Shown here: positions 1 through 64,000 of the stretch, in pieces | How positions within the stretch are numbered: the first letter of the stretch is position 1 | How the letters are laid out: every line of letters starts with the position of its first letter | Assembly: GCA_001780275.1 (NCBI GenBank) | Contig: MFGB01000007.1 | Coordinates: 2,280-66,279 of the forward strand | Source of the DNA: Candidatus Falkowbacteria bacterium RIFOXYA2_FULL_47_19 | Lineage (GTDB): Bacteria; Patescibacteriota; Patescibacteriia; Patescibacteriales; UBA12075 | Reading direction: 5' to 3' | Length of the DNA: 64,000 bases | Made by a program: the position numbers and the translations under genes | Notes under the pieces: generated by a model | Seen by the model: the letters and a program-made list of their open reading frames with translations, nothing else | What the model was told of the DNA's origin: nothing | Databases searched by the model: none

Positions 1-751
1 AAGTTATTTTTATATCCTCCAGCGCGCGGGCGGTGTTGTCTTCATGGTCAATTTTCGCCCGGATCATGGAAACATGGTTTACGCCCGCCATCACTTTTTG
101 CATGGTCTTAAGCGGAATAAATACCTGATCGTCATAATCCTGCATGGCGACCGTGCCGCGCCCCGCCATAACTCCGATCACCTCGAACATATGGGTTTTG
201 ACCTTTATCCTTTGGCCGACCGCCTCGGATTCACCGAACAATTCTTCTTTGACCGTACTGCCCAGAACAACCACCTTGGTTAAACTGCGGTTTTCCTCTT
301 CCGTAAAAAACCTTCCGGATTCCAGCTCTCCGCCTTCTACGGCTATGTATCCGGAGGAGCAGCCGTTAAGATTCGTATCATAGCTGTTTGAGCTCCAATT
401 GAGCGTCCCTATGCCCTTATAATATGCGACTACATCCTCTATATTGGGAACGTTTTTTTTCTCCTTAAGCGCCAAGGCGTCATCATAGGTCAGGGTTGTG
501 ATCACTATGCCCATGACCGAAGCGGGCGGGCCGTCTTCTTCCGAATAACCGGGGATAATACCGATAAGATTGGTTCCCAGTGATTTTACCTGATTGAGTA
601 TCAGGCTTTGCGCGCCGGCCCCCACCGCCATGATCACGATCACGGCCCCGACGCCGATGATAATACCGAGCATAGTCAAAAAACTCCTGCCCTTGTTAGA
701 GAGGAGCGCGATTACGGCTGTTTTTACGACTTGGATGTATTGGCTAAACAT
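1..751 (-). CDS. ABC transporter permease, MacB/FtsX family (3' end runs off the window)
   Basis: Absent from the ORF track because it is open to position 1. Minus-strand translation from the ATG (complement of 749-751) gives MFSQYIQVVKTAVIALLSNKGRSFLTMLGIIIGVGAVIVIMAVGAGAQSLILNQVKSLGTNLIGIIPG..., an N-terminal TM helix followed by a MacB-type extracytoplasmic domain. Lies directly downstream of the ATPase gene. Confidence 0.8.
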   Translation of the reverse strand, partial: MFSQYIQVVKTAVIALLSNKGRSFLTMLGIIIGVGAVIVIMAVGAGAQSLILNQVKSLGTNLIGIIPGYSEEDGPPASVMGIVITTLTYDDALALKEKKNVPNIEDVVAYYKGIGTLNWSSNSYDTNLNGCSSGYIAVEGGELESGRFFTEEENRSLTKVVVLGSTVKEELFGESEAVGQRIKVKTHMFEVIGVMAGRGTVAMQDYDDQVFIPLKTMQKVMAGVNHVSMIRAKIDHEDNTARALEDIKIT

Positions 752-808
752 GGTTTGGGGATTGGGGAATTTTTAGTTAAAAAATGAGACGCCCGCTCCT
801 TTTAAAAA

Positions 809-1522
809 TTATTTTAAAATTTCTCCTTCATGTGCAAAACGTCTTTTTAAGATCTTATGGTCGCGGGTTAAGAGTCCGTCCCTGACCTCAATGATCCTTT
901 TGGCGTGCTCCGCGGTATAAGTTTCATGCGTTACCAGAATTATCGTATTGCCGGCATCGTTCAATTTCTGCAGGATTTCCATGATCTGGATGCCGGATTT
1001 CGAATCAAGATTGCCGGTCGGTTCATCGGCAAAGATGACCGAGGGGCGGTTGACCAAGGCCCGCGCAATCGCCACCCGCTGTTTTTCTCCACCCGAAATC
1101 TGGTTCGTATAATGATGCAGACGATGGGAAAGGCCGACGCTCGACAAAACCTCCTTTGCCCGTTTATCCATATCGACTTTAGCGGCCGCGTAAGTCAGAG
1201 GCAATTTGACGTTTTCCAAAACCGTGGTGCGCGGCAGCAGGTTAAAGGCCTGGAAAACGAAACCGATCTTCTCGTTCCGAAAACCGGCTAATTCATTATC
1301 ACTCAAAGTGCTTACCTCCCGGCCGGCTAACGTATAGCTCCCGGAAGAGGGACGGTCCAAAAGCCCTAAAATATGCATAAGTGTCGATTTTCCCGAACCG
1401 GACGGACCCATGATAGCCACGAATTCCCCTTCGCCAATAACAAAAGAAAGGCCGTGGAGCACTTTCGTCACGACCTCGCCGGTTTTAAATTCCTTTTTAA
1501 GATTATGGATATCAATAAGCAT
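809..1522 (-). CDS. ABC transporter ATP-binding protein (MacB/LolD-like)
   Basis: Walker [10 protein letters not shown], signature [15 protein letters not shown], Walker [14 protein letters not shown]-loop VTHE. Confidence 0.9.
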
Positions 1523-1577
1523 AACAGACGCCGTTCGATGCGGCTTTACGCGCTATAAATCTTTGCGCGAAAAACCG

Positions 1578-1838
1578 CTAAACGCTTTCCGCGAATCTTT
1601 TTTGATCGTCGCCCAATCTTTCCCAAGTGTCCTGGTTGGTGTCTTTCATGTCCCGAAGCTTGTCTTTAAGATGAGCGGTTAATAGATTCAGATTATCCTC
1701 GCTTTCATTAACGGCCTCAAAAACAGCCTCGTCTTCTTCCGGGAATGACATCTGCAAAAATAAAGACCAAAGATTCTTCTGGTTTAAATCCAGGCCCGAA
1801 AAGGCGATAAGGTTTCTTAATTTCTCTTTATAATTCAT
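1578..1838 (-). CDS. hypothetical small acidic protein
   Basis: ORF between the adaptor and ATPase genes on the same strand. ATG at 1838 preferred over the TTG at 1853. No recognisable motif. Confidence 0.4.
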   Translation of the reverse strand: MNYKEKLRNLIAFSGLDLNQKNLWSLFLQMSFPEEDEAVFEAVNESEDNLNLLTAHLKDKLRDMKDTNQDTWERLGDDQKRFAESV

Positions 1839-1871
1839 ATAATAAGTAGTCAAATTTAATTAAAAACAGGC

Positions 1872-2009
1872 TTATTTCGCTTCCTGTATCTTTTTCATGA
1901 ACTGATCTACGTCATCCGGAGTAATATCCCGGGAAAATACACTGTCTATAGCCTGCTTGCCGGCCTCTAATTTTGTTAGTTCTGGTTGCATGGGTTTTTC
2001 TCTAAACAT
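1872..2009 (-). CDS. hypothetical 45-aa protein
   Basis: Below the ORF-track cutoff. Own translation: MFREKPMQPELTKLEAGKQAIDSVFSRDITPDDVDQFMKKIQEAK. Fills the gap in the macAB-like operon; no RBS seen. Confidence 0.25.
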   Translation of the reverse strand: MFREKPMQPELTKLEAGKQAIDSVFSRDITPDDVDQFMKKIQEAK

Positions 2010-2037
2010 ACTTTTTTTGTTATTTTATTATTTGTAA

Positions 2038-3930
2038 TTAATTTTCTTCGATATAGGTAATCACTAATTCCCCTTCATTAACGCCTGACAAAATTTCTAC
2101 CAGGCCCTCGTCTCCTCTTAACCCGGTGGTAACCTTCTTCTCCTGCGCTTCATTTCCGACCAGGATACGGGCGAACTTACCGTCTCCGTTCTTGTCCACT
2201 ATCGACCGGCTCGGCATCAGAAGCGCGTTCTCTTTTTCGGCCGCGGTTATCACTACATTAGCGGTCATGCCGGATTTAATATCATCTTCTCCGGCATCGA
2301 AACCGATATCGATCTTATAGTAAATAACGTCCTGGATTACGGTTTCCGCCGGTTCAATAAATTCGATCTGGCCGAAAAACTTTCGATCTTCGCCGTAAGC
2401 GTCCAGGGTGATCTCCGCTTTATTGCCTGTTTTTATCTTAGATATATCCGCTTCCGAAATCAAGACTTCAATGTCAAACTTATCTTCTCCTAAAAGATAT
2501 ATTACCGGGGAGCCGGACATCGCCTGCTCCCCTACCTCGTAATCTATTTTAGTGACCAACCCGTCTATAGGAGAAATTATCTTGCTGTTATCTATTTGTT
2601 TGTTCGTGTCGTCCAGCGCGGCCTGAGCCTGCCTCAACCTGGCTTCAGTTAGAGAGATATCGTATTTATTGGCCGGCGCCGTTATCTTCTTAAGTTGCGC
2701 CTCAGCTACCGCCAGGGCTTCCCGTCCGGCATTGACCTTGGATTCAGCCAGGGTTATCTGCTGATTACCTGAGTATTTCGCCGAAGACAAGGTGTTTTTA
2801 GCATTTCGGACCGCGTTATCGTACGCGGCCTCGGCAACGGAAAGGCTTTCTTCCGAAGCGGAAACGTTTGTATCATAACTCAGGATGGCGCTATCAAGGT
2901 TTTGCTTGGCTGTTTGCAGGGCCGTAATAGCGGCCGCTGCCAAGGTTTGTTGCGAACTTATGCCGGATTTAAGGGCATCTAAATCGGCTTGGCTAAAAAC
3001 AGAAGAAGTGATACTCGCTTCCAGGGCGCTGAAGCATAACTGAAGCGCGGAAAACGTTTTATTGAGCGCGGTTAGACCCGCTTCTGCGGCAGCAACAACG
3101 GTATTGTCGTTATTATCGGCTTTGGCAGCGGCTAAACTGATTTTAGCGGCCGTCAGGAGATCTTTTGCCTCGCCATAAGCAATATTCGTATTTGTCAGAT
3201 AAACAGTGTTTTTGACGCTGATCATATCCTCCGCGTCTTCGTCTTTTACGGTACGATCGATCGTATCGAGAGCGGTGTTATTTACGGCCAGCTTATCCTC
3301 GATAGTTGCCAGAGCCGCAGCTTTATAGTTATCTATAGACCTTTGGTAAGTCGCCTTAGCGTTGTTCAGGCTAGTTTGGGCACTTATCACGGATTGTTCA
3401 TAGGTGGTTATGCTGCCAGGATCATTATTTAAAAGATCATCCAGGTTTTTTTGGGCCTGCAGTGTATTTTCTGTAACCATATCCCTGGTTCTCTCAAGTT
3501 CATTTTGGGCCGCTTCATAAGAAGTCTTAGCCTGATCTACGCCGGCCCTGGCCACGGCTATTTCTTCAGGGGTCGCACCCGCCAAAAGCTTGTTTAAATT
3601 CTCTCTGGCAACATCTAGATTGGCCTGCGCTTCCCGCGCCCGGGTAAGGAGGCCGCTGTAATCCAGCTCCGCCAGAATATCCTGTTTTTTAACCGAATTG
3701 CCGATCCTGAAATTTATTTTATCGATCTTTCCAGTATTTAGAAATCCTAATTTTGTCTCATTGGCCGACTTTACCGTGCCGGTTTCGCTTACCGTCTGAA
3801 CGATCTTTCCGCGCGTTACGGCTTGAGTCGTATAGATCGCCGCCGGTTTTTTTGCCAAAGCAAAATAAACAAAACCGCCTCCGGCCGCGGCCAATATAAC
3901 TAATATTATTATCGCTTTTTTTACGGACAT
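2038..3930 (-). CDS. HlyD/MacA-family efflux adaptor with very long coiled coil
   Basis: N-terminal TM (AIIILVILAAAGGGFVYFAL), a roughly 350-aa Ala/Gln/Asn-rich coiled-coil region, and a C-terminal beta-barrel part (GMTANVVITAAEKENALLMPSRSI). Operon context with the MacB-type ATPase and permease. Confidence 0.8.
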   Translation of the reverse strand: MSVKKAIIILVILAAAGGGFVYFALAKKPAAIYTTQAVTRGKIVQTVSETGTVKSANETKLGFLNTGKIDKINFRIGNSVKKQDILAELDYSGLLTRAREAQANLDVARENLNKLLAGATPEEIAVARAGVDQAKTSYEAAQNELERTRDMVTENTLQAQKNLDDLLNNDPGSITTYEQSVISAQTSLNNAKATYQRSIDNYKAAALATIEDKLAVNNTALDTIDRTVKDEDAEDMISVKNTVYLTNTNIAYGEAKDLLTAAKISLAAAKADNNDNTVVAAAEAGLTALNKTFSALQLCFSALEASITSSVFSQADLDALKSGISSQQTLAAAAITALQTAKQNLDSAILSYDTNVSASEESLSVAEAAYDNAVRNAKNTLSSAKYSGNQQITLAESKVNAGREALAVAEAQLKKITAPANKYDISLTEARLRQAQAALDDTNKQIDNSKIISPIDGLVTKIDYEVGEQAMSGSPVIYLLGEDKFDIEVLISEADISKIKTGNKAEITLDAYGEDRKFFGQIEFIEPAETVIQDVIYYKIDIGFDAGEDDIKSGMTANVVITAAEKENALLMPSRSIVDKNGDGKFARILVGNEAQEKKVTTGLRGDEGLVEILSGVNEGELVITYIEEN

Positions 3931-3941
3931 ATTTTTCGATT

Positions 3942-4346
3942 TTACCCGAGCTTCTTTATGTTCTTTTTTCGGTTTTTGATTATTCTTATGACTTTTTCTA
4001 TGAATTGGTCAAGGCTAAAATCGTTCTTTACGAAATAATACAGATCGCCCCAATTGTGGCACTGGCTTTTTATGTCATTCTCGCTGATATCGGAAAAAAT
4101 AAACACCGGTATGTTATAAGTCGCCTCGTTTGATTTTATGTCATGAAGTATCATCGAGGCGTCAGTAAGTGGTAGGACAAAATCGAGGATAATATAATCC
4201 GGTCGAAATGATATTATGGATCGCATTATCTTCCACGCTTCCTCGACGCCGCTATTTACCGATACTGACATGCCCAAGGAGCTGAATTTAGCCTCCAGTC
4301 CACTCAATACGTTAATATCGTCTTCAATGATAAAAACTTTATCCAT
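3942..4346 (-). CDS. single-domain response regulator (CheY-like receiver)
   Basis: VFIIEDD acidic pocket, phospho-acceptor context YIILDFVLP, 134 aa with no output domain. Confidence 0.8.
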   Translation of the reverse strand: MDKVFIIEDDINVLSGLEAKFSSLGMSVSVNSGVEEAWKIMRSIISFRPDYIILDFVLPLTDASMILHDIKSNEATYNIPVFIFSDISENDIKSQCHNWGDLYYFVKNDFSLDQFIEKVIRIIKNRKKNIKKLG

Positions 4347-4410
4347 AAAGATATTATACCAAAAAAGCCTTTTTTTAACAACCGTCGTAAACGCTGTTTT
4401 TTACGCAGTA

Positions 4411-4436
4411 AAAATGGCCGTCTAGCGGCCATTTTT
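4411..4436. terminator. bidirectional intrinsic terminator
   Basis: AAAATGGCCG-TCTA-GCGGCCATTTTT: 7-bp GC stem flanked by an A-run and a T-run. Lies downstream of the 4473..4868 gene. Confidence 0.7.
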
Positions 4437-4472
4437 ATAAAAATAGTGAATTTATTACTAGCAAAAATACCA

Positions 4473-4868
4473 TTATCCGGTCGCGCCGGTCGCGTTATAG
4501 AGCGCGTTTATTACAAATTGTGATACAGCGAAAGACGCTAAAATGATCACTAAGCCGATAACGCCGGCCGAAATTATCTTTTTTGCGGTATCCACATCCC
4601 CTTCGTCGCCGGCGGCAGTCATCCATTTAAAGCCTCCGTAGAGGATCAACAAAACCGCGATTATACCTAAAAATCCCAGCAGCACTTTTAAAACCGAACC
4701 GGCCATGGTCCGGGGGTCGGTATTACCGAGTCCGGTTGCGACCTGAACGTTTTGTTCGTGCCCACCCCAAAGCATGCTGTTTGAATCCGCTTTCGCAACT
4801 GGCGCCAAGCCGAACATCGGCATGACGATAAAAATAAAAATACTAAAAATCGCAAATATTTTGATCAT
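4473..4868 (-). CDS. small secreted two-TM protein, type IV secretion pilin-like (TrbC/VirB2-like fold suspected)
   Basis: Signal peptide ending VAKA-DS, then two hydrophobic helices separated by the charged loop GGFKWMTAAGDEGDVDTAKK. This resembles the T4SS_pilin family common in CPR genomes. Assignment from memory, not searched. Confidence 0.5.
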   Translation of the reverse strand: MIKIFAIFSIFIFIVMPMFGLAPVAKADSNSMLWGGHEQNVQVATGLGNTDPRTMAGSVLKVLLGFLGIIAVLLILYGGFKWMTAAGDEGDVDTAKKIISAGVIGLVIILASFAVSQFVINALYNATGATG

Positions 4869-4956
4869 GTGTTTTAAATTATTTTAATACTGATTTAATT
4901 ATAGCAAAAAACAGGAAAATATGCAATATATTAATCCTGATCATAAATAATCGGAT

Positions 4957-5568
4957 TTAAGCGAATTTCCTGATTACCCCCCTAACCACTCCCTGGATTA
5001 ACGGATCTTTAACGTAAATCGGTTTCATGGCGGAATTCGCCGGTTGAAGCCTGATCCGGCTGGTTTCCCGATAAAATTTCTTAAGCGTAGCGTACGCGTT
5101 ATTTAAAAGGGCCACGACCACGTCGCCGTTTGCCGGCGAAGGATTGCGTTCCACGATAACGTAATCACCGTCCAATATTCCCTCCTCGATCATCGATTGT
5201 CCCTTGACCCTTAAGACGTAACTATTGGCTTCGTCCCTTACGAAATCGGCCGGCACGCCGATCGTTTCCCTCTCCTCCAGGGCTTCGATCGGTTCACCGG
5301 CGGTAATAAGACCGGCCAGCGGTAATTCCAGGGCCCGGGTCCAGCTAAGATCGACCGGTACGATCTCGATCGAACGGGGTTCATTATAACCGGATCTCAA
5401 CATGCCCCGCTTCTTCAGATTCTCGATATGAACATGTACCGTGGCCGGACTATTAAGATCGAACCGCTCGCCGATTTCCCGCAAACTGGGCGCGAAACCG
5501 TTTTCGGCGGTAAATTCAGTTATGAAATCCATGATCTGCCTCTGTCTTTTAGTTAAATTTTTTCCCAT
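4957..5568 (-). CDS. lexA: LexA repressor
   Basis: N-terminal winged HTH (APSLREIGERFDLNSPATVHVHIENLKKRG), catalytic Ser in VKGQSM and Lys in ATLKKF, S24 peptidase C-terminal domain. Confidence 0.92.
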   Translation of the reverse strand: MGKNLTKRQRQIMDFITEFTAENGFAPSLREIGERFDLNSPATVHVHIENLKKRGMLRSGYNEPRSIEIVPVDLSWTRALELPLAGLITAGEPIEALEERETIGVPADFVRDEANSYVLRVKGQSMIEEGILDGDYVIVERNPSPANGDVVVALLNNAYATLKKFYRETSRIRLQPANSAMKPIYVKDPLIQGVVRGVIRKFA

Positions 5569-5603
5569 ATTTTTGTTTTTATATTAAAAAAATTGTTTAT
5601 AGA

Positions 5604-5631
5604 CCATCCCGTCCGAAGACCGACGGGATGG
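5604..5631. promoter_or_regulatory. GC-rich hairpin in the lexA leader
   Basis: CCATCCCGTC-cgaagacc-GACGGGATGG: perfect 10-bp stem between the predicted lexA promoter and the start codon. The T-run (AAGTTTTT) is on the plus side only. Confidence 0.5.
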
Positions 5632-5699
5632 AAGTTTTTATAGATAAGTCGTCTAAATTCTATCCGCATAACTTATCCACAAGCATGCCCAATGATTTT

Positions 5700-5728
5700 A
5701 TTATACACGAACAAAAAACGAAAGTCAA
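5700..5728 (-). promoter_or_regulatory. sigma70-type promoter upstream of lexA
   Basis: Minus strand reads TTGACT, then a 17-nt spacer, then TATAAT. The spacer TTCGTTTTTTGTTCGTG contains the direct repeat TTCG-N7-TTCG. Confidence 0.6.
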
Positions 5729-5730
5729 CA

Positions 5731-5760
5731 AAATTAAAAATCCCCTGTTTTTACGGGGGA
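5731..5760 (-). terminator. intrinsic terminator of the 5772..6170 gene
   Basis: Minus strand reads TCCCCCG-taaaaa-CAGGGGA followed by TTTTTAATTTT. Confidence 0.6.
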
Positions 5761-5771
5761 ATTTTGTTTAT

Positions 5772-6170
5772 TTATTCTTTTAAAAAATCTTCCAGCTGTT
5801 GCTTTTTGTTTTTCTCCGCTTGCCTTTGGGTTTGCGTGGCTGCAGCTACTACATGCAATTTTAATTCGGTTAATATTCTTTGGTGAAACTTATATAGCTC
5901 ATGATCTTTCTGATCAACAAGGCCATCTATTTGCATTCCGTAATAATTATTGACACTGTATTCAAATAATACTTCCCGCCCCACATTTAAAACCCTGAGA
6001 ATTATCGGCCAGCACATAGCTTTATAATCTATAAAAATTTCTATAATGATCATGCCTTCCTGCGCGGAGATCAGGGTGGTGTTGCCGGACCATTGCCACA
6101 TATCAAGCGGATATTTTTTTATTTTTTCAAGGATCTGCCGCAATTTTTCTTTATCGCCATGCTCTAGCAT
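5772..6170 (-). CDS. hypothetical protein
   Basis: 132-aa ORF, last gene of a three-gene same-strand cluster. No motif recognised. Confidence 0.5.
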   Translation of the reverse strand: MLEHGDKEKLRQILEKIKKYPLDMWQWSGNTTLISAQEGMIIIEIFIDYKAMCWPIILRVLNVGREVLFEYSVNNYYGMQIDGLVDQKDHELYKFHQRILTELKLHVVAAATQTQRQAEKNKKQQLEDFLKE

Positions 6171-6194
6171 AAATCGCCCTTTCTTTGTGTTCTT

Positions 6195-6437
6195 TTACTC
6201 CACCTGTCCCAGACCCTGTTTACAGATGTCGGCAAATTCACGAAACATCATTTCCATTTTTTCATCCACCAGAATACATCCCTGACCCAGAGGATGATCC
6301 GGATTCACGTTCTTCATTGCTTCCCGAATTTGATTAGTTAGCTCCTGAAGTCTTGGGGTCTTGCTCTCAAATTCTTCATAATCCGGATGCTGCAAATAAG
6401 GCAATATTAAATCTACCGCTTGTCTAAAAAACATCAT
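6195..6437 (-). CDS. hypothetical protein
   Basis: 80-aa ORF. Its start overlaps the stop of the upstream gene by 1 nt (6437), suggesting translational coupling. Confidence 0.5.
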   Translation of the reverse strand: MMFFRQAVDLILPYLQHPDYEEFESKTPRLQELTNQIREAMKNVNPDHPLGQGCILVDEKMEMMFREFADICKQGLGQVE

Positions 6438-6889
6438 TATTTCGCCCTCCCCGAAAGTCGTTGAATTGTGTTAACCGATAAAATGCCGGTAATGGCTAAT
6501 TGTACCATAGGTGAAAGACCCACCGGAAACGGCAGTCCCAGATCTTTTAATGTGGGCATGGAATTTTTATAATGCCAGGCGCCCTCTAAAATCCGATGCC
6601 ACTCCAGTCCGAAAGAAAACACCAGCAAGCCGCCGAAAATAAAAGCATATCCGCGCCGATCAAATTTAAAACCGGCAATAAAAAAAACCAGGCCGGAAAT
6701 TATGACAACCCAAACCATATCAAAAACAGTAGACTGTAAAATCCTTAAAATATAAAACTCCGCACCAGGCTTAAGCGGCGACTGATTCCAATCATACAAA
6801 GGACTATGCGCGACCTCCCAGCCCAGATTAAGAAAAAAAGACAAAAGCGCCAGCGCACCGAAAAAAAATATGATCTGTTTTCGCTTCAT
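6437..6889 (-). CDS. hypothetical integral membrane protein (about 4 TM)
   Basis: Four hydrophobic segments (FFFGALALLSFFL, VWVVIISGLVFFIAGF, FIFGGLLVFSFGL, MVQLAITGILSV). Confidence 0.6.
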   Translation of the reverse strand: MKRKQIIFFFGALALLSFFLNLGWEVAHSPLYDWNQSPLKPGAEFYILRILQSTVFDMVWVVIISGLVFFIAGFKFDRRGYAFIFGGLLVFSFGLEWHRILEGAWHYKNSMPTLKDLGLPFPVGLSPMVQLAITGILSVNTIQRLSGRAK

Positions 6890-7013
6890 AAATATTTTCC
6901 AGTATTTTAAAGTTCAATAATTAATATTAATTTAAATTAACAGCTAAAACTAAAATTGTCAACAAAAAACGCCGTTTAGGCGTTTTCTGGTTTTAATCTT
7001 AATCTGTGGTTGA

Positions 7014-7172
7014 TTATTGGGCCTTGGGCATGATCCGAAACATGGTGGTGCCGCAAACCGGGCATTTCCCTTTCATCGCTTTCCTTGCCTGTCCGCCTTT
7101 GCCCTTCATTTCTACTTCCTGTCCATCAACCATTTCCTGTTTGGCTTTACATTTTACGCAATATGCTTCCAT
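7014..7172 (-). CDS. 52-aa zinc-ribbon protein (DUF5679-like)
   Basis: Below the ORF-track cutoff. Own translation: MEAYCVKCKAKQEMVDGQEVEMKGKGGQARKAMKGKCPVCGTTMFRIMPKAQ, with CxxC...CxxC. The plus-strand ORFs listed here are antisense artefacts. Confidence 0.55.
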   Translation of the reverse strand: MEAYCVKCKAKQEMVDGQEVEMKGKGGQARKAMKGKCPVCGTTMFRIMPKAQ

Positions 7173-7340
7173 AAATTTATTTTTTCGCTAAAAATAAGAA
7201 AAACTTATTTTAACGAAATATATTTTTAATTATTTTATTTAATATCAGCTATTTTTAAAGATATGTGGACATTGGTTATTCGGATACAAGTTTATTTTAT
7301 CATATTTTTACATATAAAGCCAGTCAAACCTGCCCGATCC

Positions 7341-8186
7341 TCAAAAATCCTTTTTAGCCGGTAATAAACTTGCCAGTCGCTCGGTCAAACCGATTAAAAT
7401 CTTTCGCCAACCTGAATTATCGCTTTTTTCGCTCTGTCGCCCCGTCGGAGCGGATTCTTCGGATATTCCGGCCACCCGGCCGCGCAAATCCTCTTCCGTG
7501 ACCCTTATCGTGCGGGGGCCGGTACCGGCTGCCTGGGGTTGGTTTTTTATTATATAGGCGGCTAAAATTCCCTTGGTAATAGCGGGACGACTGACTTTTG
7601 CTTCCGTATAAAATTCCCGGGAATCCGGACTGGTTTTTTTAGCTATAAAAATAACCGGATAAACGATCAGTTTATCTAATTTATCCGTTGTGTTTCGCGC
7701 CAATTCCGGCGCAAAACCGGCCGATACGAAAGAAAAGAAAAGAGCGATAAACCCGAAAATCAAGAGCCTAGACAAACGGTGCTCGCTTCTTCTGATTTCA
7801 ATTTTTTGATTTACGCCTCGGGCATTCTTACGAGACGCCGGCCTTCGAGCGTTCTCCTCTGGATTCTTCTGTCCGGAATCGCTTAATAGCCGCTCAAAAC
7901 CTACGGCTCTTCGCGACCATTCATTGACCAGACGCCCCTCGATGTCCGTGTCGGGCAGTTTTTTATCCAGAACCAATTTTAATTTATCATTTTTTACCGG
8001 TAAGGTGGCCGCTAAATACGCCCTTATTTTTTTATCATGATCCGGATCCGTCGGCGAGGGCATCGCATCTTTTTCCCGGCTGATAATCCGTCTCCGATTT
8101 ACCGCGCTTTGTCCGTGTTCATTAAAAATCTGATTTAAAAAATCAATAAATTCGGTCTTCTTATTTTTTTTATCGACCTTAAGCAT
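7341..8186 (-). CDS. hypothetical protein with central TM helix
   Basis: 281-aa ORF with a basic N-terminal half and the TM segment LLIFGFIALFFSFVSAGF. Confidence 0.5.
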   Translation of the reverse strand: MLKVDKKNKKTEFIDFLNQIFNEHGQSAVNRRRIISREKDAMPSPTDPDHDKKIRAYLAATLPVKNDKLKLVLDKKLPDTDIEGRLVNEWSRRAVGFERLLSDSGQKNPEENARRPASRKNARGVNQKIEIRRSEHRLSRLLIFGFIALFFSFVSAGFAPELARNTTDKLDKLIVYPVIFIAKKTSPDSREFYTEAKVSRPAITKGILAAYIIKNQPQAAGTGPRTIRVTEEDLRGRVAGISEESAPTGRQSEKSDNSGWRKILIGLTERLASLLPAKKDF

Positions 8187-8460
8187 GGGGCAAAATCCTT
8201 ATTATAAACTAAATAAATCCAGTTTTCCACCAGATTTAAATTAATATAAATTATAACATAAAAAACAAAAAATGGCTAAAAAAATAGCCAAAAATCGATT
8301 AAGCAGTCGGGCTTATCGTCGGGAAGTTTATTCCGGGGACGGTTTTCCCCTTTACTTGCTTTATTTTTTTATTTATGTTAGTATTATTTTTAGATTTAAT
8401 GCAATAAAATTTTAACAAATATTCACGCACCGCATTAAATTTACAACTCACATTAATTAT

Positions 8461-8811
8461 ATGAAGAAGGACATCCATCCGAAATATTACGCCAAAGCGA
8501 AAATAATCTGCGCTTGCGGTAATATACTCGTTGCCGGTTCTACCCGGGAAGAGACCAAAACCGAACTTTGTTCCGCCTGCCATCCGTTTTATACGGGCAA
8601 GCAAAAACTCGTAGATACGGCCCGCCGCGTCGAAAAATACAAAGCTAAGGTAACCGGTGTCACTAAGGAAGTAATAAGCAAAAAGGCTAAACGTCAAGCC
8701 AGAGACGAAGTCAGGGCAAAAAAAGAAATTAAGGTCAAGCCCGAGGAAAAGAAAGTGATATCCAAGAAAAAGACAAGAACCGCAAAAAAAACCGCTGCCG
8801 GCAAAAAATAG
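8461..8811 (+). CDS. rpmE: 50S ribosomal protein L31 with Lys-rich C-terminal extension
   Basis: [14 protein letters not shown]...[13 protein letters not shown] is the L31 signature with Zn-type cysteines. About 45 extra Lys/Glu-rich residues at the C-terminus. Confidence 0.9.
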
Positions 8812-8820
8812 TTACTCTAT

Positions 8821-8880
8821 ACGGCTATTCTTTTTTGCGTGCTATAATAATAGCATGCGAAGATGAATAGCCGTTTTTAT
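8821..8880 (+). terminator. long compound hairpin terminator after rpmE
   Basis: ACGGCTATTC...GAATAGCCGT (10 bp) encloses a second stem GCGTGCTAT/ATAGCATGC and is followed by TTTTT. Confidence 0.7.
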
Positions 8881-8920
8881 ATTATTAGACATTAGGCGCT
8901 AAAGCCTAAAGCCAAAAAAT

Positions 8921-9988
8921 ATGTACGACGATATAAAAAAACAATTCAAGGAACTGGAAGATCAATTATCCGACCCAGCCATAACCCGGGATATAAAAAA
9001 ACTTACAGAGATAAGCCGTCGGCACTCCGAACTTAAAGATGTTTACGGCCTGGTTTTGGAATTGGAAAAAACCGAAAACAATATCGTCCAAAATAAGGAG
9101 ATGATCAAAAACGAGACCGATGAAGAGATCAAAAATATGGCCAGGGAGGAACTCGCTGGACTGGAAAAAAAATATGATGAGTTAAGGCTCGACCTGGAAA
9201 AGGAGCTCAACCCGGACGACCCCCGGGACAAAAAAAACGTGATCATAGAGATCCGGGCCGGCACCGGTGGGGACGAGTCGGCTTTGTTCGCGGCCGAACT
9301 TTTCCGGATGTACTCCCGTTACGCCGAGAATAAAAGCTGGAAAATCAATATTCTCCACTCCAGTCGTATCGGGCTCGGGGGATTTAAGGAGGTGGTTTTT
9401 GAAATTAAAGGCAAAAACGCTTTCAGTACTCTTAAATTCGAAGCTGGCACGCACCGCGTCCAACGTGTGCCGGAAACCGAAAAAGCCGGCCGTGTCCACA
9501 CCTCGGCCGTAACCGTAGCGGTCCTTCCCGAAGCGGAGGAGCTTGACCTGGAAATCAAACTGGAAGACCTGCGCATAGATACTTACGCCGCTTCCGGACC
9601 GGGCGGGCAGAAGGTCAACACCACCAACTCGGCTATCCGCATAACCCATCTGCCGACCGGACTGGTCGTGCAATGCCAGGACCAAAAGGATCAGCACCAG
9701 AACAAGGAAAAAGCCATGCAAATCTTAAGGTCGCGCCTGGTCCAGAAACTGGAAGATGACCAGCGGGCCAAAGAAGCCGCTGACCGGAAACAGCAAATCG
9801 GGAGCGGCGACCGTTCGGAAAAGATCCGCACCTATAACTACCCCCAGGACCGCATTACCGATCACCGCATAAAGCAGAACTGGAGCAATATGAACGCGAT
9901 CTTAAACGGCGATCTCGATAATATCATAGACGCGCTCAAAGAAGCGCAAAGCGCCCTTAATAATCCGGCCATGAAAAAACCAGCCTGA
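8921..9988 (+). CDS. prfA: peptide chain release factor 1
   Basis: GGQ motif ([23 protein letters not shown]). RF1-type PxT tripeptide present as PET ([17 protein letters not shown]). Confidence 0.95.
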
Positions 9989-10003
9989 TGGCTGGCTTGT
10001 TTT
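9975..10003. terminator. terminator overlapping the prfA stop codon
   Basis: AAAAACCAGCC-TGAT-GGCTGGCTTGTTTT. The TGA stop sits in the loop. Confidence 0.7.
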
Positions 10004-10019
10004 ACGCTAATGTCGTCAG

Positions 10020-10166
10020 CTATTTTTCATTTCCCATCCGAAAAGGTTTGTTGTCACACATAGCGTTCACGATTTCGTATTCTTTTTCCATTTTTTTATA
10101 CCCACGTTTATGCAGAATAAAGAGCGTGATTACCGGCGAAAAAACACTCAGTACAAGCAATGCCAT
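10020..10166 (-). CDS. 48-aa small membrane protein (hypothetical)
   Basis: Own translation: MALLVLSVFSPVITLFILHKRGYKKMEKEYEIVNAMCDNKPFRMGNEK. Strong RBS GAGGAGGA 6 nt upstream of the ATG. The plus-strand ORF 9988..10212 is rejected in its favour. Confidence 0.4.
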   Translation of the reverse strand: MALLVLSVFSPVITLFILHKRGYKKMEKEYEIVNAMCDNKPFRMGNEK

Positions 10167-10247
10167 GCTATCCTCCTCAATATTCAAGGTTGACCTTTTA
10201 AGACCAATTTAAAATTATTAAAAATATAGCATAAATATATAACGAAA

Positions 10248-11162
10248 ATAACAATTCGTCAAGCCTTAAACATAAACACTGTCGCTCTCCTTGGTAGTAG
10301 TCGGGAATACCCGCATCTGGACGCCGAACTCCTCCTGGCCGCGGTTTTAAAAAAACCGCGGGAATTTTTATTTACGCATCCCGAACGCAAACTAACCCCT
10401 AATCAAGCAAAAAAATTCGAAATGCTCATAAAAAAACGCTTGTCCGGCCTGCCGGTCGCTTATCTTATCGGACATAAATCTTTTTACGGCCTGGACTTTA
10501 TCGTCAATAAAAATACCCTAGTCCCCCGCCCCGAAACGGAAATGATGGTAGATCTCACTACACGTTACTCGCAACTCATAACTCGTAACGAACAAATGCT
10601 TATGGTTGATGTTGGTACCGGGTCGGGATGCATTATAATCTCTTTAGCAAAACAAATATTATCCCGATTCCCAACTCCCGATTTCATAGCCACCGACATT
10701 TCCCCCGAAGCCCTGGCGGTCGCCCGCAAGAACGCCAAACAACACGGCGTTAATAAACAAATAAAATTTCTCCGGGGTAATTTATTGCTTCCGGTCTTAA
10801 GCGATAAAAATTTCCAATCAAAAATCAAAAATCAAAAACCGAAAATCATAATTACCGCCAATCTCCCCTACCTGACCCCGACCCAGATAAAAAATTCCCC
10901 CTCTATCAAACATGAGCCGAAAATAGCTTTGTCGGCCGGCCCGGACGGCCTAAAATATTACCGCCAGCTATTTATGCAAATCCGTCAAATGTTAAATGTT
11001 AAATATCAAATGTCTATTTTTTGCGAAATAGATCCGTCTCAATCGGCCAAAATAAAACAGCTCGCCAAACGCGAACTGCCTAAGCATAAATTCGAAATAA
11101 AAAAAGATTTAGCCGGTTATGACAGGTTGGCGGTAATAAAAATAAATTATAACTCGATTTAA
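10248..11162 (+). CDS. prmC: release-factor glutamine N5-methyltransferase (HemK/PrmC); start codon uncertain and non-canonical
   Basis: SAM motif VDVGTGSGCIIISLA. Catalytic tetrapeptide present as NLPY instead of NPPY. The in-frame region upstream of the track's ATG (10422) encodes the HemK N-domain (TIRQALNINTVALLGSSREYPHLDAELLLAAVLKKPREFLFTHPE...) but has no ATG/GTG/TTG back to the stop at 10227. Confidence 0.8.
   Translation: MTIRQALNINTVALLGSSREYPHLDAELLLAAVLKKPREFLFTHPERKLTPNQAKKFEMLIKKRLSGLPVAYLIGHKSFYGLDFIVNKNTLVPRPETEMMVDLTTRYSQLITRNEQMLMVDVGTGSGCIIISLAKQILSRFPTPDFIATDISPEALAVARKNAKQHGVNKQIKFLRGNLLLPVLSDKNFQSKIKNQKPKIIITANLPYLTPTQIKNSPSIKHEPKIALSAGPDGLKYYRQLFMQIRQMLNVKYQMSIFCEIDPSQSAKIKQLAKRELPKHKFEIKKDLAGYDRLAVIKINYNSI
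10814..10848. repeat. heptamer-periodic tract (AAAATCA-like, 5 units) inside prmC
   Basis: CCAATCA AAAATCA AAAATCA AAAACCG AAAATCA, encoding FQSKIKNQKPKI. Confidence 0.9.
10984..11011. repeat. heptamer-periodic tract (GTNAAAT, 4 units) inside prmC
   Basis: GTCAAAT GTTAAAT GTTAAAT ATCAAAT, encoding RQMLNVKYQM. Confidence 0.9.
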
Positions 11163-11177
11163 TAGCACAAACCGCCC

Positions 11178-12353
11178 TCACTCACCGTCCGTCTGTTCCG
11201 GCAGACCCACCTCGATTATACCCGGCCGCACTACTTCCACCCAGGTCGTACCGGCGTTAAATACCGCTTCATTGCCGTTTTCATCATAGAATCGCGTCCG
11301 TTCGGACGCTTCTTTTTTTTGCCAGGTGCTCTTCCGGCAAAATCCGTCGAAACATAGAACCGCCTCGCCCTCCCCGATGTCGTCCATTGACAGCCGCAAT
11401 TCATTGTCGATAACCCGCGCTTTGACGTACTGGATGACGATATTTTTCGCTTTGATGCCGTCGCCGGACTTATCGATATGGGCCGCTCCCCCCAAATAAC
11501 GGATATAGCTGTTGTCGGTACGGTCATATTTCCATCTGACTCTGTAGCTCGGGATCAGGAATTTAATATCGATATCTCCGCCGTCCGGACCGCGGTCGGC
11601 CTCCCCGGCTTCGTCTTTGAACTGCCAGGAAGAAAACCCGCCTTCCGCCCAGGATCTGGCGGTGGTGTATTCGGCCAATTTCGAGCTTGAGGTATAAACG
11701 TTATGCGGAGCGCGCCGGTTCCAGTCGCGCCAGAAAAAATTTCCGTTATAAAATTCGTTAAAATCGCGCACCTTATCCCTTTTTATGTTGACAAGCGCTT
11801 CGGGACTGCCTCCGACATGCACGTATAAAGCCGATAATTCCAATACCCAATCGACAAAATAAGCGCGCGCGCTCCTGACCGGCCCGATTTCATCTATTTC
11901 CTCATTGCCGGCGAATACGGCCATATAACGCGTAGCGCTTCCCTCTACCTCGGCTTCATACACTACATTCGCCCGGCTTAAACCCGAGTGGGGGCGCGCG
12001 TAGATGTTGTTGTCTATCATGACGGCCGCGGGAAACCTGTTCTCTTCGCCCGGTTTGACGTAAACGCCGTCAATAGCGCGCCGCACCAGGTCGGTATGAG
12101 GCGTTTCGTCCGCTTCCGGCGTCTCCTGGCCGGCCATTTGGACGGAGAGGGCGACAAGGTCCGCGGACGGTTCCGCCGCCTCCTTTTTCGCGCCGAACGG
12201 ATGGCCGTGGGCGATCATGTTATATACGACAAATCCCAGCCCGGCGGACAGCATAAAAAATACGATTATTACACTGGCGTAGATATGAATTTTTTTCTTT
12301 ATCATCCGTTCGTAAAAATTTTCGCCGCCAATTTTTTTTTCCGAATTATCCAT
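11178..12353 (-). CDS. DUF3048 (YerB-like) domain protein, membrane-anchored
   Basis: N-terminal TM (IYASVIIVFFMLSAGLGFVVY) and YerB-like core (PAAVMIDNNIYARPHSGLSRANVVYEAEVEGSATRYMAVF...GPVRSARAYF). The start is moved to the ATG at 12353 because the longer ORF overlaps rplY out of frame. Confidence 0.75.
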   Translation of the reverse strand: MDNSEKKIGGENFYERMIKKKIHIYASVIIVFFMLSAGLGFVVYNMIAHGHPFGAKKEAAEPSADLVALSVQMAGQETPEADETPHTDLVRRAIDGVYVKPGEENRFPAAVMIDNNIYARPHSGLSRANVVYEAEVEGSATRYMAVFAGNEEIDEIGPVRSARAYFVDWVLELSALYVHVGGSPEALVNIKRDKVRDFNEFYNGNFFWRDWNRRAPHNVYTSSSKLAEYTTARSWAEGGFSSWQFKDEAGEADRGPDGGDIDIKFLIPSYRVRWKYDRTDNSYIRYLGGAAHIDKSGDGIKAKNIVIQYVKARVIDNELRLSMDDIGEGEAVLCFDGFCRKSTWQKKEASERTRFYDENGNEAVFNAGTTWVEVVRPGIIEVGLPEQTDGE

Positions 12354-12396
12354 AGTAAACTCGCGCAAAATACCGATACTACTTTCTGATTTCCGG

Positions 12397-13050
12397 TTAT
12401 TTTTTCTCTTCTTTATTTTCCTGGTCTTTGCCCGCCTTAGACTCTTCGCCCTTCTTCTCATCCGTTTCCACTTCCGTCGGTTTTTCCGGTTCTTCGACCT
12501 GAGGCATGACCACGCTGGCGACAACGCCATCCAGGTTGCTTAGTATTTCGATGCCAGCCGGCAACTTAAGATCCCTGACGTTGATGCTGTCCTCGTAGGT
12601 ATTTAAAACCGACAGGTCCACGTCGAACGATTCCACCAAATCCCCCGGCAAACATCTAACCTCGATCGCGTCCAGGTTGGTCACTAGGGTACCGCCCAAT
12701 TCCTTAACCGCCTTGGCCTCTCCCGTAAAACGCAAGGGGAGCGTAACGTCGATCGGCTTTTTCATGTTTACGACGTAAAAATCAATATGGGTTATATTGT
12801 TTCGCAAAGGATCCTTTTGCGTATCCTTGATGATGACCTTTAACGCTTCCCCGTTATCGATCTTAAGATCGATGAGGGATGTTTCTCCCAGGCGGGCATA
12901 TATTTTTTCCAACTGGACCTTCTTTATCCCGATATTCTTGTTTTCCGAACCCGACCCGTAAACCACGGCCGGAACAAAACCTTCGGATCTTAGTTTTGTG
13001 GCGCTACCCTCTCCTCTTGTTTGCGCGTCTAATTTTATGTCTTTTCCCAT
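12397..13050 (-). CDS. rplY: 50S ribosomal protein L25/Ctc
   Basis: LRSEGFVPAVVYG motif, two-domain Ctc form, acidic/lysine-rich tail. Confidence 0.9.
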   Translation of the reverse strand: MGKDIKLDAQTRGEGSATKLRSEGFVPAVVYGSGSENKNIGIKKVQLEKIYARLGETSLIDLKIDNGEALKVIIKDTQKDPLRNNITHIDFYVVNMKKPIDVTLPLRFTGEAKAVKELGGTLVTNLDAIEVRCLPGDLVESFDVDLSVLNTYEDSINVRDLKLPAGIEILSNLDGVVASVVMPQVEEPEKPTEVETDEKKGEESKAGKDQENKEEKK

Positions 13051-13086
13051 AAATTTAGAAATTAGTAGAATTAAATTAAAAATGAA

Positions 13087-14187
13087 TTAATATTTTATTT
13101 TCGATCTTATTATAATACCCTCGGCAATTCCGACCATCATCAGGCTGGCGATAATAGCGCTTCCGCCGTAACTCACAAAAGGCAAAGATATCCCTACCAC
13201 GGGAACTATTCCTATATTCATTCCAATATTAATAAACATTTCAATAAAAATCAAGACTATGATGCCCAGAAGCACGTATATGCCGAAATCATTATTAACC
13301 CTCTTAATATTCGATATGATCCGATAAAAAAACGCGGAATATAAGAAGATTACCAGGCATACGCCTAAAAAGCCTAATTCTTCGGCAATTACGGCAAAAA
13401 TAAAGTCATTTTGGGCTTCGGGCAGGAATTTTAATTGTGACTGCGAGCCGAAACCGATACCGCGGCCCATGACGCGCCCGGAACCGACCGCTATGGTAGC
13501 CTGAATGATGTTATAATCTTCGTCAAGAGAGTCTTTTCCCGGATTAACGAAGGTCAAAATGCGTTGTTTTTGGTAAGGCTCAAAGAAAAATACCCAACCG
13601 GCACCTAAAGAAAGCGTCAAAATCAGGCATATGGCTATTATATGTTTCTTCCTGAATCCGGCCAGTGTGATCATCGCGAGCCATAATAAAAAAAGGATCG
13701 CCGCCGAACCGAAATCCGGCTGCTTTAAAATCAGGACAATTAAGACTAAGGACCCGAGACCGGATAGGAGAAGGTGTTTTACGGGACTGATTTTTATGGA
13801 AACGCCGGAAAAATAACGCGCTAAAAATATAATAAGAATTAGCTTGGCAAATTCAGCCGGTTGCAGGGTAAGGCCCATAAACTCAAACCATCCGGTTGTC
13901 CCTCTGATGGTTTTTCCGAAGAGCAAAACGCCAAAAAGCATCAATACACCCGCCGCGTAAAGATAGATGCTGAAGCTGCGCAAATTATAGTAATCAATAA
14001 AAGATAGCATGAACATCGCCGCCAGGCCGATCCCTACGAAAAAAATCTGCTTTTTAAACTGCAACAAATCGGGGTTGCTTTGGCCCAAGGCGATCGAATA
14101 TATCTCCACCAAGCCGAAACAGGCGAGCAAAACGATCGCGGCCAGCAATATCCAATCAAAATTTTTCAAATATGTTGAAACTTGCAT
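13087..14187 (-). CDS. SEDS-family peptidoglycan polymerase (RodA/FtsW)
   Basis: About 10 TM segments with the motif LKFLPEAQNDFIFAVIAEELGFLG. Confidence 0.85.
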   Translation of the reverse strand: MQVSTYLKNFDWILLAAIVLLACFGLVEIYSIALGQSNPDLLQFKKQIFFVGIGLAAMFMLSFIDYYNLRSFSIYLYAAGVLMLFGVLLFGKTIRGTTGWFEFMGLTLQPAEFAKLILIIFLARYFSGVSIKISPVKHLLLSGLGSLVLIVLILKQPDFGSAAILFLLWLAMITLAGFRKKHIIAICLILTLSLGAGWVFFFEPYQKQRILTFVNPGKDSLDEDYNIIQATIAVGSGRVMGRGIGFGSQSQLKFLPEAQNDFIFAVIAEELGFLGVCLVIFLYSAFFYRIISNIKRVNNDFGIYVLLGIIVLIFIEMFINIGMNIGIVPVVGISLPFVSYGGSAIIASLMMVGIAEGIIIRSKIKY

Positions 14188-14292
14188 CTTTTTATCTTAA
14201 TAGCTTAGCGGAACGCGGAAAATCAATCTTTAAAAATAAAAAATAGGTAAAATAAAAAGCTCTCCAGACGGCTCATTGTTCACTGACGCTTG

Positions 14293-15447
14293 CTATAATT
14301 CAGCCGCCCGAAGAGCGGGATCGGAGCCTTCGAATTTAACATATATATCATCGCTGGTAATATCTATATCAGGCACGATAACTATATTACTGACGGACGG
14401 AAACAGGCCCGGCCAAGTAACGCTCGTATTCCTGGCGTCACCGGACATAAAATTATTCAATACGTATTTAGAAACCCCCAAAATCCGGCCGTTATTGAAT
14501 AAGAGGATATTCATGTTAAGCTGGCGGTAATTAAAGGGGGTATTGTTGGTTACACTGAACAAAAGGTCGTTAAGATTCAACTTTTCGGTTAGGATGGTCG
14601 ACTGGGCGGTAACGAATTTTATGTTATTAACGTCGATATCCAGGTGATCATCGCGATAAGCTTCCCAATCGGGGAATTCATGGGGATCTACCCGCGTCCA
14701 ATCAAGCCGGCTGACCCTAAAAACGACCCCCTTCGCTTCCATCAGCTCTTTATTCAATACCAATAGATATTTGGTTTCTCCGGGCAATATAAAACCGCTC
14801 CCGCTTCCCGATATTTTATTTCCGGCCTCGAAATGATAATCGAAATTCGCCCAGTACCTTTGGTTGATATTTTTGAGCTCGACCACAAAATCGTATTTGC
14901 CCTCCCCCAAAGAAATTATCTCTACCGGTTTATAGATCAGGTCTTGCGGCGATCGGGCCGTAAAATAATCATGCCCGACCATGCTCGTATTTATGACGCC
15001 GAGAGCGGTCTCCTTGTCTTGCCGCATGCCCAGGACCGTATAATGGCCGAAAGAATAAAAAAATCTTCCCCAGGTAATGACGCAGACGGAAATCAAAAAA
15101 ACACGCCAGACATTGATCATGTGCCGGCGATGTTTGACCAGCCACAACCCTATTTCCATCTTCTCGATCGTCAGTCCTTCCGGATCTTTATATTGCCTGA
15201 TATCGATTTTTTTGCGTCCAGCCCCGCTTTCCTGGTCGTTATTGCCGTTATTATTTCGACTCGCCGCCTGTTCTTCTAGCGTTTCCCTGATGGCCGCGCT
15301 GGCCTCTTCCAGGTCCTGGCCGTGTCTTGGGTGGCCAAAAGACTGGATACCCGAGGCATCGCTTAATTCTTCACGCTCTTCGCGCTCTATTCCGGTAGTG
15401 TTTATATACCTTTTCGTCTGCGCTTTATTTTTCAGTAAATCGATCAT
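14293..15447 (-). CDS. hypothetical membrane-anchored protein
   Basis: 384-aa ORF with an acidic/Asn-rich N-terminus, a TM around VFLISVCVITWGRFFYSF, and an extracytoplasmic C-terminal domain. Confidence 0.5.
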   Translation of the reverse strand: MIDLLKNKAQTKRYINTTGIEREEREELSDASGIQSFGHPRHGQDLEEASAAIRETLEEQAASRNNNGNNDQESGAGRKKIDIRQYKDPEGLTIEKMEIGLWLVKHRRHMINVWRVFLISVCVITWGRFFYSFGHYTVLGMRQDKETALGVINTSMVGHDYFTARSPQDLIYKPVEIISLGEGKYDFVVELKNINQRYWANFDYHFEAGNKISGSGSGFILPGETKYLLVLNKELMEAKGVVFRVSRLDWTRVDPHEFPDWEAYRDDHLDIDVNNIKFVTAQSTILTEKLNLNDLLFSVTNNTPFNYRQLNMNILLFNNGRILGVSKYVLNNFMSGDARNTSVTWPGLFPSVSNIVIVPDIDITSDDIYVKFEGSDPALRAAEL

Positions 15448-15636
15448 TGACTATTTATTTAGATCTATCTTTACTAATTTTAACACAATCTACCGCAAAT
15501 AGGCAAATAACCACAAAACAGAAAAGCAACCTAAAACTTATTATTTTAATAAATAATTATAAAGATTCTAACTTTAAATTAATCATTCAATATTATAATT
15601 TTCATAAATTAAGTATTATAAATTTATAAAAATCGT

Positions 15637-16734
15637 ATGTCGAAAATAACAGGCAATAAAATTAAAAATCTTGAACATCAGATTAAAACAGCTGCCGCGG
15701 GTCCGCGAGCGCTAGTTGATGGAGGAGCCGGATTTATCGGTTCGAATCTATGCGGGCATCTTCTAGCGCAAGGATATGAAGTTTTTGCCGTTGACAATCT
15801 GATAACGGGTAAAATAAAGAATATCTCCCGCTATTCCCATGATCAAAGATTTCATTTCATCGAGATGGATATCAATGATTCTGAGTTTCCGGAAACATTC
15901 CGGAATATCAAAATAAACGAGATTTATCATCTGGCCTGCCCCACGGGCGTTCCTAACATAAAAAAACTGGGCGAGGAAATGATCAATACCTGTTCCCGGG
16001 GTACGTTCAATGTCATGTCCTTGGCGCGCGCCCATGGAGCCGGGGTGGTATATTCCAGCTCGGCCGAAGTATACGGGCAACCGGAAGAAACGCCCCAAAG
16101 CGAACACTATACCGGCAACGTCAACCCGATCGGTCCCAGAAGCGCCTACGAAGAAGGAAAAAGATTCGCTGAAAGCATTATTAAAATGTACGCGGACAAA
16201 TACGGATTGAACGCGAAGATCGTCCGCATTTTCAATACTTACGGACCCGGCATGTCCCTTTCCGACCAACGGGTAATGCCGCAATTCCTGCAGAGCATCA
16301 TCCGAGGCAAAAAATTGACGATTTTCGGAGATGGCTCCCAAACCAGAACATTCCTGTACGTAAGCGATCTCTTGTCCGGCCTGGAGCTAGTCATGAAAAA
16401 CGGAAAACCAGGAGAGGCTTACAATATCGGAGGCGATAACCAGATAACCATCAAAGAGCTGGCGGAACTAATGAAAAAACTGACGGGATACCGACTTGAG
16501 GTAGAATTCGTTCCGCACTTCATCGAAGACCACAACCATCGCCAGCCAGCCGTGTCCAAAGCAGAACTTTTAGGCTGGCGCCAAACCGTTTCTCTGGAAG
16601 AGGGTCTAAAAAGGATGATAATCGCCAATGGCGTGAAATTAGCCCGGCCGATCGCCATTAGATCCGTAGCTAAGGATAAATTTACGATCAAAGAGTCCCT
16701 CTCAACGGAACCGATGCTTGGAGCCGGATTGTAA
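15637..16734 (+). CDS. NAD-dependent sugar-nucleotide epimerase/dehydratase (UDP-glucuronate decarboxylase-like)
   Basis: Rossmann motif GGAGFIGSNL and catalytic YEEGKRFAE (YxxxK), similar to the UXS motif YDEGKRVAE. Confidence 0.8.
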   Translation: MSKITGNKIKNLEHQIKTAAAGPRALVDGGAGFIGSNLCGHLLAQGYEVFAVDNLITGKIKNISRYSHDQRFHFIEMDINDSEFPETFRNIKINEIYHLACPTGVPNIKKLGEEMINTCSRGTFNVMSLARAHGAGVVYSSSAEVYGQPEETPQSEHYTGNVNPIGPRSAYEEGKRFAESIIKMYADKYGLNAKIVRIFNTYGPGMSLSDQRVMPQFLQSIIRGKKLTIFGDGSQTRTFLYVSDLLSGLELVMKNGKPGEAYNIGGDNQITIKELAELMKKLTGYRLEVEFVPHFIEDHNHRQPAVSKAELLGWRQTVSLEEGLKRMIIANGVKLARPIAIRSVAKDKFTIKESLSTEPMLGAGL

Positions 16735-16917
16735 GCGGCGTCTTCCTTAAATAGCCTCCCGCCAATAAACAACGTTTAACGGCGCTAAAGCCGGCAATAT
16801 CGCTCGTATCGATACCGATAAACTCCTTCGGGCAATAGCCGCTGGATCCTCCTAACCGGTTTTTTTAAGATTATCTCGGTCATACATAACCGTAAAATCT
16901 TAAAGAACCTCTTTTAT

Positions 16918-18207
16918 ATGGAATTAATAGTTTCCTTTATCCTGCTGATCGGCTTCAATCTGACCGCTTGGACCATCATTGGTCTCATCAGATTTTTTTT
17001 GGAAAAATTAAAGATCGAAAAAACCCCTCGAACAATGATCGCGCCCGATTTTCTTGCTCTTATGGAAAATCGGGCTTTTGAAGCCGGCGGGATAACAGCA
17101 GACGATGTCGCCGCTATTATTCCGGCGCACAATGAAGCCAAAACTATCGCTAAAACCGTAAATTCGTTAAAGCGTATCCTGCCGGCAAGTCATATCTATG
17201 TCGCTAACGACGCCTCCGTCGATCGAACGTCGGATATAGCCAAACGGCTTAACTGCCAGGTATTCGACGCTTATCCGAATATGGGCAAAGCCAACGTGAT
17301 TGTGCATACTATTAAACTGCTCAGATTGACCAGGTATTACAAAGCGATTATGATCATTGACGCCGATTCCGAGGTCAACGAAGAATATCTGCGGAAAGCT
17401 CTGCCGTTTTTCGATGACCCGAATGTGGTGGCCGTCGCTCCTCACGCGGAAACAAAATGGGACCGGCATCATCCGCTCGACTGGTCGCTTTTATTTACTG
17501 CCTATCGCGTACGGGTCTACCGGATACTGCAGGCGGTTCTGCGGTACGGCCAGACCTGGACATACACCAATGTAACCATGATCATCCCCGGTTTCGCCTG
17601 TCTGTATCGTTCGACAGCCATCGAAAAAATAAACATAAATCCCGCCGGACTGGTAATTGAAGATTATAACATGACCTTCGAGGTGCACCATAAAAAACTG
17701 GGCAAGATCGCTTATAGTCCGCAGATCAAGGGTTTTACCCAGGACCCGGGAAATTTAAGGGATTATTATAAGCAAGTAAAACGCTGGAATCTGGGTTTTT
17801 GGCAAACCTGGAGGCGGCATCGTATCTGGCCAAGCCTGTTCTCGCTGACTACGCTGCTTTACGCGGGAGAAGTATTAATATCCTCTTTTTTATTCCTGCT
17901 TTCCCCGATTTTGCTGGGTTGGTTCGCGCTAAATTCATTTTTGCCTTTTTACCTGCCCTTTAAAATTCCATTCATGGATGCAACGCAAATAAATTTTCTT
18001 GACATGATGGCGAGTTTATTCCTGATCGATTACTTACTTACGGTCATAACCGCTTGGTATGAAAAAAAACCGGTACTCCTGCTCTATGGGCCGGCATTTT
18101 TTATATTGCGCTATCTGGACGCCTTCGTTCTTCTCTATACTCTGCCTCTGGCCTTTATAATAAGATCGGACGGCCGCTGGAAAAGCCCGACGAGAAGTCC
18201 GGCGTAA
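16918..18207 (+). CDS. membrane-integrated family-2 glycosyltransferase (processive beta-glycan synthase-like)
   Basis: N-terminal TM, IIPAHNE, DASVDRT, DxD (IIDADS), QxxRW (QVKRW), and 4 or more C-terminal TM helices. Confidence 0.8.
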   Translation: MELIVSFILLIGFNLTAWTIIGLIRFFLEKLKIEKTPRTMIAPDFLALMENRAFEAGGITADDVAAIIPAHNEAKTIAKTVNSLKRILPASHIYVANDASVDRTSDIAKRLNCQVFDAYPNMGKANVIVHTIKLLRLTRYYKAIMIIDADSEVNEEYLRKALPFFDDPNVVAVAPHAETKWDRHHPLDWSLLFTAYRVRVYRILQAVLRYGQTWTYTNVTMIIPGFACLYRSTAIEKININPAGLVIEDYNMTFEVHHKKLGKIAYSPQIKGFTQDPGNLRDYYKQVKRWNLGFWQTWRRHRIWPSLFSLTTLLYAGEVLISSFLFLLSPILLGWFALNSFLPFYLPFKIPFMDATQINFLDMMASLFLIDYLLTVITAWYEKKPVLLLYGPAFFILRYLDAFVLLYTLPLAFIIRSDGRWKSPTRSPA

Positions 18208-18257
18208 GTATCAGAAAGCCGCAAACCTCATATCTTATGAATCCATGTTGCGCATAA

Positions 18258-18289
18258 CAAAAACGGTCCTTAACGGACCGTTTTGTTTT
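18258..18289. terminator. bidirectional terminator between convergent genes
   Basis: AAAAACGGTCC-ttaac-GGACCGTTTTGTTTT. Confidence 0.75.
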
Positions 18290-18293
18290 AATA

Positions 18294-19562
18294 TTATTTC
18301 GTCACTCCGTAAGTTGCCACTCCCTCATCATAAGTTATGACGCTTACCCCCGATGCCGCGATCTCTGCCATCATATCGGCGAATATCTCCGGTGTCGTAT
18401 GATACGCGTCATCCCCGGACGGAACTATCTCGTGAAAGGTTATCACGATCCAGCTGTTATTGGCCTTAGCCTCATTTATCCAGCCCGCCAATTCCGCCGT
18501 TGTGGTCGTATCCAATATTCCCCTTATCTTAATCTCGCCGGGAAACGAGCCCTGCGGATTATCGCCCTGTTCGTAGTTCCGCACAGAAGCGTAACCCGCC
18601 TTTTCCGCCGCGTTCATTATATTGCTGTTGTAGGCTCCGAAAGGTGTTATAAAGCTCGTTACCGTAAGGTCCTGGCCCGCGAATACGTCCCGATTGTTGA
18701 TCTCCGAGAGCATATCGGTCTGGCTTAAGGTCGTCAGGTCCCTGTGGGTTCGGCTATGGGACGCAACACCCCAGCCGCTACCGGATAATTCCTTTATCTC
18801 TTCCCAGGACATGAAATCAGCGTCTCCGGAGCCCGGCGCATCGGAAACTATTGCCAGGGTACCCCTGAAACCGTGCCGTTCCATCACGGGTTTAGCCGCC
18901 GTATAAACGGAAGATGCGCCATCATCGAACATGATCGTAAGAGCCGGATGGTCCGGCGTAAATTCATAAGCGGCCAAATCATCGAAAGAGGCGGTCCCGC
19001 TCGCGTAGGCCAGAAGAGGTACTATGTAAATATGCGAAATCGGCCTATTTACGAGTTTATTTACGCCGTCAATGGTTAAGGCGGCGGTATTGAATCCGAT
19101 CCAATGCCAATCGAAAGTTCCGTAATTAGCCAATGAGTTCCAGTAAACTATCCGACCGTTGTCGAGATGGATCTCGGCATAAATACTGGCGCCAAAATAC
19201 CCGCCGGCGGAATTTACGATATTATCGCCCTTAACGAACCCACCGATAAAAACCGGCTTGACCTGGGTCTGGCCAAGATCGATTCGCTGGTAAGCGCCTG
19301 CCAGGGATACGGTGTCGTTGTTAGTGATATCAATGCCATATTGTCCGGCGTGGTAAGCTCCTCTTGTGTAACCGCCGCCGAAAAGATGCCAGGCGCTGGC
19401 AGGGTCTCCCCATCCGCCCTGTTCGACCGGCACCCCCGCCTCTTCAAAACCGGAATTAACGAGGATATTAACCTGCTCCGCAGCCTTTGCTTCCGGTATG
19501 ACCGTAAGTATCAAGCCCAAAACCGCGATAACCGCGGCTGATCTCATAATTTGTTCTTTCAT
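18294..19562 (-). CDS. secreted polysaccharide deacetylase (CE4/NodB) with N-terminal carbohydrate-binding-like domain
   Basis: Signal peptide, CBM-like start NILVNSGFEEAG, NodB motifs MFDDG and HSRTH. Confidence 0.8.
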   Translation of the reverse strand: MKEQIMRSAAVIAVLGLILTVIPEAKAAEQVNILVNSGFEEAGVPVEQGGWGDPASAWHLFGGGYTRGAYHAGQYGIDITNNDTVSLAGAYQRIDLGQTQVKPVFIGGFVKGDNIVNSAGGYFGASIYAEIHLDNGRIVYWNSLANYGTFDWHWIGFNTAALTIDGVNKLVNRPISHIYIVPLLAYASGTASFDDLAAYEFTPDHPALTIMFDDGASSVYTAAKPVMERHGFRGTLAIVSDAPGSGDADFMSWEEIKELSGSGWGVASHSRTHRDLTTLSQTDMLSEINNRDVFAGQDLTVTSFITPFGAYNSNIMNAAEKAGYASVRNYEQGDNPQGSFPGEIKIRGILDTTTTAELAGWINEAKANNSWIVITFHEIVPSGDDAYHTTPEIFADMMAEIAASGVSVITYDEGVATYGVTK

Positions 19563-19808
19563 AGATTTATTGACTACAGATTTATATCTTGTTTGGAATA
19601 ATATTACAACTTCACGATTACGGCGCCTTTCGCGAATTTGCGAACAGATTCCAAAATCAAGGCATAATTCTGAATTTATAATTAATAAAACATAATCTTT
19701 CTAACGCTGTTGTAATGTTCATAATTTAACATTACTATATTATGGATATATTAATTTTAAATATAAATTTAATTAAAGTTGGTTAATTATATTTAAAAAA
19801 CTAATTAT

Positions 19809-21053
19809 ATGTTAAAAAAATCAGAATACTCATTATTGGCCCTATCCTTGTTTATTGCGGTATTTATCTTTGTTTTTTACCAAATAGGTCTGGATCCGCT
19901 TTTGAAAGAAAAATCGGCCAAAGGATCGGAGATCGGCGGCAGGATCAGGGAAGTGTCAACGCACAGATCAGAAAATGAATTAATAAGATCCGTCCGGATA
20001 GATCTCTCCAGTGTGGATATACCGTCTGATTTTAACCAATACGCTGCGGATATCATGGCTCGCCTGGTGGAATCCGGTGCCAATGCGGTTTATATTTCCC
20101 CCTGGAGCGACGGCCGCGCCAACTACGAAAGCCTTCGGGCGCCATTAAACGATTTCGGAAAAAACGGGTTCCTGGAAAATTTCATCAAAGAGGCCAGAGT
20201 CCGCAATATTAAAACTTACGCCTGGTTCGTGGCGGGTAAAGACAATTTCCCCTTTTTCTCGAATCCGGAATGGTTTGCGAAAACTTTAGACGGCAAGGAT
20301 TATTACCAGGCCGACGAACCCGGAGTGGAACTGCCGTTCGCTTCACTGGATAATCGCGATTATCTCAGATATCATCTGGAACTGATAAACGAGGTTAACG
20401 ATCTGCCGATCGACGGCTGGGTAATTTCGGAACCGGTGATCGGCTGGGGGGACGCATATGATTCTTTCTATACGGATTTTTCTCTGGCGACAATCGCGCG
20501 TTTTAAAAGTAAAACCGGAATAGATCCTAAAATTTTATTCGACGAAAATTCCGACCTTTATTACGAAAATAACCCCTCTCTTTACGCGGAATGGATAAAT
20601 TTAAGGGCGGGCATTGTAACCGATTTTGTTGCCGCTTCCATAGAAGAGATACGGAAAAAACCGAATCGTACCGTTATTGTAACTCTATTTACCGAACCGG
20701 ACCGGAACGGGCGCCTGACCGCTTTATCCGGCATAAGGGAATGGTTAGGGACCGATGTGCCGGCCATAGCCGCGCTCAAACCTGATTATTTTGAACTGCA
20801 GGCTTTATTCGCTGATTTTGAATACCCTCAAAATCCGGTCTGGGCGGCCGAAATGGTCAAACAATTCCGCGCCCAACTACCTTACGGACCCCCCTTGCTC
20901 GTTAGTGTGCAGGGCTTCGGCGTTGCCCCGGATGATTTTGCCGCCGCTATAAGTTCGGCCATGAAAACGGACGTTAAGGGGGTATCGTTTTATGCTTACC
21001 ACACTTTAAGTGAAGCGCATTGGATGGCGTTGGGGAGTATCTGGGGAGAATAA
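19809..21053 (+). CDS. glycoside-hydrolase-like (GHL10/DUF187-like) membrane-anchored protein
   Basis: N-terminal TM and a TIM-barrel-like pattern (ANAVYISPWSDG..., IKTYAWFVAGKD, WVISEP). Family assignment by resemblance only. Confidence 0.5.
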   Translation: MLKKSEYSLLALSLFIAVFIFVFYQIGLDPLLKEKSAKGSEIGGRIREVSTHRSENELIRSVRIDLSSVDIPSDFNQYAADIMARLVESGANAVYISPWSDGRANYESLRAPLNDFGKNGFLENFIKEARVRNIKTYAWFVAGKDNFPFFSNPEWFAKTLDGKDYYQADEPGVELPFASLDNRDYLRYHLELINEVNDLPIDGWVISEPVIGWGDAYDSFYTDFSLATIARFKSKTGIDPKILFDENSDLYYENNPSLYAEWINLRAGIVTDFVAASIEEIRKKPNRTVIVTLFTEPDRNGRLTALSGIREWLGTDVPAIAALKPDYFELQALFADFEYPQNPVWAAEMVKQFRAQLPYGPPLLVSVQGFGVAPDDFAAAISSAMKTDVKGVSFYAYHTLSEAHWMALGSIWGE

Positions 21054-21096
21054 ATCCGGGAAACTGCGAATAAATTAAAAATTTATTTTCATTAAA

Positions 21097-21130
21097 ATAA
21101 AAATCCCTGAATTTCAGGGATTATTTTTTT
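21097..21130. terminator. bidirectional terminator
   Basis: AATCCCTGAA-at-TTCAGGGATT, a perfect 10-bp stem, followed by TTTTTTT. Confidence 0.75.
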
Positions 21131-21193
21131 ATCTACAAAGATCAATGTCGCGTTTATTTTTTTCCGGCAAGCATGTTCGACAGGATTATTTAT

Positions 21194-22069
21194 TTACATC
21201 GCGATCGCGCTGTCCGATGCGGTCCGCGTGATCGGCACTATTTGCGGCGAAAAACGCCTTATTTGCGCCAGCGAAGCTTCCTTTGTGCGGTAATTCATGA
21301 ATCCGTTCGCCTTAAGGATTATTTCCTTGGGTACGCGCAGGCTTTCAAGAACCGAAAGCAGAGCCGCGTAAGCGATCTGCAGGCGGTCGCTCTTCTCGGA
21401 AAGTTTTTCCGTCGAATATTTATTTTTGAGCTTCCGGGAGATGTTTCCCCCGTAAAGAGCCGGATGAGGTATTTCAAGGATGCGCGCCTCCGGTTTCGCG
21501 TCCCAAACGCGCAGGAGGATCTCCATCGGTATGCCGTAACCAGATACCACCATATTACCGGCCATTTTTTCCACGTATTCGTATTTTAGCCCCATGCAGC
21601 CGCTGCGGACGTCTGTCAACCGCCAGCCGGTTATCTTCCGGAGTATTTCCGTAAATATCATATTCAGGAGAATCCGGTCGATCGGCGTATCGCTCTGATC
21701 CGAGAGGGGGTGAAAGCGGGAACAGATCACAATGTCATAACCGCCGCAAAGCCCGTCGATTATTTCTCCAAAAAAATCAAGATTATGCTGGCCGTCGCCG
21801 TCCAGCTTAACGATATGATCGTAACCGCCCCGACGCGCGATGTACTCAAATCCTTTGCGGGTCGCGGCGCCTACGCCGCCATTCTTATCCATAAGGACAA
21901 CGTGGGGAGTGAATTGGCGGGCGATCTTAACGCTTTTATCCGTGGATTTGTCGTCTACGACTATTATATCCGCGTTAAGGCCGACAGTCCTTTCGATAAT
22001 ACCCCCTAAAACACGCGCCAAGGTTTCGGCTTCATTGTAAACGGGGATGAACACGGCGATTTTTTGCAT
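21194..22069 (-). CDS. family-2 glycosyltransferase (Dpm1/GtrB-like)
   Basis: VFIPVYNEAETL, VVDDKSTDKS, LDGDGQH. The start is moved to the ATG at 22069, which has an AGGAGG RBS (CAGGAGGTAATCATG). Confidence 0.8.
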   Translation of the reverse strand: MQKIAVFIPVYNEAETLARVLGGIIERTVGLNADIIVVDDKSTDKSVKIARQFTPHVVLMDKNGGVGAATRKGFEYIARRGGYDHIVKLDGDGQHNLDFFGEIIDGLCGGYDIVICSRFHPLSDQSDTPIDRILLNMIFTEILRKITGWRLTDVRSGCMGLKYEYVEKMAGNMVVSGYGIPMEILLRVWDAKPEARILEIPHPALYGGNISRKLKNKYSTEKLSEKSDRLQIAYAALLSVLESLRVPKEIILKANGFMNYRTKEASLAQIRRFSPQIVPITRTASDSAIAM

Positions 22070-22281
22070 GATTACCTCCTGTTGTAAATATGTGGCCGCG
22101 ATAAAAAGAACTATTAGCTCCGTATCATCATATTTATAAAAATTATATTTCATTATTATTAATATATGATTATAAATTATTAAAAATTAAGTTATAATTA
22201 TTACCTCCCAAGCTCGATTTACTCATCACAAGAGGGGGCCTAAAAACGATTTTTGCGGAAAAACATAGAGCCTGCGCCATC

Positions 22282-22310
22282 TTGCGTTGTCACAGTTTTT
22301 TTGCTATTAT
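22282..22310 (+). promoter_or_regulatory. candidate gyrB promoter
   Basis: TTGCGT, 17-nt spacer, TATTAT. Confidence 0.4.
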
Positions 22311-22321
22311 ACTAATATAAG

Positions 22322-22350
22322 AACATGCCCTGTTTTACGGGGATGTTTTT
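22322..22350 (+). promoter_or_regulatory. terminator-like hairpin in the gyrB leader
   Basis: AACATgCCC-tgttttac-GGGgATGTT followed by TTTGAATTTTTT. It lies between the candidate promoter and the gyrB ATG. Confidence 0.4.
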
Positions 22351-22414
22351 GAATTTTTTATTAAACATTAAATAAAAAAAATCCATAGTTATTAACAGGA
22401 ATTTTCATAAAAAT

Positions 22415-24520
22415 ATGTCCAAAACTAAAACCAAAGAAGAGGCAAAAATAAGCCCAAAAAAGACTTCTGACAAAACTGCGCCGAAAGAGAAAAAATCGTC
22501 TTACGGAGCGGACGATATCACGGTTTTAGAGGGCCTGGAACCCGTCCGGAAACGTCCCGGCATGTATATCGGTTCCACTTCCTCGACCGGTCTGCACCAC
22601 TTAATATGGGAGATAGTCGATAACGGCATCGACGAGGCCATGGCCGGCTTTGCCACGGAAATAACCGTTACCCTTCTGGATGACGGCATGGTCCAGGTAA
22701 TCGATAACGGCCGCGGCATACCGGTCGGGATCCACAAAGTAACCGGCGTTTCGGCTCTGGAAACTGTCATGACAAAACTTCATGCCGGCGGCAAATTCGG
22801 CGACGGCGGCGGCTATAAGGTTTCCGGCGGCTTGCACGGTGTCGGGGCTTCGGTCGTCAACGCCCTAAGTGAATACCTGAAAGCCGAAGTGCACCAGAAC
22901 GGCAAGATCTGGGCCCAGGAATATAAATGCGGAAAGCCTCTCAAAAAAGTCAGGCCCGTGGGCGAGACCAAAAAGAACGGCACGGTCATTACCTTCAAGC
23001 CGGACAGGACTATTTTTACTGAAACGGAATTCAACTGGGGCAAGATCCTGGACCACCTGCGACAGCAGGCATATCTGACCAAAGGGCTCATAATAAAGAT
23101 CGCCGATCGCCGCAAAGGTCATCGCTCCAAGGATTATCAATTCCATTTCGAGGGCGGGATAAAATCATACATAAAAACCCTGCACCGCAATAAGACCGTA
23201 AAAAACGAAACCGTTTTTTACGTTGATAAGGAAGTAAACGATTCCCGGGTCGAAGTGGCGCTCCAGTATAACGACGAGTATAATGAGATCGTTATGGCTT
23301 TTGCCAATAATATCTATAACATGGAAGGCGGGATGCATACCGTCGGTTTCCGCACCGCTTTGACGCGCACCCTCAATGCTTACGCCCGCGCCCAGAATAT
23401 CCTAAAAGAAAAGAACGAAAACCTGACCGGAGAGGATGTTCGCGAGGGCTTAACCGCCATTATCAGCGTTAAACTCTGTAATCCGCAGTTCGAGGGGCAA
23501 ACAAAGGGTAAGCTCGGTAACGCCGAGATGAAAACCTACGTCGAACAGATATTCGGTGAAGCCTTCAATACTTTTCTTGAAGAACACCCGAAAGAAGCGG
23601 AGGCGATCATCGGCAAGTGCCTGCTCACCAACCAGGCCCGGCTGGCGGCCCGTACCGCCCGCGCGTCGATCCTTCGGAAAGGAGCCCTGGAGGGCATTAC
23701 CCTCCCCGGAAAATTAGCCGACTGCTCCAGCCGCAAACCGGAAGAAAGCGAAATTTTCATCGTCGAGGGCGATTCGGCCGGCGGCTCGGCCAAACAGGGC
23801 CGGGACCGCAAATTTCAGGCCATCCTTCCCCTGCGCGGAAAAATACTCAATGTGGAACGCGCCAGGCTCGACAAGATGCTTGCCAATAACGAGATAAAAA
23901 ACCTGGTCATCGCCCTGGGCACGAACATTGACGATCAATTCGATATAGATAAACTGCGCTATTACCGGGTAGTGATCATGACCGATGCGGACGTGGACGG
24001 CGCCCATATACGAACCCTGCTTTTAACCCTCTTTTTCCGCCACTTCAATCCCCTGGTAGCCGGCGGTCATCTTTACGTCGCCCAACCGCCGCTCTATCAG
24101 GTAAAAAAGGGCACGGCCGCCAAATACGCCTACACGGACGATGAGAAAAACGCCATTATCAAGGAGTTCGGCGGCAATCCCGGAGAATTCGAAGAAAACG
24201 CGCCGACGGAAGAGGATGAAACCGCCGCGGAAAACGAAGAAGAGCCGGAAGCGGACGAGGACGATGCTAAGGGTAAAAAAAACAAAACTAAAGCTCCGTC
24301 TAAAATAATCATCCAGCGCTATAAAGGTTTGGGTGAAATGAATCCGGAACAGCTTTGGGAAACGACCATGGATCCGGCAAAAAGGATCCTGGCTCAGGTA
24401 ACGATCGACGACGCGGCCAAAGCGGATGAAATGTTCGACATGCTTATGGGCGGCGACGTCGCCCCGCGCAAGAAATTCATCCAGACCCATGCCCGCAAGG
24501 TACAGAATCTTGATATATAA
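22415..24520 (+). CDS. gyrB: DNA gyrase subunit B
   Basis: [33 protein letters not shown], Toprim [61 protein letters not shown]. Confidence 0.96.
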
Positions 24521-24536
24521 TAAATTTTTTTATACC

Positions 24537-24566
24537 AAAAAACCCGCTTTTAAAAGCGGGTTTTTG
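24537..24566 (+). terminator. gyrB terminator
   Basis: AAAAAACCCGCTTTTAAAAGCGGGTTTTT. Confidence 0.8.
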
Positions 24567-24575
24567 ATTGCGGTA

Positions 24576-24608
24576 AAAATTAAAACCACCCTTATTTTTC
24601 AAGGGTGG
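24576..24608 (-). terminator. terminator of the DHH gene
   Basis: Stem CCACCCTT/AAGGGTGG. The minus strand continues with TTTTAATTTTT. Confidence 0.7.
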
Positions 24609-24617
24609 TGTGTTGTT

Positions 24618-25766
24618 TTAAAAACCCAGCTCTTTCATATGTTGTTGTAATCTTTCTTTGTAGTGCTCAAAATAATGCATAAAAAGGGCTTCGCGCTCTT
24701 CTTCCGTGGCTTTTTCGAAGATCTTCCGCTCACGTTCCACGAGCGGAACCTGCGCACCGCCTGAAGCGGTGCGACCGCCGGCCGAAGCGATGCCGATATC
24801 GGTTTTGAGTGGATCCTCAAAAACCTTTTTGCACAACTCATTCGTGTTTATGAGATCGGCGTGCTTGCGCACCTTTGCCTGGAGCATTCTGAAGTCTTCG
24901 ATGCCTATTATCATGGCGAGCTTTACGTCGCTTCTCATGGCGATATCGACGATATGGGCCAAGAATTCTGTTTGTCCGCTGGAAACGCAACCGACTCCCA
25001 AAATAAGGATGTTTTCGTCGTGATAGATCGGCTGCGTAAAGGCTTTTCCTAAAAGCTTTAGATGGGAGACGGTCAAGTCGAACCGTTTGTTGATCTTTTC
25101 GAAAAGCGGATAATCGTAAAGCAGCCGCAATTCCTTGTGCGCTTCACGGTCAAAATCGGTGGTTTCACTTTCTATCGTCAGGTCTTTCGTGTCCGCGCTG
25201 ATCCCCAGGGCTAAGGCAGTTGCTATACGCGCGTCCGGGACAAGGGAGAATTCCCTGAACAGGTTATAGAGAATAGTAGCGGCCGCACCCACCTCTTTTT
25301 TAATGATCAGGCAATTTTTGGGTATGGTGTTCAGAGGATGGTGGTCAATAATTATATCCGGATTGCAAGCGGCTAACTCACCTTTTTTAATCAGCTCCTT
25401 AAGGTCCTCGTGTCCCAAAAAACAATTGCTGACTCCGGTATCAAAAAGAATAATCAGTCCGTAAATATCACGATTTTCAATAAAGAACTTCTTATTCCTG
25501 ATCTCAATGTTAAGCTTAGAGATCATGGTCGTGTTCATGGGATTGGAAATATTCCCCTCAGAAAAAATATCCGACTTAAAACCCCAGCCTTCTAGCAACT
25601 GGGTTAGGGCCATCGCAGAGAGAGCATCGGGATCGGCTTTGCCGTGGGTTATAATAGCTATCCTTTTATTTGAGGGGCATGACTTTATGCGAGCCTCGAA
25701 ATCCTTTTTTTCCTGTGCACTGAGCAATCCGGAGTTGATTACCCCTAATTTTTTTTTGGCATCCAT
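24618..25766 (-). CDS. DHH-family phosphoesterase (NrnA-like)
   Basis: Motifs THGKADPDALSA and IIIDHHP, plus a DHHA1-like C-terminus. The second ATG (25766) is preferred because the G9 tract and AAGAAGG form its RBS. Confidence 0.75.
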   Translation of the reverse strand: MDAKKKLGVINSGLLSAQEKKDFEARIKSCPSNKRIAIITHGKADPDALSAMALTQLLEGWGFKSDIFSEGNISNPMNTTMISKLNIEIRNKKFFIENRDIYGLIILFDTGVSNCFLGHEDLKELIKKGELAACNPDIIIDHHPLNTIPKNCLIIKKEVGAAATILYNLFREFSLVPDARIATALALGISADTKDLTIESETTDFDREAHKELRLLYDYPLFEKINKRFDLTVSHLKLLGKAFTQPIYHDENILILGVGCVSSGQTEFLAHIVDIAMRSDVKLAMIIGIEDFRMLQAKVRKHADLINTNELCKKVFEDPLKTDIGIASAGGRTASGGAQVPLVERERKIFEKATEEEREALFMHYFEHYKERLQQHMKELGF

Positions 25767-26017
25767 AATGCCCCCCCCCTTCTTATACCGCAATCATGTT
25801 TTCAATGATCAGACAATCTTATTTTGATTGTTATAATTATTATTTTATTATAATTTAAAAAAAGCTTTATGTCAAGGAATTCCAACAAATTTTATAAAAA
25901 AAATAGCTAATATTAAATAAATATTTATATTAATAGCCTTAATATTCGCTAAATCTTAATTAGCATTTAACCACACTATAATAGTTATATTTTATCCTTT
26001 TAGTTAAGGAGGTAAGT

Positions 26018-26440
26018 TTGTTCTTTATAAATTGGAGGAGATTGTTTGTATCAATAACAATTAAAAAACAGGATGATCTTATGGAAACCGCCTGCCGGAT
26101 GAGAGAGCGCGAGGGGGCCGATATCGGCCATGAACTTTGCCGAAAACTTGAACAAGCGGAAGGCAACGCGGCGGAGGCGTCGCTTTCCTTAATAACATCC
26201 GAAGGATATGTTTATAATGATTTGAAAATCATCCCCTCTTTGAGCATAATTCAGAGGAACGAAAGAAAGGAGCCGAAAAAAATCGTTATTTTTGCGATCT
26301 CGTCAGACAGCGGTTTTCTTTATTTTATCTGGGCGGCCCCCGGCGAAAAACCGGAATATCGCGGTCCGGCCGATATCCATAAGGCCGGCAATCACATTAA
26401 ATTCATACAAATAAAAAAAATCCGATCGCAAGTAAATTAG
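26018..26440 (+). CDS. hypothetical protein
   Basis: TTG start 5 nt after the AAGGAGG RBS. No motif recognised. Confidence 0.45.
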   Translation: MFFINWRRLFVSITIKKQDDLMETACRMREREGADIGHELCRKLEQAEGNAAEASLSLITSEGYVYNDLKIIPSLSIIQRNERKEPKKIVIFAISSDSGFLYFIWAAPGEKPEYRGPADIHKAGNHIKFIQIKKIRSQVN

Positions 26441-26464
26441 GCGCGCGTACACAATTCTCCTCCC

Positions 26465-26492
26465 GGGCAGACAAAAGTCTGCCCTTTTTTTA
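26465..26492 (+). terminator. intrinsic terminator
   Basis: GGGCAGAC-aaaa-GTCTGCCC followed by TTTTTTT. Confidence 0.8.
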
Positions 26493-26500
26493 TTTGCGGC

Positions 26501-26529
26501 GTAGAGACGTGGCAATGCCACGTCTCTAC
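26501..26529. repeat. family-A palindrome (GTAGAGACG...CGTCTCTAC), copy 1
   Basis: GTAGAGACGTGGCAaTGCCACGTCTCTAC. Confidence 0.9.
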
Positions 26530-26552
26530 ATTAAACTTTCACGTCTTTACCG

Positions 26553-26705
26553 CTAACCAATACCCCTCCCCGCCCCTCCCCTAATTAGGGGAGGGTGGCG
26601 ATCCCGACGCCTCGGGAGAGCCGGGAGGGGTGTGGCACGAGTCCGCGAATCTCTCCCTTGCCAAGAGGAGATGCCCGAAGGGCAGAGGGGTGAGGGCGGT
26701 GCAAA
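26553..26705. repeat. composite GC-rich repeat block containing family-B palindrome copy 1 (26574..26595)
   Basis: CCCTCCCCTAATTAGGGGAGGG is a perfect 22-nt palindrome, preceded by a second CCCCTCCCC and followed by GGGAGGGG / TCTCCCTTGCCAAGAGGAGA motifs. The block stands out against AT-rich spacers. Confidence 0.85.
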
Positions 26706-26736
26706 CAAATAAAAACCCGGAACGTGACGTTCCGGG
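26706..26736 (-). terminator. terminator of the MBL-fold nuclease gene
   Basis: Stem CCCGGAACG/CGTTCCGGG. The minus strand continues with TTTTTATTTGTTT. Confidence 0.75.
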
Positions 26737-26746
26737 GGTCTGTATT

Positions 26747-28234
26747 TTAAAATAATTTGTACGGACGGCCGTTTTCGGCGATAACGATCTCGCCGGGCAG
26801 ATCCGTATTTTCTTTTTTGAATTGCTCCAGGCGCCTGGGGGCGCCATGGACCATTAGTGTGGTTTTGGGATGGAAGTCCTTGATAGTCTGCGCAATCTCG
26901 GCACTGGTAGCGTGGGCGCTGAACTGGTAACTGCGAACGCCGCATTCGAATTTCGTGAATTGGCCGCGCCAATTAACTACGCGTCCGTTCTGGGCGGCGA
27001 TAGATAGATCGTCTAACGGAGTACCGGGTTCGCACCATCCCAGACGATAGATCACGGCGTTGGGGTCGTGCAAGTGTTCGCCGATATAGTTATTCGAAAG
27101 CGATCCTTCGACGCCCATGCCGGAGGACACCAGGTAGATAGCCGGTTGGCCGTTTTTAATCCGGGAACGAACCAATTGCGCCCGGTTATCCTCTTTGTCC
27201 GAAACAAAATATTTTTCAATTCCGGTCAATTTTCCGGTATGCGGTTCGTAGATGGAAAGTCCGTCCCGGACTTTTCCATCAACGTGTAGATACTCGGCCA
27301 GATCGGCTTTTTCAATTTCCAAAGCCACTTTGGCCCCGCGATCCACAAAGAATCCGCAGGCGACTACGCGCCGACCGGCGGCCATATCAGCCGCCAAATC
27401 GCTCCGAAACCGTTCGCTCACGGTTTTAAACGGCTCCAAGGGTTGGCAGGCATAGGTTGTATTGATAACCAACACGTCCACAGGACCGATTACGCCCGGG
27501 TCTAATTTTTTAACCAGCTCATAGCCGGTGGCTTCCCGGGAAAAATCCCCGGTAAAAAATATACGCTTGCCACCAACCTCAATGAGGTACCCCAGCGCGT
27601 CCATGATATGGCCGACGTTGTAAGGGGTTACCAGCGTATTGCCGATTTTAAACGGCTTTCCGGCTGTGACGGTCTCACTCAGATATTCCAGATCCCTCAG
27701 GTCCTGAAAACCGAAGGGCAGAACGCAATTTTCCCCGATAAAGCCTTCGGCCGCCAGGATTTTTTGGGCGGCACCGCTCATGATCTGGGTGCAAAGCATT
27801 TCCCAGTCAATCGGTAGATGCTCGCCGTCGGCACGCGGACCGTTCAATTTTTCAAACAATTGCCGCGGCGTAATGCCCAGCTCCTGACACCAATTCCGAA
27901 TGGTGATGTGGATGGTGTCTTCTCCATGAATCGGCGCGAATTCCCGCGCCAAAACGGATTTGTAAAATTGCCGCGGCACGATCCCGTTGCGGATCAAAGC
28001 CGCTTCGCCGCCCACGTGGTCAAGATGACCATGCGTGTTGAGCACATGTGTAGGCTCAAAGTACTCTTTCATGGCCGCGAAATCCGGAAGCCTCAGGGCC
28101 TTTTCCCGCTTCGCTTCCATGCCGCAATCAATGAGAGTGGCCAGGTTTTTGCCGCGCAGTCCCGCACAAAATGGGCCGCCGATCTCGCCGGCCCCGCCAA
28201 AAAACATGAGTTCGGTATCGTTATTCCACCACAT
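26747..28234 (-). CDS. metallo-beta-lactamase fold, beta-CASP-type RNA/DNA nuclease
   Basis: HxHxDH (HTHGHLDHVGG), later Asp/His motifs, and a C-terminal MVHGAP (beta-CASP motif C-like). Confidence 0.75.
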   Translation of the reverse strand: MWWNNDTELMFFGGAGEIGGPFCAGLRGKNLATLIDCGMEAKREKALRLPDFAAMKEYFEPTHVLNTHGHLDHVGGEAALIRNGIVPRQFYKSVLAREFAPIHGEDTIHITIRNWCQELGITPRQLFEKLNGPRADGEHLPIDWEMLCTQIMSGAAQKILAAEGFIGENCVLPFGFQDLRDLEYLSETVTAGKPFKIGNTLVTPYNVGHIMDALGYLIEVGGKRIFFTGDFSREATGYELVKKLDPGVIGPVDVLVINTTYACQPLEPFKTVSERFRSDLAADMAAGRRVVACGFFVDRGAKVALEIEKADLAEYLHVDGKVRDGLSIYEPHTGKLTGIEKYFVSDKEDNRAQLVRSRIKNGQPAIYLVSSGMGVEGSLSNNYIGEHLHDPNAVIYRLGWCEPGTPLDDLSIAAQNGRVVNWRGQFTKFECGVRSYQFSAHATSAEIAQTIKDFHPKTTLMVHGAPRRLEQFKKENTDLPGEIVIAENGRPYKLF

Positions 28235-28262
28235 CGTTTTTCTCCCTTCTGGTTCCGCTTCT

Positions 28263-28460
28263 TTCGGTGTAGCTAGGTTGTAAAGAGCGGAGGTTATTGG
28301 TTTATGTCCCCCAAGTCCTACGCGTTTGCCTTAAACTTTTCTCTTTTCCTGTCCGCAATATCCTTTCGGCCAATCATGGGATCCGGCTGTCGGTTATTTC
28401 TTCCCTTTCGTTTTGAATTAGGGTGGAACTAAAAAGAAATCGGTTTAAGCGCAAACGCCT
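28263..28460. other. candidate structured RNA or leader (two strong helices); strand unresolved
   Basis: Helix 1: 28263-28273 pairs with 28291-28300 (10 bp, 1 bulge). Helix 2: 28322-28336 pairs with 28443-28458 (15 bp, 1 bulge), enclosing 106 nt. The region is not AT-rich, unlike neighbouring spacers. Confidence 0.35.
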
Positions 28461-28607
28461 GGAACTTGAATTAATATATTATCTTAGCACAAAATTTTAT
28501 TTTTGTCAACCAGAACGTTCTCTACTGTTAATAATTATAATAATTTTTTACTAATACTAAACAAATAAAAAATAAAATTTGCCTGATTTTACTAAAAAAA
28601 TAAAAAT

Positions 28608-28616
28608 TGGTATAAT
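28608..28616 (+). promoter_or_regulatory. extended -10 promoter element upstream of radC
   Basis: TGGTATAAT (TGnTATAAT) 30 nt upstream of the ATG. Confidence 0.5.
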
Positions 28617-28645
28617 AAAAAGAGTTAACAAGCTCAAAAAAAATT

Positions 28646-29383
28646 ATGTCCGCCTATAAACTTAACGGCAATGACAAAATAATCGACAGCGATAAGCAAT
28701 ATGTCTTAAGGGTCAGGGATCTGGCCAAAGAAGACAAGCCTCGGGAAAAGCTCATCAAATACGGACCGGATATTTTGTCGGCCGCTGAACTTTTAGCTAT
28801 TATCTTAAGCACCGGCACGAAAAAAGAAGAGGTTATGACTATGGCTTCCCGGCTTTTAAAGGAATACGGAGAAAAAACGATCATAAACCAGACCAAACCC
28901 GTGGTTCTCGAAAAAGAACTCGGCATCCCGATAACCAAAGCTTGCCAGATAGTCGCCTGCTTTGCCCTGGGGCGCAGATTTTTCCGGGAAACGAACGGCG
29001 GAGCGGTTACGATCAGAACCGCCAAGCAGGCCTTTAATTATTTGAAGGATATGCGCGATCTGCCCAAGGAACAGTTGCGCGGGCTTTATCTTAATAGCCG
29101 CTACCGCCTGATCCATGACGAAGTCATATCCGTGGGGAGCCTGACCGCCAACATCGTCCATCCGCGGGAAATATTCCGGCCGGCGATAGAATATTCCGCG
29201 GCCGCGGTCATTATCGCCCATAATCACCCCTCGGGAAGCGTTACTCCCACAAAGTCGGATATTACCGCAACTGATCAGATCGCCGCGGCCGGACGAATAT
29301 TAGGAATAGATCTTTTGGACCACATCATTATCGCCAAGAATAAATTCGCGAGTATTCAGCTAAACCAAGCTCTTAACGTTTAA
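28646..29383 (+). CDS. radC: RadC-like JAB/MPN domain protein
   Basis: HhH-like N-terminal region (LSAAELLAIILSTGTKKE) and JAMM motif HNHPSGSVTPTKSD. Confidence 0.85.
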   Translation: MSAYKLNGNDKIIDSDKQYVLRVRDLAKEDKPREKLIKYGPDILSAAELLAIILSTGTKKEEVMTMASRLLKEYGEKTIINQTKPVVLEKELGIPITKACQIVACFALGRRFFRETNGGAVTIRTAKQAFNYLKDMRDLPKEQLRGLYLNSRYRLIHDEVISVGSLTANIVHPREIFRPAIEYSAAAVIIAHNHPSGSVTPTKSDITATDQIAAAGRILGIDLLDHIIIAKNKFASIQLNQALNV

Positions 29384-29405
29384 TTAACAACTTAACGCGA
29401 AAATT

Positions 29406-29720
29406 ATGGATCGCGGCAAACAAACAGGGTATTACTCGATCACCGAGAATAGCCTCACGACCGTCTCTGATAAATCCAGCTGCGGCTTTCAGCTGCTTTT
29501 TCTGCGCGACCTTGAAGAAGACGGGCCCGACAAGAAAACGGACAGACTCAAGCGGGTGGATTTTCACGTCCGTTCCGACGATTATTTCGGTACCGCGGCC
29601 ACCGTGCTCGATTATATCGCTCAGGAAAGCGCCATGGAACCGGGCTACCGTTTAGTTCTCAAAAATATCAAAAACGACATGCTTTATCTCCAGGATAATT
29701 ACAGGATCGTGAAAAAATAA
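29406..29720 (+). CDS. hypothetical protein
   Basis: 104-aa ORF 22 nt downstream of radC on the same strand. Confidence 0.45.
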   Translation: MDRGKQTGYYSITENSLTTVSDKSSCGFQLLFLRDLEEDGPDKKTDRLKRVDFHVRSDDYFGTAATVLDYIAQESAMEPGYRLVLKNIKNDMLYLQDNYRIVKK

Positions 29721-29730
29721 TTTATCACAA

Positions 29731-29766
29731 AAAAAACCAAGCTCCCGCGAAGAGTTTGGTTTTTTG
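29731..29766. terminator. bidirectional terminator between convergent genes
   Basis: AAAAAACCAAGCTC-ccgcgaa-GAGTTTGGTTTTTT. Confidence 0.75.
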
Positions 29767-29776
29767 TTCTCCCGGA

Positions 29777-31666
29777 TCATCGGTCGGCCAGCCCGAATTG
29801 GCTATTATATAGCGAGGAGTAAAAACCCTGACGGGCTATAAGCTCGCCGTGCCTTCCCTGCTCCACTATATTGCCGTCATTAACGACCAGGATCAGATCC
29901 GCGTTCCTGATCGTCGATAAACGATGGGCGATCACGAAACTGGTCCTGTTTCTCATGAGTTTGTCCATGGCTTTCTGTATCAATACCTCGGTTCTTGTAT
30001 CGACCGAACTGGTCGCCTCATCGAGTATTAAAATGGGCGGATCGGAAAGCATTGCCCGGGCGATCGTCAAAAGCTGTTTTTCGCCCTGGGAAATATTATC
30101 GGTCTCTTCGTTCAATTCCATGTCATAGCCGCCGGGCAAGGTACGTATGAACTGGTCGGCATGAGCCGCTTCCGCCGCCGCTATAATCTCCTCTTCGGTG
30201 GCTGATTGGTTGCCGTATGCGATATTATCCCGGATCGTACCGTTAAAAAGCCAGGCATCCTGCAGGACCATTCCGAAAAGGCGGCGCAAACGCGAACGCT
30301 TTAGTTCGCGTATATCCGTTCCGTCCACGAGAATAGCTCCGCCGTTCACCTCGTAAAAACGCATCAGAAGGTTAACCAACGTGGTCTTGCCCGCACCTGT
30401 CGGGCCGACGATGGCCACTCGTTTTCCGGGATCGATCTTGGCGTTTAACCCCTTAATAACCGTCTTTTCCGGTTCATAGCCGAAAACAACGCCTTTAAAT
30501 TCTACTTTGCCCCGAACATCGCTCGGTCCGGTTGATTTTTCCGGTTCCCGCGTTTCTTCCGCCTCGTCAAGAAATTCGAAAACGCGCTCCGCGGCCGCCG
30601 CTGTCGACTGAAGTATATTGGCGATGTTGGCTGTCTGGACAATCGGCTGGTTGAATTGCTGGACGTAATGGATAAAGGCCTGGATATCCCCGATGCTGAC
30701 TCGGCCGCGCAGAGCCAAAATCCCCCCCAACACGCTTACGCCCACATAACCGAGATTGCCGAAAAAGCTCATGAGCGGCATCATAAGTCCGGAAAGGAAT
30801 TGCGCCTGCCAGGCGCTATCGTGCAATTGCTCGTTCATGGAACGGAATTTATTCAATGAACGTTTTTCCCCGCCGAATACTTTGACGATATTATGTCCGG
30901 CATACATCTCTTCGATGTGTCCGTTGATCCTGCCGAGGGAATCCTGCTGATCCCTGAAATGCTTCTGCGATCTCTTTATTATGGCGCTAATGGCCGCGAG
31001 GCTCAAAGGCAGTATCATAAGGGCAACAAGGGTCATGAGCCAATTTATCAAGAACATCATGATTAAAATTCCGACCAAAGCCGTGACCGCTGTAATTATC
31101 TGGGTTAGGCTTTGGTTAAGCGTCTGGGAAAGGGTGTCCACGTCGTTTATAACCCGACTAAGAATATCGCCATGGGCTTTATCGTCGAAATACTTTAAGG
31201 GCAAGCGGTTGATTTTTTTGGAAATAGCCTTTCGAAAATCATAGGTGATCTTTTGGGCGACGTCCGCCATGAGCCATCCCTGAATATACCCGAAAAGGGC
31301 GCTTAAAAGATATAATACGATCAAAAGCATTGCCGTATGACCCAAAACACCGAAATTCACTCCTGGGCGGGGGCTCAATTCTCCCGGACTAGCGGCGTTG
31401 TCATACGCCTTTATGTCCATAAAATCGCTAACGATCTGATTGGTCATGCCGCCAAGGATCTTTGGACTAAGTATAATGAAAGCCGTACTAAAGATCGCGA
31501 ATATGACCACGACAATGATTGGCGACCAAAAAGGCCTTAAGTAAACGATCAGATTCTTCATCGTGTCCTTGAAGTTTCTGGCTTTTTCTATCTTGATCAT
31601 GTAGCCCGGACCGCGCATGGGCATAATCGGCTTGGATTGTTTTTGGTTGTTTTTATTTTCAGTCAT
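29777..31666 (-). CDS. ABC exporter, fused permease/ATPase (heterodimer subunit 2)
   Basis: Six-TM exporter domain, Walker A GPTGAGKTT, signature ISQGEKQLLTIARA, Walker B ILILDEATS. Confidence 0.9.
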   Translation of the reverse strand: MTENKNNQKQSKPIMPMRGPGYMIKIEKARNFKDTMKNLIVYLRPFWSPIIVVVIFAIFSTAFIILSPKILGGMTNQIVSDFMDIKAYDNAASPGELSPRPGVNFGVLGHTAMLLIVLYLLSALFGYIQGWLMADVAQKITYDFRKAISKKINRLPLKYFDDKAHGDILSRVINDVDTLSQTLNQSLTQIITAVTALVGILIMMFLINWLMTLVALMILPLSLAAISAIIKRSQKHFRDQQDSLGRINGHIEEMYAGHNIVKVFGGEKRSLNKFRSMNEQLHDSAWQAQFLSGLMMPLMSFFGNLGYVGVSVLGGILALRGRVSIGDIQAFIHYVQQFNQPIVQTANIANILQSTAAAAERVFEFLDEAEETREPEKSTGPSDVRGKVEFKGVVFGYEPEKTVIKGLNAKIDPGKRVAIVGPTGAGKTTLVNLLMRFYEVNGGAILVDGTDIRELKRSRLRRLFGMVLQDAWLFNGTIRDNIAYGNQSATEEEIIAAAEAAHADQFIRTLPGGYDMELNEETDNISQGEKQLLTIARAMLSDPPILILDEATSSVDTRTEVLIQKAMDKLMRNRTSFVIAHRLSTIRNADLILVVNDGNIVEQGRHGELIARQGFYSSLYNSQFGLADR

Positions 31667-31671
31667 AATAA

Positions 31672-33423
31672 TCAGCTGCTAATACTTGATCTGCCGCCAA
31701 GTTCTTTTTCCGACAATTGCGATAATGCTATTTCCTTATAAACCGAGCAGGTTTTCCATAATTCCCCGTGCTTTCCGGTCCCGACTATCCTGCCTTTGTC
31801 CAGAACAATTATTTGATCGGCATTTATAACGGTGCCGATCCTTTGAGCGACCACCAGAACTGCGGATTTTTCCGTTTCCGCTTTAAGGGCTTTACGCAGG
31901 ACAGCATCGGTCCGGAAATCCAAGGCTGAAAAACTGTCATCAAACAGGAAAATATCCGGTTTTTTAGCCAATGCCCGCGCGATAGATAAACGCTGTTTCT
32001 GGCCGCCGGAAACATTCGAGCCTCCCTGGGAAATCGATCCGCCGTATTTACCGCCTATCCGGCCGATAAATTCGGCGGCTTGCGCGACTTCCGCCGCCCG
32101 TCGCATCTCCCGGTCATGCGCTTTCGGCGCGCCGTATTTTATATTGCTTTTAACCGTACCGGAAAATAATACGCCTTTTTGCGGAACGTATCCGAGACAA
32201 GAGTAAAGGTCGGCGAATCTAAGATCTCGCACATCAACGCCCTTCACGAACACATGACCGTAGTTCACGTCATAAAAACGGGTAATCAGGTGGATAAGAG
32301 TCGATTTGCCGCTGCCGGTCGAACCGATAAAGGCTGTCGTTTTTCCGGCCGGAACCGAAAAACTTATATTCTCGAGAACAGGATATTCGGCACCGGGATA
32401 AGCGAAGGTTACGCCGCGAAATTCGACAGCCGGTGCGCCGGTTATGAAGGGGGCGCTTCTGGCTGGCTCTTTTATGGACGGTTCCGTTTCGAGAACTTCG
32501 GCCACGCGAGCGCCGGAAACGGAAGCGCGCGGCAACATTATGAAAATCATCGACATCATCATGAATCCGAAAAGAACCTGCATCGAATACTGCATAAAAG
32601 CGATCATATCCCCTATAAGCAGGCCGCCTTCTCCGATAAGGCTCGCGCCGTACCAAACTACGGCGATCATCGTAAAGCTTGATACAAGCGTCATGAACGG
32701 CTGCATTATCGCCATCAGCCGATTAAGAAAAAGGTTTAAAGCGGTCAAATCGGCATTAGCCCGATCGAATTTCCCCTCTTCGTATTTTTCGGCATTAAAC
32801 GCACGGATAACCTTTAAACCGGTCAAATTTTCACGGGTAACGAGATTGAGCCGATCGACGAGTATCTGCAGAAGCTTGAATTTAGGCATAACAACGCTCC
32901 AGATAAACAAAACCATGCCGATCATAACAAACACCGCCGCTCCCATTATCCAGGTCATGGAGGGCGCAGTCCGGTAAGCCTGAAAAATAGCGCCGGCCGC
33001 GGTCAGCGGAGCTACGAGCATTATCCTTAACATCATATATACGATCGTCTGGATCTGCTGGATATCGTTGGTCGAACGCGTGATCAACGAAGAAGTCGAA
33101 AATCGGTTGAATTCGGCCAGCGAGAATCCCTGCGCCTTGGCGAAGACTTTCTCGCGTATAGCTGTAGCGAATCCGGTCGCGACACGAGCCGCCTGATAGC
33201 CGGCCATAACGATACAGACGGCTCCGACCAAAGAAAGGCCGAGCATAAAAAGTCCGGTCGAAATTATCACGTCGATTTCACTTCCTCCCAGTATGCCCTG
33301 ATCGACGATCCGGGCTATATAACCGGGTAATTCTAAATTTACCGTAACCTGAATTACGGTCAAGAAAAAAATAACGATGATCTGCCGTATATAATTTTTT
33401 AAATATTTAAGTAATTCGATCAT
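31672..33423 (-). CDS. ABC exporter, fused permease/ATPase (heterodimer subunit 1)
   Basis: Six-TM domain, Walker A GSTGSGKST, signature VSGGQKQRLSIARA, Walker B IFLFDDSFS (degenerate catalytic Glu, typical of asymmetric heterodimers). Confidence 0.9.
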   Translation of the reverse strand: MIELLKYLKNYIRQIIVIFFLTVIQVTVNLELPGYIARIVDQGILGGSEIDVIISTGLFMLGLSLVGAVCIVMAGYQAARVATGFATAIREKVFAKAQGFSLAEFNRFSTSSLITRSTNDIQQIQTIVYMMLRIMLVAPLTAAGAIFQAYRTAPSMTWIMGAAVFVMIGMVLFIWSVVMPKFKLLQILVDRLNLVTRENLTGLKVIRAFNAEKYEEGKFDRANADLTALNLFLNRLMAIMQPFMTLVSSFTMIAVVWYGASLIGEGGLLIGDMIAFMQYSMQVLFGFMMMSMIFIMLPRASVSGARVAEVLETEPSIKEPARSAPFITGAPAVEFRGVTFAYPGAEYPVLENISFSVPAGKTTAFIGSTGSGKSTLIHLITRFYDVNYGHVFVKGVDVRDLRFADLYSCLGYVPQKGVLFSGTVKSNIKYGAPKAHDREMRRAAEVAQAAEFIGRIGGKYGGSISQGGSNVSGGQKQRLSIARALAKKPDIFLFDDSFSALDFRTDAVLRKALKAETEKSAVLVVAQRIGTVINADQIIVLDKGRIVGTGKHGELWKTCSVYKEIALSQLSEKELGGRSSISS

Positions 33424-33475
33424 AATAATTAAAATCTTCCAATAACCTTGAAATTATTTTTATAACCGGTGTAAT

Positions 33476-33484
33476 ATTATACCA
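33476..33484 (-). promoter_or_regulatory. extended -10 element upstream of the ABC exporter operon
   Basis: The minus strand reads TGGTATAAT, the same 9-mer as upstream of radC. Confidence 0.45.
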
Positions 33485-33509
33485 AAAATCGCCCCGATTG
33501 GCGATTTTT
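33484..33509 (-). terminator. terminator downstream of tRNA-Pro
   Basis: AAAAATCGCC-ccgatt-GGCGATTTTT. Confidence 0.65.
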
Positions 33510-33542
33510 AGCTTTCGTAAATGATTTACATTTAGTGAAAAG

Positions 33543-33614
33543 TCGGGCTGGGCGGAATTGAACCGCCATTACACGAACCCGAATCGTGCGTAATAGCCTT
33601 TATACCACAGCCCG
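33543..33614 (-). tRNA. tRNA-Pro (anticodon CGG), no encoded CCA
   Basis: Minus strand reads CGGGCTG...CAGCCCGA. Anticodon stem CACGA/TCGTG with loop TTCGGGT (U33, CGG, G37). T-arm GGCGG-TTCAATT-CCGCC. Confidence 0.8.
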
Positions 33615-33628
33615 TATGGATTGCCGAA

Positions 33629-33970
33629 TTATTTGGTGGAAAAAATCTTATTTAATACATAGCCGACAAGCGATAAAATTATACCGAACAAAATCGCTGT
33701 CCAGAAGCCGCTAACATGAAAACCCTTTATTACCGATGAAACCAGCATTATTAGCGCTGCATTAATAATAAACGTAAACAGGCCTAATGTCAAGATATTG
33801 ATCGGCAGGGTCAGGATCAGCAAAACAGGCTTCAGGGTAACGTTTATAAGGCCCAAAAACAAGGCTACCCACAGGGCCGCCCAAAAAGTATCGATGGTAA
33901 CGCCGGTAATTATATAAGCGCCGATGATCACGGCACAAGCGTTAAGAAGCCATTTTAATAAAATCTGCAT
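33629..33970 (-). CDS. four-TM membrane protein of the phage-holin-4-like (YvlD/DUF360) family
   Basis: Sequence pattern LLNACAVIIGAYIITGVTIDTFWAALWVALFLGLINVTLKPVLLILTLPINILTLGLFTFIINAALIMLVS is typical of this family. Confidence 0.6.
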   Translation of the reverse strand: MQILLKWLLNACAVIIGAYIITGVTIDTFWAALWVALFLGLINVTLKPVLLILTLPINILTLGLFTFIINAALIMLVSSVIKGFHVSGFWTAILFGIILSLVGYVLNKIFSTK

Positions 33971-33976
33971 AAATAT

Positions 33977-34306
33977 CTACTTCTTAATCAAATCGTCCCT
34001 CTTTAAAAGCTTCTTTACGATAATATAAAGAATTGTTAAAACAATAAAGAAACTTAACAAAGCATCTATAATAGAGCCGATGTCAAAAACAGCTCCGCCA
34101 AGCTTAAAAGTCAGGTTCTGGAATTTTTCACCGGGAACAATCAGATCGATAAATGGCGTAAAAATACCTTTGACGAGCGCGTCAATCAGGGTTTTTGAAC
34201 TCTGCGCGATAATCACGCCAATCGCCATCCCGACAACTGAATATTCCTTGAGGAAGGCAAAAAGGCCGGCCGCGAAATTTTTTTTCTCCGTTTTTTCTTC
34301 TGTCAT
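33977..34306 (-). CDS. mscL: large-conductance mechanosensitive channel
   Basis: FLKEYSVVGMAIGVIIAQSSKTLIDALVKGIFTPFIDLI. The start is moved to the ATG at 34306 because the longer ORF runs through the tRNA gene. Confidence 0.85.
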   Translation of the reverse strand: MTEEKTEKKNFAAGLFAFLKEYSVVGMAIGVIIAQSSKTLIDALVKGIFTPFIDLIVPGEKFQNLTFKLGGAVFDIGSIIDALLSFFIVLTILYIIVKKLLKRDDLIKK

Positions 34307-34335
34307 AAATTCTTGAATCAGCCCGCCATTGTTCG

Positions 34336-34406
34336 TGGACCTAGGGAGAATCGAACTCCCGTCTCTACAATGCGAATGTAGCGTTATACCACTAGACCAT
34401 AGGCCC
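34336..34406 (-). tRNA. tRNA-Ala (anticodon CGC), no encoded CCA
   Basis: Minus strand reads GGGCCTA...TAGGTCCA with a G3:U70 pair. Anticodon stem CTACA/TGTAG with loop TTCGCAT. T-arm GGGAG-TTCGATT-CTCCC. The D-arm pairs poorly, so confidence is reduced. Confidence 0.65.
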
Positions 34407-34437
34407 AAAAGCCATGGCGGGCAGATTTTCTCATTTT

Positions 34438-35196
34438 TTATTTTATGAGCTCAATGCTCTCTATGATCACGTCCTCGGTCGGATGATCCCGTTCGTTCAC
34501 TTCAACTTTTTCGATCTTATCGACCGCGTCCATGCCCTCGGTCACATAACCGAAATTCGTGTGTTTGCCGTCGAGCCAGGGCGTAAAATCCTTGGTAACT
34601 ATAAAAAACTGGGAGCCGTTCGTGTCGGGGCCGGCATTGGCCATAGCGAGCGAACCGCGTACCAGGGGATGATCATTAAACTCGTCCGCGAATTTATAAC
34701 CCGGGCCGCCCATGCCGTCATTAGACCAATCATCGTCTTTGGAATTAGGATCACCGCCCTGGATCATGAAATCCGGGATCACCCGATGGAACTTGGTACC
34801 GTCGTAAAAACCGTTTTTGGCCAGAGTCAGAAAATTATTGACTGTTTTGGGCGATTCCGCGCCGTAGAATTTAACGGTAATGTCCCCGAAATTGGTTTTA
34901 AGTATCGCTCCGGTATATTCGCCGAAAAGCTCTTCCGTGGCCATGCCCGGTCGGGGCTCTTCCGCCGGCGGCGGGGTCGGCGGTTGGGGTACCGTCGATG
35001 AATCATTGCCGTTGCCAGTGGGTTTTACTACCGGCGTGGCTCCGTTTTTGATGTCTTGCATACGCGCTAGAACGTCACCCTCGCCGTAATTGGCCGTTTC
35101 CGGGGGCACCGTTTCTTCATTAAATTGGCTGACCGGAGTAGCTGTGCAGCCAGCCAAGAGGATTAATAAGCCGATGATCGTTATGTGTTTATACAT
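34438..35196 (-). CDS. cyclophilin-type peptidyl-prolyl isomerase, lipoprotein
   Basis: Lipobox LLAGC and cyclophilin signature [18 protein letters not shown] at 35196 with AAGGAG upstream is preferred over the GTG at 35253. Confidence 0.85.
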
Positions 35197-35325
35197 ATAC
35201 GGGTTTGCTCCTTGTCCCGGCATTTCGGGATTTTCGGAGTTATGATAATTCACAATATTCCTAAAATCATTTTAGCAGATTTTCCTTAATCAGGAAAGTC
35301 TGTTTTGGCGTTAAAACCGGGAAAT

Positions 35326-36819
35326 TTATTTGACCCAATATTCTTCTTTCATCTTCCTGTCATCCTCTTCCCGTTTTTCCTCGATCGCCTCCCTGGCTTT
35401 TTTCCTGAGTTCGGCCAATTCCTCTTCCTTGAGTTCCCGTGCCCGCCTGTCAAGATATTCCGGTTCGTTCAGAGCGGGATCTTCGATCACTTCCATGAGC
35501 AGAACGTCTAAAACCGCGCCCATTTTCGGCCCGGGCTCGAAACCCAGTTCGGCGATCATACGGTCCCCGTTGAGCTTGAGATCGCGGACCGACACCGGAT
35601 CGTTCTGCACTTTTTCCATCATGTATTCCAGATGCCGCAATTTATAGGGTTTAGCTTTCGGCACTCCCGAGCCGAGCCGGTCCGCGATCCGGAGATCGAT
35701 CAGGTCCTTAAGGTTCTCCTTGCCGACCTTCCTGATCAGGCGCCTGACCGAAGCGGCGGTAACCTCGTCGACATTATAATAGAACATATGATGCCGCACC
35801 AGGTTGGTTATTTTTTCCGTATCTTCGTTCGAGAATTTAAGCCGCGCGAGTATTTTTCGCGTAATCCTCTCGCCCGCGTATTCATGATTGTAAAAAGTCG
35901 CCACGCCGTTTATGATCTTTTTGGTTTTCGGTTTGCCGATATCGTGGAGCAGGGCGGCCATGCGCACGCGCCAATCCCGGCTCGGGCAATATTTAAGCGA
36001 CAGTAAATTATGCCTGAACACCGTATAAACGTGGTGCCTGTCCTGTTTTACGTCAACACCGATCAATAATTCGGGCATAATATACTGTAATAATTTCGTA
36101 TCGTGCAGGAGAGCAATCCCTTCGTATGCCCGGTCCGACTCCAGGATTTTCTTAAGCTCGTCCCGAATCCTTTCATTGGCGATGAATTTGATGCTGCCCG
36201 CCAGCTTGACGATCGCCCGTTCCGTTTTCGGTTCGATCGCGAACCCTAATTGGGAGGCGAAACGAATCCCCCTCATCATGCGCAAGGCGTCTTCCTTGAA
36301 CCTGTCCGCCGGCTCCCCTACTGCCCGCACCACTTTCTTTTCGATATCCTTCCGTCCTCCGAATAAATCTATTATCTCATAGCTTCCCCCCGATCCTTTT
36401 AAGCCGGCCTTATTCAAATTCAAGGCCAAAGCATTGACCGTGAAATCCCGTCTTTCCAGATCTTTCTCGAGTTTATCCTCGAAAATGACCTTGTCCGGGT
36501 GCCGCCGGTCGCTGTACCCCCGTTCCGACCGGTAGGTCGTAACTTCCGCGACCGGGTCCGATTCGGACGATAACGTCCCATTGGGTTTTTGTTTTTCTAT
36601 TCTCTTTGCGGGTATCAATACGGTTCCGAATTCATTTTCGTATTTGCCTTCAGGAAAAACCTTTAACATCTGCTCCGGCCTGGCATTCGTGGTAATGTCC
36701 CAATCCTTGGGTTTTTTTTCCATCAACAAGTCCCGTACGCAACCGCCCACTATATAAGCCTCAAAACCGGCCTTTTCAAGCCTAGCGATTATAGTTTGGA
36801 CGTAATCGGGTATGGTCAT
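35326..36819 (-). CDS. cca: CCA-adding tRNA nucleotidyltransferase with HD domain
   Basis: GGCVRDLL head motif, HD domain ALLHDIGKP, charged C-terminal tail. Confidence 0.85.
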   Translation of the reverse strand: MTIPDYVQTIIARLEKAGFEAYIVGGCVRDLLMEKKPKDWDITTNARPEQMLKVFPEGKYENEFGTVLIPAKRIEKQKPNGTLSSESDPVAEVTTYRSERGYSDRRHPDKVIFEDKLEKDLERRDFTVNALALNLNKAGLKGSGGSYEIIDLFGGRKDIEKKVVRAVGEPADRFKEDALRMMRGIRFASQLGFAIEPKTERAIVKLAGSIKFIANERIRDELKKILESDRAYEGIALLHDTKLLQYIMPELLIGVDVKQDRHHVYTVFRHNLLSLKYCPSRDWRVRMAALLHDIGKPKTKKIINGVATFYNHEYAGERITRKILARLKFSNEDTEKITNLVRHHMFYYNVDEVTAASVRRLIRKVGKENLKDLIDLRIADRLGSGVPKAKPYKLRHLEYMMEKVQNDPVSVRDLKLNGDRMIAELGFEPGPKMGAVLDVLLMEVIEDPALNEPEYLDRRARELKEEELAELRKKAREAIEEKREEDDRKMKEEYWVK

Positions 36820-36842
36820 ATTTCCGGTTAAAACAATTAAAA

Positions 36843-36864
36843 AACCAATATCAGTAATTGGTTT
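36843..36864 (-). terminator. terminator of the histidine kinase gene
   Basis: The minus strand reads AACCAAT-tactgat-ATTGGTT followed by TTTTAATT. Confidence 0.6.
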
Positions 36865-36906
36865 CTATAATAAAATAATATAATAATTAGTAATTTTAGT
36901 CAATAT

Positions 36907-38982
36907 TTAAATCCATTTTTCTTTTTTCGCTTTGATGGGCAGGGAGAAGCTGAAAACCGTTCCCTGGTTCAGCCGGGATTCAAACCAGATCTTGCCGCCA
37001 ACTTCTTCCAGAAGAGACCTTGATATGTACAAACCCAATCCCGTCCCGCTCGCCTCTATTTTTTTAACGTTATCGGCCCGGAAATATTTTGAAAATATCT
37101 TGGACTGCTGCCGCAGAGGGATGCCGACGCCGTTATCTTTGACCGAAAGGATTATGCTCCCTCCCGCCTTTTTGGCGTTTATTTCGATCCTGCCGCCGGT
37201 GTCGGTGTACTTTATCGAGTTATGGAGAAGATTGTGCATGACCACACGGATAATATTCTTGTCGACTTCGATCGTCGGGATCATCCGGTCGATATTTCTC
37301 GCGACATCGATCTTCTTGTTCTTTATCTGCGTTTCGACTTCCGCCAAAGCGCAATCGATAAGATCGACGATCTCCGCCGGCTCCGGTTCGGCCACGAAAG
37401 TTCCCATTTCGATCTTGGAAATATTCAAAAGAGCGTTAATAAGTTCCGACATCTTGAATACATCCTCATAAATATCGTTTAAATACTCCGCCTGTTCTTT
37501 GGTCACCTGTCCGGCCGCGTCTTTCAGTAATAACTCGGCGGACAGACTTATGCTGGATAGTGGCGTCCGGAGCTGGTGGGAAGCTAACGACACAAATTCG
37601 GATTTGGCCCGATCGATCTCTTTTTGTTCCGTAATGTCGCGTTCGATGGCAATATAGAAAAGGATGCCCTTGTTATCGTCAAAAACCGGAGAGATCCTGA
37701 TCTCGGCTTCGTATTCCGTCCCGTCTTTGCGCTTATTCCTTAATTCGCCGATAAAGGTCTTTTTTTCGTCCCTGATCTTCGTCCACATTATTTTATAGTA
37801 ATCACTGTCCTTTATGCCGCCCCACAGCTTCCGGCTGCCTATTTTTTCGCCGATTATTTCCGATTGGGAATAGCCGGATATTTTTTCGGCGGCCTGATTG
37901 ACGTAGAGGATCGTTCCTTTTTTATCGGTAATTATGACCGTATCAGACGCGTATTTTACCGCTAATTTGAATTTTTTCAGGTCTTCGGTGGAGTCTTTTA
38001 ATTTTTTTTCGACAAGTTTGCTGCCGGTAATATCGATGTCCATACCTAAAGCCCCCCTGATCTCGCCGTCTTCGCGGATCGGGGCGATCGTACTCTGAAA
38101 ATATCTTTTTCCCTCCCCGGACGATCTTTCCGTTTCCCGATCGATGGTTTTTCCTTTCATAGCCTCCCGATTGTTCTTCCCCCATATTTTTTTTTCTTTC
38201 GCGCTTACCCGGGAAACTTCCTTTAGCGTCTTGCCGATGATATTCCCCCAGCTTTTTCGGCATTGCGAGTTCTGTAAAATATATTTGTTCTCTTTGTTCA
38301 TGGCGAACAGGGAGAAAGGCAGGCTATCGATAACCGACTTAAGCAGGGTCCGATTTTCCTTAAGCTGGTTTTCCGCTTTTTTATGGGCCGTAATATCGTT
38401 TATGCAAACCAACAGATTGCTGTATTTGAGCTCCGTATTCGGAAAATTTATCTTTAGCTGGATATTGATCTTCTCCCCGGTCAAGGTCGTGGCGACAGTT
38501 TCTGTTTCAAATTCTTTTTTTCGCTTAGCGATGGCGATCAATTGTTCCTTGAACAAGGGTAGGGATTCATTATTGATTATGCGGCTTAACGGCCCCAGAA
38601 GATCGTCCGCCCTTTTCGCTTTATATAATTTTACCGTAGCCACGTTCACGTACCTGACCGTGACCATATTAAGGGCCCGGCGGACATCTTTCGGGTGATC
38701 TTCGAAGTGACGTTCGAAATTTACGACGCCGCGTTTTTTTAAACGGTTGATGAAGCTTTTTACGCCAGAATAATCCTCTACCCACATCGATACCGGAGCG
38801 TACTCGGTGTATTCGAGCAGATTATTATATCGCTCCTCGCTTAGACGCAGTCTTTCGGCTACGACAAAATCGCCCTCTCGTCTCCCCCGGCTTTTCCTTT
38901 TTTCCCGCCCTTTAACGATTTTTTTCTTTGTATAATTAGCGCATTCTCTAAAACCAATAGGAAATAATCCTTTTTTTAGCAT
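36907..38982 (-). CDS. cytoplasmic multi-PAS sensor histidine kinase
   Basis: Three PAS-like segments, H-box SHQLRTPL, N-box HNLLHNSIKYT, G-boxes DNGVGIP and GTGLGL. No TM helix. Confidence 0.85.
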   Translation of the reverse strand: MLKKGLFPIGFRECANYTKKKIVKGREKRKSRGRREGDFVVAERLRLSEERYNNLLEYTEYAPVSMWVEDYSGVKSFINRLKKRGVVNFERHFEDHPKDVRRALNMVTVRYVNVATVKLYKAKRADDLLGPLSRIINNESLPLFKEQLIAIAKRKKEFETETVATTLTGEKINIQLKINFPNTELKYSNLLVCINDITAHKKAENQLKENRTLLKSVIDSLPFSLFAMNKENKYILQNSQCRKSWGNIIGKTLKEVSRVSAKEKKIWGKNNREAMKGKTIDRETERSSGEGKRYFQSTIAPIREDGEIRGALGMDIDITGSKLVEKKLKDSTEDLKKFKLAVKYASDTVIITDKKGTILYVNQAAEKISGYSQSEIIGEKIGSRKLWGGIKDSDYYKIMWTKIRDEKKTFIGELRNKRKDGTEYEAEIRISPVFDDNKGILFYIAIERDITEQKEIDRAKSEFVSLASHQLRTPLSSISLSAELLLKDAAGQVTKEQAEYLNDIYEDVFKMSELINALLNISKIEMGTFVAEPEPAEIVDLIDCALAEVETQIKNKKIDVARNIDRMIPTIEVDKNIIRVVMHNLLHNSIKYTDTGGRIEINAKKAGGSIILSVKDNGVGIPLRQQSKIFSKYFRADNVKKIEASGTGLGLYISRSLLEEVGGKIWFESRLNQGTVFSFSLPIKAKKEKWI

Positions 38983-39622
38983 AAATATATCTAATTTTAA
39001 AGAAATTATGTAAAACTTAAATTTTGGTTCTTTAGTAAATTTATAATATATATTAATTAAAATTAAATTAAAATATTAAGAAAACATTAAATTTTAATCA
39101 TATTATTATCGTTTATTTATTTATTTTTAATAAATTGCTTTAATTATTATTTTTTTTAAAAAACACCTTGTTTTTTTATAGGTGTTTTTATGGATTATTT
39201 TATATATAAAATGCTTATAAATTGCGAAAGGCAAGTCTTGCTCTCCGGCTTAACTTAAATACTCCCAGGAATTTCGCGCTTCCCTGACTGTCCTCTCTAT
39301 TTGATTAATTAACGCTATTACGCTCATGGTGATCAGTAATAGCAGAAAAGCGCTAACACAAATAATGACCTGAACGACCCGCTACAAAAATTCCCGAAAT
39401 AAGTAGTCCAAAGAGCTCGACTTGCTTCCATCATGAAGGCTATCAGGCGTTAGTTAAAGAAAGCTGAAATAAAAATGAAAATCAACGGAATAATCGGTTA
39501 TTGGCGGAGCCTTGGCGAAAAACCGAAAACATTGTTAAGGGTCGTCGATCTTCTTATATTACAGCAGAAAAATTATACAAAAAGAGCAGACTTTAAATGC
39601 CCGCTCTTGCCGATAAAAAATC

Positions 39623-39838
39623 TTATTCGAGAGTTATGGCTCCCTTGGGGCAAACCGCTACGCAGGCGCCGCATTCGATGCATTTTTCCTTATCTATTTC
39701 CACTTTATCTTTTCTGACGATCGCCTGAACCGGGCAGATCTCGACACAGCCATTACAGGCTTCACTTTGGCCGCAATCGCAGGAAACGCATTTGCCGTCC
39801 CGCCAACAACATTTATCGTAATCTATTTTTATGCTCAT
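39623..39838 (-). CDS. 2x[4Fe-4S] ferredoxin
   Basis: CNGCVEICP and CIECGACVAVCP cluster motifs in 71 aa. Confidence 0.8.
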   Translation of the reverse strand: MSIKIDYDKCCWRDGKCVSCDCGQSEACNGCVEICPVQAIVRKDKVEIDKEKCIECGACVAVCPKGAITLE

Positions 39839-39919
39839 AAGTTATGATTTTATTTTATTATTAATATTTAATATAGCATACGATCGGAAGTTATACAAAT
39901 TATACAAATTCCTTCATTT

Positions 39920-39948
39920 ATAAAAAACAGGAAGCTATTTTCCTGTTC
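39920..39948 (-). terminator. terminator after the 39960..40415 gene
   Basis: The minus strand reads AACAGGAA-aatagc-TTCCTGTT followed by TTTTAT. Confidence 0.7.
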
Positions 39949-39959
39949 TTCGTTTGATT

Positions 39960-40415
39960 TTAACGGCGGTATTCGAGTTCTACTCTGACAAGGGGGTAGC
40001 GATTACCCATGATTTCGATAAAAATAGTATCGTCTATGATCCCTGCCGGATTTCTTATAAGTAAAAAATTATTCTGCCGACCGTCATTGCGGCCTGTGTT
40101 TTTATGCTGCCGCACCTGAATATCCCAAAAACCGGGTTCACGGCCATCGGAAAAAAATAGTTTAAAAATCTCGTCATGTTCTTCGGGGCATATCGAGCCG
40201 ACATTACCCAGGTCAAAACAATAAGCAATATCAATCTTCGGCATCTTTTTGGCTATCAATATGATATCCTGGACGGTTTGGGCGCCGCTCGCCCCTGGAT
40301 CATGATTAAAAATAACTTCCAGGGCCGTGCAGGTCTTGCACCAGCATATCCTGCTTTCGGTCCCACATCCGAATTCCCTTCGCCAACGGTTGATAAATCC
40401 TAATTTATCGTCCAT
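39960..40415 (-). CDS. hypothetical Cys-rich protein
   Basis: Start at the ATG at 40415, preceded by AAGGAGG. The N-terminus carries CGTESRICWCKTC. No family recognised. Confidence 0.45.
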   Translation of the reverse strand: MDDKLGFINRWRREFGCGTESRICWCKTCTALEVIFNHDPGASGAQTVQDIILIAKKMPKIDIAYCFDLGNVGSICPEEHDEIFKLFFSDGREPGFWDIQVRQHKNTGRNDGRQNNFLLIRNPAGIIDDTIFIEIMGNRYPLVRVELEYRR

Positions 40416-40561
40416 TTCTCCTCCTTCGCAGCCCATCGCCGCGTTCTTTTATTTGAAAGAACTATTTTACCGGCAATATTAATTTATATGAATTCTGTTC
40501 CGCCGTCAAGGCAAAAAACAAAACGTAAATTCGACAACCGGCCCTGACCGCATGAACTAAT

Positions 40562-41095
40562 TTATAGCCTTTTTAACCATTTTAATATTACCCAGGCGAT
40601 CATGCCCCCGGTAACGGCCGTGAATAGTTGCGGCCAGCTCATCATCTGCGCAACTTTTACGGCTAGTTCCTGTTTCAAAAGCAGCTGGCCGATCAAATTA
40701 ACGCTTCCGAATAAAAATAAGGATTTTAATCCCGCTCCGATAAAAACTCCCAGCCAATATCCCTTTTTGTCGTCTTTTATGCTCGAATACCACCACTCTA
40801 CGCTTAAAATAAAAATAACGTTCGAGATCATGATAAAAGGCACGACCGGAGACAGTATGGCGGGCAAAAGACCTCCTGAAAGCGCCAAGAGGCTCGGCAC
40901 CAGGCACAAAACCAGAGCGCTCCTCACACCTACTATGAACAAAACGATAATAAGAATAGCATTCACGATCGGACCCGTGATCCACTGCAGATGAATGAAA
41001 AACGGCAGCGCAGACGCGATGCCGAACATGGCTAAAAACCAGGCTGTTTCGCGGATATTCAATTTTACGGCCGTTTGTTCTTTGGTATAAGGCAT
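40562..41095 (-). CDS. hypothetical polytopic membrane protein (5-6 TM)
   Basis: Its ATG lies 2 nt after the hydA stop. Hydrophobic throughout. Confidence 0.55.
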   Translation of the reverse strand: MPYTKEQTAVKLNIRETAWFLAMFGIASALPFFIHLQWITGPIVNAILIIVLFIVGVRSALVLCLVPSLLALSGGLLPAILSPVVPFIMISNVIFILSVEWWYSSIKDDKKGYWLGVFIGAGLKSLFLFGSVNLIGQLLLKQELAVKVAQMMSWPQLFTAVTGGMIAWVILKWLKRL

Positions 41096-41097
41096 AT

Positions 41098-42831
41098 TCA
41101 ATATTTCCTTCTCTTCTTATATTTAGTATGCAGTACGGCGTGCTCCAGTTTATGGTTCTCATTTTTTAGCCATTTCAGGACATCCAGAGCCCCTTTATTG
41201 TCGTAAGATTTGCGGAACGCGCTTTTTTTATCGATTTCGTGCAAAGCCGCCGCCCGTTCGCTTATTATCTTCCGGCTGGTGGGGATCGGCTGTCCGCCGC
41301 CGCCGATGCAGCCGCCCGGACAGGCCATCACTTCGATATAATCGTATTTTTTCAAATTTTTCAAAACCGGTTCGACGTGGCCTATGCCGTTAACGACGGC
41401 GACCCGGAGCATCTTGCCGGCTACCGCCACGGTCGCTTCTTTTATGTCTTCGCTTCCGCGCACCGCCTTATAATCCACGCGCGACCGGCAAACGCCGCTT
41501 CGCCTGTCCCCGCAGGCCAGAACATGGGCGGCGCGCAAAGCCGACTCCATGACCCCGCCGGAACCACCGAAGATCGCGGCCGCTCCGGAATATTCGCCCA
41601 GCGGATTATCTGCCCGGCTTTTTTTTAATTTCGACAGGTCAAGATTATTCTTTTTGAGCATAAAAGAAAATTCCCGGGTCGTCAAAACGTTGTCGACCGG
41701 ATACAGGCCTTTGATTTTCATCTCCGGACGCTTCGCTTCGTATTTTTTGGCCGTACAAGGCATAATAGAAACCACCACGATATTTTTCGGATTTAACCCC
41801 ATTTTTTTCGCCCAATAGGTTTTGATTATTCCTCCGCCGTGGATATGGGGGCTTCTCGCCGTGGTCAGATGCGGCAATATTTCGGGATGGTAGATCTCCG
41901 CGTAATTAACCCATCCGGGACAACAGGAGGTGATCATCGGCATCGGCGCTTTCGCGGTCTTTTTCGACAGCCTCGAGAGCAGCTCCTCCGCTTCGATAAT
42001 AGTCGTTATGTCGGCGGAAAAATTCACGTCGAATACGTAATCGAAGCCGAGCTGGCGAAGGCCGGCCACTATCTGCTCCGTGACTATTTGGCCGTAAGGC
42101 AAACCGAAATCTTCTCCGATCGACACGCGGATCGAAGGCGCGAATTGAGCCACCATGATCTTGCCGCTCTTGGATTTATTTTTAATGAGGCTTTCCGCGT
42201 CCCTCCACTGCGCCTGCTCCTGGGCCGCCGATACCGGACAATGAACGGCGCATTGGCCGCAGAGGATGCATTGGATATTTTTCTTTTTCGTCGGAACCAC
42301 TTCCTGGTTTACGCCCTTCCCCGCCAGCTCAAGATAATGTATGTTCTGCAGGAGCGAGCAGGCGTCAACACAATTACGGCAATCGATACATTGCGTGCCG
42401 TCGATCTCGACGGCATTGGCGAATTTATAGGTTCGGCGGTCTTTCTTCCGGTCGCGGAAGGTGGTGATCAATAGTTTATATTTTTGGGCCGTTTTAAGGA
42501 GCTTGCATTCAAAGCGCCAAATGCACTCGGGGCACTTTTCGATATGTTCGGCATAGATCAATTCCAGATTCGCGTTCCTGGCCCTCCTGACGCGTCCGCT
42601 CTCGGTCAATATCTCCATGCCGTTCTCCGCCTTGGTCGAACAGGACGTTACCAGATTCTTCCGTCCGACCACTTCCACTACGCAAACCCGGCAATTGGCT
42701 TTTATGGGCAGATCCGGATGCCCGCATAGTCCGGGGATATTGATCCCCTTGGACTTTGCCGCCCGCATGATGGTCGACCCCTCCTCGCAAGCTACCGTTT
42801 TGCCGTTTATTTTTATCTTGATCATTTTCAT
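41098..42831 (-). CDS. hydA: [FeFe]-hydrogenase catalytic subunit (CpI-like M3 architecture)
   Basis: N-terminal 2Fe-2S domain, His-ligated cluster motif HIEKCPECIWRFEC, two 4Fe-4S motifs, and H-cluster motifs TSCCPGW, MPCTAKKYE, VMACPGGCIGGGGQP. Confidence 0.9.
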   Translation of the reverse strand: MKMIKIKINGKTVACEEGSTIMRAAKSKGINIPGLCGHPDLPIKANCRVCVVEVVGRKNLVTSCSTKAENGMEILTESGRVRRARNANLELIYAEHIEKCPECIWRFECKLLKTAQKYKLLITTFRDRKKDRRTYKFANAVEIDGTQCIDCRNCVDACSLLQNIHYLELAGKGVNQEVVPTKKKNIQCILCGQCAVHCPVSAAQEQAQWRDAESLIKNKSKSGKIMVAQFAPSIRVSIGEDFGLPYGQIVTEQIVAGLRQLGFDYVFDVNFSADITTIIEAEELLSRLSKKTAKAPMPMITSCCPGWVNYAEIYHPEILPHLTTARSPHIHGGGIIKTYWAKKMGLNPKNIVVVSIMPCTAKKYEAKRPEMKIKGLYPVDNVLTTREFSFMLKKNNLDLSKLKKSRADNPLGEYSGAAAIFGGSGGVMESALRAAHVLACGDRRSGVCRSRVDYKAVRGSEDIKEATVAVAGKMLRVAVVNGIGHVEPVLKNLKKYDYIEVMACPGGCIGGGGQPIPTSRKIISERAAALHEIDKKSAFRKSYDNKGALDVLKWLKNENHKLEHAVLHTKYKKRRKY

Positions 42832-42837
42832 ATATAT

Positions 42838-43608
42838 TTATAATTTGATCTTTCTCAGATTCTGATAGATCAGATGGGAGTAAATCAAAACAAAAGGCAT
42901 AAAAGCGAAAGAGACGATCTGGGAAACAAAATTCCATATGACCACGAATGTTTCATTTTTCGTAAAAGTTAAGGGAAGAACTATTAATAAAAAAAACAAT
43001 GCCTGCAATAACAGCAATCGGCCCGCTACCGCCCACCAATATCCCCGGACCAATTCCCGGCTGCGTTTGATAGCGCTTACCCCCCCGACGCCCTCATAAA
43101 CCAAAAACCACAGGGCAAAACCGTAATTGATCGCCGCGATAATGCCGGGAACGACCAGTAATAAGGTCCAGAGGAATACGAAAACCGCCGTGATGACGCT
43201 GGTCGCGAAAAATTTCCAGGATATTTTTTTCGCTTCCAAAAAAGATCCTTTGACGGTCGGGCGCTCCCCGGCGTTTTTAACCATAACGAAAAGGCCGGCT
43301 CGGGAGATGATCGCTATGACCACCAGGAATACCACGCTCCCCGCCCCCAAGAGGATCAACAGATATCTCAGGAACAATAATACTATATTGCCGTTGTTCA
43401 AAAAAGTCAGGACGCCGTTCAGGATAAATATTATCGCCAGAGGCAGCAATCCTAAAAGGGGCACTAATAACATGCCGACAAACCGCCAAAAATTATTTTT
43501 GTATAAAACCCATGATTCTTTAAGCAAGACCGCGACGGGACTTATTTTTCTGTTTATCGGACCGCCAGCTCGCGCCTCGGCGGAGGCCGTTGTTTGTGAT
43601 TGTGACAT
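42838..43608 (-). CDS. hypothetical polytopic membrane protein (about 6 TM)
   Basis: 256-aa hydrophobic ORF lying between the nuoF-like gene and hydA, separated from each by 11 nt or less. Confidence 0.6.
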   Translation of the reverse strand: MSQSQTTASAEARAGGPINRKISPVAVLLKESWVLYKNNFWRFVGMLLVPLLGLLPLAIIFILNGVLTFLNNGNIVLLFLRYLLILLGAGSVVFLVVIAIISRAGLFVMVKNAGERPTVKGSFLEAKKISWKFFATSVITAVFVFLWTLLLVVPGIIAAINYGFALWFLVYEGVGGVSAIKRSRELVRGYWWAVAGRLLLLQALFFLLIVLPLTFTKNETFVVIWNFVSQIVSFAFMPFVLIYSHLIYQNLRKIKL

Positions 43609-43619
43609 GGTTTAAAAAA

Positions 43620-44714
43620 TTAATTGCTTAATTTACAGGTAAGGCAATCAGCGATCATTTTTCGATCGGCTTTGGGCAATTTCATCCTTTCGCCCACAGG
43701 GGTCATGACTACGTTTTCCAAAAAAGAAAAAATCGCCGTCGGCGCGGAGCTGCCGAGTCCGCAAAAACTGGTTTCGCTCAGGTTATTCAAAAGTTCCAGG
43801 AGCATCTGCCAGTTGGTATTCTTGTCACCTAAAAGTTCGCGCAGGCGGAAAGTGCCTTCGCGGCAGGGCGTGCATTGGCCGCAGGATTCGGACCGGAAAA
43901 AATCCGCCCATTTTTTTATGAGCACCATCGGATCGTGCTTGATGGCGCTATACACGGTTATAGAACCGCTCCCGACGGCCGGCCGTTTCAGCTGCTTTGA
44001 ATTCAGTACGACCCCGGAACCGTCGCCTCCGACCTGGATAAAAAAATCGAATCCCGGATAATTATCCGTTTTTTTGAGGATCTTTTCGATGGTCCAGTCG
44101 GACGGAAAACGGTAAACCCCGGTCCAAAGGCAATCGCCGTTGATCGTATAAAAACGCTCCCCCTTATATTCCCCGGCCGCGGCCAAGCTAACGTCATAGA
44201 AGGTTTCCACGTTATTAACGAGCGTCGGAGAATTCCAAAGTCCGTTCGTCGGCGGGAACGGCGGCCGCAAACGCGGTTCGACGCGTTTTCCCTCGATGCC
44301 GTTTAACACGGAGGTTTCTTCGCCGCCCGCGTATCCGGCCGTCTTCGGCTTATTGAATATAGTTACAGGCAAAGAGCCGATCGTTTGTTTTAATTTTTTG
44401 ACCAATTTCTTGTTTTTCGAATACCGGGGATTCAGGTAAACATATCCTTTGACGTCAATTTTCTTCTTTCCGCGCCCGCGGTCGCCGAGGTATTCGATGG
44501 CCAGTCTCATGCCGTCCATGAATCGTTCCGGATGATTTTCCAATATGAACAGATCTTTTTTTACGCCCGGTTCCCCCTCGGAAGCGTTGGCGATCACGTA
44601 TTTTTCGCTTCCATGGGCCTTTTTCACGAACTCCCACTTAAGACCGGTCGGAAAGCCGCCGCCGCCGCGCCCCACAAGACCAGCTTTTTTTATTTGGATT
44701 ATTATATTGGGCAT
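43620..44714 (-). CDS. NuoF/HydB-like NAD(P)H-binding flavoprotein subunit
   Basis: GRGGGGFPTGLKW, EGEPGVKKD, GGEETSVLNGIEGKRVEPRLRPPFP, NNVET, ESCGQCTPCREG. The start is moved to the ATG at 44714. Confidence 0.85.
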   Translation of the reverse strand: MPNIIIQIKKAGLVGRGGGGFPTGLKWEFVKKAHGSEKYVIANASEGEPGVKKDLFILENHPERFMDGMRLAIEYLGDRGRGKKKIDVKGYVYLNPRYSKNKKLVKKLKQTIGSLPVTIFNKPKTAGYAGGEETSVLNGIEGKRVEPRLRPPFPPTNGLWNSPTLVNNVETFYDVSLAAAGEYKGERFYTINGDCLWTGVYRFPSDWTIEKILKKTDNYPGFDFFIQVGGDGSGVVLNSKQLKRPAVGSGSITVYSAIKHDPMVLIKKWADFFRSESCGQCTPCREGTFRLRELLGDKNTNWQMLLELLNNLSETSFCGLGSSAPTAIFSFLENVVMTPVGERMKLPKADRKMIADCLTCKLSN

Positions 44715-44742
44715 AAAATATTCTTTAACTGATACGAAAACC

Positions 44743-44867
44743 AAGAAACAAGATACAAGGATACAAACAAATTTCAAATAACAAATTCCAAATACTGGAA
44801 CTTTTTGATTTTTGGATATTGGAATTTGAAATTTGTTTGGTTATTGTATCTTATATCTTTGTATCTT
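44743..44867. repeat. long interrupted AT-rich inverted repeat between gap and the hydrogenase operon
   Basis: CAAACAAATTTCAAA (44764-44778) pairs with TTTGAAATTTGTTTG (44825-44839). ATTCCAA pairs with TTGGAAT. GATACAA (2 copies) pairs with TTGTATC (2 copies). Confidence 0.85.
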
Positions 44868-44891
44868 AACCATCGTTTTAATTCTAATGGT

Positions 44892-45899
44892 CTATATTAA
44901 TTTTTTTCTCCCGAAATATTCCACCAGATCCACCATCCTGTTCGAATAGCCCCATTCGTTATCGTACCAGGCGATCACTTTCACTAAATTGCCGCCGACC
45001 ACTTTCGTCAGGCCAAGATCGATTATCGAACTGGCCGGATTACCGATTATATCGGTCGATACCAGGGGGGCGTCCGTAACCTCCAGAATACCCTTAAGAC
45101 GGGCGCTCCGGGCCGCTTTTTTGAATGCCGTATTTATCTTTTTTTCATCGGTTTTTTTGCGGGTAACGAAAACAATATCGCAAAGCGATCCCACCGGAGT
45201 CGGTACGCGGACCGACATTCCGTCAAATTTTCCCCTTAAGGCCGGGATGGTTTCGGCCGCGGCGATAGCGGCCCCGGTCGTCGTCGGCACCATATTTATG
45301 CCCGCGGCCCTGGCCCGCCTTAAATCCTTATGCGGGCCGTCCACTATCCGCTGGTCAGCGGTATAGGAATGGATAGTGGTCATGATCGCTTTTTCAATTC
45401 CGAATTCCCGCCTGATAACGTCGGTCGCCGGGGCAAGACAGTTGGTCGTGCAGGAGGCGTTAGACAGGATCCGGTCGGTTTTTTTAATTTTATCCTCGTT
45501 CACTCCCATGACGATCGTTTTTATGTTGCCCTTGGCAGGCGCGCTTATGATCACTTTTTTGGCGCCGGCCTTTAGATGGAGCCCCGCGCCGTCCTTATCC
45601 CTGAAAAAACCGGTCGATTCGATCACTATGTCCACTTCCATTTCTTTCCAGGGGAGTTCCCCCGGATCTTTGGCGGCAAAAACCGGATATTTCCTGTTAT
45701 TTACGATCAGGGCGTCTTTTTTATATCCGATTTTCCCCGAAAACCGGCCATATACCGAATCGTACGCGAGCAAATGCGCCAGAGTGGCCGTATCGGTCAG
45801 ATCGTTTATGCCAACGATTTTGTGCGCCGACTTTTTGCTTAAAACGGCTTTAAACACGGCCCGGCCGATCCTGCCGAAACCATTAATAGCGATATTCAT
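44892..45899 (-). CDS. gap: glyceraldehyde-3-phosphate dehydrogenase, type I
   Basis: INGFGRIGR and active site SNASCTTNCLAP. Confidence 0.95.
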   Translation of the reverse strand: MNIAINGFGRIGRAVFKAVLSKKSAHKIVGINDLTDTATLAHLLAYDSVYGRFSGKIGYKKDALIVNNRKYPVFAAKDPGELPWKEMEVDIVIESTGFFRDKDGAGLHLKAGAKKVIISAPAKGNIKTIVMGVNEDKIKKTDRILSNASCTTNCLAPATDVIRREFGIEKAIMTTIHSYTADQRIVDGPHKDLRRARAAGINMVPTTTGAAIAAAETIPALRGKFDGMSVRVPTPVGSLCDIVFVTRKKTDEKKINTAFKKAARSARLKGILEVTDAPLVSTDIIGNPASSIIDLGLTKVVGGNLVKVIAWYDNEWGYSNRMVDLVEYFGRKKLI

Positions 45900-45928
45900 A
45901 GTTTATGTAATTTTAATTTATAATTCCA

Positions 45929-45984
45929 AAAAGCTAAAAGCTAAAAGCTAAAAGCTAAAAGCTAAAAGCTAAAAGCTAAAAGCT
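45929..45984. repeat. perfect tandem heptamer array (AAAAGCT)x8
   Basis: Eight uninterrupted copies, 30 nt upstream of the gap start codon. Reads AGCTTTT on the gap strand. Confidence 0.97.
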
Positions 45985-46030
45985 AATAATATTATATCAC
46001 AAATTACGAAAAACAAAAAAGTCCCTTTTT

Positions 46031-46068
46031 TAAAACTAAAATAGGGAATGGACGAATATCCATTCCCT
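46031..46068 (-). terminator. terminator of the protease gene
   Basis: AGGGAATGGA/TCCATTCCCT 10-bp stem. The minus strand continues with ATTTTAGTTTT. Confidence 0.7.
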
Positions 46069-46086
46069 GGCGGTTTTTAAAAATTC

Positions 46087-47112
46087 TTAAGGCTTTTCGA
46101 TAAAGCCAAGACTCTTCAGGAAGGGCCCGATCTTTACGAAAGCATAACCTACGGAGAAGGGCGGGGGTGGGAACATAAAAGAAGCTAAACCGATGATCTT
46201 GCCTTCACCCCGTTCATTTACGCGAAAAAGCATGGAGCCGCTCGAGCCTTCCGCTATGACCATATCCGTTAAAGCAAAATTCTTTGTGTCGAAATCCAGC
46301 TTTTCAAGAACTAAGTTATCGAGATGGGCATTGGCGGACACGCCTTTGTAAAGCTGCTCGATTATCATGCGGGGAGCGCCCCAGATATATATGGTTTCAC
46401 CGTACATAAGGTCATGGTCGGTATCATGATCGGCCAAAGTCACGAAATCCAACTGGCCGTCAAGGTGCTTTAAGCGCACGCCGGCGCTGTCGTTCTTGGG
46501 ATCGTTCCGGTAATTATCCGGGGTTATATAAAATTCATGGCTTGCCGCCAATTCCTGACTGGAGGAGAAAAAATCATCAAAATCCTGTTCGCTGACGCAG
46601 TCCAGGAAAAAGGGCTGTCCGTTGTTGATCACGCGAATATCCGGATAACGGTACGCTTTTTCTTTTTTGAATTTGTTGGCCGCCTTGGATATGGCGTTGA
46701 CGATGGAGCAATCGCGGACTATGAAATATCTGGACTTTTTATACTGCCAGCTCACTTCTGCCGTCATGGGCCCCATAGGCGTTTGTTGTCCGATATGAAG
46801 CGTTTTTGACGTTTCGCAGTCCAGCACGTGATGGGCGGTAAAAAGCCAATGTTCCCGGTTATAGATATAACCGCTGCCCGAGTCCACTAACATAACACCC
46901 TTCTTTTCCCCGCCCAGGTCCTCTTCGGTTTCATAATAATTAAAAACCAAGATTTTTACGCTGGCCTTCAGAAATCTTTCGGCCACATTATGGACGATTT
47001 GCGCTTCATTTAAAGAAGGGGTGTCTGTTTCTCCACAAGAAGCGCAACTGAATATGAAAAAACAACTGAATAATAACATTATCACGCCGCTAAAAAAACA
47101 CCTGGTTTTCAT
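46087..47112 (-). CDS. secreted trypsin-like serine protease (putative lipoprotein)
   Basis: Catalytic His context TAHHVLD and Ser context AEGSSGSMLF. Signal/lipobox-like N-terminus. ATG at 47112 with a GGAGAGGAG RBS. Confidence 0.6.
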   Translation of the reverse strand: MKTRCFFSGVIMLLFSCFFIFSCASCGETDTPSLNEAQIVHNVAERFLKASVKILVFNYYETEEDLGGEKKGVMLVDSGSGYIYNREHWLFTAHHVLDCETSKTLHIGQQTPMGPMTAEVSWQYKKSRYFIVRDCSIVNAISKAANKFKKEKAYRYPDIRVINNGQPFFLDCVSEQDFDDFFSSSQELAASHEFYITPDNYRNDPKNDSAGVRLKHLDGQLDFVTLADHDTDHDLMYGETIYIWGAPRMIIEQLYKGVSANAHLDNLVLEKLDFDTKNFALTDMVIAEGSSGSMLFRVNERGEGKIIGLASFMFPPPPFSVGYAFVKIGPFLKSLGFIEKP

Positions 47113-47257
47113 TGGGAACTCCTCTCCGGCAATTGTCAAAGAACCTGCCGCTTCACACCTTGATAAGCAAAAAATTTTGTTTTAAAAACGAGTATCCTGA
47201 AGCTATATTCATTATTGCATAATACTAAAATTATGACAACCGCTCGCTGTCCAAAAA

Positions 47258-47294
47258 GTCAAAAACAAAACACCCGCCGATGGCGGGTGTTTTT
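47258..47294. terminator. terminator downstream of the PSP1/RicT-like gene
   Basis: CACCCGCC-gat-GGCGGGTG flanked by A-rich and T-rich runs. Confidence 0.75.
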
Positions 47295-47311
47295 CGTGAT
47301 TATATATCAAT

Positions 47312-48214
47312 TTATTTATCCTTCTTGTTTTTCTTCTTATCCCTGTTCAAATCGACCTCGATCACGGTGGCGGCGCCGTTCTCTCCGGCGAACTCCACGT
47401 CGACCGATTGCTTTAAAGTGTGGTGGCCGACGATCACTCCTCTTTTACCGTCAACGTTGACTTTGGTGCCGATCGGCGGCATGCTGCCATGGAGATGTTC
47501 ATAACCGGCCTGTTCGTAGGCTAGACAACACATAAGCCTGCCGCAAATCCCCGATATCCGGTCCGAGCCGCGGTGGGAGCACTGCTGCAATTCAGCCATC
47601 TCGCTCGTGATCGAAACCAAATTATTAAGATGGCCGCGGCAGCAAAGTTCCTGGCCGCAATGCCCGAAATCGCCGGTTACCCGGGCCTCGTCGCGGATAC
47701 CGATCTGCTGGAGCCTTATCGTCCGGCCGAAATGCCTGGTCAATTCTTTGACCAATTCCCGGAAATCGACCCGGCCATCGGCGATAAAGGCGAAAGTGAT
47801 GCGCGATCCATCGAAAGCGAAATGCACATCGATGAATTTCATGGGGAGATTCTGCTTGTCTTTAAGTTCTTTGGCGTAATCCAGGGCTTTCTTCTTTTCG
47901 GCTAAATTAGGAACTTTTTCCAGATCCCGGTCGGTGGCTACCCGCAAAACCGGTTTTATTTCCTTGTTTCCGTTTACTTCCGCGGTCCCCTCCGGATTAC
48001 CGGGAATCTCGGCATTATCGGCGGCTATGCCCGTGACGGATTTTTCCGCCTCTTCTCCATTCGCCTCTCCCTCGGCAAAACCCACCACCTCGCCGATTTC
48101 TATTCCCATGTCGGTTCTTACCACCACCTTATCGCCTTCCGACAGGGTTAGGTCGTTAGCGGAAAAATTATAAACCTTATCCCAGGGAGTAAATTGAATT
48201 TGTGCTAATTTCAT
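47312..48214 (-). CDS. PSP1 domain protein (RicT/YaaT-like)
   Basis: N-terminal MKLAQIQFTPWDKVYNF...GDKVVVRTDMGIEIGEVV and a Cys cluster (CGQELCCRGH...CGRLMCCLAYE) typical of PSP1/RicT. It carries an acidic insertion after residue 45. Confidence 0.75.
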   Translation of the reverse strand: MKLAQIQFTPWDKVYNFSANDLTLSEGDKVVVRTDMGIEIGEVVGFAEGEANGEEAEKSVTGIAADNAEIPGNPEGTAEVNGNKEIKPVLRVATDRDLEKVPNLAEKKKALDYAKELKDKQNLPMKFIDVHFAFDGSRITFAFIADGRVDFRELVKELTRHFGRTIRLQQIGIRDEARVTGDFGHCGQELCCRGHLNNLVSITSEMAELQQCSHRGSDRISGICGRLMCCLAYEQAGYEHLHGSMPPIGTKVNVDGKRGVIVGHHTLKQSVDVEFAGENGAATVIEVDLNRDKKKNKKDK

Positions 48215-48223
48215 ATATCAAAA

Positions 48224-48244
48224 AAACATGAAACATGAAACACG
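48224..48244. repeat. heptamer tract (AAACATG x3) plus adjacent hairpin
   Basis: AAACATG AAACATG AAACACG, then the stem GAAACA/TGTTTC. Confidence 0.85.
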
Positions 48245-48282
48245 ACATGTTTCGTGCAGCGCGTTGTTGCGTGTTATGTATT

Positions 48283-49089
48283 TTATAAACTATACCTGAC
48301 AAATCCCGCAATTTTAACATCGCCCAAAACCTCTTCTACCCTCTTTTTGTCGTCCTTGATGTACTCTTGTTTGACCAAACAGACATCCTCGTAATATTTA
48401 TTGATCTTGCCCGTGAGGATCTTTTCTATGATATTCGCCGGTTTACCTTCTTTAGCGAGCTGTTCACGGTAAATTTCCATCTCCTTATCGACCTCCGCCG
48501 CCGGTACGTCCTCCGGCCGGAGATATTTAGGATTCGCGGCCGCGATCTGCATGGCCATATCGTAAGCCAGGTCGCCTTTTCCCGCCTCTTCCAACGACAC
48601 TAAAACGCCGATCCGTCCGCCCAGATGGCTATAAGCGGCGACAGTGCCGGCCGAAGACAGGACCGAGAACCGCTTTATGCCCATTTTCTCCCCGACGGTA
48701 CCGGACAAGCCGTCCAGCACCTCTTTGACCGTTCCGCCCGAAAGCGGCAAATTTTCCAGTTCCTCCAGGCTTTGCGGTTTCTTTTCTTTAATGACCCCTA
48801 AAATATCATCGGATAATTTAAGGAATTTTTCGTTAAGGGCCACGAAATCGGTTTCCGCGTTGACCTCGAGGATATAGCCTTCGTTGCCGGCTTCGTTCAC
48901 GCTTAATTTGATCACGCCTTCGGAGGCTTCGCGTCCGCTTCGTTTTGCCGCTTTGGCTATACCCTTCTTGCGGAGTATATCCACGGCCTTATTTAAATCA
49001 TCTCCGGCTTCAGAGAGGGCGTTCTTGCAATCGACCATTCCGGCGCCGGTTTGCTCGCGAAGTTGTTTGATTATTTCTAAGCTGCTCAT
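48283..49089 (-). CDS. tsf: elongation factor Ts
   Basis: UBA-like N-terminus LREQTGAGMVDCKNALSEAGDDLNKAVDILRKKG and a dimerisation core. Downstream of rpsB. Confidence 0.95.
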   Translation of the reverse strand: MSSLEIIKQLREQTGAGMVDCKNALSEAGDDLNKAVDILRKKGIAKAAKRSGREASEGVIKLSVNEAGNEGYILEVNAETDFVALNEKFLKLSDDILGVIKEKKPQSLEELENLPLSGGTVKEVLDGLSGTVGEKMGIKRFSVLSSAGTVAAYSHLGGRIGVLVSLEEAGKGDLAYDMAMQIAAANPKYLRPEDVPAAEVDKEMEIYREQLAKEGKPANIIEKILTGKINKYYEDVCLVKQEYIKDDKKRVEEVLGDVKIAGFVRYSL

Positions 49090-49169
49090 ATTTTAAATTT
49101 TAGGTATTAGGTATTGGCCGTCAGGGCCGGCAAAACCGGCGCTAAAACCTAACAGCTATAAGCTTATAA

Positions 49170-49868
49170 TTATTTTTTATTCGCCATCGCTTTCCCCTCC
49201 TCGATCGCCTCTTTAATAAGGCCCAGGGTCAGCTTGATGGTCTTCGTGGCATCGTCATTGGCCGGGATCACGTAATTTATGCCGGTAGGGTTAACGTTGG
49301 TGTCGCAGATGGCGATCAAGGGTATATTTTTCTTCCTGGCTTCGGTAACCGCGGTTTTCTCGTGTTTTATATCCCAGACGAAGATCGCATCAGGCAAACG
49401 GGAAAGTTTCGTGAGACCTCCGACCCGGAGTTCGAGCCTCTTTATCTCCCGGTCGAATTCCAGCCGTTCTTTTTTCGTGTACTTATCGAGCTTGCCCGTA
49501 TTCTTATCGTCTAAAAGATCCTTGTATTTTTTGATAAGTTTTTTGATGATCAGAAAATTTGTCAGACAGCCGCCCATCCATTTCTCCGAAATATAGGGCA
49601 TGCCGACTTCTTCGGACATGTCTTTCAGGGGCTTTTTAACCTGCATCTTCGTACCGACGAAGAGGATCATCTTACCCTCGGCCGCGAATTTTTTCATGAA
49701 CTCGAGCGCGGTTTCGAGCATCTTCCGGGATTTAACCAGGTCAATAATGTGCACGCCGCCATGAGCGCCGAAAATAAAAGGCTCCATTTTAGGGTGCCAT
49801 TTGCTGGTGCGATGCCCGAAATGCATGCCGGCTTTGAGCATCTGTTCGATGGTCGGTAATTTTGTCAT
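49170..49868 (-). CDS. rpsB: 30S ribosomal protein S2
   Basis: LKAGMHFGHRTSKWHPKM and the conserved C-terminal VIPANDDA. Confidence 0.95.
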   Translation of the reverse strand: MTKLPTIEQMLKAGMHFGHRTSKWHPKMEPFIFGAHGGVHIIDLVKSRKMLETALEFMKKFAAEGKMILFVGTKMQVKKPLKDMSEEVGMPYISEKWMGGCLTNFLIIKKLIKKYKDLLDDKNTGKLDKYTKKERLEFDREIKRLELRVGGLTKLSRLPDAIFVWDIKHEKTAVTEARKKNIPLIAICDTNVNPTGINYVIPANDDATKTIKLTLGLIKEAIEEGKAMANKK

Positions 49869-50111
49869 AGATTTCCTTTTTGCCTCTACCCCCGTAATAT
49901 AATGCGAATTTTAAAATAAGCATTACAAGGAAAGTTTTATCGGGGATATGAGTGATTTATTTAATAAATAATAGCCTTTTGGCAGGCTACAATAGATAAA
50001 TATTATAACATTTCAAAATAATTGTCAACACTTGACTAATAATGATATTTATGCTTAAATTAAATAATATAATTAAATTCGGTCGTTAACAATTAAATCA
50101 AGGAGAAGAAG

Positions 50112-50462
50112 ATGAAAAAACGAATAGTTATTGCTGTTGTGGCAATTTTGCTACTTATGGTTAGTTTTAACTTGGCAATGACCGAAGATATTACCCTAAT
50201 AACAGAATCCGACGGCACGATTACGCTAGACGGCCATTCTTATGTTCCAATCAATTTATGGAATAAAAGGCCGGCGGATAACGTTAAATTGATCCTTACG
50301 GCGCTTTATACCTTTGAAAAAAAGCATCCGGAATTTAAGATCATCCATTGGCACATCGAAAAACAACAAGTCGCGATAAACGCGATGAATGAAATATACG
50401 GCCTCTGGGTTGATCATGAACTGCGGGAACCCGACCTTAAAAAAGAGAAGGAGAATAAATAA
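50112..50462 (+). CDS. hypothetical secreted or membrane-anchored protein
   Basis: AAGGAG RBS and an N-terminal hydrophobic signal (IVIAVVAILLLMVSFNLAM). Confidence 0.5.
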   Translation: MKKRIVIAVVAILLLMVSFNLAMTEDITLITESDGTITLDGHSYVPINLWNKRPADNVKLILTALYTFEKKHPEFKIIHWHIEKQQVAINAMNEIYGLWVDHELREPDLKKEKENK

Positions 50463-50914
50463 TGCTTGACCCCAAAAGAATAACTATCTATGACTATGTC
50501 ATAGAAGATCATTCCCTGAAAAGTTTCCAAGCTTACAAGCTTAGGGCCTGCCCGGTCTGCGGCGGCAAACATCTGGATAGCGTTGACGTTTGTCCGGAAA
50601 AAAACCAGCCGATAACCGCGGCCGCGGCCAAGCGCCTGGCTCAAGAAAAATATCTGGCTGAAAAAATTCCGGATATGAAATATATGATGCGTTCTCTCGC
50701 GTCCGGCGCTATAGCGGCCTTAATTTCTATATTAACGGTGTTCTTCAGTTATGATAAATTTCAAAGCCTTGATCCGGATAAAGGATTTACTATCACGGCG
50801 CTGGCGTTTGTATTGCCACTGATGCTAAGTTATGTTATTGGCGGTTATCTGGAAATAAAACGGAAAAACCGCATCCTGGCGGAATTTAAAAAGCAATATG
50901 AGCCAAGGGAGTAA
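50462..50914 (+). CDS. hypothetical zinc-ribbon protein with two TM helices
   Basis: Its ATG overlaps the upstream stop by 1 nt. Contains CPVCGGKHLDSVDVCPE, then two TM helices and the tail LEIKRKNRILAEFKKQYE. Confidence 0.5.
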   Translation: MLDPKRITIYDYVIEDHSLKSFQAYKLRACPVCGGKHLDSVDVCPEKNQPITAAAAKRLAQEKYLAEKIPDMKYMMRSLASGAIAALISILTVFFSYDKFQSLDPDKGFTITALAFVLPLMLSYVIGGYLEIKRKNRILAEFKKQYEPRE

Positions 50915-50920
50915 AACGTT

Positions 50921-51181
50921 ATGAGAAAAGAAAACGCCTGGCGCGAATTTCTGGATAAGCATTATCCGTATAGAAAAATGATGCTATTCTGGGTTTTTAT
51001 AATGCTACTCAGCGTCTCATCGTCCTTATGGCTGGCCCGGACACTTGAAAAATGGGTCTGGCTTAATAACGGACTTTCTCCCCTTATCTCTCTCATCCCC
51101 TTTGCCGCGCTCTTTCTTCTGGGTATTACCCTGGAGATAAGGGTAGAAAACCGCCTTCAGAAAGAATTTGACGAGCAATAA
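50921..51181 (+). CDS. hypothetical two-TM protein, C-terminally paralogous to the preceding gene
   Basis: Two TM helices and the tail LEIRVENRLQKEFDEQ. Confidence 0.45.
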   Translation: MRKENAWREFLDKHYPYRKMMLFWVFIMLLSVSSSLWLARTLEKWVWLNNGLSPLISLIPFAALFLLGITLEIRVENRLQKEFDEQ

Positions 51182-51209
51182 AAAATTCTCACAGAAAAAG
51201 GAGGAAACC

Positions 51210-51440
51210 GTGAAATTTTATGAAGCAGAAAAAATGACCGAAGCGTGCGTAAGCGCCGCCGACCAAGCGTGGCAACATCGCTTCGGTGGCGCCTACACAG
51301 ACGGCGCCAAAGAGGCGATCGGACGCTTGGCCGCGATTATGCTTCAGGCCTGCCTGGATGGAAAAATCGATAATCCAACAGAGCCGCCCAAATCGAACAA
51401 AACCTGGGACCAAAAGACTCCAGGCTCCGGCATGCCCTAA
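51210..51440 (+). CDS. hypothetical soluble protein
   Basis: GTG start 6 nt after the AAGGAGG RBS. 76 aa. Confidence 0.4.
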   Translation: MKFYEAEKMTEACVSAADQAWQHRFGGAYTDGAKEAIGRLAAIMLQACLDGKIDNPTEPPKSNKTWDQKTPGSGMP

Positions 51441-51448
51441 GCCAAAAA

Positions 51449-51478
51449 ACTCTCGCGAAAACGCGGGAGTCTTTTTTA
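51449..51478 (+). terminator. terminator of the plus-strand four-gene island
   Basis: ACTCTCGCG-aaaa-CGCGGGAGT followed by CTTTTTT. Confidence 0.8.
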
Positions 51479-51501
51479 TTTTTCATCTCCCTCTCCCCCA
51501 A

Positions 51502-51525
51502 CCCCTCCCCAAGCTTGGGGAGGGG
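51502..51525. repeat. family-B palindrome, copy 2
   Basis: CCCCTCCCCAAGCTTGGGGAGGGG is a perfect 24-nt palindrome. It is followed by a G10 run at 51545-51554. Confidence 0.9.
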
Positions 51526-51605
51526 GCCTGAACGAAGTGAAGGCGGGGGGGGGGAATTTTAAGCCCGCTCAAGCAGACTACATCTTACATTCAACATTTG
51601 TAATT

Positions 51606-51633
51606 CGCAAATCGTCAATCGTCAATCCCGATA
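51606..51633. repeat. heptamer tract (CGNCAAT-like, 4 units) spanning the mnmA stop codon
   Basis: CGCAAAT CGTCAAT CGTCAAT CCCGATA. On the gene strand it reads GATTGACGATTGACGATTTGCGAATT. Confidence 0.9.
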
Positions 51634-52838
51634 ATTCCTCCCCCGAGTACTTCATCCCCCTTATAAAACACGACCGACTGCCCCGGCGTTACCGCTCGCT
51701 GAGGTTCGCTCAATTTAACTTCATGGATTTTCCCGCTTCCCGTTTTCCCGCTTCTTACTTCGCACTTTACCGCCTTATGCCGATATCTTATTACCGCTTC
51801 GCATTTTAAGGGCATAGCCGGCTCTTGACCTAAAGTCCAATTCACTTCTCCGGCGATAAAATTATCGCGGTAAAGCGCCGAATCGTCGGCGTCTTTCACG
51901 ACATATAAAGTGTTAGTTTTGTAGTCCGTTCCGGAAACATAAAAAGGGCCTGTCCCGCCGATTTCTACTCCCTTGCGCTGACCGATCGTATAAAGCGGCA
52001 GACCCTGGTGCTTGCCAATCTCACGGCCAAGCAGTCCTCCCCCCTTTCGGAGGGGGGAGACAGAGGGGGGTTCACTGGCCAGCACAATCGGCCCCGGCTC
52101 CATCTTCAGATATTTTTTCAGATACTCGTTGTGTTCTAGTATTTTTCCTTCGCCGTTTAAAAAACAAACGTCCTGGCTCTCGCCAGTTAAATGCGGCAAT
52201 CCGGCCCGAGCCGCGATCTCCCGGATCTCGTCTTTGGCATAATCTCCCAGAGGAAATAATACCCGCTTAAGCCGGGCCTGTGTCAAACTATACAAAAAAT
52301 AACTCTGATCCTTATTTTTATCCTTTCCCCGGCATAATCGATGTTTATTTCCACTTCGGTCATTCGGCAATCGCAAATCGGCAATCGACAATCCCACGTA
52401 ATGTCCCGTCGCCAGATAATCCGCCCCGAGCTCGTCCGCTATGCGCAAAAGTTCGCCGAACTTAATGAGCCGGTTGCACCGGACACAGGGGTTGGGCGTT
52501 ATCCCCTCTTTATAACTTTTCAAAAAATAATCGATTACCTCCTGCCGAAATCTGGCGGCCAGATTGACCGGATAGAATTTTATGCCGAGCTTTTGGCATA
52601 CCTGCCGCGCCGCCGCTTCGCTTTTGTCATTAGGAAACCCCAGGCGCATGAATATGCCGGTTACGTCATAACCCTCATTCTGCAATAAAAAAGCCGCCAC
52701 AGACGAGTCTACTCCGCCCGACATAGCGACAACAACACGAGATTTTTTTCTAGCACCGCCGGCTTGCCCCGCAGAATCCCGAAGGGATTTGTGCGGGGAC
52801 ATGGCCACTACGACTTTCTTTTTTATTTTTTCAAACAT
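51615..52838 (-). CDS. mnmA: tRNA 2-thiouridine(34) synthase MnmA, with several in-frame insertions
   Basis: PP-loop VVVAMSGGVDSSVAA, catalytic Cys context PNPCVRCN, KDQSYFL, TIGQRKG. See the findings for the insertions. Confidence 0.9.
   Translation of the reverse strand: MFEKIKKKVVVAMSPHKSLRDSAGQAGGARKKSRVVVAMSGGVDSSVAAFLLQNEGYDVTGIFMRLGFPNDKSEAAARQVCQKLGIKFYPVNLAARFRQEVIDYFLKSYKEGITPNPCVRCNRLIKFGELLRIADELGADYLATGHYVGLSIADLRLPNDRSGNKHRLCRGKDKNKDQSYFLYSLTQARLKRVLFPLGDYAKDEIREIAARAGLPHLTGESQDVCFLNGEGKILEHNEYLKKYLKMEPGPIVLASEPPSVSPLRKGGGLLGREIGKHQGLPLYTIGQRKGVEIGGTGPFYVSGTDYKTNTLYVVKDADDSALYRDNFIAGEVNWTLGQEPAMPLKCEAVIRYRHKAVKCEVRSGKTGSGKIHEVKLSEPQRAVTPGQSVVFYKGDEVLGGGIIGIDD
52036..52058. repeat. 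family-B-like palindrome, copy 3, inside the mnmA coding sequence
   Basis: CTCCCCCCT-ttcgg-AGGGGGGAG, encoding part of EPPSVSPLRKGGG. Confidence 0.85.
52365..52392. repeat. heptamer tract (CGNCAAT x4) inside the mnmA coding sequence
   Basis: CGGCAAT CGCAAAT CGGCAAT CGACAAT. On the gene strand it reads GATTGTCGATTGCCGATTTGCGATTG. Confidence 0.9.
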
Positions 52839-52864
52839 ACTAAATTTTGAATAATCTTTTTAAT

Positions 52865-52942
52865 TACACATCTCGCCCGCCGTAGCGTAAGCGGAGGAGG
52901 GACATGGCGACGACCACTTTTTTATTTTTTAAATTTTTCATT
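52865..52942 (-). pseudogene. orphan copy of the mnmA 5' end fused to repeat-derived sequence
   Basis: Own translation: MKNLKNKKVVVAMSLLRLRYGGRDV*. The first 14 codons mimic the MnmA N-terminus (KKVVVAMS). Confidence 0.45.
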
Positions 52943-53007
52943 CTACTAAAATACACACCGATTTTGTCGGTGGAATTATTAGTTAACGGACTTCGTCCTT
53001 TTTACTG

Positions 53008-53052
53008 GAACATTGATTTGTCATCCCCGAATCCGCCCGGGGCGGATATCGG
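53008..53052 (+). repeat. family-C palindromic element, copy 1
   Basis: TTGTCATCCCCGAATCCGCCCGGGGCGGATATCGGGGATCCAGGG. Confidence 0.85.
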
Positions 53053-53103
53053 GGATCCAGGGTTAATCCGTACCGACAACTATAAACATAAAACGTAGTT
53101 AAT

Positions 53104-53133
53104 TTTGCTTACTCCTGGATTCCCGCCTACGCG
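53104..53133 (-). repeat. family-C palindromic element, copy 2 (inverted orientation)
   Basis: The reverse complement reads TTGTCATTCCCGCGTAGGCGGGAATCCAGG, with the same termini as copy 1. Confidence 0.85.
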
Positions 53134-53271
53134 GGAATGACAAAGATGATGATTATATATAAAAATTTACGTTATATTCCAGGGTTTACTAGTACTAAAA
53201 CGATCGCGCCTGACTTCGTTCGTAGATACGTAACTGTGGGCGATCGGCTTCGCCGGTGGATTTTTCATTCT

Positions 53272-53299
53272 ATTAAAACAAAAAGCGCCGGCAGCGCTT
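53272..53299 (-). terminator. terminator of the CAP-domain gene
   Basis: AAGCGC-cggca-GCGCTT. The minus strand continues with TTTGTTTTAA. Confidence 0.6.
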
Positions 53300-53325
53300 T
53301 CGTGCTAAATACTAAATGCTTCATA

Positions 53326-54717
53326 CTACATGCTCAGCACCAATATATCCGACAAGCCGCCTTCCAATGCGTGGAACTTAAAATATATCAGGCTGGTAAC
53401 GAAAAGAATCACCAGAAAACTCTGCAATATCACGTGCTTGTGCTGAATCTCGTACCGGACTATGATGTTGACGATCAGGGCCATGATCAAAAGAGTAAGA
53501 ATGGCGATAAAGACGTAATTTACCGTTCTGGCTATGCCGGAGGCGCGCATGGTACTGGCGTCAGCTGTATTCTTGAATACGAGCGGTTCGCCCGGAATAT
53601 TCTTTTCCAGGGCGCTGTTAGGGCTTACTGGATCCGCCAGCGCTAATTTTGACCCGTCCGCGGCCGGAACGGTTTCCGGCAATACCGGCGGGATCGCCGG
53701 CAATATTTCCGGTTCGTTCATGATCTTCTCTTCAGCCGTTGGATTGGAGCTCACTTTATCTGCCGGTTTAGACTCAACGGTTTCCGTTTTCGGCGCCGGT
53801 TTTATGGCCGGTTTAACGACGGCGACTGCCGGAGAGGGCTTATCTTCCGTTTTCTTTTCTTCATCGGCCAATACGGCGACCGTTTCCGGAGCGGCCGGAA
53901 TTACCGACGGAGCCGGCATATCGCTTTTGGCTATTGTTGGCGCGGCCGGCCTGGTCGTGCCGAAAAGCTGGACCAAAACATTGGTTTGTTTGCCATTCAT
54001 GGTTCCGGTTACCATCGCCAGCCCGACATCGACGTAACGTTCGTTCAGTATGTTATGCTTGTGCGATGCCGAATTCATAAGAGCCCGGTGAGCTGAATCG
54101 GCTGAGGTGAAATTCATGGCCAGATTCTCGCCGACGAAAAGATATTTATATTGGCCGCGGTCGATCCAATCCCAGGGTTTTTTACCGTCCGGCGAGTGGT
54201 GGGCGAAATAACCCTTGGCGATCATGTCTTCGGCTTTCTCGTGCGCCGCGATATTGAGTACCAGGTTGGACTTAACGGTTCCCAGTCCCGCTTCGGATCT
54301 GGCGCCGTTTATGAGAGTCAATATTTCCTCGGTCATGTTTTCAGTCATGCGGCCTTCTTCCGGATAGACCAGGAATAAATATCCGACCAGGGATATTTTT
54401 ATGACGACCAGAAGCAATATGATAAGGGCGAGAGAATGAGCGCGGAGTATCTTCGGTTTATGGCCGTTTCCTTCATGAGGAATAAAATAATCGCAAAACA
54501 ACCGGCTCGAATCGGCGCAGTATTTCCTGAACGTTTCCCGGCCGGTCCTAAGTTCGTTTATCTCCTTTTCTTCGTTTCGAAAAAAGTCTTTCAGGTTTTG
54601 CTTAACATCCTGATATTTTTTCTTTCCATCTTGCCAAAAAAAGGCTATTAACTTATAGAGTAAATAAGCTAATATTAAATATAAAATTCCTCTTTTTTTA
54701 TCGTTTTTTTGCGTCAT
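53326..54717 (-). CDS. membrane-anchored CAP/SCP (YkwD-like) domain protein
   Basis: CAP core (LINGARSEAGL...YFAHHSPDGKKPWDWI...GENLA...MNSASHKHNIL), a Pro/Ala-rich linker, and C-terminal TM helices. Confidence 0.75.
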   Translation of the reverse strand: MTQKNDKKRGILYLILAYLLYKLIAFFWQDGKKKYQDVKQNLKDFFRNEEKEINELRTGRETFRKYCADSSRLFCDYFIPHEGNGHKPKILRAHSLALIILLLVVIKISLVGYLFLVYPEEGRMTENMTEEILTLINGARSEAGLGTVKSNLVLNIAAHEKAEDMIAKGYFAHHSPDGKKPWDWIDRGQYKYLFVGENLAMNFTSADSAHRALMNSASHKHNILNERYVDVGLAMVTGTMNGKQTNVLVQLFGTTRPAAPTIAKSDMPAPSVIPAAPETVAVLADEEKKTEDKPSPAVAVVKPAIKPAPKTETVESKPADKVSSNPTAEEKIMNEPEILPAIPPVLPETVPAADGSKLALADPVSPNSALEKNIPGEPLVFKNTADASTMRASGIARTVNYVFIAILTLLIMALIVNIIVRYEIQHKHVILQSFLVILFVTSLIYFKFHALEGGLSDILVLSM

Positions 54718-54779
54718 AAATTTTATAGTTTAATAATAGCATAAAAAGACTGAAACGTCAAGAAAAAAAAATCGCAACC

Positions 54780-54808
54780 GTAGAGACGCCCCGCTAGGGC
54801 GTCTCTAC
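54780..54808. repeat. family-A palindrome, copy 2
   Basis: GTAGAGACGCCC-cgcta-GGGCGTCTCTAC, followed by GGCATTGCCA, which matches the core of copy 1. Confidence 0.9.
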
Positions 54809-54834
54809 CGCGAGGCATTGCCATGAACGAGGGC

Positions 54835-54862
54835 AATAAAAAACGGGCGATGTTTCGCCCGT
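54835..54862 (-). terminator. terminator of the 54871..55263 gene
   Basis: ACGGGCGA-tgtt-TCGCCCGT. The minus strand continues with TTTTTATT. Confidence 0.75.
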
Positions 54863-54870
54863 ATAAATGA

Positions 54871-55263
54871 TTACTTTTCGATTGTGCGAACTTTATATAA
54901 TTCCAGTTTGACTGCATCCGAATCGACCGCAAGTATCCTGAAGTTATACTTATGCTTGCCTATCATTATTTCGAATTTTTTGCTGTCTTTCTTGCAAAGC
55001 GTCTGGAGGCGAAGCTGGGGACTGCTATAACCCTCAATATAAAATCCCTCTTTAAAAAAATCCTGCCCCAAATAAACAATCCAACTGTCCTGGTCGTTTT
55101 GATCTGCGTTTCCCTGATCAGTGGGATATATCTTGACCGGCACTCTGATTTCAAGTGTTATAACCTGACTATTTCGATTATTCCGCTCCATCTTATCGGT
55201 ACAAGCCAATATCGCCAAAAAAACAAATGCCAGAATGACGAAATACTCCAATTTCTTTTTCAT
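54871..55263 (-). CDS. hypothetical lipoprotein
   Basis: Lipobox AILAC after a hydrophobic signal. Confidence 0.45.
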   Translation of the reverse strand: MKKKLEYFVILAFVFLAILACTDKMERNNRNSQVITLEIRVPVKIYPTDQGNADQNDQDSWIVYLGQDFFKEGFYIEGYSSPQLRLQTLCKKDSKKFEIMIGKHKYNFRILAVDSDAVKLELYKVRTIEK

Positions 55264-55284
55264 CGCACCCCTCCCCTTTTTTAT

Positions 55285-55719
55285 TTACAAAACCCCCATT
55301 TTACGGAACCAGTATTCCCAAACCGGTTCCATTTTTAAATTTTTCATCTCTGCCGGGGTATACCACCCCATGGACTTCGCTTCTCCGTCTTCTTTCCGCT
55401 CTTTGCCTTCGACTTCGCAGGAATACAGATACCAATAATGCGATCCAACCCCGGCACCGCAATAGTTCCATAATACTTCTTCCTCGAAGAGCAGGGCGTG
55501 GCTCACGACCTTAAGGCCGCTTTCTTCTTCTGTTTCCCGGATGAGCGCCTCTTCTGGCGTTTCCCCTTCGTCAACATGACCGGCCAGACCGGCGAATCCG
55601 AAAGGTTCTCGGACGCGGTCGATCAACAGGTATTTCCCGTCTTTCCTGATGACAGCTCCGACGGAAAAATGCATCGGACGCCCGTCGGAACTTGTCCCTG
55701 ATTTTGGTTTCGGGTGCAT
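55285..55719 (-). CDS. NUDIX hydrolase
   Basis: Nudix box GHVDEGETPEEALIRETEEESGL. Confidence 0.85.
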   Translation of the reverse strand: MHPKPKSGTSSDGRPMHFSVGAVIRKDGKYLLIDRVREPFGFAGLAGHVDEGETPEEALIRETEEESGLKVVSHALLFEEEVLWNYCGAGVGSHYWYLYSCEVEGKERKEDGEAKSMGWYTPAEMKNLKMEPVWEYWFRKMGVL

Positions 55720-55751
55720 GCGAAGTCCTTTCTTATTTTTTTTAAATAAAA

Positions 55752-56429
55752 TTAATTCTGTTTTTTGTCTTCTATAAGCTCCGCAATTACGACGAGTCTT
55801 TGCGCCGTCGAATAGATCGGCGTGCAGGTAAACATGGTCAGGGTCGGTTTTTCGGTCGGATTCATAATGGACAGGTCGGTCGGTTCAACTACCTTAATCT
55901 CCTTTATGCGATAAAAATAATCCTTTTCTTTATATATCACGGAAACGATATCCCCTATCACTAATTTATCAAACAGGAAGAAGGTCAGATTATTGGGCGG
56001 CAGGTATTTAAAACGGTGTCCGGTAATGACCGTATTCCCCCCCTTGTCCGGGGTCGAGCTTTCGGGTACGCGCCAGGAGCCGCGGGACAGACCGTACTCG
56101 GCCGTTTTCGCTTCCACGATCGGCGCGTTGACGCCGATCTTGGTGATTATTATCCGGTTGGGCGAAACTGCGTACTCGGCTTCGGGCAGCTTACTCACGA
56201 TCTTGGCTGTTTTCTCTTTGACGATAACCTCGTCCTGGTGTACGGCCGCCGCCTCCGTACTCGTGCCCATAGATCCGGCCAGTGACACCTCCTCTCTTTG
56301 CATTATCCTGTATTTGACGGAAGGGTAGATCGGCAGGGCGAATATATAAACGATCACGAGGATAGCCAAAAATTCCATTATTAAAACGGCCGCCTTAATG
56401 ACTTTTTCTTTTATCCCTTTTTCGCGCAT
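55752..56429 (-). CDS. sortase
   Basis: N-terminal TM, catalytic His (VITGHR), Cys (TMFTCTP, the TLxTC motif) and Arg (AQRLVV). Confidence 0.8.
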   Translation of the reverse strand: MREKGIKEKVIKAAVLIMEFLAILVIVYIFALPIYPSVKYRIMQREEVSLAGSMGTSTEAAAVHQDEVIVKEKTAKIVSKLPEAEYAVSPNRIIITKIGVNAPIVEAKTAEYGLSRGSWRVPESSTPDKGGNTVITGHRFKYLPPNNLTFFLFDKLVIGDIVSVIYKEKDYFYRIKEIKVVEPTDLSIMNPTEKPTLTMFTCTPIYSTAQRLVVIAELIEDKKQN

Positions 56430-56445
56430 TTATATATTTATATTA

Positions 56446-59400
56446 TTAATTTTTACCCGCAAAGCTCTTTCTTAACCGAAGTGGCCTGGTCTTTTTTAAG
56501 TTAACGACCTCGGGCATTTCTTCGTTATTGACCGAACGCTCCTTGATGGTCAGGATGATCGTTAAAATCACGAAAATCACGGAAAGCGCTATCAGGAGTT
56601 TCATGGCCAATCGGGCCGGAGCCAGATCGATCTTATTGCCGATACGCCCGGAGGTATCCAAAAAAGCGAAATCGTTTTCGCCGGGGTAAAAAGCCCGGTC
56701 TAATTCCGCGGCGGTCTCGTCCGCATATCCGGCGGCTAAAGCCTTTTCCGGCTGACCGACGATATCATCGAGGAAGCCGAGGCGGGAAATAGCCGGGCCG
56801 ACCGCGGCCGGTTCCGGAGCGTCAAGCTCCTCGCTCGCGCCCGCTACCGCTATGGTTCTGATCTCCAGGCTGGACCAATCTTTTGTCGATTCCTCATCGC
56901 CGGATACAACCTCTATGCCGATCAGATATAAACCTGATTCCACAGCCTCCGAAGCTTGCACGGAAAATGTAATGTTTTTAAATTCTCCCGGTTTTATATC
57001 TCCCAGATCCCAATGTTTGTTTATTATACCACTCTCATCAGAAAATGTCAATCCATCCGCCAGATTTCCGCTCAAAACGACGTTTTCGGCCATTTTACTG
57101 CCATTATTGGTAATAATAGCCTCATAACCGACCTTATCGCCGGGATTAGCCGATCCGGCACCGCCCTTAAGGCCGATTTCAAGTTGATACTGGTAACCGG
57201 ACCAATCCGGATTTTCCACCTTGATCTTAGCCGAACCGACCACGGCCACAAAATCATCCTTAGCCGCGTCGTACCCTTCAACGGTCACTTCGTTCACATA
57301 AACCCCGCTCCGGATATTAGACGTAATCTCGAGCGAATAGCCGATACTGACCTCTTCGCGGTCGAGAACCGCGCCCAGTTCCCAAAGTTCCCGGTTGACC
57401 TCAACCTTCCCCTCTTCACCCGATAGAATATCAAGAACCAGAACATCCTCCATGGGCGTACCGCCCGGATTCCTGATCGTAATCGTATAATTGACGACGT
57501 CGCCCGGACGGACAATATCGGCCGCGTCATTGGTTTTGACTACGATCAGGGCGGGAGATATATTACCGCTCCTGTTATCGGCATCGGTTTGAGATGATAA
57601 AGAATTACCCGCGCCGCCGACAGCGGCGGCATTCCCGCCATCCACGATAACGGTACCGCCCGCGGAATTATCGCCCGGATCGCGGTCGTTTTCGACGGAT
57701 GAAATCGCAACGGTATTATCCGCGTTATGATGCCCCGCCGAAATATCGTCCCTGACCCTGACGGCATAACTTAAGCTGCCCTGCGTATTGGGCGGGAGAT
57801 CTGAGAGCGGCCACGCGACATTACCGGCGCCCTCCTCGCTCCAGACGTAATTTTCGTCATAATCGTCGGATAGAGTCACTCCGGTCGCCAGGCCGTCGCC
57901 TTTGTTGCCGAACAGGAAGGTGTAATTTATATATTCCCCCCGCCTGACCGGTTCCGCCTTCTCTCCGGCTTCGGCGGACAAGCCTCCGTTTATGGATTCA
58001 GTGACCCAAAGGTCCGGCGCCCCGAACGCCAGGTTGCCCTGCCAGTCGCCGAAAACGTTGATCATGGAAAATTCCCAGTTATCGCCGGTAAAATTCGAAT
58101 TGATGAAATTGAACAGGCTGTTCTCTATGTTTATATCGCCGGTATCGATACTTCCGCCCTCCCCGTGAAGGATCGAATTGCCGCCGGTCGAGGCGTTGAT
58201 CTCTATATTGTTGGTAGTCGAGGCCTGGTTGGTATTACCGACGATCATCTGCGCGTAAGAGGCGTAAAATTCCGGATCAGAAAGGATATCGTTATAAATA
58301 GTGATGCCGTATTCGTCCTCTAGATACCCGTAACCCGGAGGAAGCCCCGTAACGAAGCCGTCCCAATTCCCGAAAATATTCACCCGGGCGAGCTTCCAGG
58401 CGTTGCCGCTCACGCTGTAGTTAATAAGATTGAATACGTGGGACTGAACCGTAGCGTCGCCGGTCGTTATATCGCCCCCTTCTTCGGCTAAATTGCTCCC
58501 AGTGTCCGCGTTCACGTCGATATCGTTTAAAAGCCCGGCCGTATCGGTGTTGGCGAGGATAATACTCGGGGAGTCGACGTCGGATTCAGTGATTCCGGCG
58601 ATTTCCTCGGTGGTCGTTCCCGCGGTTTCGTCCGTGCCGGTGGCTATTCCCGGGGCCGGCAATATAATATCGCCCTGAAGCTCGCCGAAAATATTTACTA
58701 CGGCGAAGAGCCAGTTATTCCCGGCCACGTTCAGGTTGGCGATATTCACGAGATCATTAACGATCTCAATATCGCCTGTTTCTATCAGCCCGAAACCGGT
58801 CGAGGTGGCGATTATATTGTCTCCGGTGTTGGCGTCGATAATGACGTTGTTGTCGATCGAGGCCTGATTGCCGTTATTTACGGTAAGATAGCAGCTGCCG
58901 GCTTCGCAAGCCGCCGGTTCTTCTCCCGCCGGCGTGGCGTCGTTAAAGCCGGACAGATCGATCGCGCCCATGACATGGTTGAAAATATTGATAAAATACT
59001 CCTTGCCGGGACCGAAGAAATTATTATTTATATAATTCAAAATAATATTGACAATGCCGACGTCACCAGTCGTGATCGAAGCGTCCCCGGATGACGACGC
59101 GATAGTATTTCCGCCGCTATCGCCGTTAAGGAGGACATCATTCGTGGTCGTAGCCGCGTTAATGTTGTCTATTGAAACGGTGCTCGTCGCCGCCTCCGGA
59201 CATTGTGCGCCGCAATCGGCTTCCAGGCTATTCGAATTAACGTTATTTTCGGTAATAGCCTCGATATTCGCGTCGCCCGTCATTATGGATGAGGTGGCGG
59301 TGTTATCAGCCGATCCGTTAATGTCTGGTAGGCCCGCGTCATTGCCTGTATCCGCCTCGTCAAGTTCGATGATTTGTGTATCGCCGCTTTCCTCTTCCGC

Positions 59401-59565
59401 TTCCGCCGCCGCGGCGGCGGTCTCGGCATTGTCCGCGACGAATTCATTCTCCTCGTCCGCCAAAACCAGTACGACATTATACGAATACAGCGCAACAAAT
59501 AGGATTGCCGCGAAAACAACGATCTTTTCTTTTATTTTTAAATTTTCATGATTATGTCTGGACAT
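56446..59565 (-). CDS. 1039-aa surface protein: five Asn/Gly-rich repeat modules, three DUF11/CARDB-like domains, C-terminal TM anchor
   Basis: N-terminal TM/signal. Repeats of N-x-[DS]-[ST]-G-x-N ... TGD ... N-x-x-N ... N[IV]FG-x-W-x-G. DUF11-like segments (GEYINYTFLFGNKGDG, GDVVNYTITIRNPGG, GDKVGYEAIITNNGS). C-terminal TM LLIALSVIFVILTIILTI plus a basic tail. Confidence 0.75.
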   Translation of the reverse strand: MSRHNHENLKIKEKIVVFAAILFVALYSYNVVLVLADEENEFVADNAETAAAAAEAEEESGDTQIIELDEADTGNDAGLPDINGSADNTATSSIMTGDANIEAITENNVNSNSLEADCGAQCPEAATSTVSIDNINAATTTNDVLLNGDSGGNTIASSSGDASITTGDVGIVNIILNYINNNFFGPGKEYFINIFNHVMGAIDLSGFNDATPAGEEPAACEAGSCYLTVNNGNQASIDNNVIIDANTGDNIIATSTGFGLIETGDIEIVNDLVNIANLNVAGNNWLFAVVNIFGELQGDIILPAPGIATGTDETAGTTTEEIAGITESDVDSPSIILANTDTAGLLNDIDVNADTGSNLAEEGGDITTGDATVQSHVFNLINYSVSGNAWKLARVNIFGNWDGFVTGLPPGYGYLEDEYGITIYNDILSDPEFYASYAQMIVGNTNQASTTNNIEINASTGGNSILHGEGGSIDTGDINIENSLFNFINSNFTGDNWEFSMINVFGDWQGNLAFGAPDLWVTESINGGLSAEAGEKAEPVRRGEYINYTFLFGNKGDGLATGVTLSDDYDENYVWSEEGAGNVAWPLSDLPPNTQGSLSYAVRVRDDISAGHHNADNTVAISSVENDRDPGDNSAGGTVIVDGGNAAAVGGAGNSLSSQTDADNRSGNISPALIVVKTNDAADIVRPGDVVNYTITIRNPGGTPMEDVLVLDILSGEEGKVEVNRELWELGAVLDREEVSIGYSLEITSNIRSGVYVNEVTVEGYDAAKDDFVAVVGSAKIKVENPDWSGYQYQLEIGLKGGAGSANPGDKVGYEAIITNNGSKMAENVVLSGNLADGLTFSDESGIINKHWDLGDIKPGEFKNITFSVQASEAVESGLYLIGIEVVSGDEESTKDWSSLEIRTIAVAGASEELDAPEPAAVGPAISRLGFLDDIVGQPEKALAAGYADETAAELDRAFYPGENDFAFLDTSGRIGNKIDLAPARLAMKLLIALSVIFVILTIILTIKERSVNNEEMPEVVNLKKTRPLRLRKSFAGKN

Positions 59566-59643
59566 ATTTTTATAACAATGATATTAAATGTTGGATATTA
59601 GATATTATGCTACAGTTTTAAATAACGATTTTTAGCCGAAATA

Positions 59644-59671
59644 ATATCCAATATCCGATATCCAATATCGG
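59644..59671. repeat. heptamer tract (ATATCCN x4), inverted relative to TTGGATAT at 59591-59606
   Basis: ATATCCA ATATCCG ATATCCA ATATCGG, in the region upstream of the 1039-aa gene. Confidence 0.9.
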
Positions 59672-59701
59672 ATTCTATCTCCCGATATTCGTCTATTGTG
59701 C

Positions 59702-59736
59702 AATCTTAATCGCCGATCGGAAATCGTCAATCACAC
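59702..59736. repeat. degenerate heptamer tract (AATCNNN x5) abutting the stop of 59736..60449
   Basis: AATCTTA ATCGCCG ATCGGAA ATCGTCA ATCACAC. The gene strand contains GATTGACGATTT, as in the mnmA tracts. Confidence 0.75.
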
Positions 59737-60449
59737 TATCCCCATAACCCCAGTATCTTTAAAATTCCGGCTTTGATCGCGCCGATGAAACCCGACCAGA
59801 CGGCCGCGATTCCCCCGTTATCATCCGGCCGATCATCTTCCGCGCCGCTGCCGGCGCCCTCCGCGCAATCGCTTTCTTCAAATGAACACAGTCCGCCCTC
59901 GGCGGATTCTTCCGATTCATCCCAAAGCACGTCCAAAGCCGCTTCAACCGGTTCATCTGTCGTTATTTCCACTTGCGGCGCGGCGATCTCCGTATCATCG
60001 GCTGGATTTTTCGGATTTAAATCAACCGTCCTGTTTTCTTTTTTTATTTCGCCGTTAATTTCGACTTCCGTTTCCGTTTCGGCTTTATCGCTATCAACAT
60101 TAACCTGGTTCTCTATTTTTAATAGAACGCCGTTTTCCGTTTCTTTCTCCGTCTTTATGTCCATTACCCTTGTTCCGTTTATCTCTGTCTCGATCTCAAT
60201 CTCAGAGCGCGTTTTCCCCTCTATAACGGCGCCGTTTTTCGCCGTATTACCGCCGCTTGAAGCTGAAGTTTTTATATCATTGGTGATTTCCACACTCCCG
60301 GAATCATCATAATAATAAACCTCGTCATATTCGGCCATCAAATCATCAAGGCTAAAAGCCCGCGTCCCGGCCGGCAGAAGCAACAACGATGCTATGATAA
60401 TATAATTGATTTTTTTAAAATATTTTATGAACATAAAGAAGGTTCGCAT
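59736..60449 (-). CDS. secreted acidic protein with one copy of the shared repeat module
   Basis: Signal peptide. SASSGGNTAKNGAVIEGKTRSEIEIETEIN resembles the module in the neighbouring proteins. Glu/Asp-rich. Confidence 0.5.
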   Translation of the reverse strand: MRTFFMFIKYFKKINYIIIASLLLLPAGTRAFSLDDLMAEYDEVYYYDDSGSVEITNDIKTSASSGGNTAKNGAVIEGKTRSEIEIETEINGTRVMDIKTEKETENGVLLKIENQVNVDSDKAETETEVEINGEIKKENRTVDLNPKNPADDTEIAAPQVEITTDEPVEAALDVLWDESEESAEGGLCSFEESDCAEGAGSGAEDDRPDDNGGIAAVWSGFIGAIKAGILKILGLWG

Positions 60450-60516
60450 GACATATCTATAATATTAAGTGAAGAGCATTGTGAATTATGCGATTAAACG
60501 GCGGGCTGGCCGGCGG

Positions 60517-60544
60517 GTAGAGACGAAGCATGCTTCGTCTCTAC
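60517..60544. repeat. family-A palindrome, copy 3
   Basis: GTAGAGACGAAGCATGCTTCGTCTCTAC is a perfect 28-nt palindrome, flanked by GGCGG and CGCC. Confidence 0.92.
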
Positions 60545-60581
60545 CGCCTGCCGCCCTTACTGTATCCTCGTCTATCAACCA

Positions 60582-61748
60582 TTAGAATCTGATCCTGTTT
60601 ATTATCCGGTTTACCGTATTAACAACGCGGGTTTCGCTTGAACTTGGTCCGGTAGTGATAGTACCGCCCCAGCCGGCATTTCCGCCTGCGCCGCCTGCGC
60701 CGCCGATATTATCGTCTTCCGAACCGGTGATCGTTCCGCCGTTTCCGGCCGCTGTGCCGTCTCCGCCATTAGCGGTATTATCGCCGGTTAAAGCATCGGC
60801 CTCGGCCGTATTGCTTATGGTAGCCCGATCCCGATTATTGATCACTATTCTTTCAGTGTTAGAAGCCAGTCCGTCATCGATATCGCAATCGCAGGGCGCG
60901 ATATTCGTCCGGTCGATATTAACCCTGTTCCTGACAGTCGCTACGGAAGTCGCTGCTCCGGTAATGATATTGCCGCCGTCGCCGCCGATACCGCCGGCAC
61001 CGCCGGCACCGCCCGTATTGGCGTCATCGGAATCGACTACGTTGCCTCCGTGTCCGGCCGCTCCGCCGGCACCGCCATTGGCCGTGTTATTGCCGGTAGA
61101 AGCGAGGGAATGGACAACGTTCGTGATTACCGCCTCCTTATCGTTCGTTACCTCGATCTGCAAATTCCTTTCTCCGTCTTCATCACAGTCTTCGTCGCAA
61201 TCTTCGTCGCAATCTTCGTCCGGGCAGACTTCATCGTACTCGATCGAAACCGCGTCAACATCAAAAGCATCCGCATCGTCATTATGTAAGTCCGGGTTGG
61301 TGGTATCGACCAATCTTACGTATTTAACGCATTGGTCGACTTCGAAGGTGGTCACGCTGTCGCCTATACCGTTATCGTTATTGGCCGAGCCGACGAAATT
61401 AAAATCTATCCCGTCATCACTAACATACACATCAGCGGTTTCCGCCGGGTAAGGTCCGCCGGTAGTCTCGTAAGTGGCCAGAGTAAGAACGCCGGACGCT
61501 TTGACCGGGAATTCAAGCGTCAACTCGCCGCCGAAACCCAAAGAAACGAAATCGCCGTCGTTCGGGCCCAGAGCGTCTGTCGGATCACTCCTTGACGCGC
61601 TGACCGGATCGCCGTCATTCTGATCCCCCTGATTGAATTCGTCGACGCTATCGGCAAAATCAAGAATGGCCGCATCCGCGTAGAACGAGGACATGAATGG
61701 TGATAGGGCCAGCATAAGCCCTAAAATAAAGATAAATGTTTTCTTCAT
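60582..61748 (-). CDS. secreted protein: beta-sandwich-like N-domain, (CDED)4 motif, two Gly-rich repeat modules
   Basis: Signal peptide. CPDEDCDEDCDEDCDED. Two roughly 65-aa repeats of TG[ND]NTANGG.G.AAG.GG...GGAGGAGG...TG....V.N.VN. Confidence 0.6.
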   Translation of the reverse strand: MKKTFIFILGLMLALSPFMSSFYADAAILDFADSVDEFNQGDQNDGDPVSASRSDPTDALGPNDGDFVSLGFGGELTLEFPVKASGVLTLATYETTGGPYPAETADVYVSDDGIDFNFVGSANNDNGIGDSVTTFEVDQCVKYVRLVDTTNPDLHNDDADAFDVDAVSIEYDEVCPDEDCDEDCDEDCDEDGERNLQIEVTNDKEAVITNVVHSLASTGNNTANGGAGGAAGHGGNVVDSDDANTGGAGGAGGIGGDGGNIITGAATSVATVRNRVNIDRTNIAPCDCDIDDGLASNTERIVINNRDRATISNTAEADALTGDNTANGGDGTAAGNGGTITGSEDDNIGGAGGAGGNAGWGGTITTGPSSSETRVVNTVNRIINRIRF

Positions 61749-61831
61749 AAGATTTTTCCGTTAAGTCTTAATGTACTTAAAAAGGATTCAAACAAAGAAC
61801 ATCGACCTTTTATTTATTTTTATTCTTTAAT

Positions 61832-61894
61832 CCTTTGGGTAAGATCGGCCCCGGCACCGATCCTGCCCAAAGGAAGGAAGTCCTTTCTTCCTTC
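61832..61894. other. two adjacent strong hairpins downstream of the LPXTG gene
   Basis: CCTTTGGG...CCCAAAGG encloses GATCGG...CCGATC. This is followed by GAAGGAAG-tccttt-CTTCCTTC. A T-run follows only on the plus strand. Confidence 0.4.
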
Positions 61895-61915
61895 TTCGGT
61901 TTTTTTATTTAAACG

Positions 61916-64000
61916 CTAAACAGCCTGTGTTTTTCGCCTTAAATATAAACCCGCGACGCCGAGCGACACCATGATCGCGGAGAGCGCGATTAACTCGTCA
62001 AAGCCGAATCCGGTTTCCGGTAATGTCGAACGCACCTCTAGATTAGCCGCGGCTCTTACGGGTTCGTGGTTATCCGCCCGCGCCTCCGCCCGATTGACGT
62101 ATACGCCCGCGGCCGCGTTTCGGTCAACGTTTGCCGAAATTATGATTTCCCGGCTCGCTCCGGAAGTTAGATCGCCGAGCATGAACGTTTTAGAGCTCGT
62201 GCCGTTATCGACGAAAGTGAGGCCGGACGGCAGGGTGTCGGTCATGACCGCGTTGAAAGCCGTTAAGTTGCCGGTATTCCTGACCGTAACCGTGAATTTT
62301 ATGTTGTCGCCGGGTCTGGCGAAAACGCGGTCGATCTTCTTGGTTATGGAAAGTACCGGTTCGCCCTCTTCTCCCCTGACGCAAACTTCATCCGATAAAG
62401 TATTTAAGGCGATTTCCGTCCCGAAAATTATATTCGAATTATTGACGGCTATCGGACGGACATAATAGGTTTTCCCGATATCCAGACCGATGATCGATTC
62501 CTCGTGGCCGGTAACTTCTTCGTTGTCTTCCACAGTCGAAAAAGCGTAACCGAAATTTGGAGCCGTGCTCGTGCCGATATCCGCGTGGGAAACGGTATCG
62601 TAAACAAGGCGTGAAGAGGCCGGTTTGGACGTTAACCAGGAAAATATCAGAAAATCGCAACCGGAATTTACATTCTGAAAATTCTTTATTTCGAATTGAG
62701 GTATGCTGCCGCCGCCTCCGCCGCCGCCGTTACTACCGCCTCCGCCGTTACTACCGCCGCCGCCGTTACTACCGCCGCCGCCATTGCCATTATCGGCGGG
62801 CTGTTTATAATTTACGAAATCAACGGTTTTGTCCTCGATTTTATGTTCTTCTTTGTCCGCTTGTAGGCTTACGGTCGCCATGCCGTTAGCAGGATCAACA
62901 TAGCTCCAGCCGGAAGGAAGGGTCTCGGTAATAGTGTAATCACCCTCCGGAAGTCCGCCGAAAACAGTACAGCCGTTTACCGTTCCCTGGGTGGTCGTGG
63001 CTACGTTACCGCCCGCCAACGTAAACTGCCAGACGGACGTGGTGGTAGCGCGATCGCCGGTCGTCGAAGCCGAGCCGTCCGCGTCTTCGTATTTGCATAC
63101 CTTGATCGACCCCTCCGGTTCCCGGAAGTTTACGAACTTTACGGTTTTATCCTCGCATTCTTCAAGGTTCACGGTGGTCGTGCCATCGGCCGGATCGACG
63201 AAACTCCAGCCGAAAAGAAGGGTTTCGGTAATTGTATAATCTCCGGCCGGAAGCTCATCGAAAACGGCGCAACCGTCCACGGTCGATCTTGCGGTCGTAG
63301 CCATGCCGTCATCGATAGTATATTGCCAGATACTGTCGGATAATATCCGGTCGTCAGTGGTCGAGGCCAGACCGTCTTTGTCTTCATATTTGCAGACTTT
63401 GATCGAGCCGGTGTTATCGCCTCCGCCTCCGCCGCCTCCGCCGCCTCCGCCATTACCCTCTTCTTTGAAATTTACGAAATTAACGGTTTTGTTTTCTCCT
63501 TTGGAGAGCTTCGCGGCCATGATTCCGCCAGCGGGATCGACGAAACTCCAGCCGGAAAGAAGGGTTTCGGTAATAGTATAATCCCCGGCCGGAAGCTCAT
63601 CGAAAACGGCGCAGCCGTCCACGGTCGATCTTACGGTCGTAGCCGTATCGCCGTTAAGGGTATATTCCCAGACGCTATCGGTTAGCGTCCGGTCGTCCGT
63701 AGTCGAAGCCGAGCCGTCCGCATCTTCGTATTTGCAGACTTTGATCGAACCTTTGAGTGCGGGAGGAACGGGTTCTTCCTTGTGATTTACGAAAGCGATG
63801 AACTTGTTTTCCGCGTTGCCGAGATTAGCTGTCAGTATGCCATTATCGGGAACCAGAAAAGACCACCCGGAGGGCAGGGTTTCCGTAACGGTATAACTAC
63901 CCGCTTCCAGACCGATAAAGGCGGTGCAGCCGTTTTCGGTCGTCTGTATTTTATCCGCGCCTCCGGAAAGGGTATATTCCCAGACCGTATCGGAAAGTAC
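61916..64000 (-). CDS. LPXTG-anchored surface protein with tandem Cna-B/SpaA-like domains (5' end beyond the window)
   Basis: C-terminal LPETG, hydrophobic helix and RRK tail. At least 5 repeats of GSIKVCKYED.DG...TVDGCAVFDELPAGDYTITETL..GWSFV. A DUF11-like domain. The track's M at 63622 is an in-frame GTG, and the frame stays open to position 64000. Confidence 0.85.
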   Translation of the reverse strand, partial: VLSDTVWEYTLSGGADKIQTTENGCTAFIGLEAGSYTVTETLPSGWSFLVPDNGILTANLGNAENKFIAFVNHKEEPVPPALKGSIKVCKYEDADGSASTTDDRTLTDSVWEYTLNGDTATTVRSTVDGCAVFDELPAGDYTITETLLSGWSFVDPAGGIMAAKLSKGENKTVNFVNFKEEGNGGGGGGGGGGGDNTGSIKVCKYEDKDGLASTTDDRILSDSIWQYTIDDGMATTARSTVDGCAVFDELPAGDYTITETLLFGWSFVDPADGTTTVNLEECEDKTVKFVNFREPEGSIKVCKYEDADGSASTTGDRATTTSVWQFTLAGGNVATTTQGTVNGCTVFGGLPEGDYTITETLPSGWSYVDPANGMATVSLQADKEEHKIEDKTVDFVNYKQPADNGNGGGGSNGGGGSNGGGGSNGGGGGGGSIPQFEIKNFQNVNSGCDFLIFSWLTSKPASSRLVYDTVSHADIGTSTAPNFGYAFSTVEDNEEVTGHEESIIGLDIGKTYYVRPIAVNNSNIIFGTEIALNTLSDEVCVRGEEGEPVLSITKKIDRVFARPGDNIKFTVTVRNTGNLTAFNAVMTDTLPSGLTFVDNGTSSKTFMLGDLTSGASREIIISANVDRNAAAGVYVNRAEARADNHEPVRAAANLEVRSTLPETGFGFDELIALSAIMVSLGVAGLYLRRKTQAV
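62711..62782. repeat. 18-nt tandem repeat encoding the (GGGGSN)n linker
   Basis: GTTACTACC recurs at 62729, 62747 and 62765. The protein reads GGGGSNGGGGSNGGGGSNGGGGGGGS. Confidence 0.9.

What the first reader, a model, noticed from the sequence alone, without database searches (positions are those of the whole stretch)
55752..64000. Sortase-linked run of four surface-protein genes: candidate attachment or fibre locus
Five consecutive minus-strand genes form one block.
- An LPETG-anchored protein with at least 5 Cna-B/SpaA-like domains (its 5' end lies outside the window).
- A 388-aa secreted Gly-rich protein.
- A 237-aa secreted acidic protein.
- A 1039-aa protein.
- A sortase starting 16 nt after the 1039-aa gene.

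Only one of the four cargo-like proteins has a canonical sorting signal. The other three are tied together by a shared repeat module. In a reduced, probably host-dependent bacterium, such a locus is the obvious candidate for a cell-cell attachment structure. I do not recognise the combination as a described pilus operon type.
Basis: partly seen in the sequence, partly recalled or inferred. Interest (0 to 1): 0.62.

Follow-up and report, generated by a model that had tools for sequence, protein, structure and literature searches.

The report
CPR surface-protein cassette beside a sortase
The five genes are real, but they are two units side by side: an ordinary sortase with its LPETG cargo, and a three-gene cell-surface cassette found widely in ultra-small (CPR) bacteria, built from a repeat that no database describes and whose job is unknown.

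Summary
All five minus-strand genes exist as described, including the 16-nt gap before the sortase and the shared repeat module (hhalign E 3e-8). The closest relative is a Candidatus Falkowbacteria genome.

The locus is composite.

Unit A is ordinary. It is an LPETG stalk protein, a sortase and a CAP-domain membrane protein. In 79 sortase-centred metagenome loci this unit recurs, and none of the 46 loci with usable flanks carries a module protein.

Unit B is the trio p388, p237 and p1039. It is a Patescibacteria-wide cassette.
- In 71 of 72 loci a small module protein sits directly upstream of the large one.
- The large protein has four modules in 70 of 82 cases.
- Only 6 of 48 loci have a sortase within the fetched flanks.

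The module has no Pfam, NCBIfam or PDB match. AlphaFold models it confidently as all-beta, with no Foldseek hit. p388 carries a CBM32-like lectin head. p1039 has a three-domain DUF11/CLIPPER stalk and a C-terminal membrane anchor.

In other lineages module proteins do carry LPXTG-like signals, so the sortase link is real but optional.

The locus lacks the hallmarks of a sortase-built pilus: no lid motif, no C-terminal anchor on the sortase, and no YPK-type pilin motif. Most likely it is a non-covalent adhesin complex, which is inferred, not shown.

The parts
61916..64000 (-). 3' part (694 codons) of an LPETG-anchored stalk protein. It has 4 SpaA/CnaB-type repeats (the first truncated by the window edge), an FN3-like domain, one DUF11/CLIPPER domain, and an LPETG + hydrophobic + RRKTQAV sorting signal. 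It is the substrate of unit A.
   Evidence: The full-length orthologue in L001 is 868 aa with a signal peptide.
60582..61748 (-). p388, 388 aa: a secreted small module protein (type 'S'). It has a signal peptide, a discoidin/CBM32-like beta-sandwich head (aa 28-175, nt 61224-61667) and two modules with Gly-rich inserts (aa 205-287 and 305-388).
   Evidence: The AF2 head has mostly high pLDDT (10-residue block means 68-94). Foldseek against PDB hits CBM32/discoidin domains at E 4e-5 to 1e-3, probability 1.0. Pfam F5_F8_type_C scores below its cut-off. The modules are supported. A homologous 'S' gene lies directly upstream of the large protein in 71 of 72 loci.
59736..60449 (-). p237, 237 aa: a secreted acidic protein (type 'H'). 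It has a signal peptide, one half-module (aa 52-75, nt 60225-60296), an acidic linker and a conserved amphipathic C-terminal helix (aa about 212-237, nt 59739-59816; family consensus FFxNIFSIF).
   Evidence: Relatives lie between S and the large gene in at least 19 of 61 loci, and often overlap the start of the large gene.
56446..59565 (-). p1039, 1039 aa: the large anchored module protein. It has a signal peptide, an acidic disordered region, four full modules (aa 132-513, nt 58027-59172), three DUF11/CLIPPER Ig-like stalk domains (aa about 539-890, nt 56896-57951), a linker, a C-terminal TM helix (aa about 976-1003, nt 56557-56640) and a basic tail. It has no canonical sorting signal.
   Evidence: The AF2 model of aa 1-530 has pLDDT 80 and pTM 0.75, with 10-residue block means in the module cores mostly above 90. 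Four modules are found in 70 of 82 relatives.
55752..56429 (-). Sortase, 225 aa, with an N-terminal TM anchor and His138/Cys202/Arg211. It cannot be assigned to a class. It belongs to unit A.
57023..57051 (-). A perfect sigma-70 consensus (TTGACA, 17 nt, extended TG, TATAAT) inside the p1039 coding region, 594 nt upstream of the sortase start codon. It is a candidate internal promoter that would let the sortase be transcribed independently.
   Evidence: 2 perfect matches in 64 kb against 0.04 expected. Both hexamers are kept in L001 although the spacer diverged, and 11 of 12 positions are kept in L014. This is a consensus match only; it has not been tested.
53326..54717 (-). A CAP/SCP-domain membrane protein, 463 aa. 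It is the conserved downstream neighbour of CPR sortases and the third member of unit A. In this window a NUDIX gene and a 130-aa ORF separate it from the sortase.
   Evidence: In L001 the orthologue carries PF00188. A CAP protein lies within 1.8 kb downstream of the sortase in 30 of 49 sortase-centred loci.

Best explanation
The block is two conserved units nested in one another.

Unit A is an ordinary CPR cell-wall sorting unit. The sortase cleaves the LPETG signal of the upstream isopeptide-domain stalk protein and links it to the cell wall. A CAP-domain membrane protein is its usual downstream neighbour.

Unit B is a Patescibacteria-wide three-gene cassette.
- p1039 is built like a fibrillar adhesin. 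It is held in the membrane by a C-terminal TM helix. It is raised through the wall on three DUF11/CLIPPER domains, a family with isopeptide-bonded members. It displays a rigid, very acidic head made of four copies of an undescribed all-beta module.
- p388 is secreted. It has a CBM32-like lectin head plus two modules.
- p237 is secreted. It has a half-module plus an amphipathic C-terminal helix.

I infer that p388 and p237 dock non-covalently onto the p1039 head through the shared module. This would give a membrane-anchored adhesin complex of fixed composition. Its glycan-binding tip would contact a host cell or substrate.

What is shown: gene content, domains, synteny statistics, the module homology and the confidently predicted fold. 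What is inferred: the physical assembly, the binding function, and that the sortase does not act on these three proteins in this genome.
For: Cassette conservation:
- 71 of 72 large module proteins with at least 1.5 kb upstream have a small module protein directly upstream on the same strand.
- The order S-(H)-Large recurs.
- Module number is fixed at four per large protein in 70 of 82 cases.
- The small proteins mostly show two Gly-insert-module (GM) hits. This argues for a defined complex rather than an open-ended repeat protein.
- H genes often overlap the start of the large gene.

Independence from the sortase:
- A sortase is present in only 6 of 48 cassette loci.
- None of 46 sortase-centred loci carries a module protein, while a sorting-signal protein lies upstream in 28 of 54 and a CAP protein downstream in 30 of 49.
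- p1039, p388 and p237 lack L-x-x-T-G sorting signals.
- A conserved perfect promoter consensus lies ahead of the sortase, inside p1039.

Architecture:
- DUF11/CLIPPER domains routinely form the stalk of fibrillar adhesins (PMC12617251).
- Relatives of p1039 use interchangeable anchors: a TM helix, LASTG or LSPTG, or a PG_binding_1 domain. The C-terminus is therefore the base and the module array is the distal end.
- The p388 head matches CBM32/discoidin folds.
- The module is shared between the anchored and the secreted proteins.
Against: - No direct evidence of protein-protein contact. No complex prediction could be run, and the AF2 model of the p388 module part is unreliable (pLDDT below 50).
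- The lectin head is found in only a minority of S proteins: 9 ORFs hit the N-domain HMM (7 after excluding one duplicate locus and the 1405-aa L039 ORF), and only some of these are S proteins directly upstream of a large module gene. Glycan binding therefore cannot be the general function.
- The 16-nt gap and the absence of predicted terminators between the genes are compatible with co-transcription with the sortase.
- Window, L001 and L014 keep the nested order, so selection for co-expression is possible.
- In other lineages module proteins are clear sortase substrates.
- Synteny counts rest on HMMs built here and on simple ORF calling.
Confidence: 0.5

Rival explanations
1. It is one sortase-dependent attachment or fibre locus, in which the sortase anchors or polymerises the LPETG protein together with the module proteins into a single surface fibre.
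For: - All five genes are on one strand, with a 16-nt gap before the sortase.
- The same nested order occurs in L001 and L014.
- A sortase is adjacent to module clusters in several CPR classes: L005, L010, L013, L029, L093, L095.
- Module proteins carry LASTG, LSPTG, LPVTG, LPITG or LGATG signals in relatives.
Against: - In this window none of the three module proteins has a sorting signal.
- There is no class C lid, no C-terminal anchor on the sortase and no pilin motif.
- The sortase scores far below every class-specific NCBIfam cut-off.
- 42 of 48 cassette loci have no sortase within the fetched flanks, and none of 46 sortase loci has a module protein.
Confidence: 0.15
2. The cassette builds an extended surface polymer. 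This could be a 2-D lattice (S-layer-like) or a fibre, in which anchored p1039 nucleates the stacking of secreted S and H subunits through edge-to-edge beta interactions. It would work like curli CsgB/CsgA or the long and short chaplins.
For: - The same module occurs in one anchored and two secreted proteins.
- The module is Asn/Thr/Gly-rich with alternating polar and apolar strands, and the model is all-beta and rigid.
- The weak, non-significant Foldseek neighbours are beta-solenoids, including a curli CsgA.
- The family is very widespread in CPR.
- The CPR envelope and its surface layer remain molecularly undefined (PMC5220378).
Against: - The fixed 4 / 2 / one-half module counts suggest defined stoichiometry.
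- There is no sequence relation to CsgA (hhalign probability 0.1%).
- Strands in the model are long (about 16-22 residues), unlike solenoid rungs.
- No abundance or imaging data exist.
Confidence: 0.2
3. The three module proteins do not form a common structure. They are paralogous, independently acting secreted or surface proteins, such as cation- or mineral-binding proteins or variable adhesins, kept together only by tandem duplication.
For: - All are strongly acidic, with pI 4.05-4.15. The module array has 51 Asp/Glu against 3 Lys/Arg.
- The Gly-rich inserts are GGxGxD-like.
- Tandem paralogues are common in surface-protein islands.
Against: The order and type of the three genes (S, H, Large) is conserved over deep divergence, with distinct, non-interchangeable architectures and frequent start/stop overlap. 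That is atypical of a mere paralogue array. No Pfam calcium-binding repeat was detected.
Confidence: 0.15

Closest known systems
Sortase-anchored LPXTG stalk adhesins with CnaB/SpaA and CnaA-like (DUF11/CLIPPER) isopeptide domains, i.e. fibrillar adhesins as surveyed in PMC12617251
   Same: - The LPETG protein has SpaA/SdrD_B-type repeats, a CLIPPER domain and an LPETG signal next to a sortase.
- p1039 has the fibrillar-adhesin layout of signal peptide, distal head, CLIPPER stalk and anchor.
   Different: - The p1039 head is an undescribed four-module array, and its anchor here is a TM helix rather than a sorting signal.
- It is always accompanied by secreted proteins that carry the same module.
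Sortase-assembled Gram-positive pili (SpaA-type; class C sortase plus pilins)
   Same: A sortase gene is clustered with surface-protein genes, and the cargo contains isopeptide-type domains.
   Different: - There is no class C lid or C-terminal anchor and no pilin-motif lysine.
- There is a single sortase, and only one sorting-signal protein in the window.
- The module proteins lack sorting signals.
Streptomyces chaplins (long sortase-anchored and short secreted forms sharing one domain) and curli CsgB/CsgA. These are analogies from general knowledge.
   Same: The logic is the same: one envelope-anchored protein and small secreted proteins share a repeat that could mediate co-assembly. In some lineages the anchored member uses an LAxTG-type signal (L003 has LASTG).
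   Different: - There is no sequence similarity (CsgA tested, hhalign probability 0.1%; chaplins not tested).
- The modules are about 75 aa with long strands.
- Copy numbers are fixed.
- The organisms are CPR, not Actinobacteria or Proteobacteria.
Pam pili of CPR bacteria (bioRxiv 10.64898/2026.03.03.709456)
   Same: It is a CPR-restricted surface appendage system encoded by previously unannotated genes.
   Different: Pam pilins have Ig-like folds assembled by donor-strand exchange with membrane-anchored chaperones. The paper mentions sortases only in its introduction and assigns none to the pam operon. Nothing in the present cassette resembles that description.
CBM32 / discoidin (F5/8 type C) carbohydrate-binding modules
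   Same: The N-terminal domain of p388 has this fold: Foldseek E 4e-5 to 1e-3, probability 1.0, TM-score relative to the target up to 0.67.
   Different: - The Pfam score (16.7 bits) is below the cut-off of 28.2.
- No ligand-site analysis was done.
- The domain is fused to module repeats, not to a glycoside hydrolase.

Membership tests
Sortase (PF04203 / MEROPS C60) | The sortase domain with the catalytic His, the Cys of the TLxTC motif, and Arg. | tested here: met
   PF04203 scores 84.5 bits against a cut-off of 26.6. TIGR01076 scores 65 against 39.35. TGHR (His138), FTCT (Cys202) and QRLVV (Arg211) are present.
Class C (pilus-polymerising) sortase | A lid with a DP[WFY] motif over the active site, a C-terminal membrane anchor, and a score above the family HMM cut-off. 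| tested here: not met
   There is no DP[WFY] motif. The protein ends shortly after the catalytic Arg (Arg211 of 225 residues). NF033745 scores 64.8 bits against a cut-off of 160. Classes D, E and F also score far below their cut-offs.
LPXTG cell-wall sorting signal proteins | A C-terminal LPXTG-type motif, then a hydrophobic segment, then a basic tail. | tested here: met
   This is met for the gene at 61916-64000 (LPETG...RRKTQAV; TIGR01167 scores 15.9, exactly at the cut-off). It is not met for p1039, p388 or p237 (regex scan). The p1039 tail reads FLDTSG, then 17 aa, then a TM helix, which is unlike the L-x-x-T-G-[FW]-x-x-x-E pattern of neighbouring CPR substrates.
Sortase-dependent pilus operon | A shaft pilin with a pilin-motif lysine (YPKN-like), at least two LPXTG pilins, and a dedicated class C sortase. 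| tested here: not met
   No [YFW]PK motif is found in the LPETG protein or its full-length orthologue. There is one sorting-signal gene in the window. The sortase is not class C.
DUF11 / CLIPPER (PF01345) isopeptide stalk domains | A match to the domain HMM and the Lys-Asp-Asn triad positions. | tested here: met
   p1039 scores 84.2 bits over three stretches. The LPETG protein scores 62.2 bits. Candidate K...D...N residues are visible in the sequences (for example VVK...VLD...YVNE). The bond itself cannot be tested here.
CBM32 / F5_F8_type_C | The family HMM above its cut-off, the beta-sandwich jelly-roll fold, and sugar- or Ca-binding loop residues. | tested here: inconclusive
   The HMM scores below its cut-off (16.7 against 28.2). 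The fold matches. Binding-site residues were not examined.
Curli (CsgA/CsgB) repeats | The Sx5QxGxGNxAx3Q repeat and the Curlin_rpt HMM. | tested here: not met
   There is no Pfam hit. hhalign of the module against E. coli CsgA gives probability 0.1%.
CPR module cassette (defined here; not a named family) | S (two Gly-insert modules), then H (optional: half-module plus FFxNIFSIF C-terminal end), then Large (four modules plus stalk and anchor), all on the same strand and adjacent. | tested here: met
   Window genes p388, p237 and p1039 fit this pattern. The pattern is seen in 71 of 72 evaluable loci.

The most novel reading that the evidence does not exclude
The S-H-Large cassette encodes a previously unrecognised, CPR-specific extracellular structure. 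It would be built from a new beta-module fold: an anchored four-module nucleator onto which the secreted two-module and half-module proteins assemble. The result could be the long-observed but molecularly undefined surface layer of CPR cells, or an adhesive fibre. It would be attached to the envelope by whichever anchor a lineage uses (TM helix, sortase signal or peptidoglycan-binding domain).
Probability: 0.2. Interest if true: 0.85.

Novelty: new variant of a known kind. Interest (0 to 1): 0.6.

Why it matters
How CPR/Patescibacteria build their envelope and hold on to host cells is largely unknown. Only type IV pili and, very recently, Pam pili have molecular identities.

This locus points to a three-gene cassette that recurs in the fetched loci from Paceibacteria-type and Microgenomatia-type genomes.
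- It has at least 317 homologue clusters in a word-limited search.
- Of 187 pattern-matched stretches in the scan of one genome per GTDB species, 124 were confirmed as relatives.
- It has no Pfam, NCBIfam or PDB counterpart.
- Its fold is confidently predicted and matches nothing solved.

Separating the cassette from the neighbouring sortase unit turns a vague 'surface island' into two testable objects:
1. A conserved unit of substrate, sortase and CAP-domain protein.
2. A module cassette with fixed 2 / one-half / 4 stoichiometry and swappable anchors.

If the cassette proves to be an adhesin complex or surface lattice, it would be a handle for studying host recognition in uncultivated CPR lineages.

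Tried and rejected
- Curli homology was rejected (hhalign probability 0.1%).
- Identity with the Pam pilus was rejected. That system uses Ig-like donor-strand-exchange pilins, and the paper assigns no sortase to the pam operon.
- A phage tail-fibre-like fold is not supported. BFVD Foldseek gave no hit with E <= 0.001 (best E 0.03, probability 0.01).
- PDB searches of the module array found nothing, either by fold (best E 1.6) or by sequence profile.
- The exhaustive profile search gave 17,783 hits. The count is inflated by DUF11 columns, since giant DUF11-repeat proteins match only profile positions 577-740. I do not use it as a family size.
- The search for related loci with the broad alignments failed for lack of conserved stretches. 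A narrower alignment of the fourth module and its junction worked, but it biases the 80 loci towards the DUF11-bearing Paceibacteria-type subfamily.
- The AF2 model of the p388 module region is unreliable with only 10 sequences.
- Reading p1039's 'FLDTSG' or 'KIDLAP' as a degenerate sorting signal was considered and not adopted. The spacing and flanking residues differ from the true signals in relatives.
- The terminator scan gave nothing above background.
Full report
**Observation**

ORF listing and translation confirm five consecutive minus-strand genes.
- A sortase at 55752-56429.
- A 1039-aa protein (p1039) at 56446-59565.
- A 237-aa protein (p237) at 59736-60449.
- A 388-aa protein (p388) at 60582-61748.
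- An LPETG protein that starts beyond the window edge and ends at 61916.

The intergenic gaps are 167, 132, 170 and 16 nt.

Pfam and NCBIfam give these results.
- The sortase matches PF04203 (E 6.6e-24).
- p1039 has three DUF11/CLIPPER stretches.
- The LPETG protein has four SpaA-type stretches, one DUF11 domain and an LPXTG anchor at its cut-off.
- p237 has no match.
- p388 has only a sub-threshold F5/8 type C match.

The sortase has the His, Cys and Arg motifs. It scores about 60-65 bits against every class model, where cut-offs are 140-166, so it cannot be assigned to a class.

Four are visible, one of them cut by the edge. The full-length orthologue has five.

**The shared module**

A 78-position HMM was built from 397 module copies of p1039 homologues.
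- It finds four full copies in p1039 (aa 132-204, 228-302, 338-408, 442-513; i-E 1e-17 to 1e-25) and a partial copy at aa 83-114.
- It finds a half-module in p237 (aa 52-75).
- It finds weak split hits in p388.

Profile-profile comparison of the p388 family with the fourth p1039 module gives probability 95% and E 3e-8, with a Gly-rich insert of about 30 residues looped out. The LPETG protein has no module.

The consensus is roughly NxNxAxVxNxVxxxAxTGxNxA ... IxTGDAxxxxxVxNxxNTN. In the large protein only, it continues as WxxxxVNIFGxWxG.

**Origin and spread**

The best homologue of p388 is 80% identical and comes from a Candidatus Falkowbacteria MAG. The locus there (L001) is fully syntenic, including the sortase, a NUDIX gene, a CAP-domain protein and MnmA. 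It also has two further LAETG proteins upstream.

The module half of p1039 has at least 317 homologue clusters. All named ones are Patescibacteria, and none has a Pfam domain on the module part. In the scan of one genome per GTDB species, 124 of 187 pattern-matched stretches were confirmed as relatives, and the 80 best loci were fetched.

The exhaustive profile search returned thousands of hits. The total is inflated by DUF11 columns, so I do not use it as a family size.

**Synteny from the cassette side**

I called ORFs in all fetched loci and scanned them with HMMs built here.
- 71 of 72 large module proteins with at least 1.5 kb upstream have a small module protein directly upstream on the same strand. 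The single exception has an overlapping one.
- The large protein has four full modules in 70 of 82 cases.
- The small 'S' protein mostly shows two Gly-insert-module (GM) hits.
- A p237-like 'H' protein lies between them in at least 19 of 61 loci and often overlaps the start of the large gene. It has a half-module, an acidic linker and a conserved FFxNIFSIF amphipathic C-terminus.
- A sortase lies within the fetched flanks (up to 10 kb) in only 6 of 48 loci with at least 3 kb on both sides.

**Synteny from the sortase side**

A metagenome scan with window-type sortases gave 79 loci.
- None of the 46 with at least 4 kb of flank has any module protein.
- 28 of 54 have a protein with an L(P/A)xTG sorting signal ending within 400 nt upstream.
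- 30 of 49 have a CAP-domain membrane protein within 1.8 kb downstream.

The conserved sortase unit is therefore substrate, sortase and CAP-domain protein. In the window, L001 and L014, the module cassette sits between the substrate gene(s) and the sortase.

A perfect extended sigma-70 consensus lies inside p1039, 594 nt before the sortase start. There are only two perfect matches in 64 kb, against 0.04 expected, and the other one sits just upstream of a gene. Its hexamers are conserved in L001 and nearly conserved in L014. This hints that the sortase can be expressed on its own. The region also encodes a conserved GLTF motif, so the evidence is weak.

**The sortase link is optional, not absent**
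- Close relatives of p1039 end in LASTG (L003) or LSPTG (L016), each followed by a hydrophobic segment and a basic tail.
- Other relatives end in a TM helix or a PG_binding_1 domain.
- In the shorter (about 700-780 aa) subfamily, named sources are Gottesmanbacteria and Woesebacteria. A sortase is adjacent in 4 of 7 independent loci.
- In that subfamily the gene after the large protein is a third module protein ending in LPVTG, LPITG, LGATG or a similar signal.

Module proteins therefore are sortase substrates in some lineages. In this window none of the three is.

**Structure**

The AF2 model of p1039 aa 1-530, built from 100 sequences, is confident. It has pLDDT 80 and pTM 0.75, with 10-residue block means in the module cores mostly above 90. 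It is all-beta with long strands of about 16-22 residues per module.

The p388 model is reliable only for aa 28-175. That region is a beta-sandwich matching discoidin/CBM32 carbohydrate-binding modules (E 4e-5 to 1e-3, probability 1.0). The N-domain HMM hits only 9 ORFs, so this head is limited to a minority of S proteins.

The module array is extremely acidic, with 51 Asp/Glu against 3 Lys/Arg.

**Interpretation**

p1039 has the layout that the CLIPPER survey describes for fibrillar adhesins: signal peptide, distal functional region, isopeptide-domain stalk and anchor (PMC12617251). Three observations point to a defined non-covalent surface complex anchored by p1039, tipped in this lineage by a lectin-like domain.
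- The cassette order is constant.
- The module counts are fixed.
- The same module occurs in one anchored and two secreted proteins.

The sortase most likely serves the neighbouring LPETG stalk protein.

A sortase-polymerised pilus is unlikely. There is no lid, no C-terminal anchor, no pilin motif and only one sorting-signal gene. A polymeric lattice or fibre, analogous to chaplins or curli but not homologous, remains possible. It is the most novel reading.

**Literature**

Searches found no description of this module or cassette. CPR sortases are noted only as present, in more than half of CPR and nearly all Microgenomates (PMC6744442). The CPR envelope is described as unresolved (PMC5220378). 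The recently described Pam pili are a different system.

**Limits**
- The HMMs and ORF calls are my own.
- The 80 genome loci are biased towards the DUF11-bearing subfamily.
- The seven Microgenomatia-type loci were chosen for long contigs.
- No interaction, expression or localisation data exist.

Noticed in passing
window 53326-54717 (-); L096-L174: A CAP/SCP-domain protein with C-terminal membrane segments is the usual downstream neighbour of window-type CPR sortases. It lies within 1.8 kb in 30 of 49 loci, and is also seen in L001, L005, L010 and L014. This pairing suggests an unstudied partner of the sortase.
   Followed up: partly
window 57023-57051 (-): A perfect TTGACA-17-(TG)TATAAT consensus lies inside the p1039 coding region, 594 nt upstream of the sortase ATG. 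It is one of only two perfect matches in the 64-kb window (0.04 expected). The hexamers are conserved in L001 and nearly conserved in L014. The other match, at 25847-25875 (-), lies 54 nt upstream of a gene start.
   Followed up: partly
P0058, P0070, P0072, P0076, P0111 and others; L010 3512-5620; L008 8001-10319: Many proteins of the ~700-780-aa subfamily end in a conserved (K/R)(I/V)NLAW motif, then a hydrophobic helix, then a basic tail. This is a tripartite layout like a sorting signal. A second group ends in ADPGLFDGFKLxYL plus a TM helix and RR. Whether either is processed is unknown.
   Followed up: no
window 59739-59816 (-); L013, L014, L019, L021, L023, L024, L029, L039 and others; L006 445-1884 and 2030-4393: The p237 family shares a C-terminal amphipathic motif, roughly W..F...LKxFFxNIFSIF. 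Similar ends (FFKNLFGRH, FFKHLFGH) occur on unrelated DUF11 proteins in L006. This may be a general CPR envelope-association tag.
   Followed up: no
L005 5628-6242; L010 1384-1938; L008 4988-5830; L092 4458-5018: A small membrane-anchored protein resembling DUF4352 (only the L092 copy has a weak precomputed PF11611 hit; the others are judged similar by eye) recurs two genes upstream of the large module protein in the Microgenomatia-type clusters. It is absent from the window.
   Followed up: no
window 54871-55263 (-): A 130-aa ORF lies between the NUDIX gene and the CAP-domain gene. It has a lipoprotein-like N-terminus (FLAILAC). The best-scoring minus-strand terminator-like hairpin of the region (54862-54843) starts 9 nt downstream of it.
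   Followed up: no
L001 1-6243: In the Falkowbacteria relative, two further large proteins with LAETG sorting signals lie upstream of the LPETG gene. One has Cys-rich DUF4215-like repeats. The window probably continues the same way beyond position 64000.
   Followed up: partly
L093 15293-16211: A CBASS-like pair (CD-NTase C-terminal domain and Cap15-like) lies a few kb from the module cluster in one Microgenomatia-type contig. It is unrelated to the finding.
   Followed up: no
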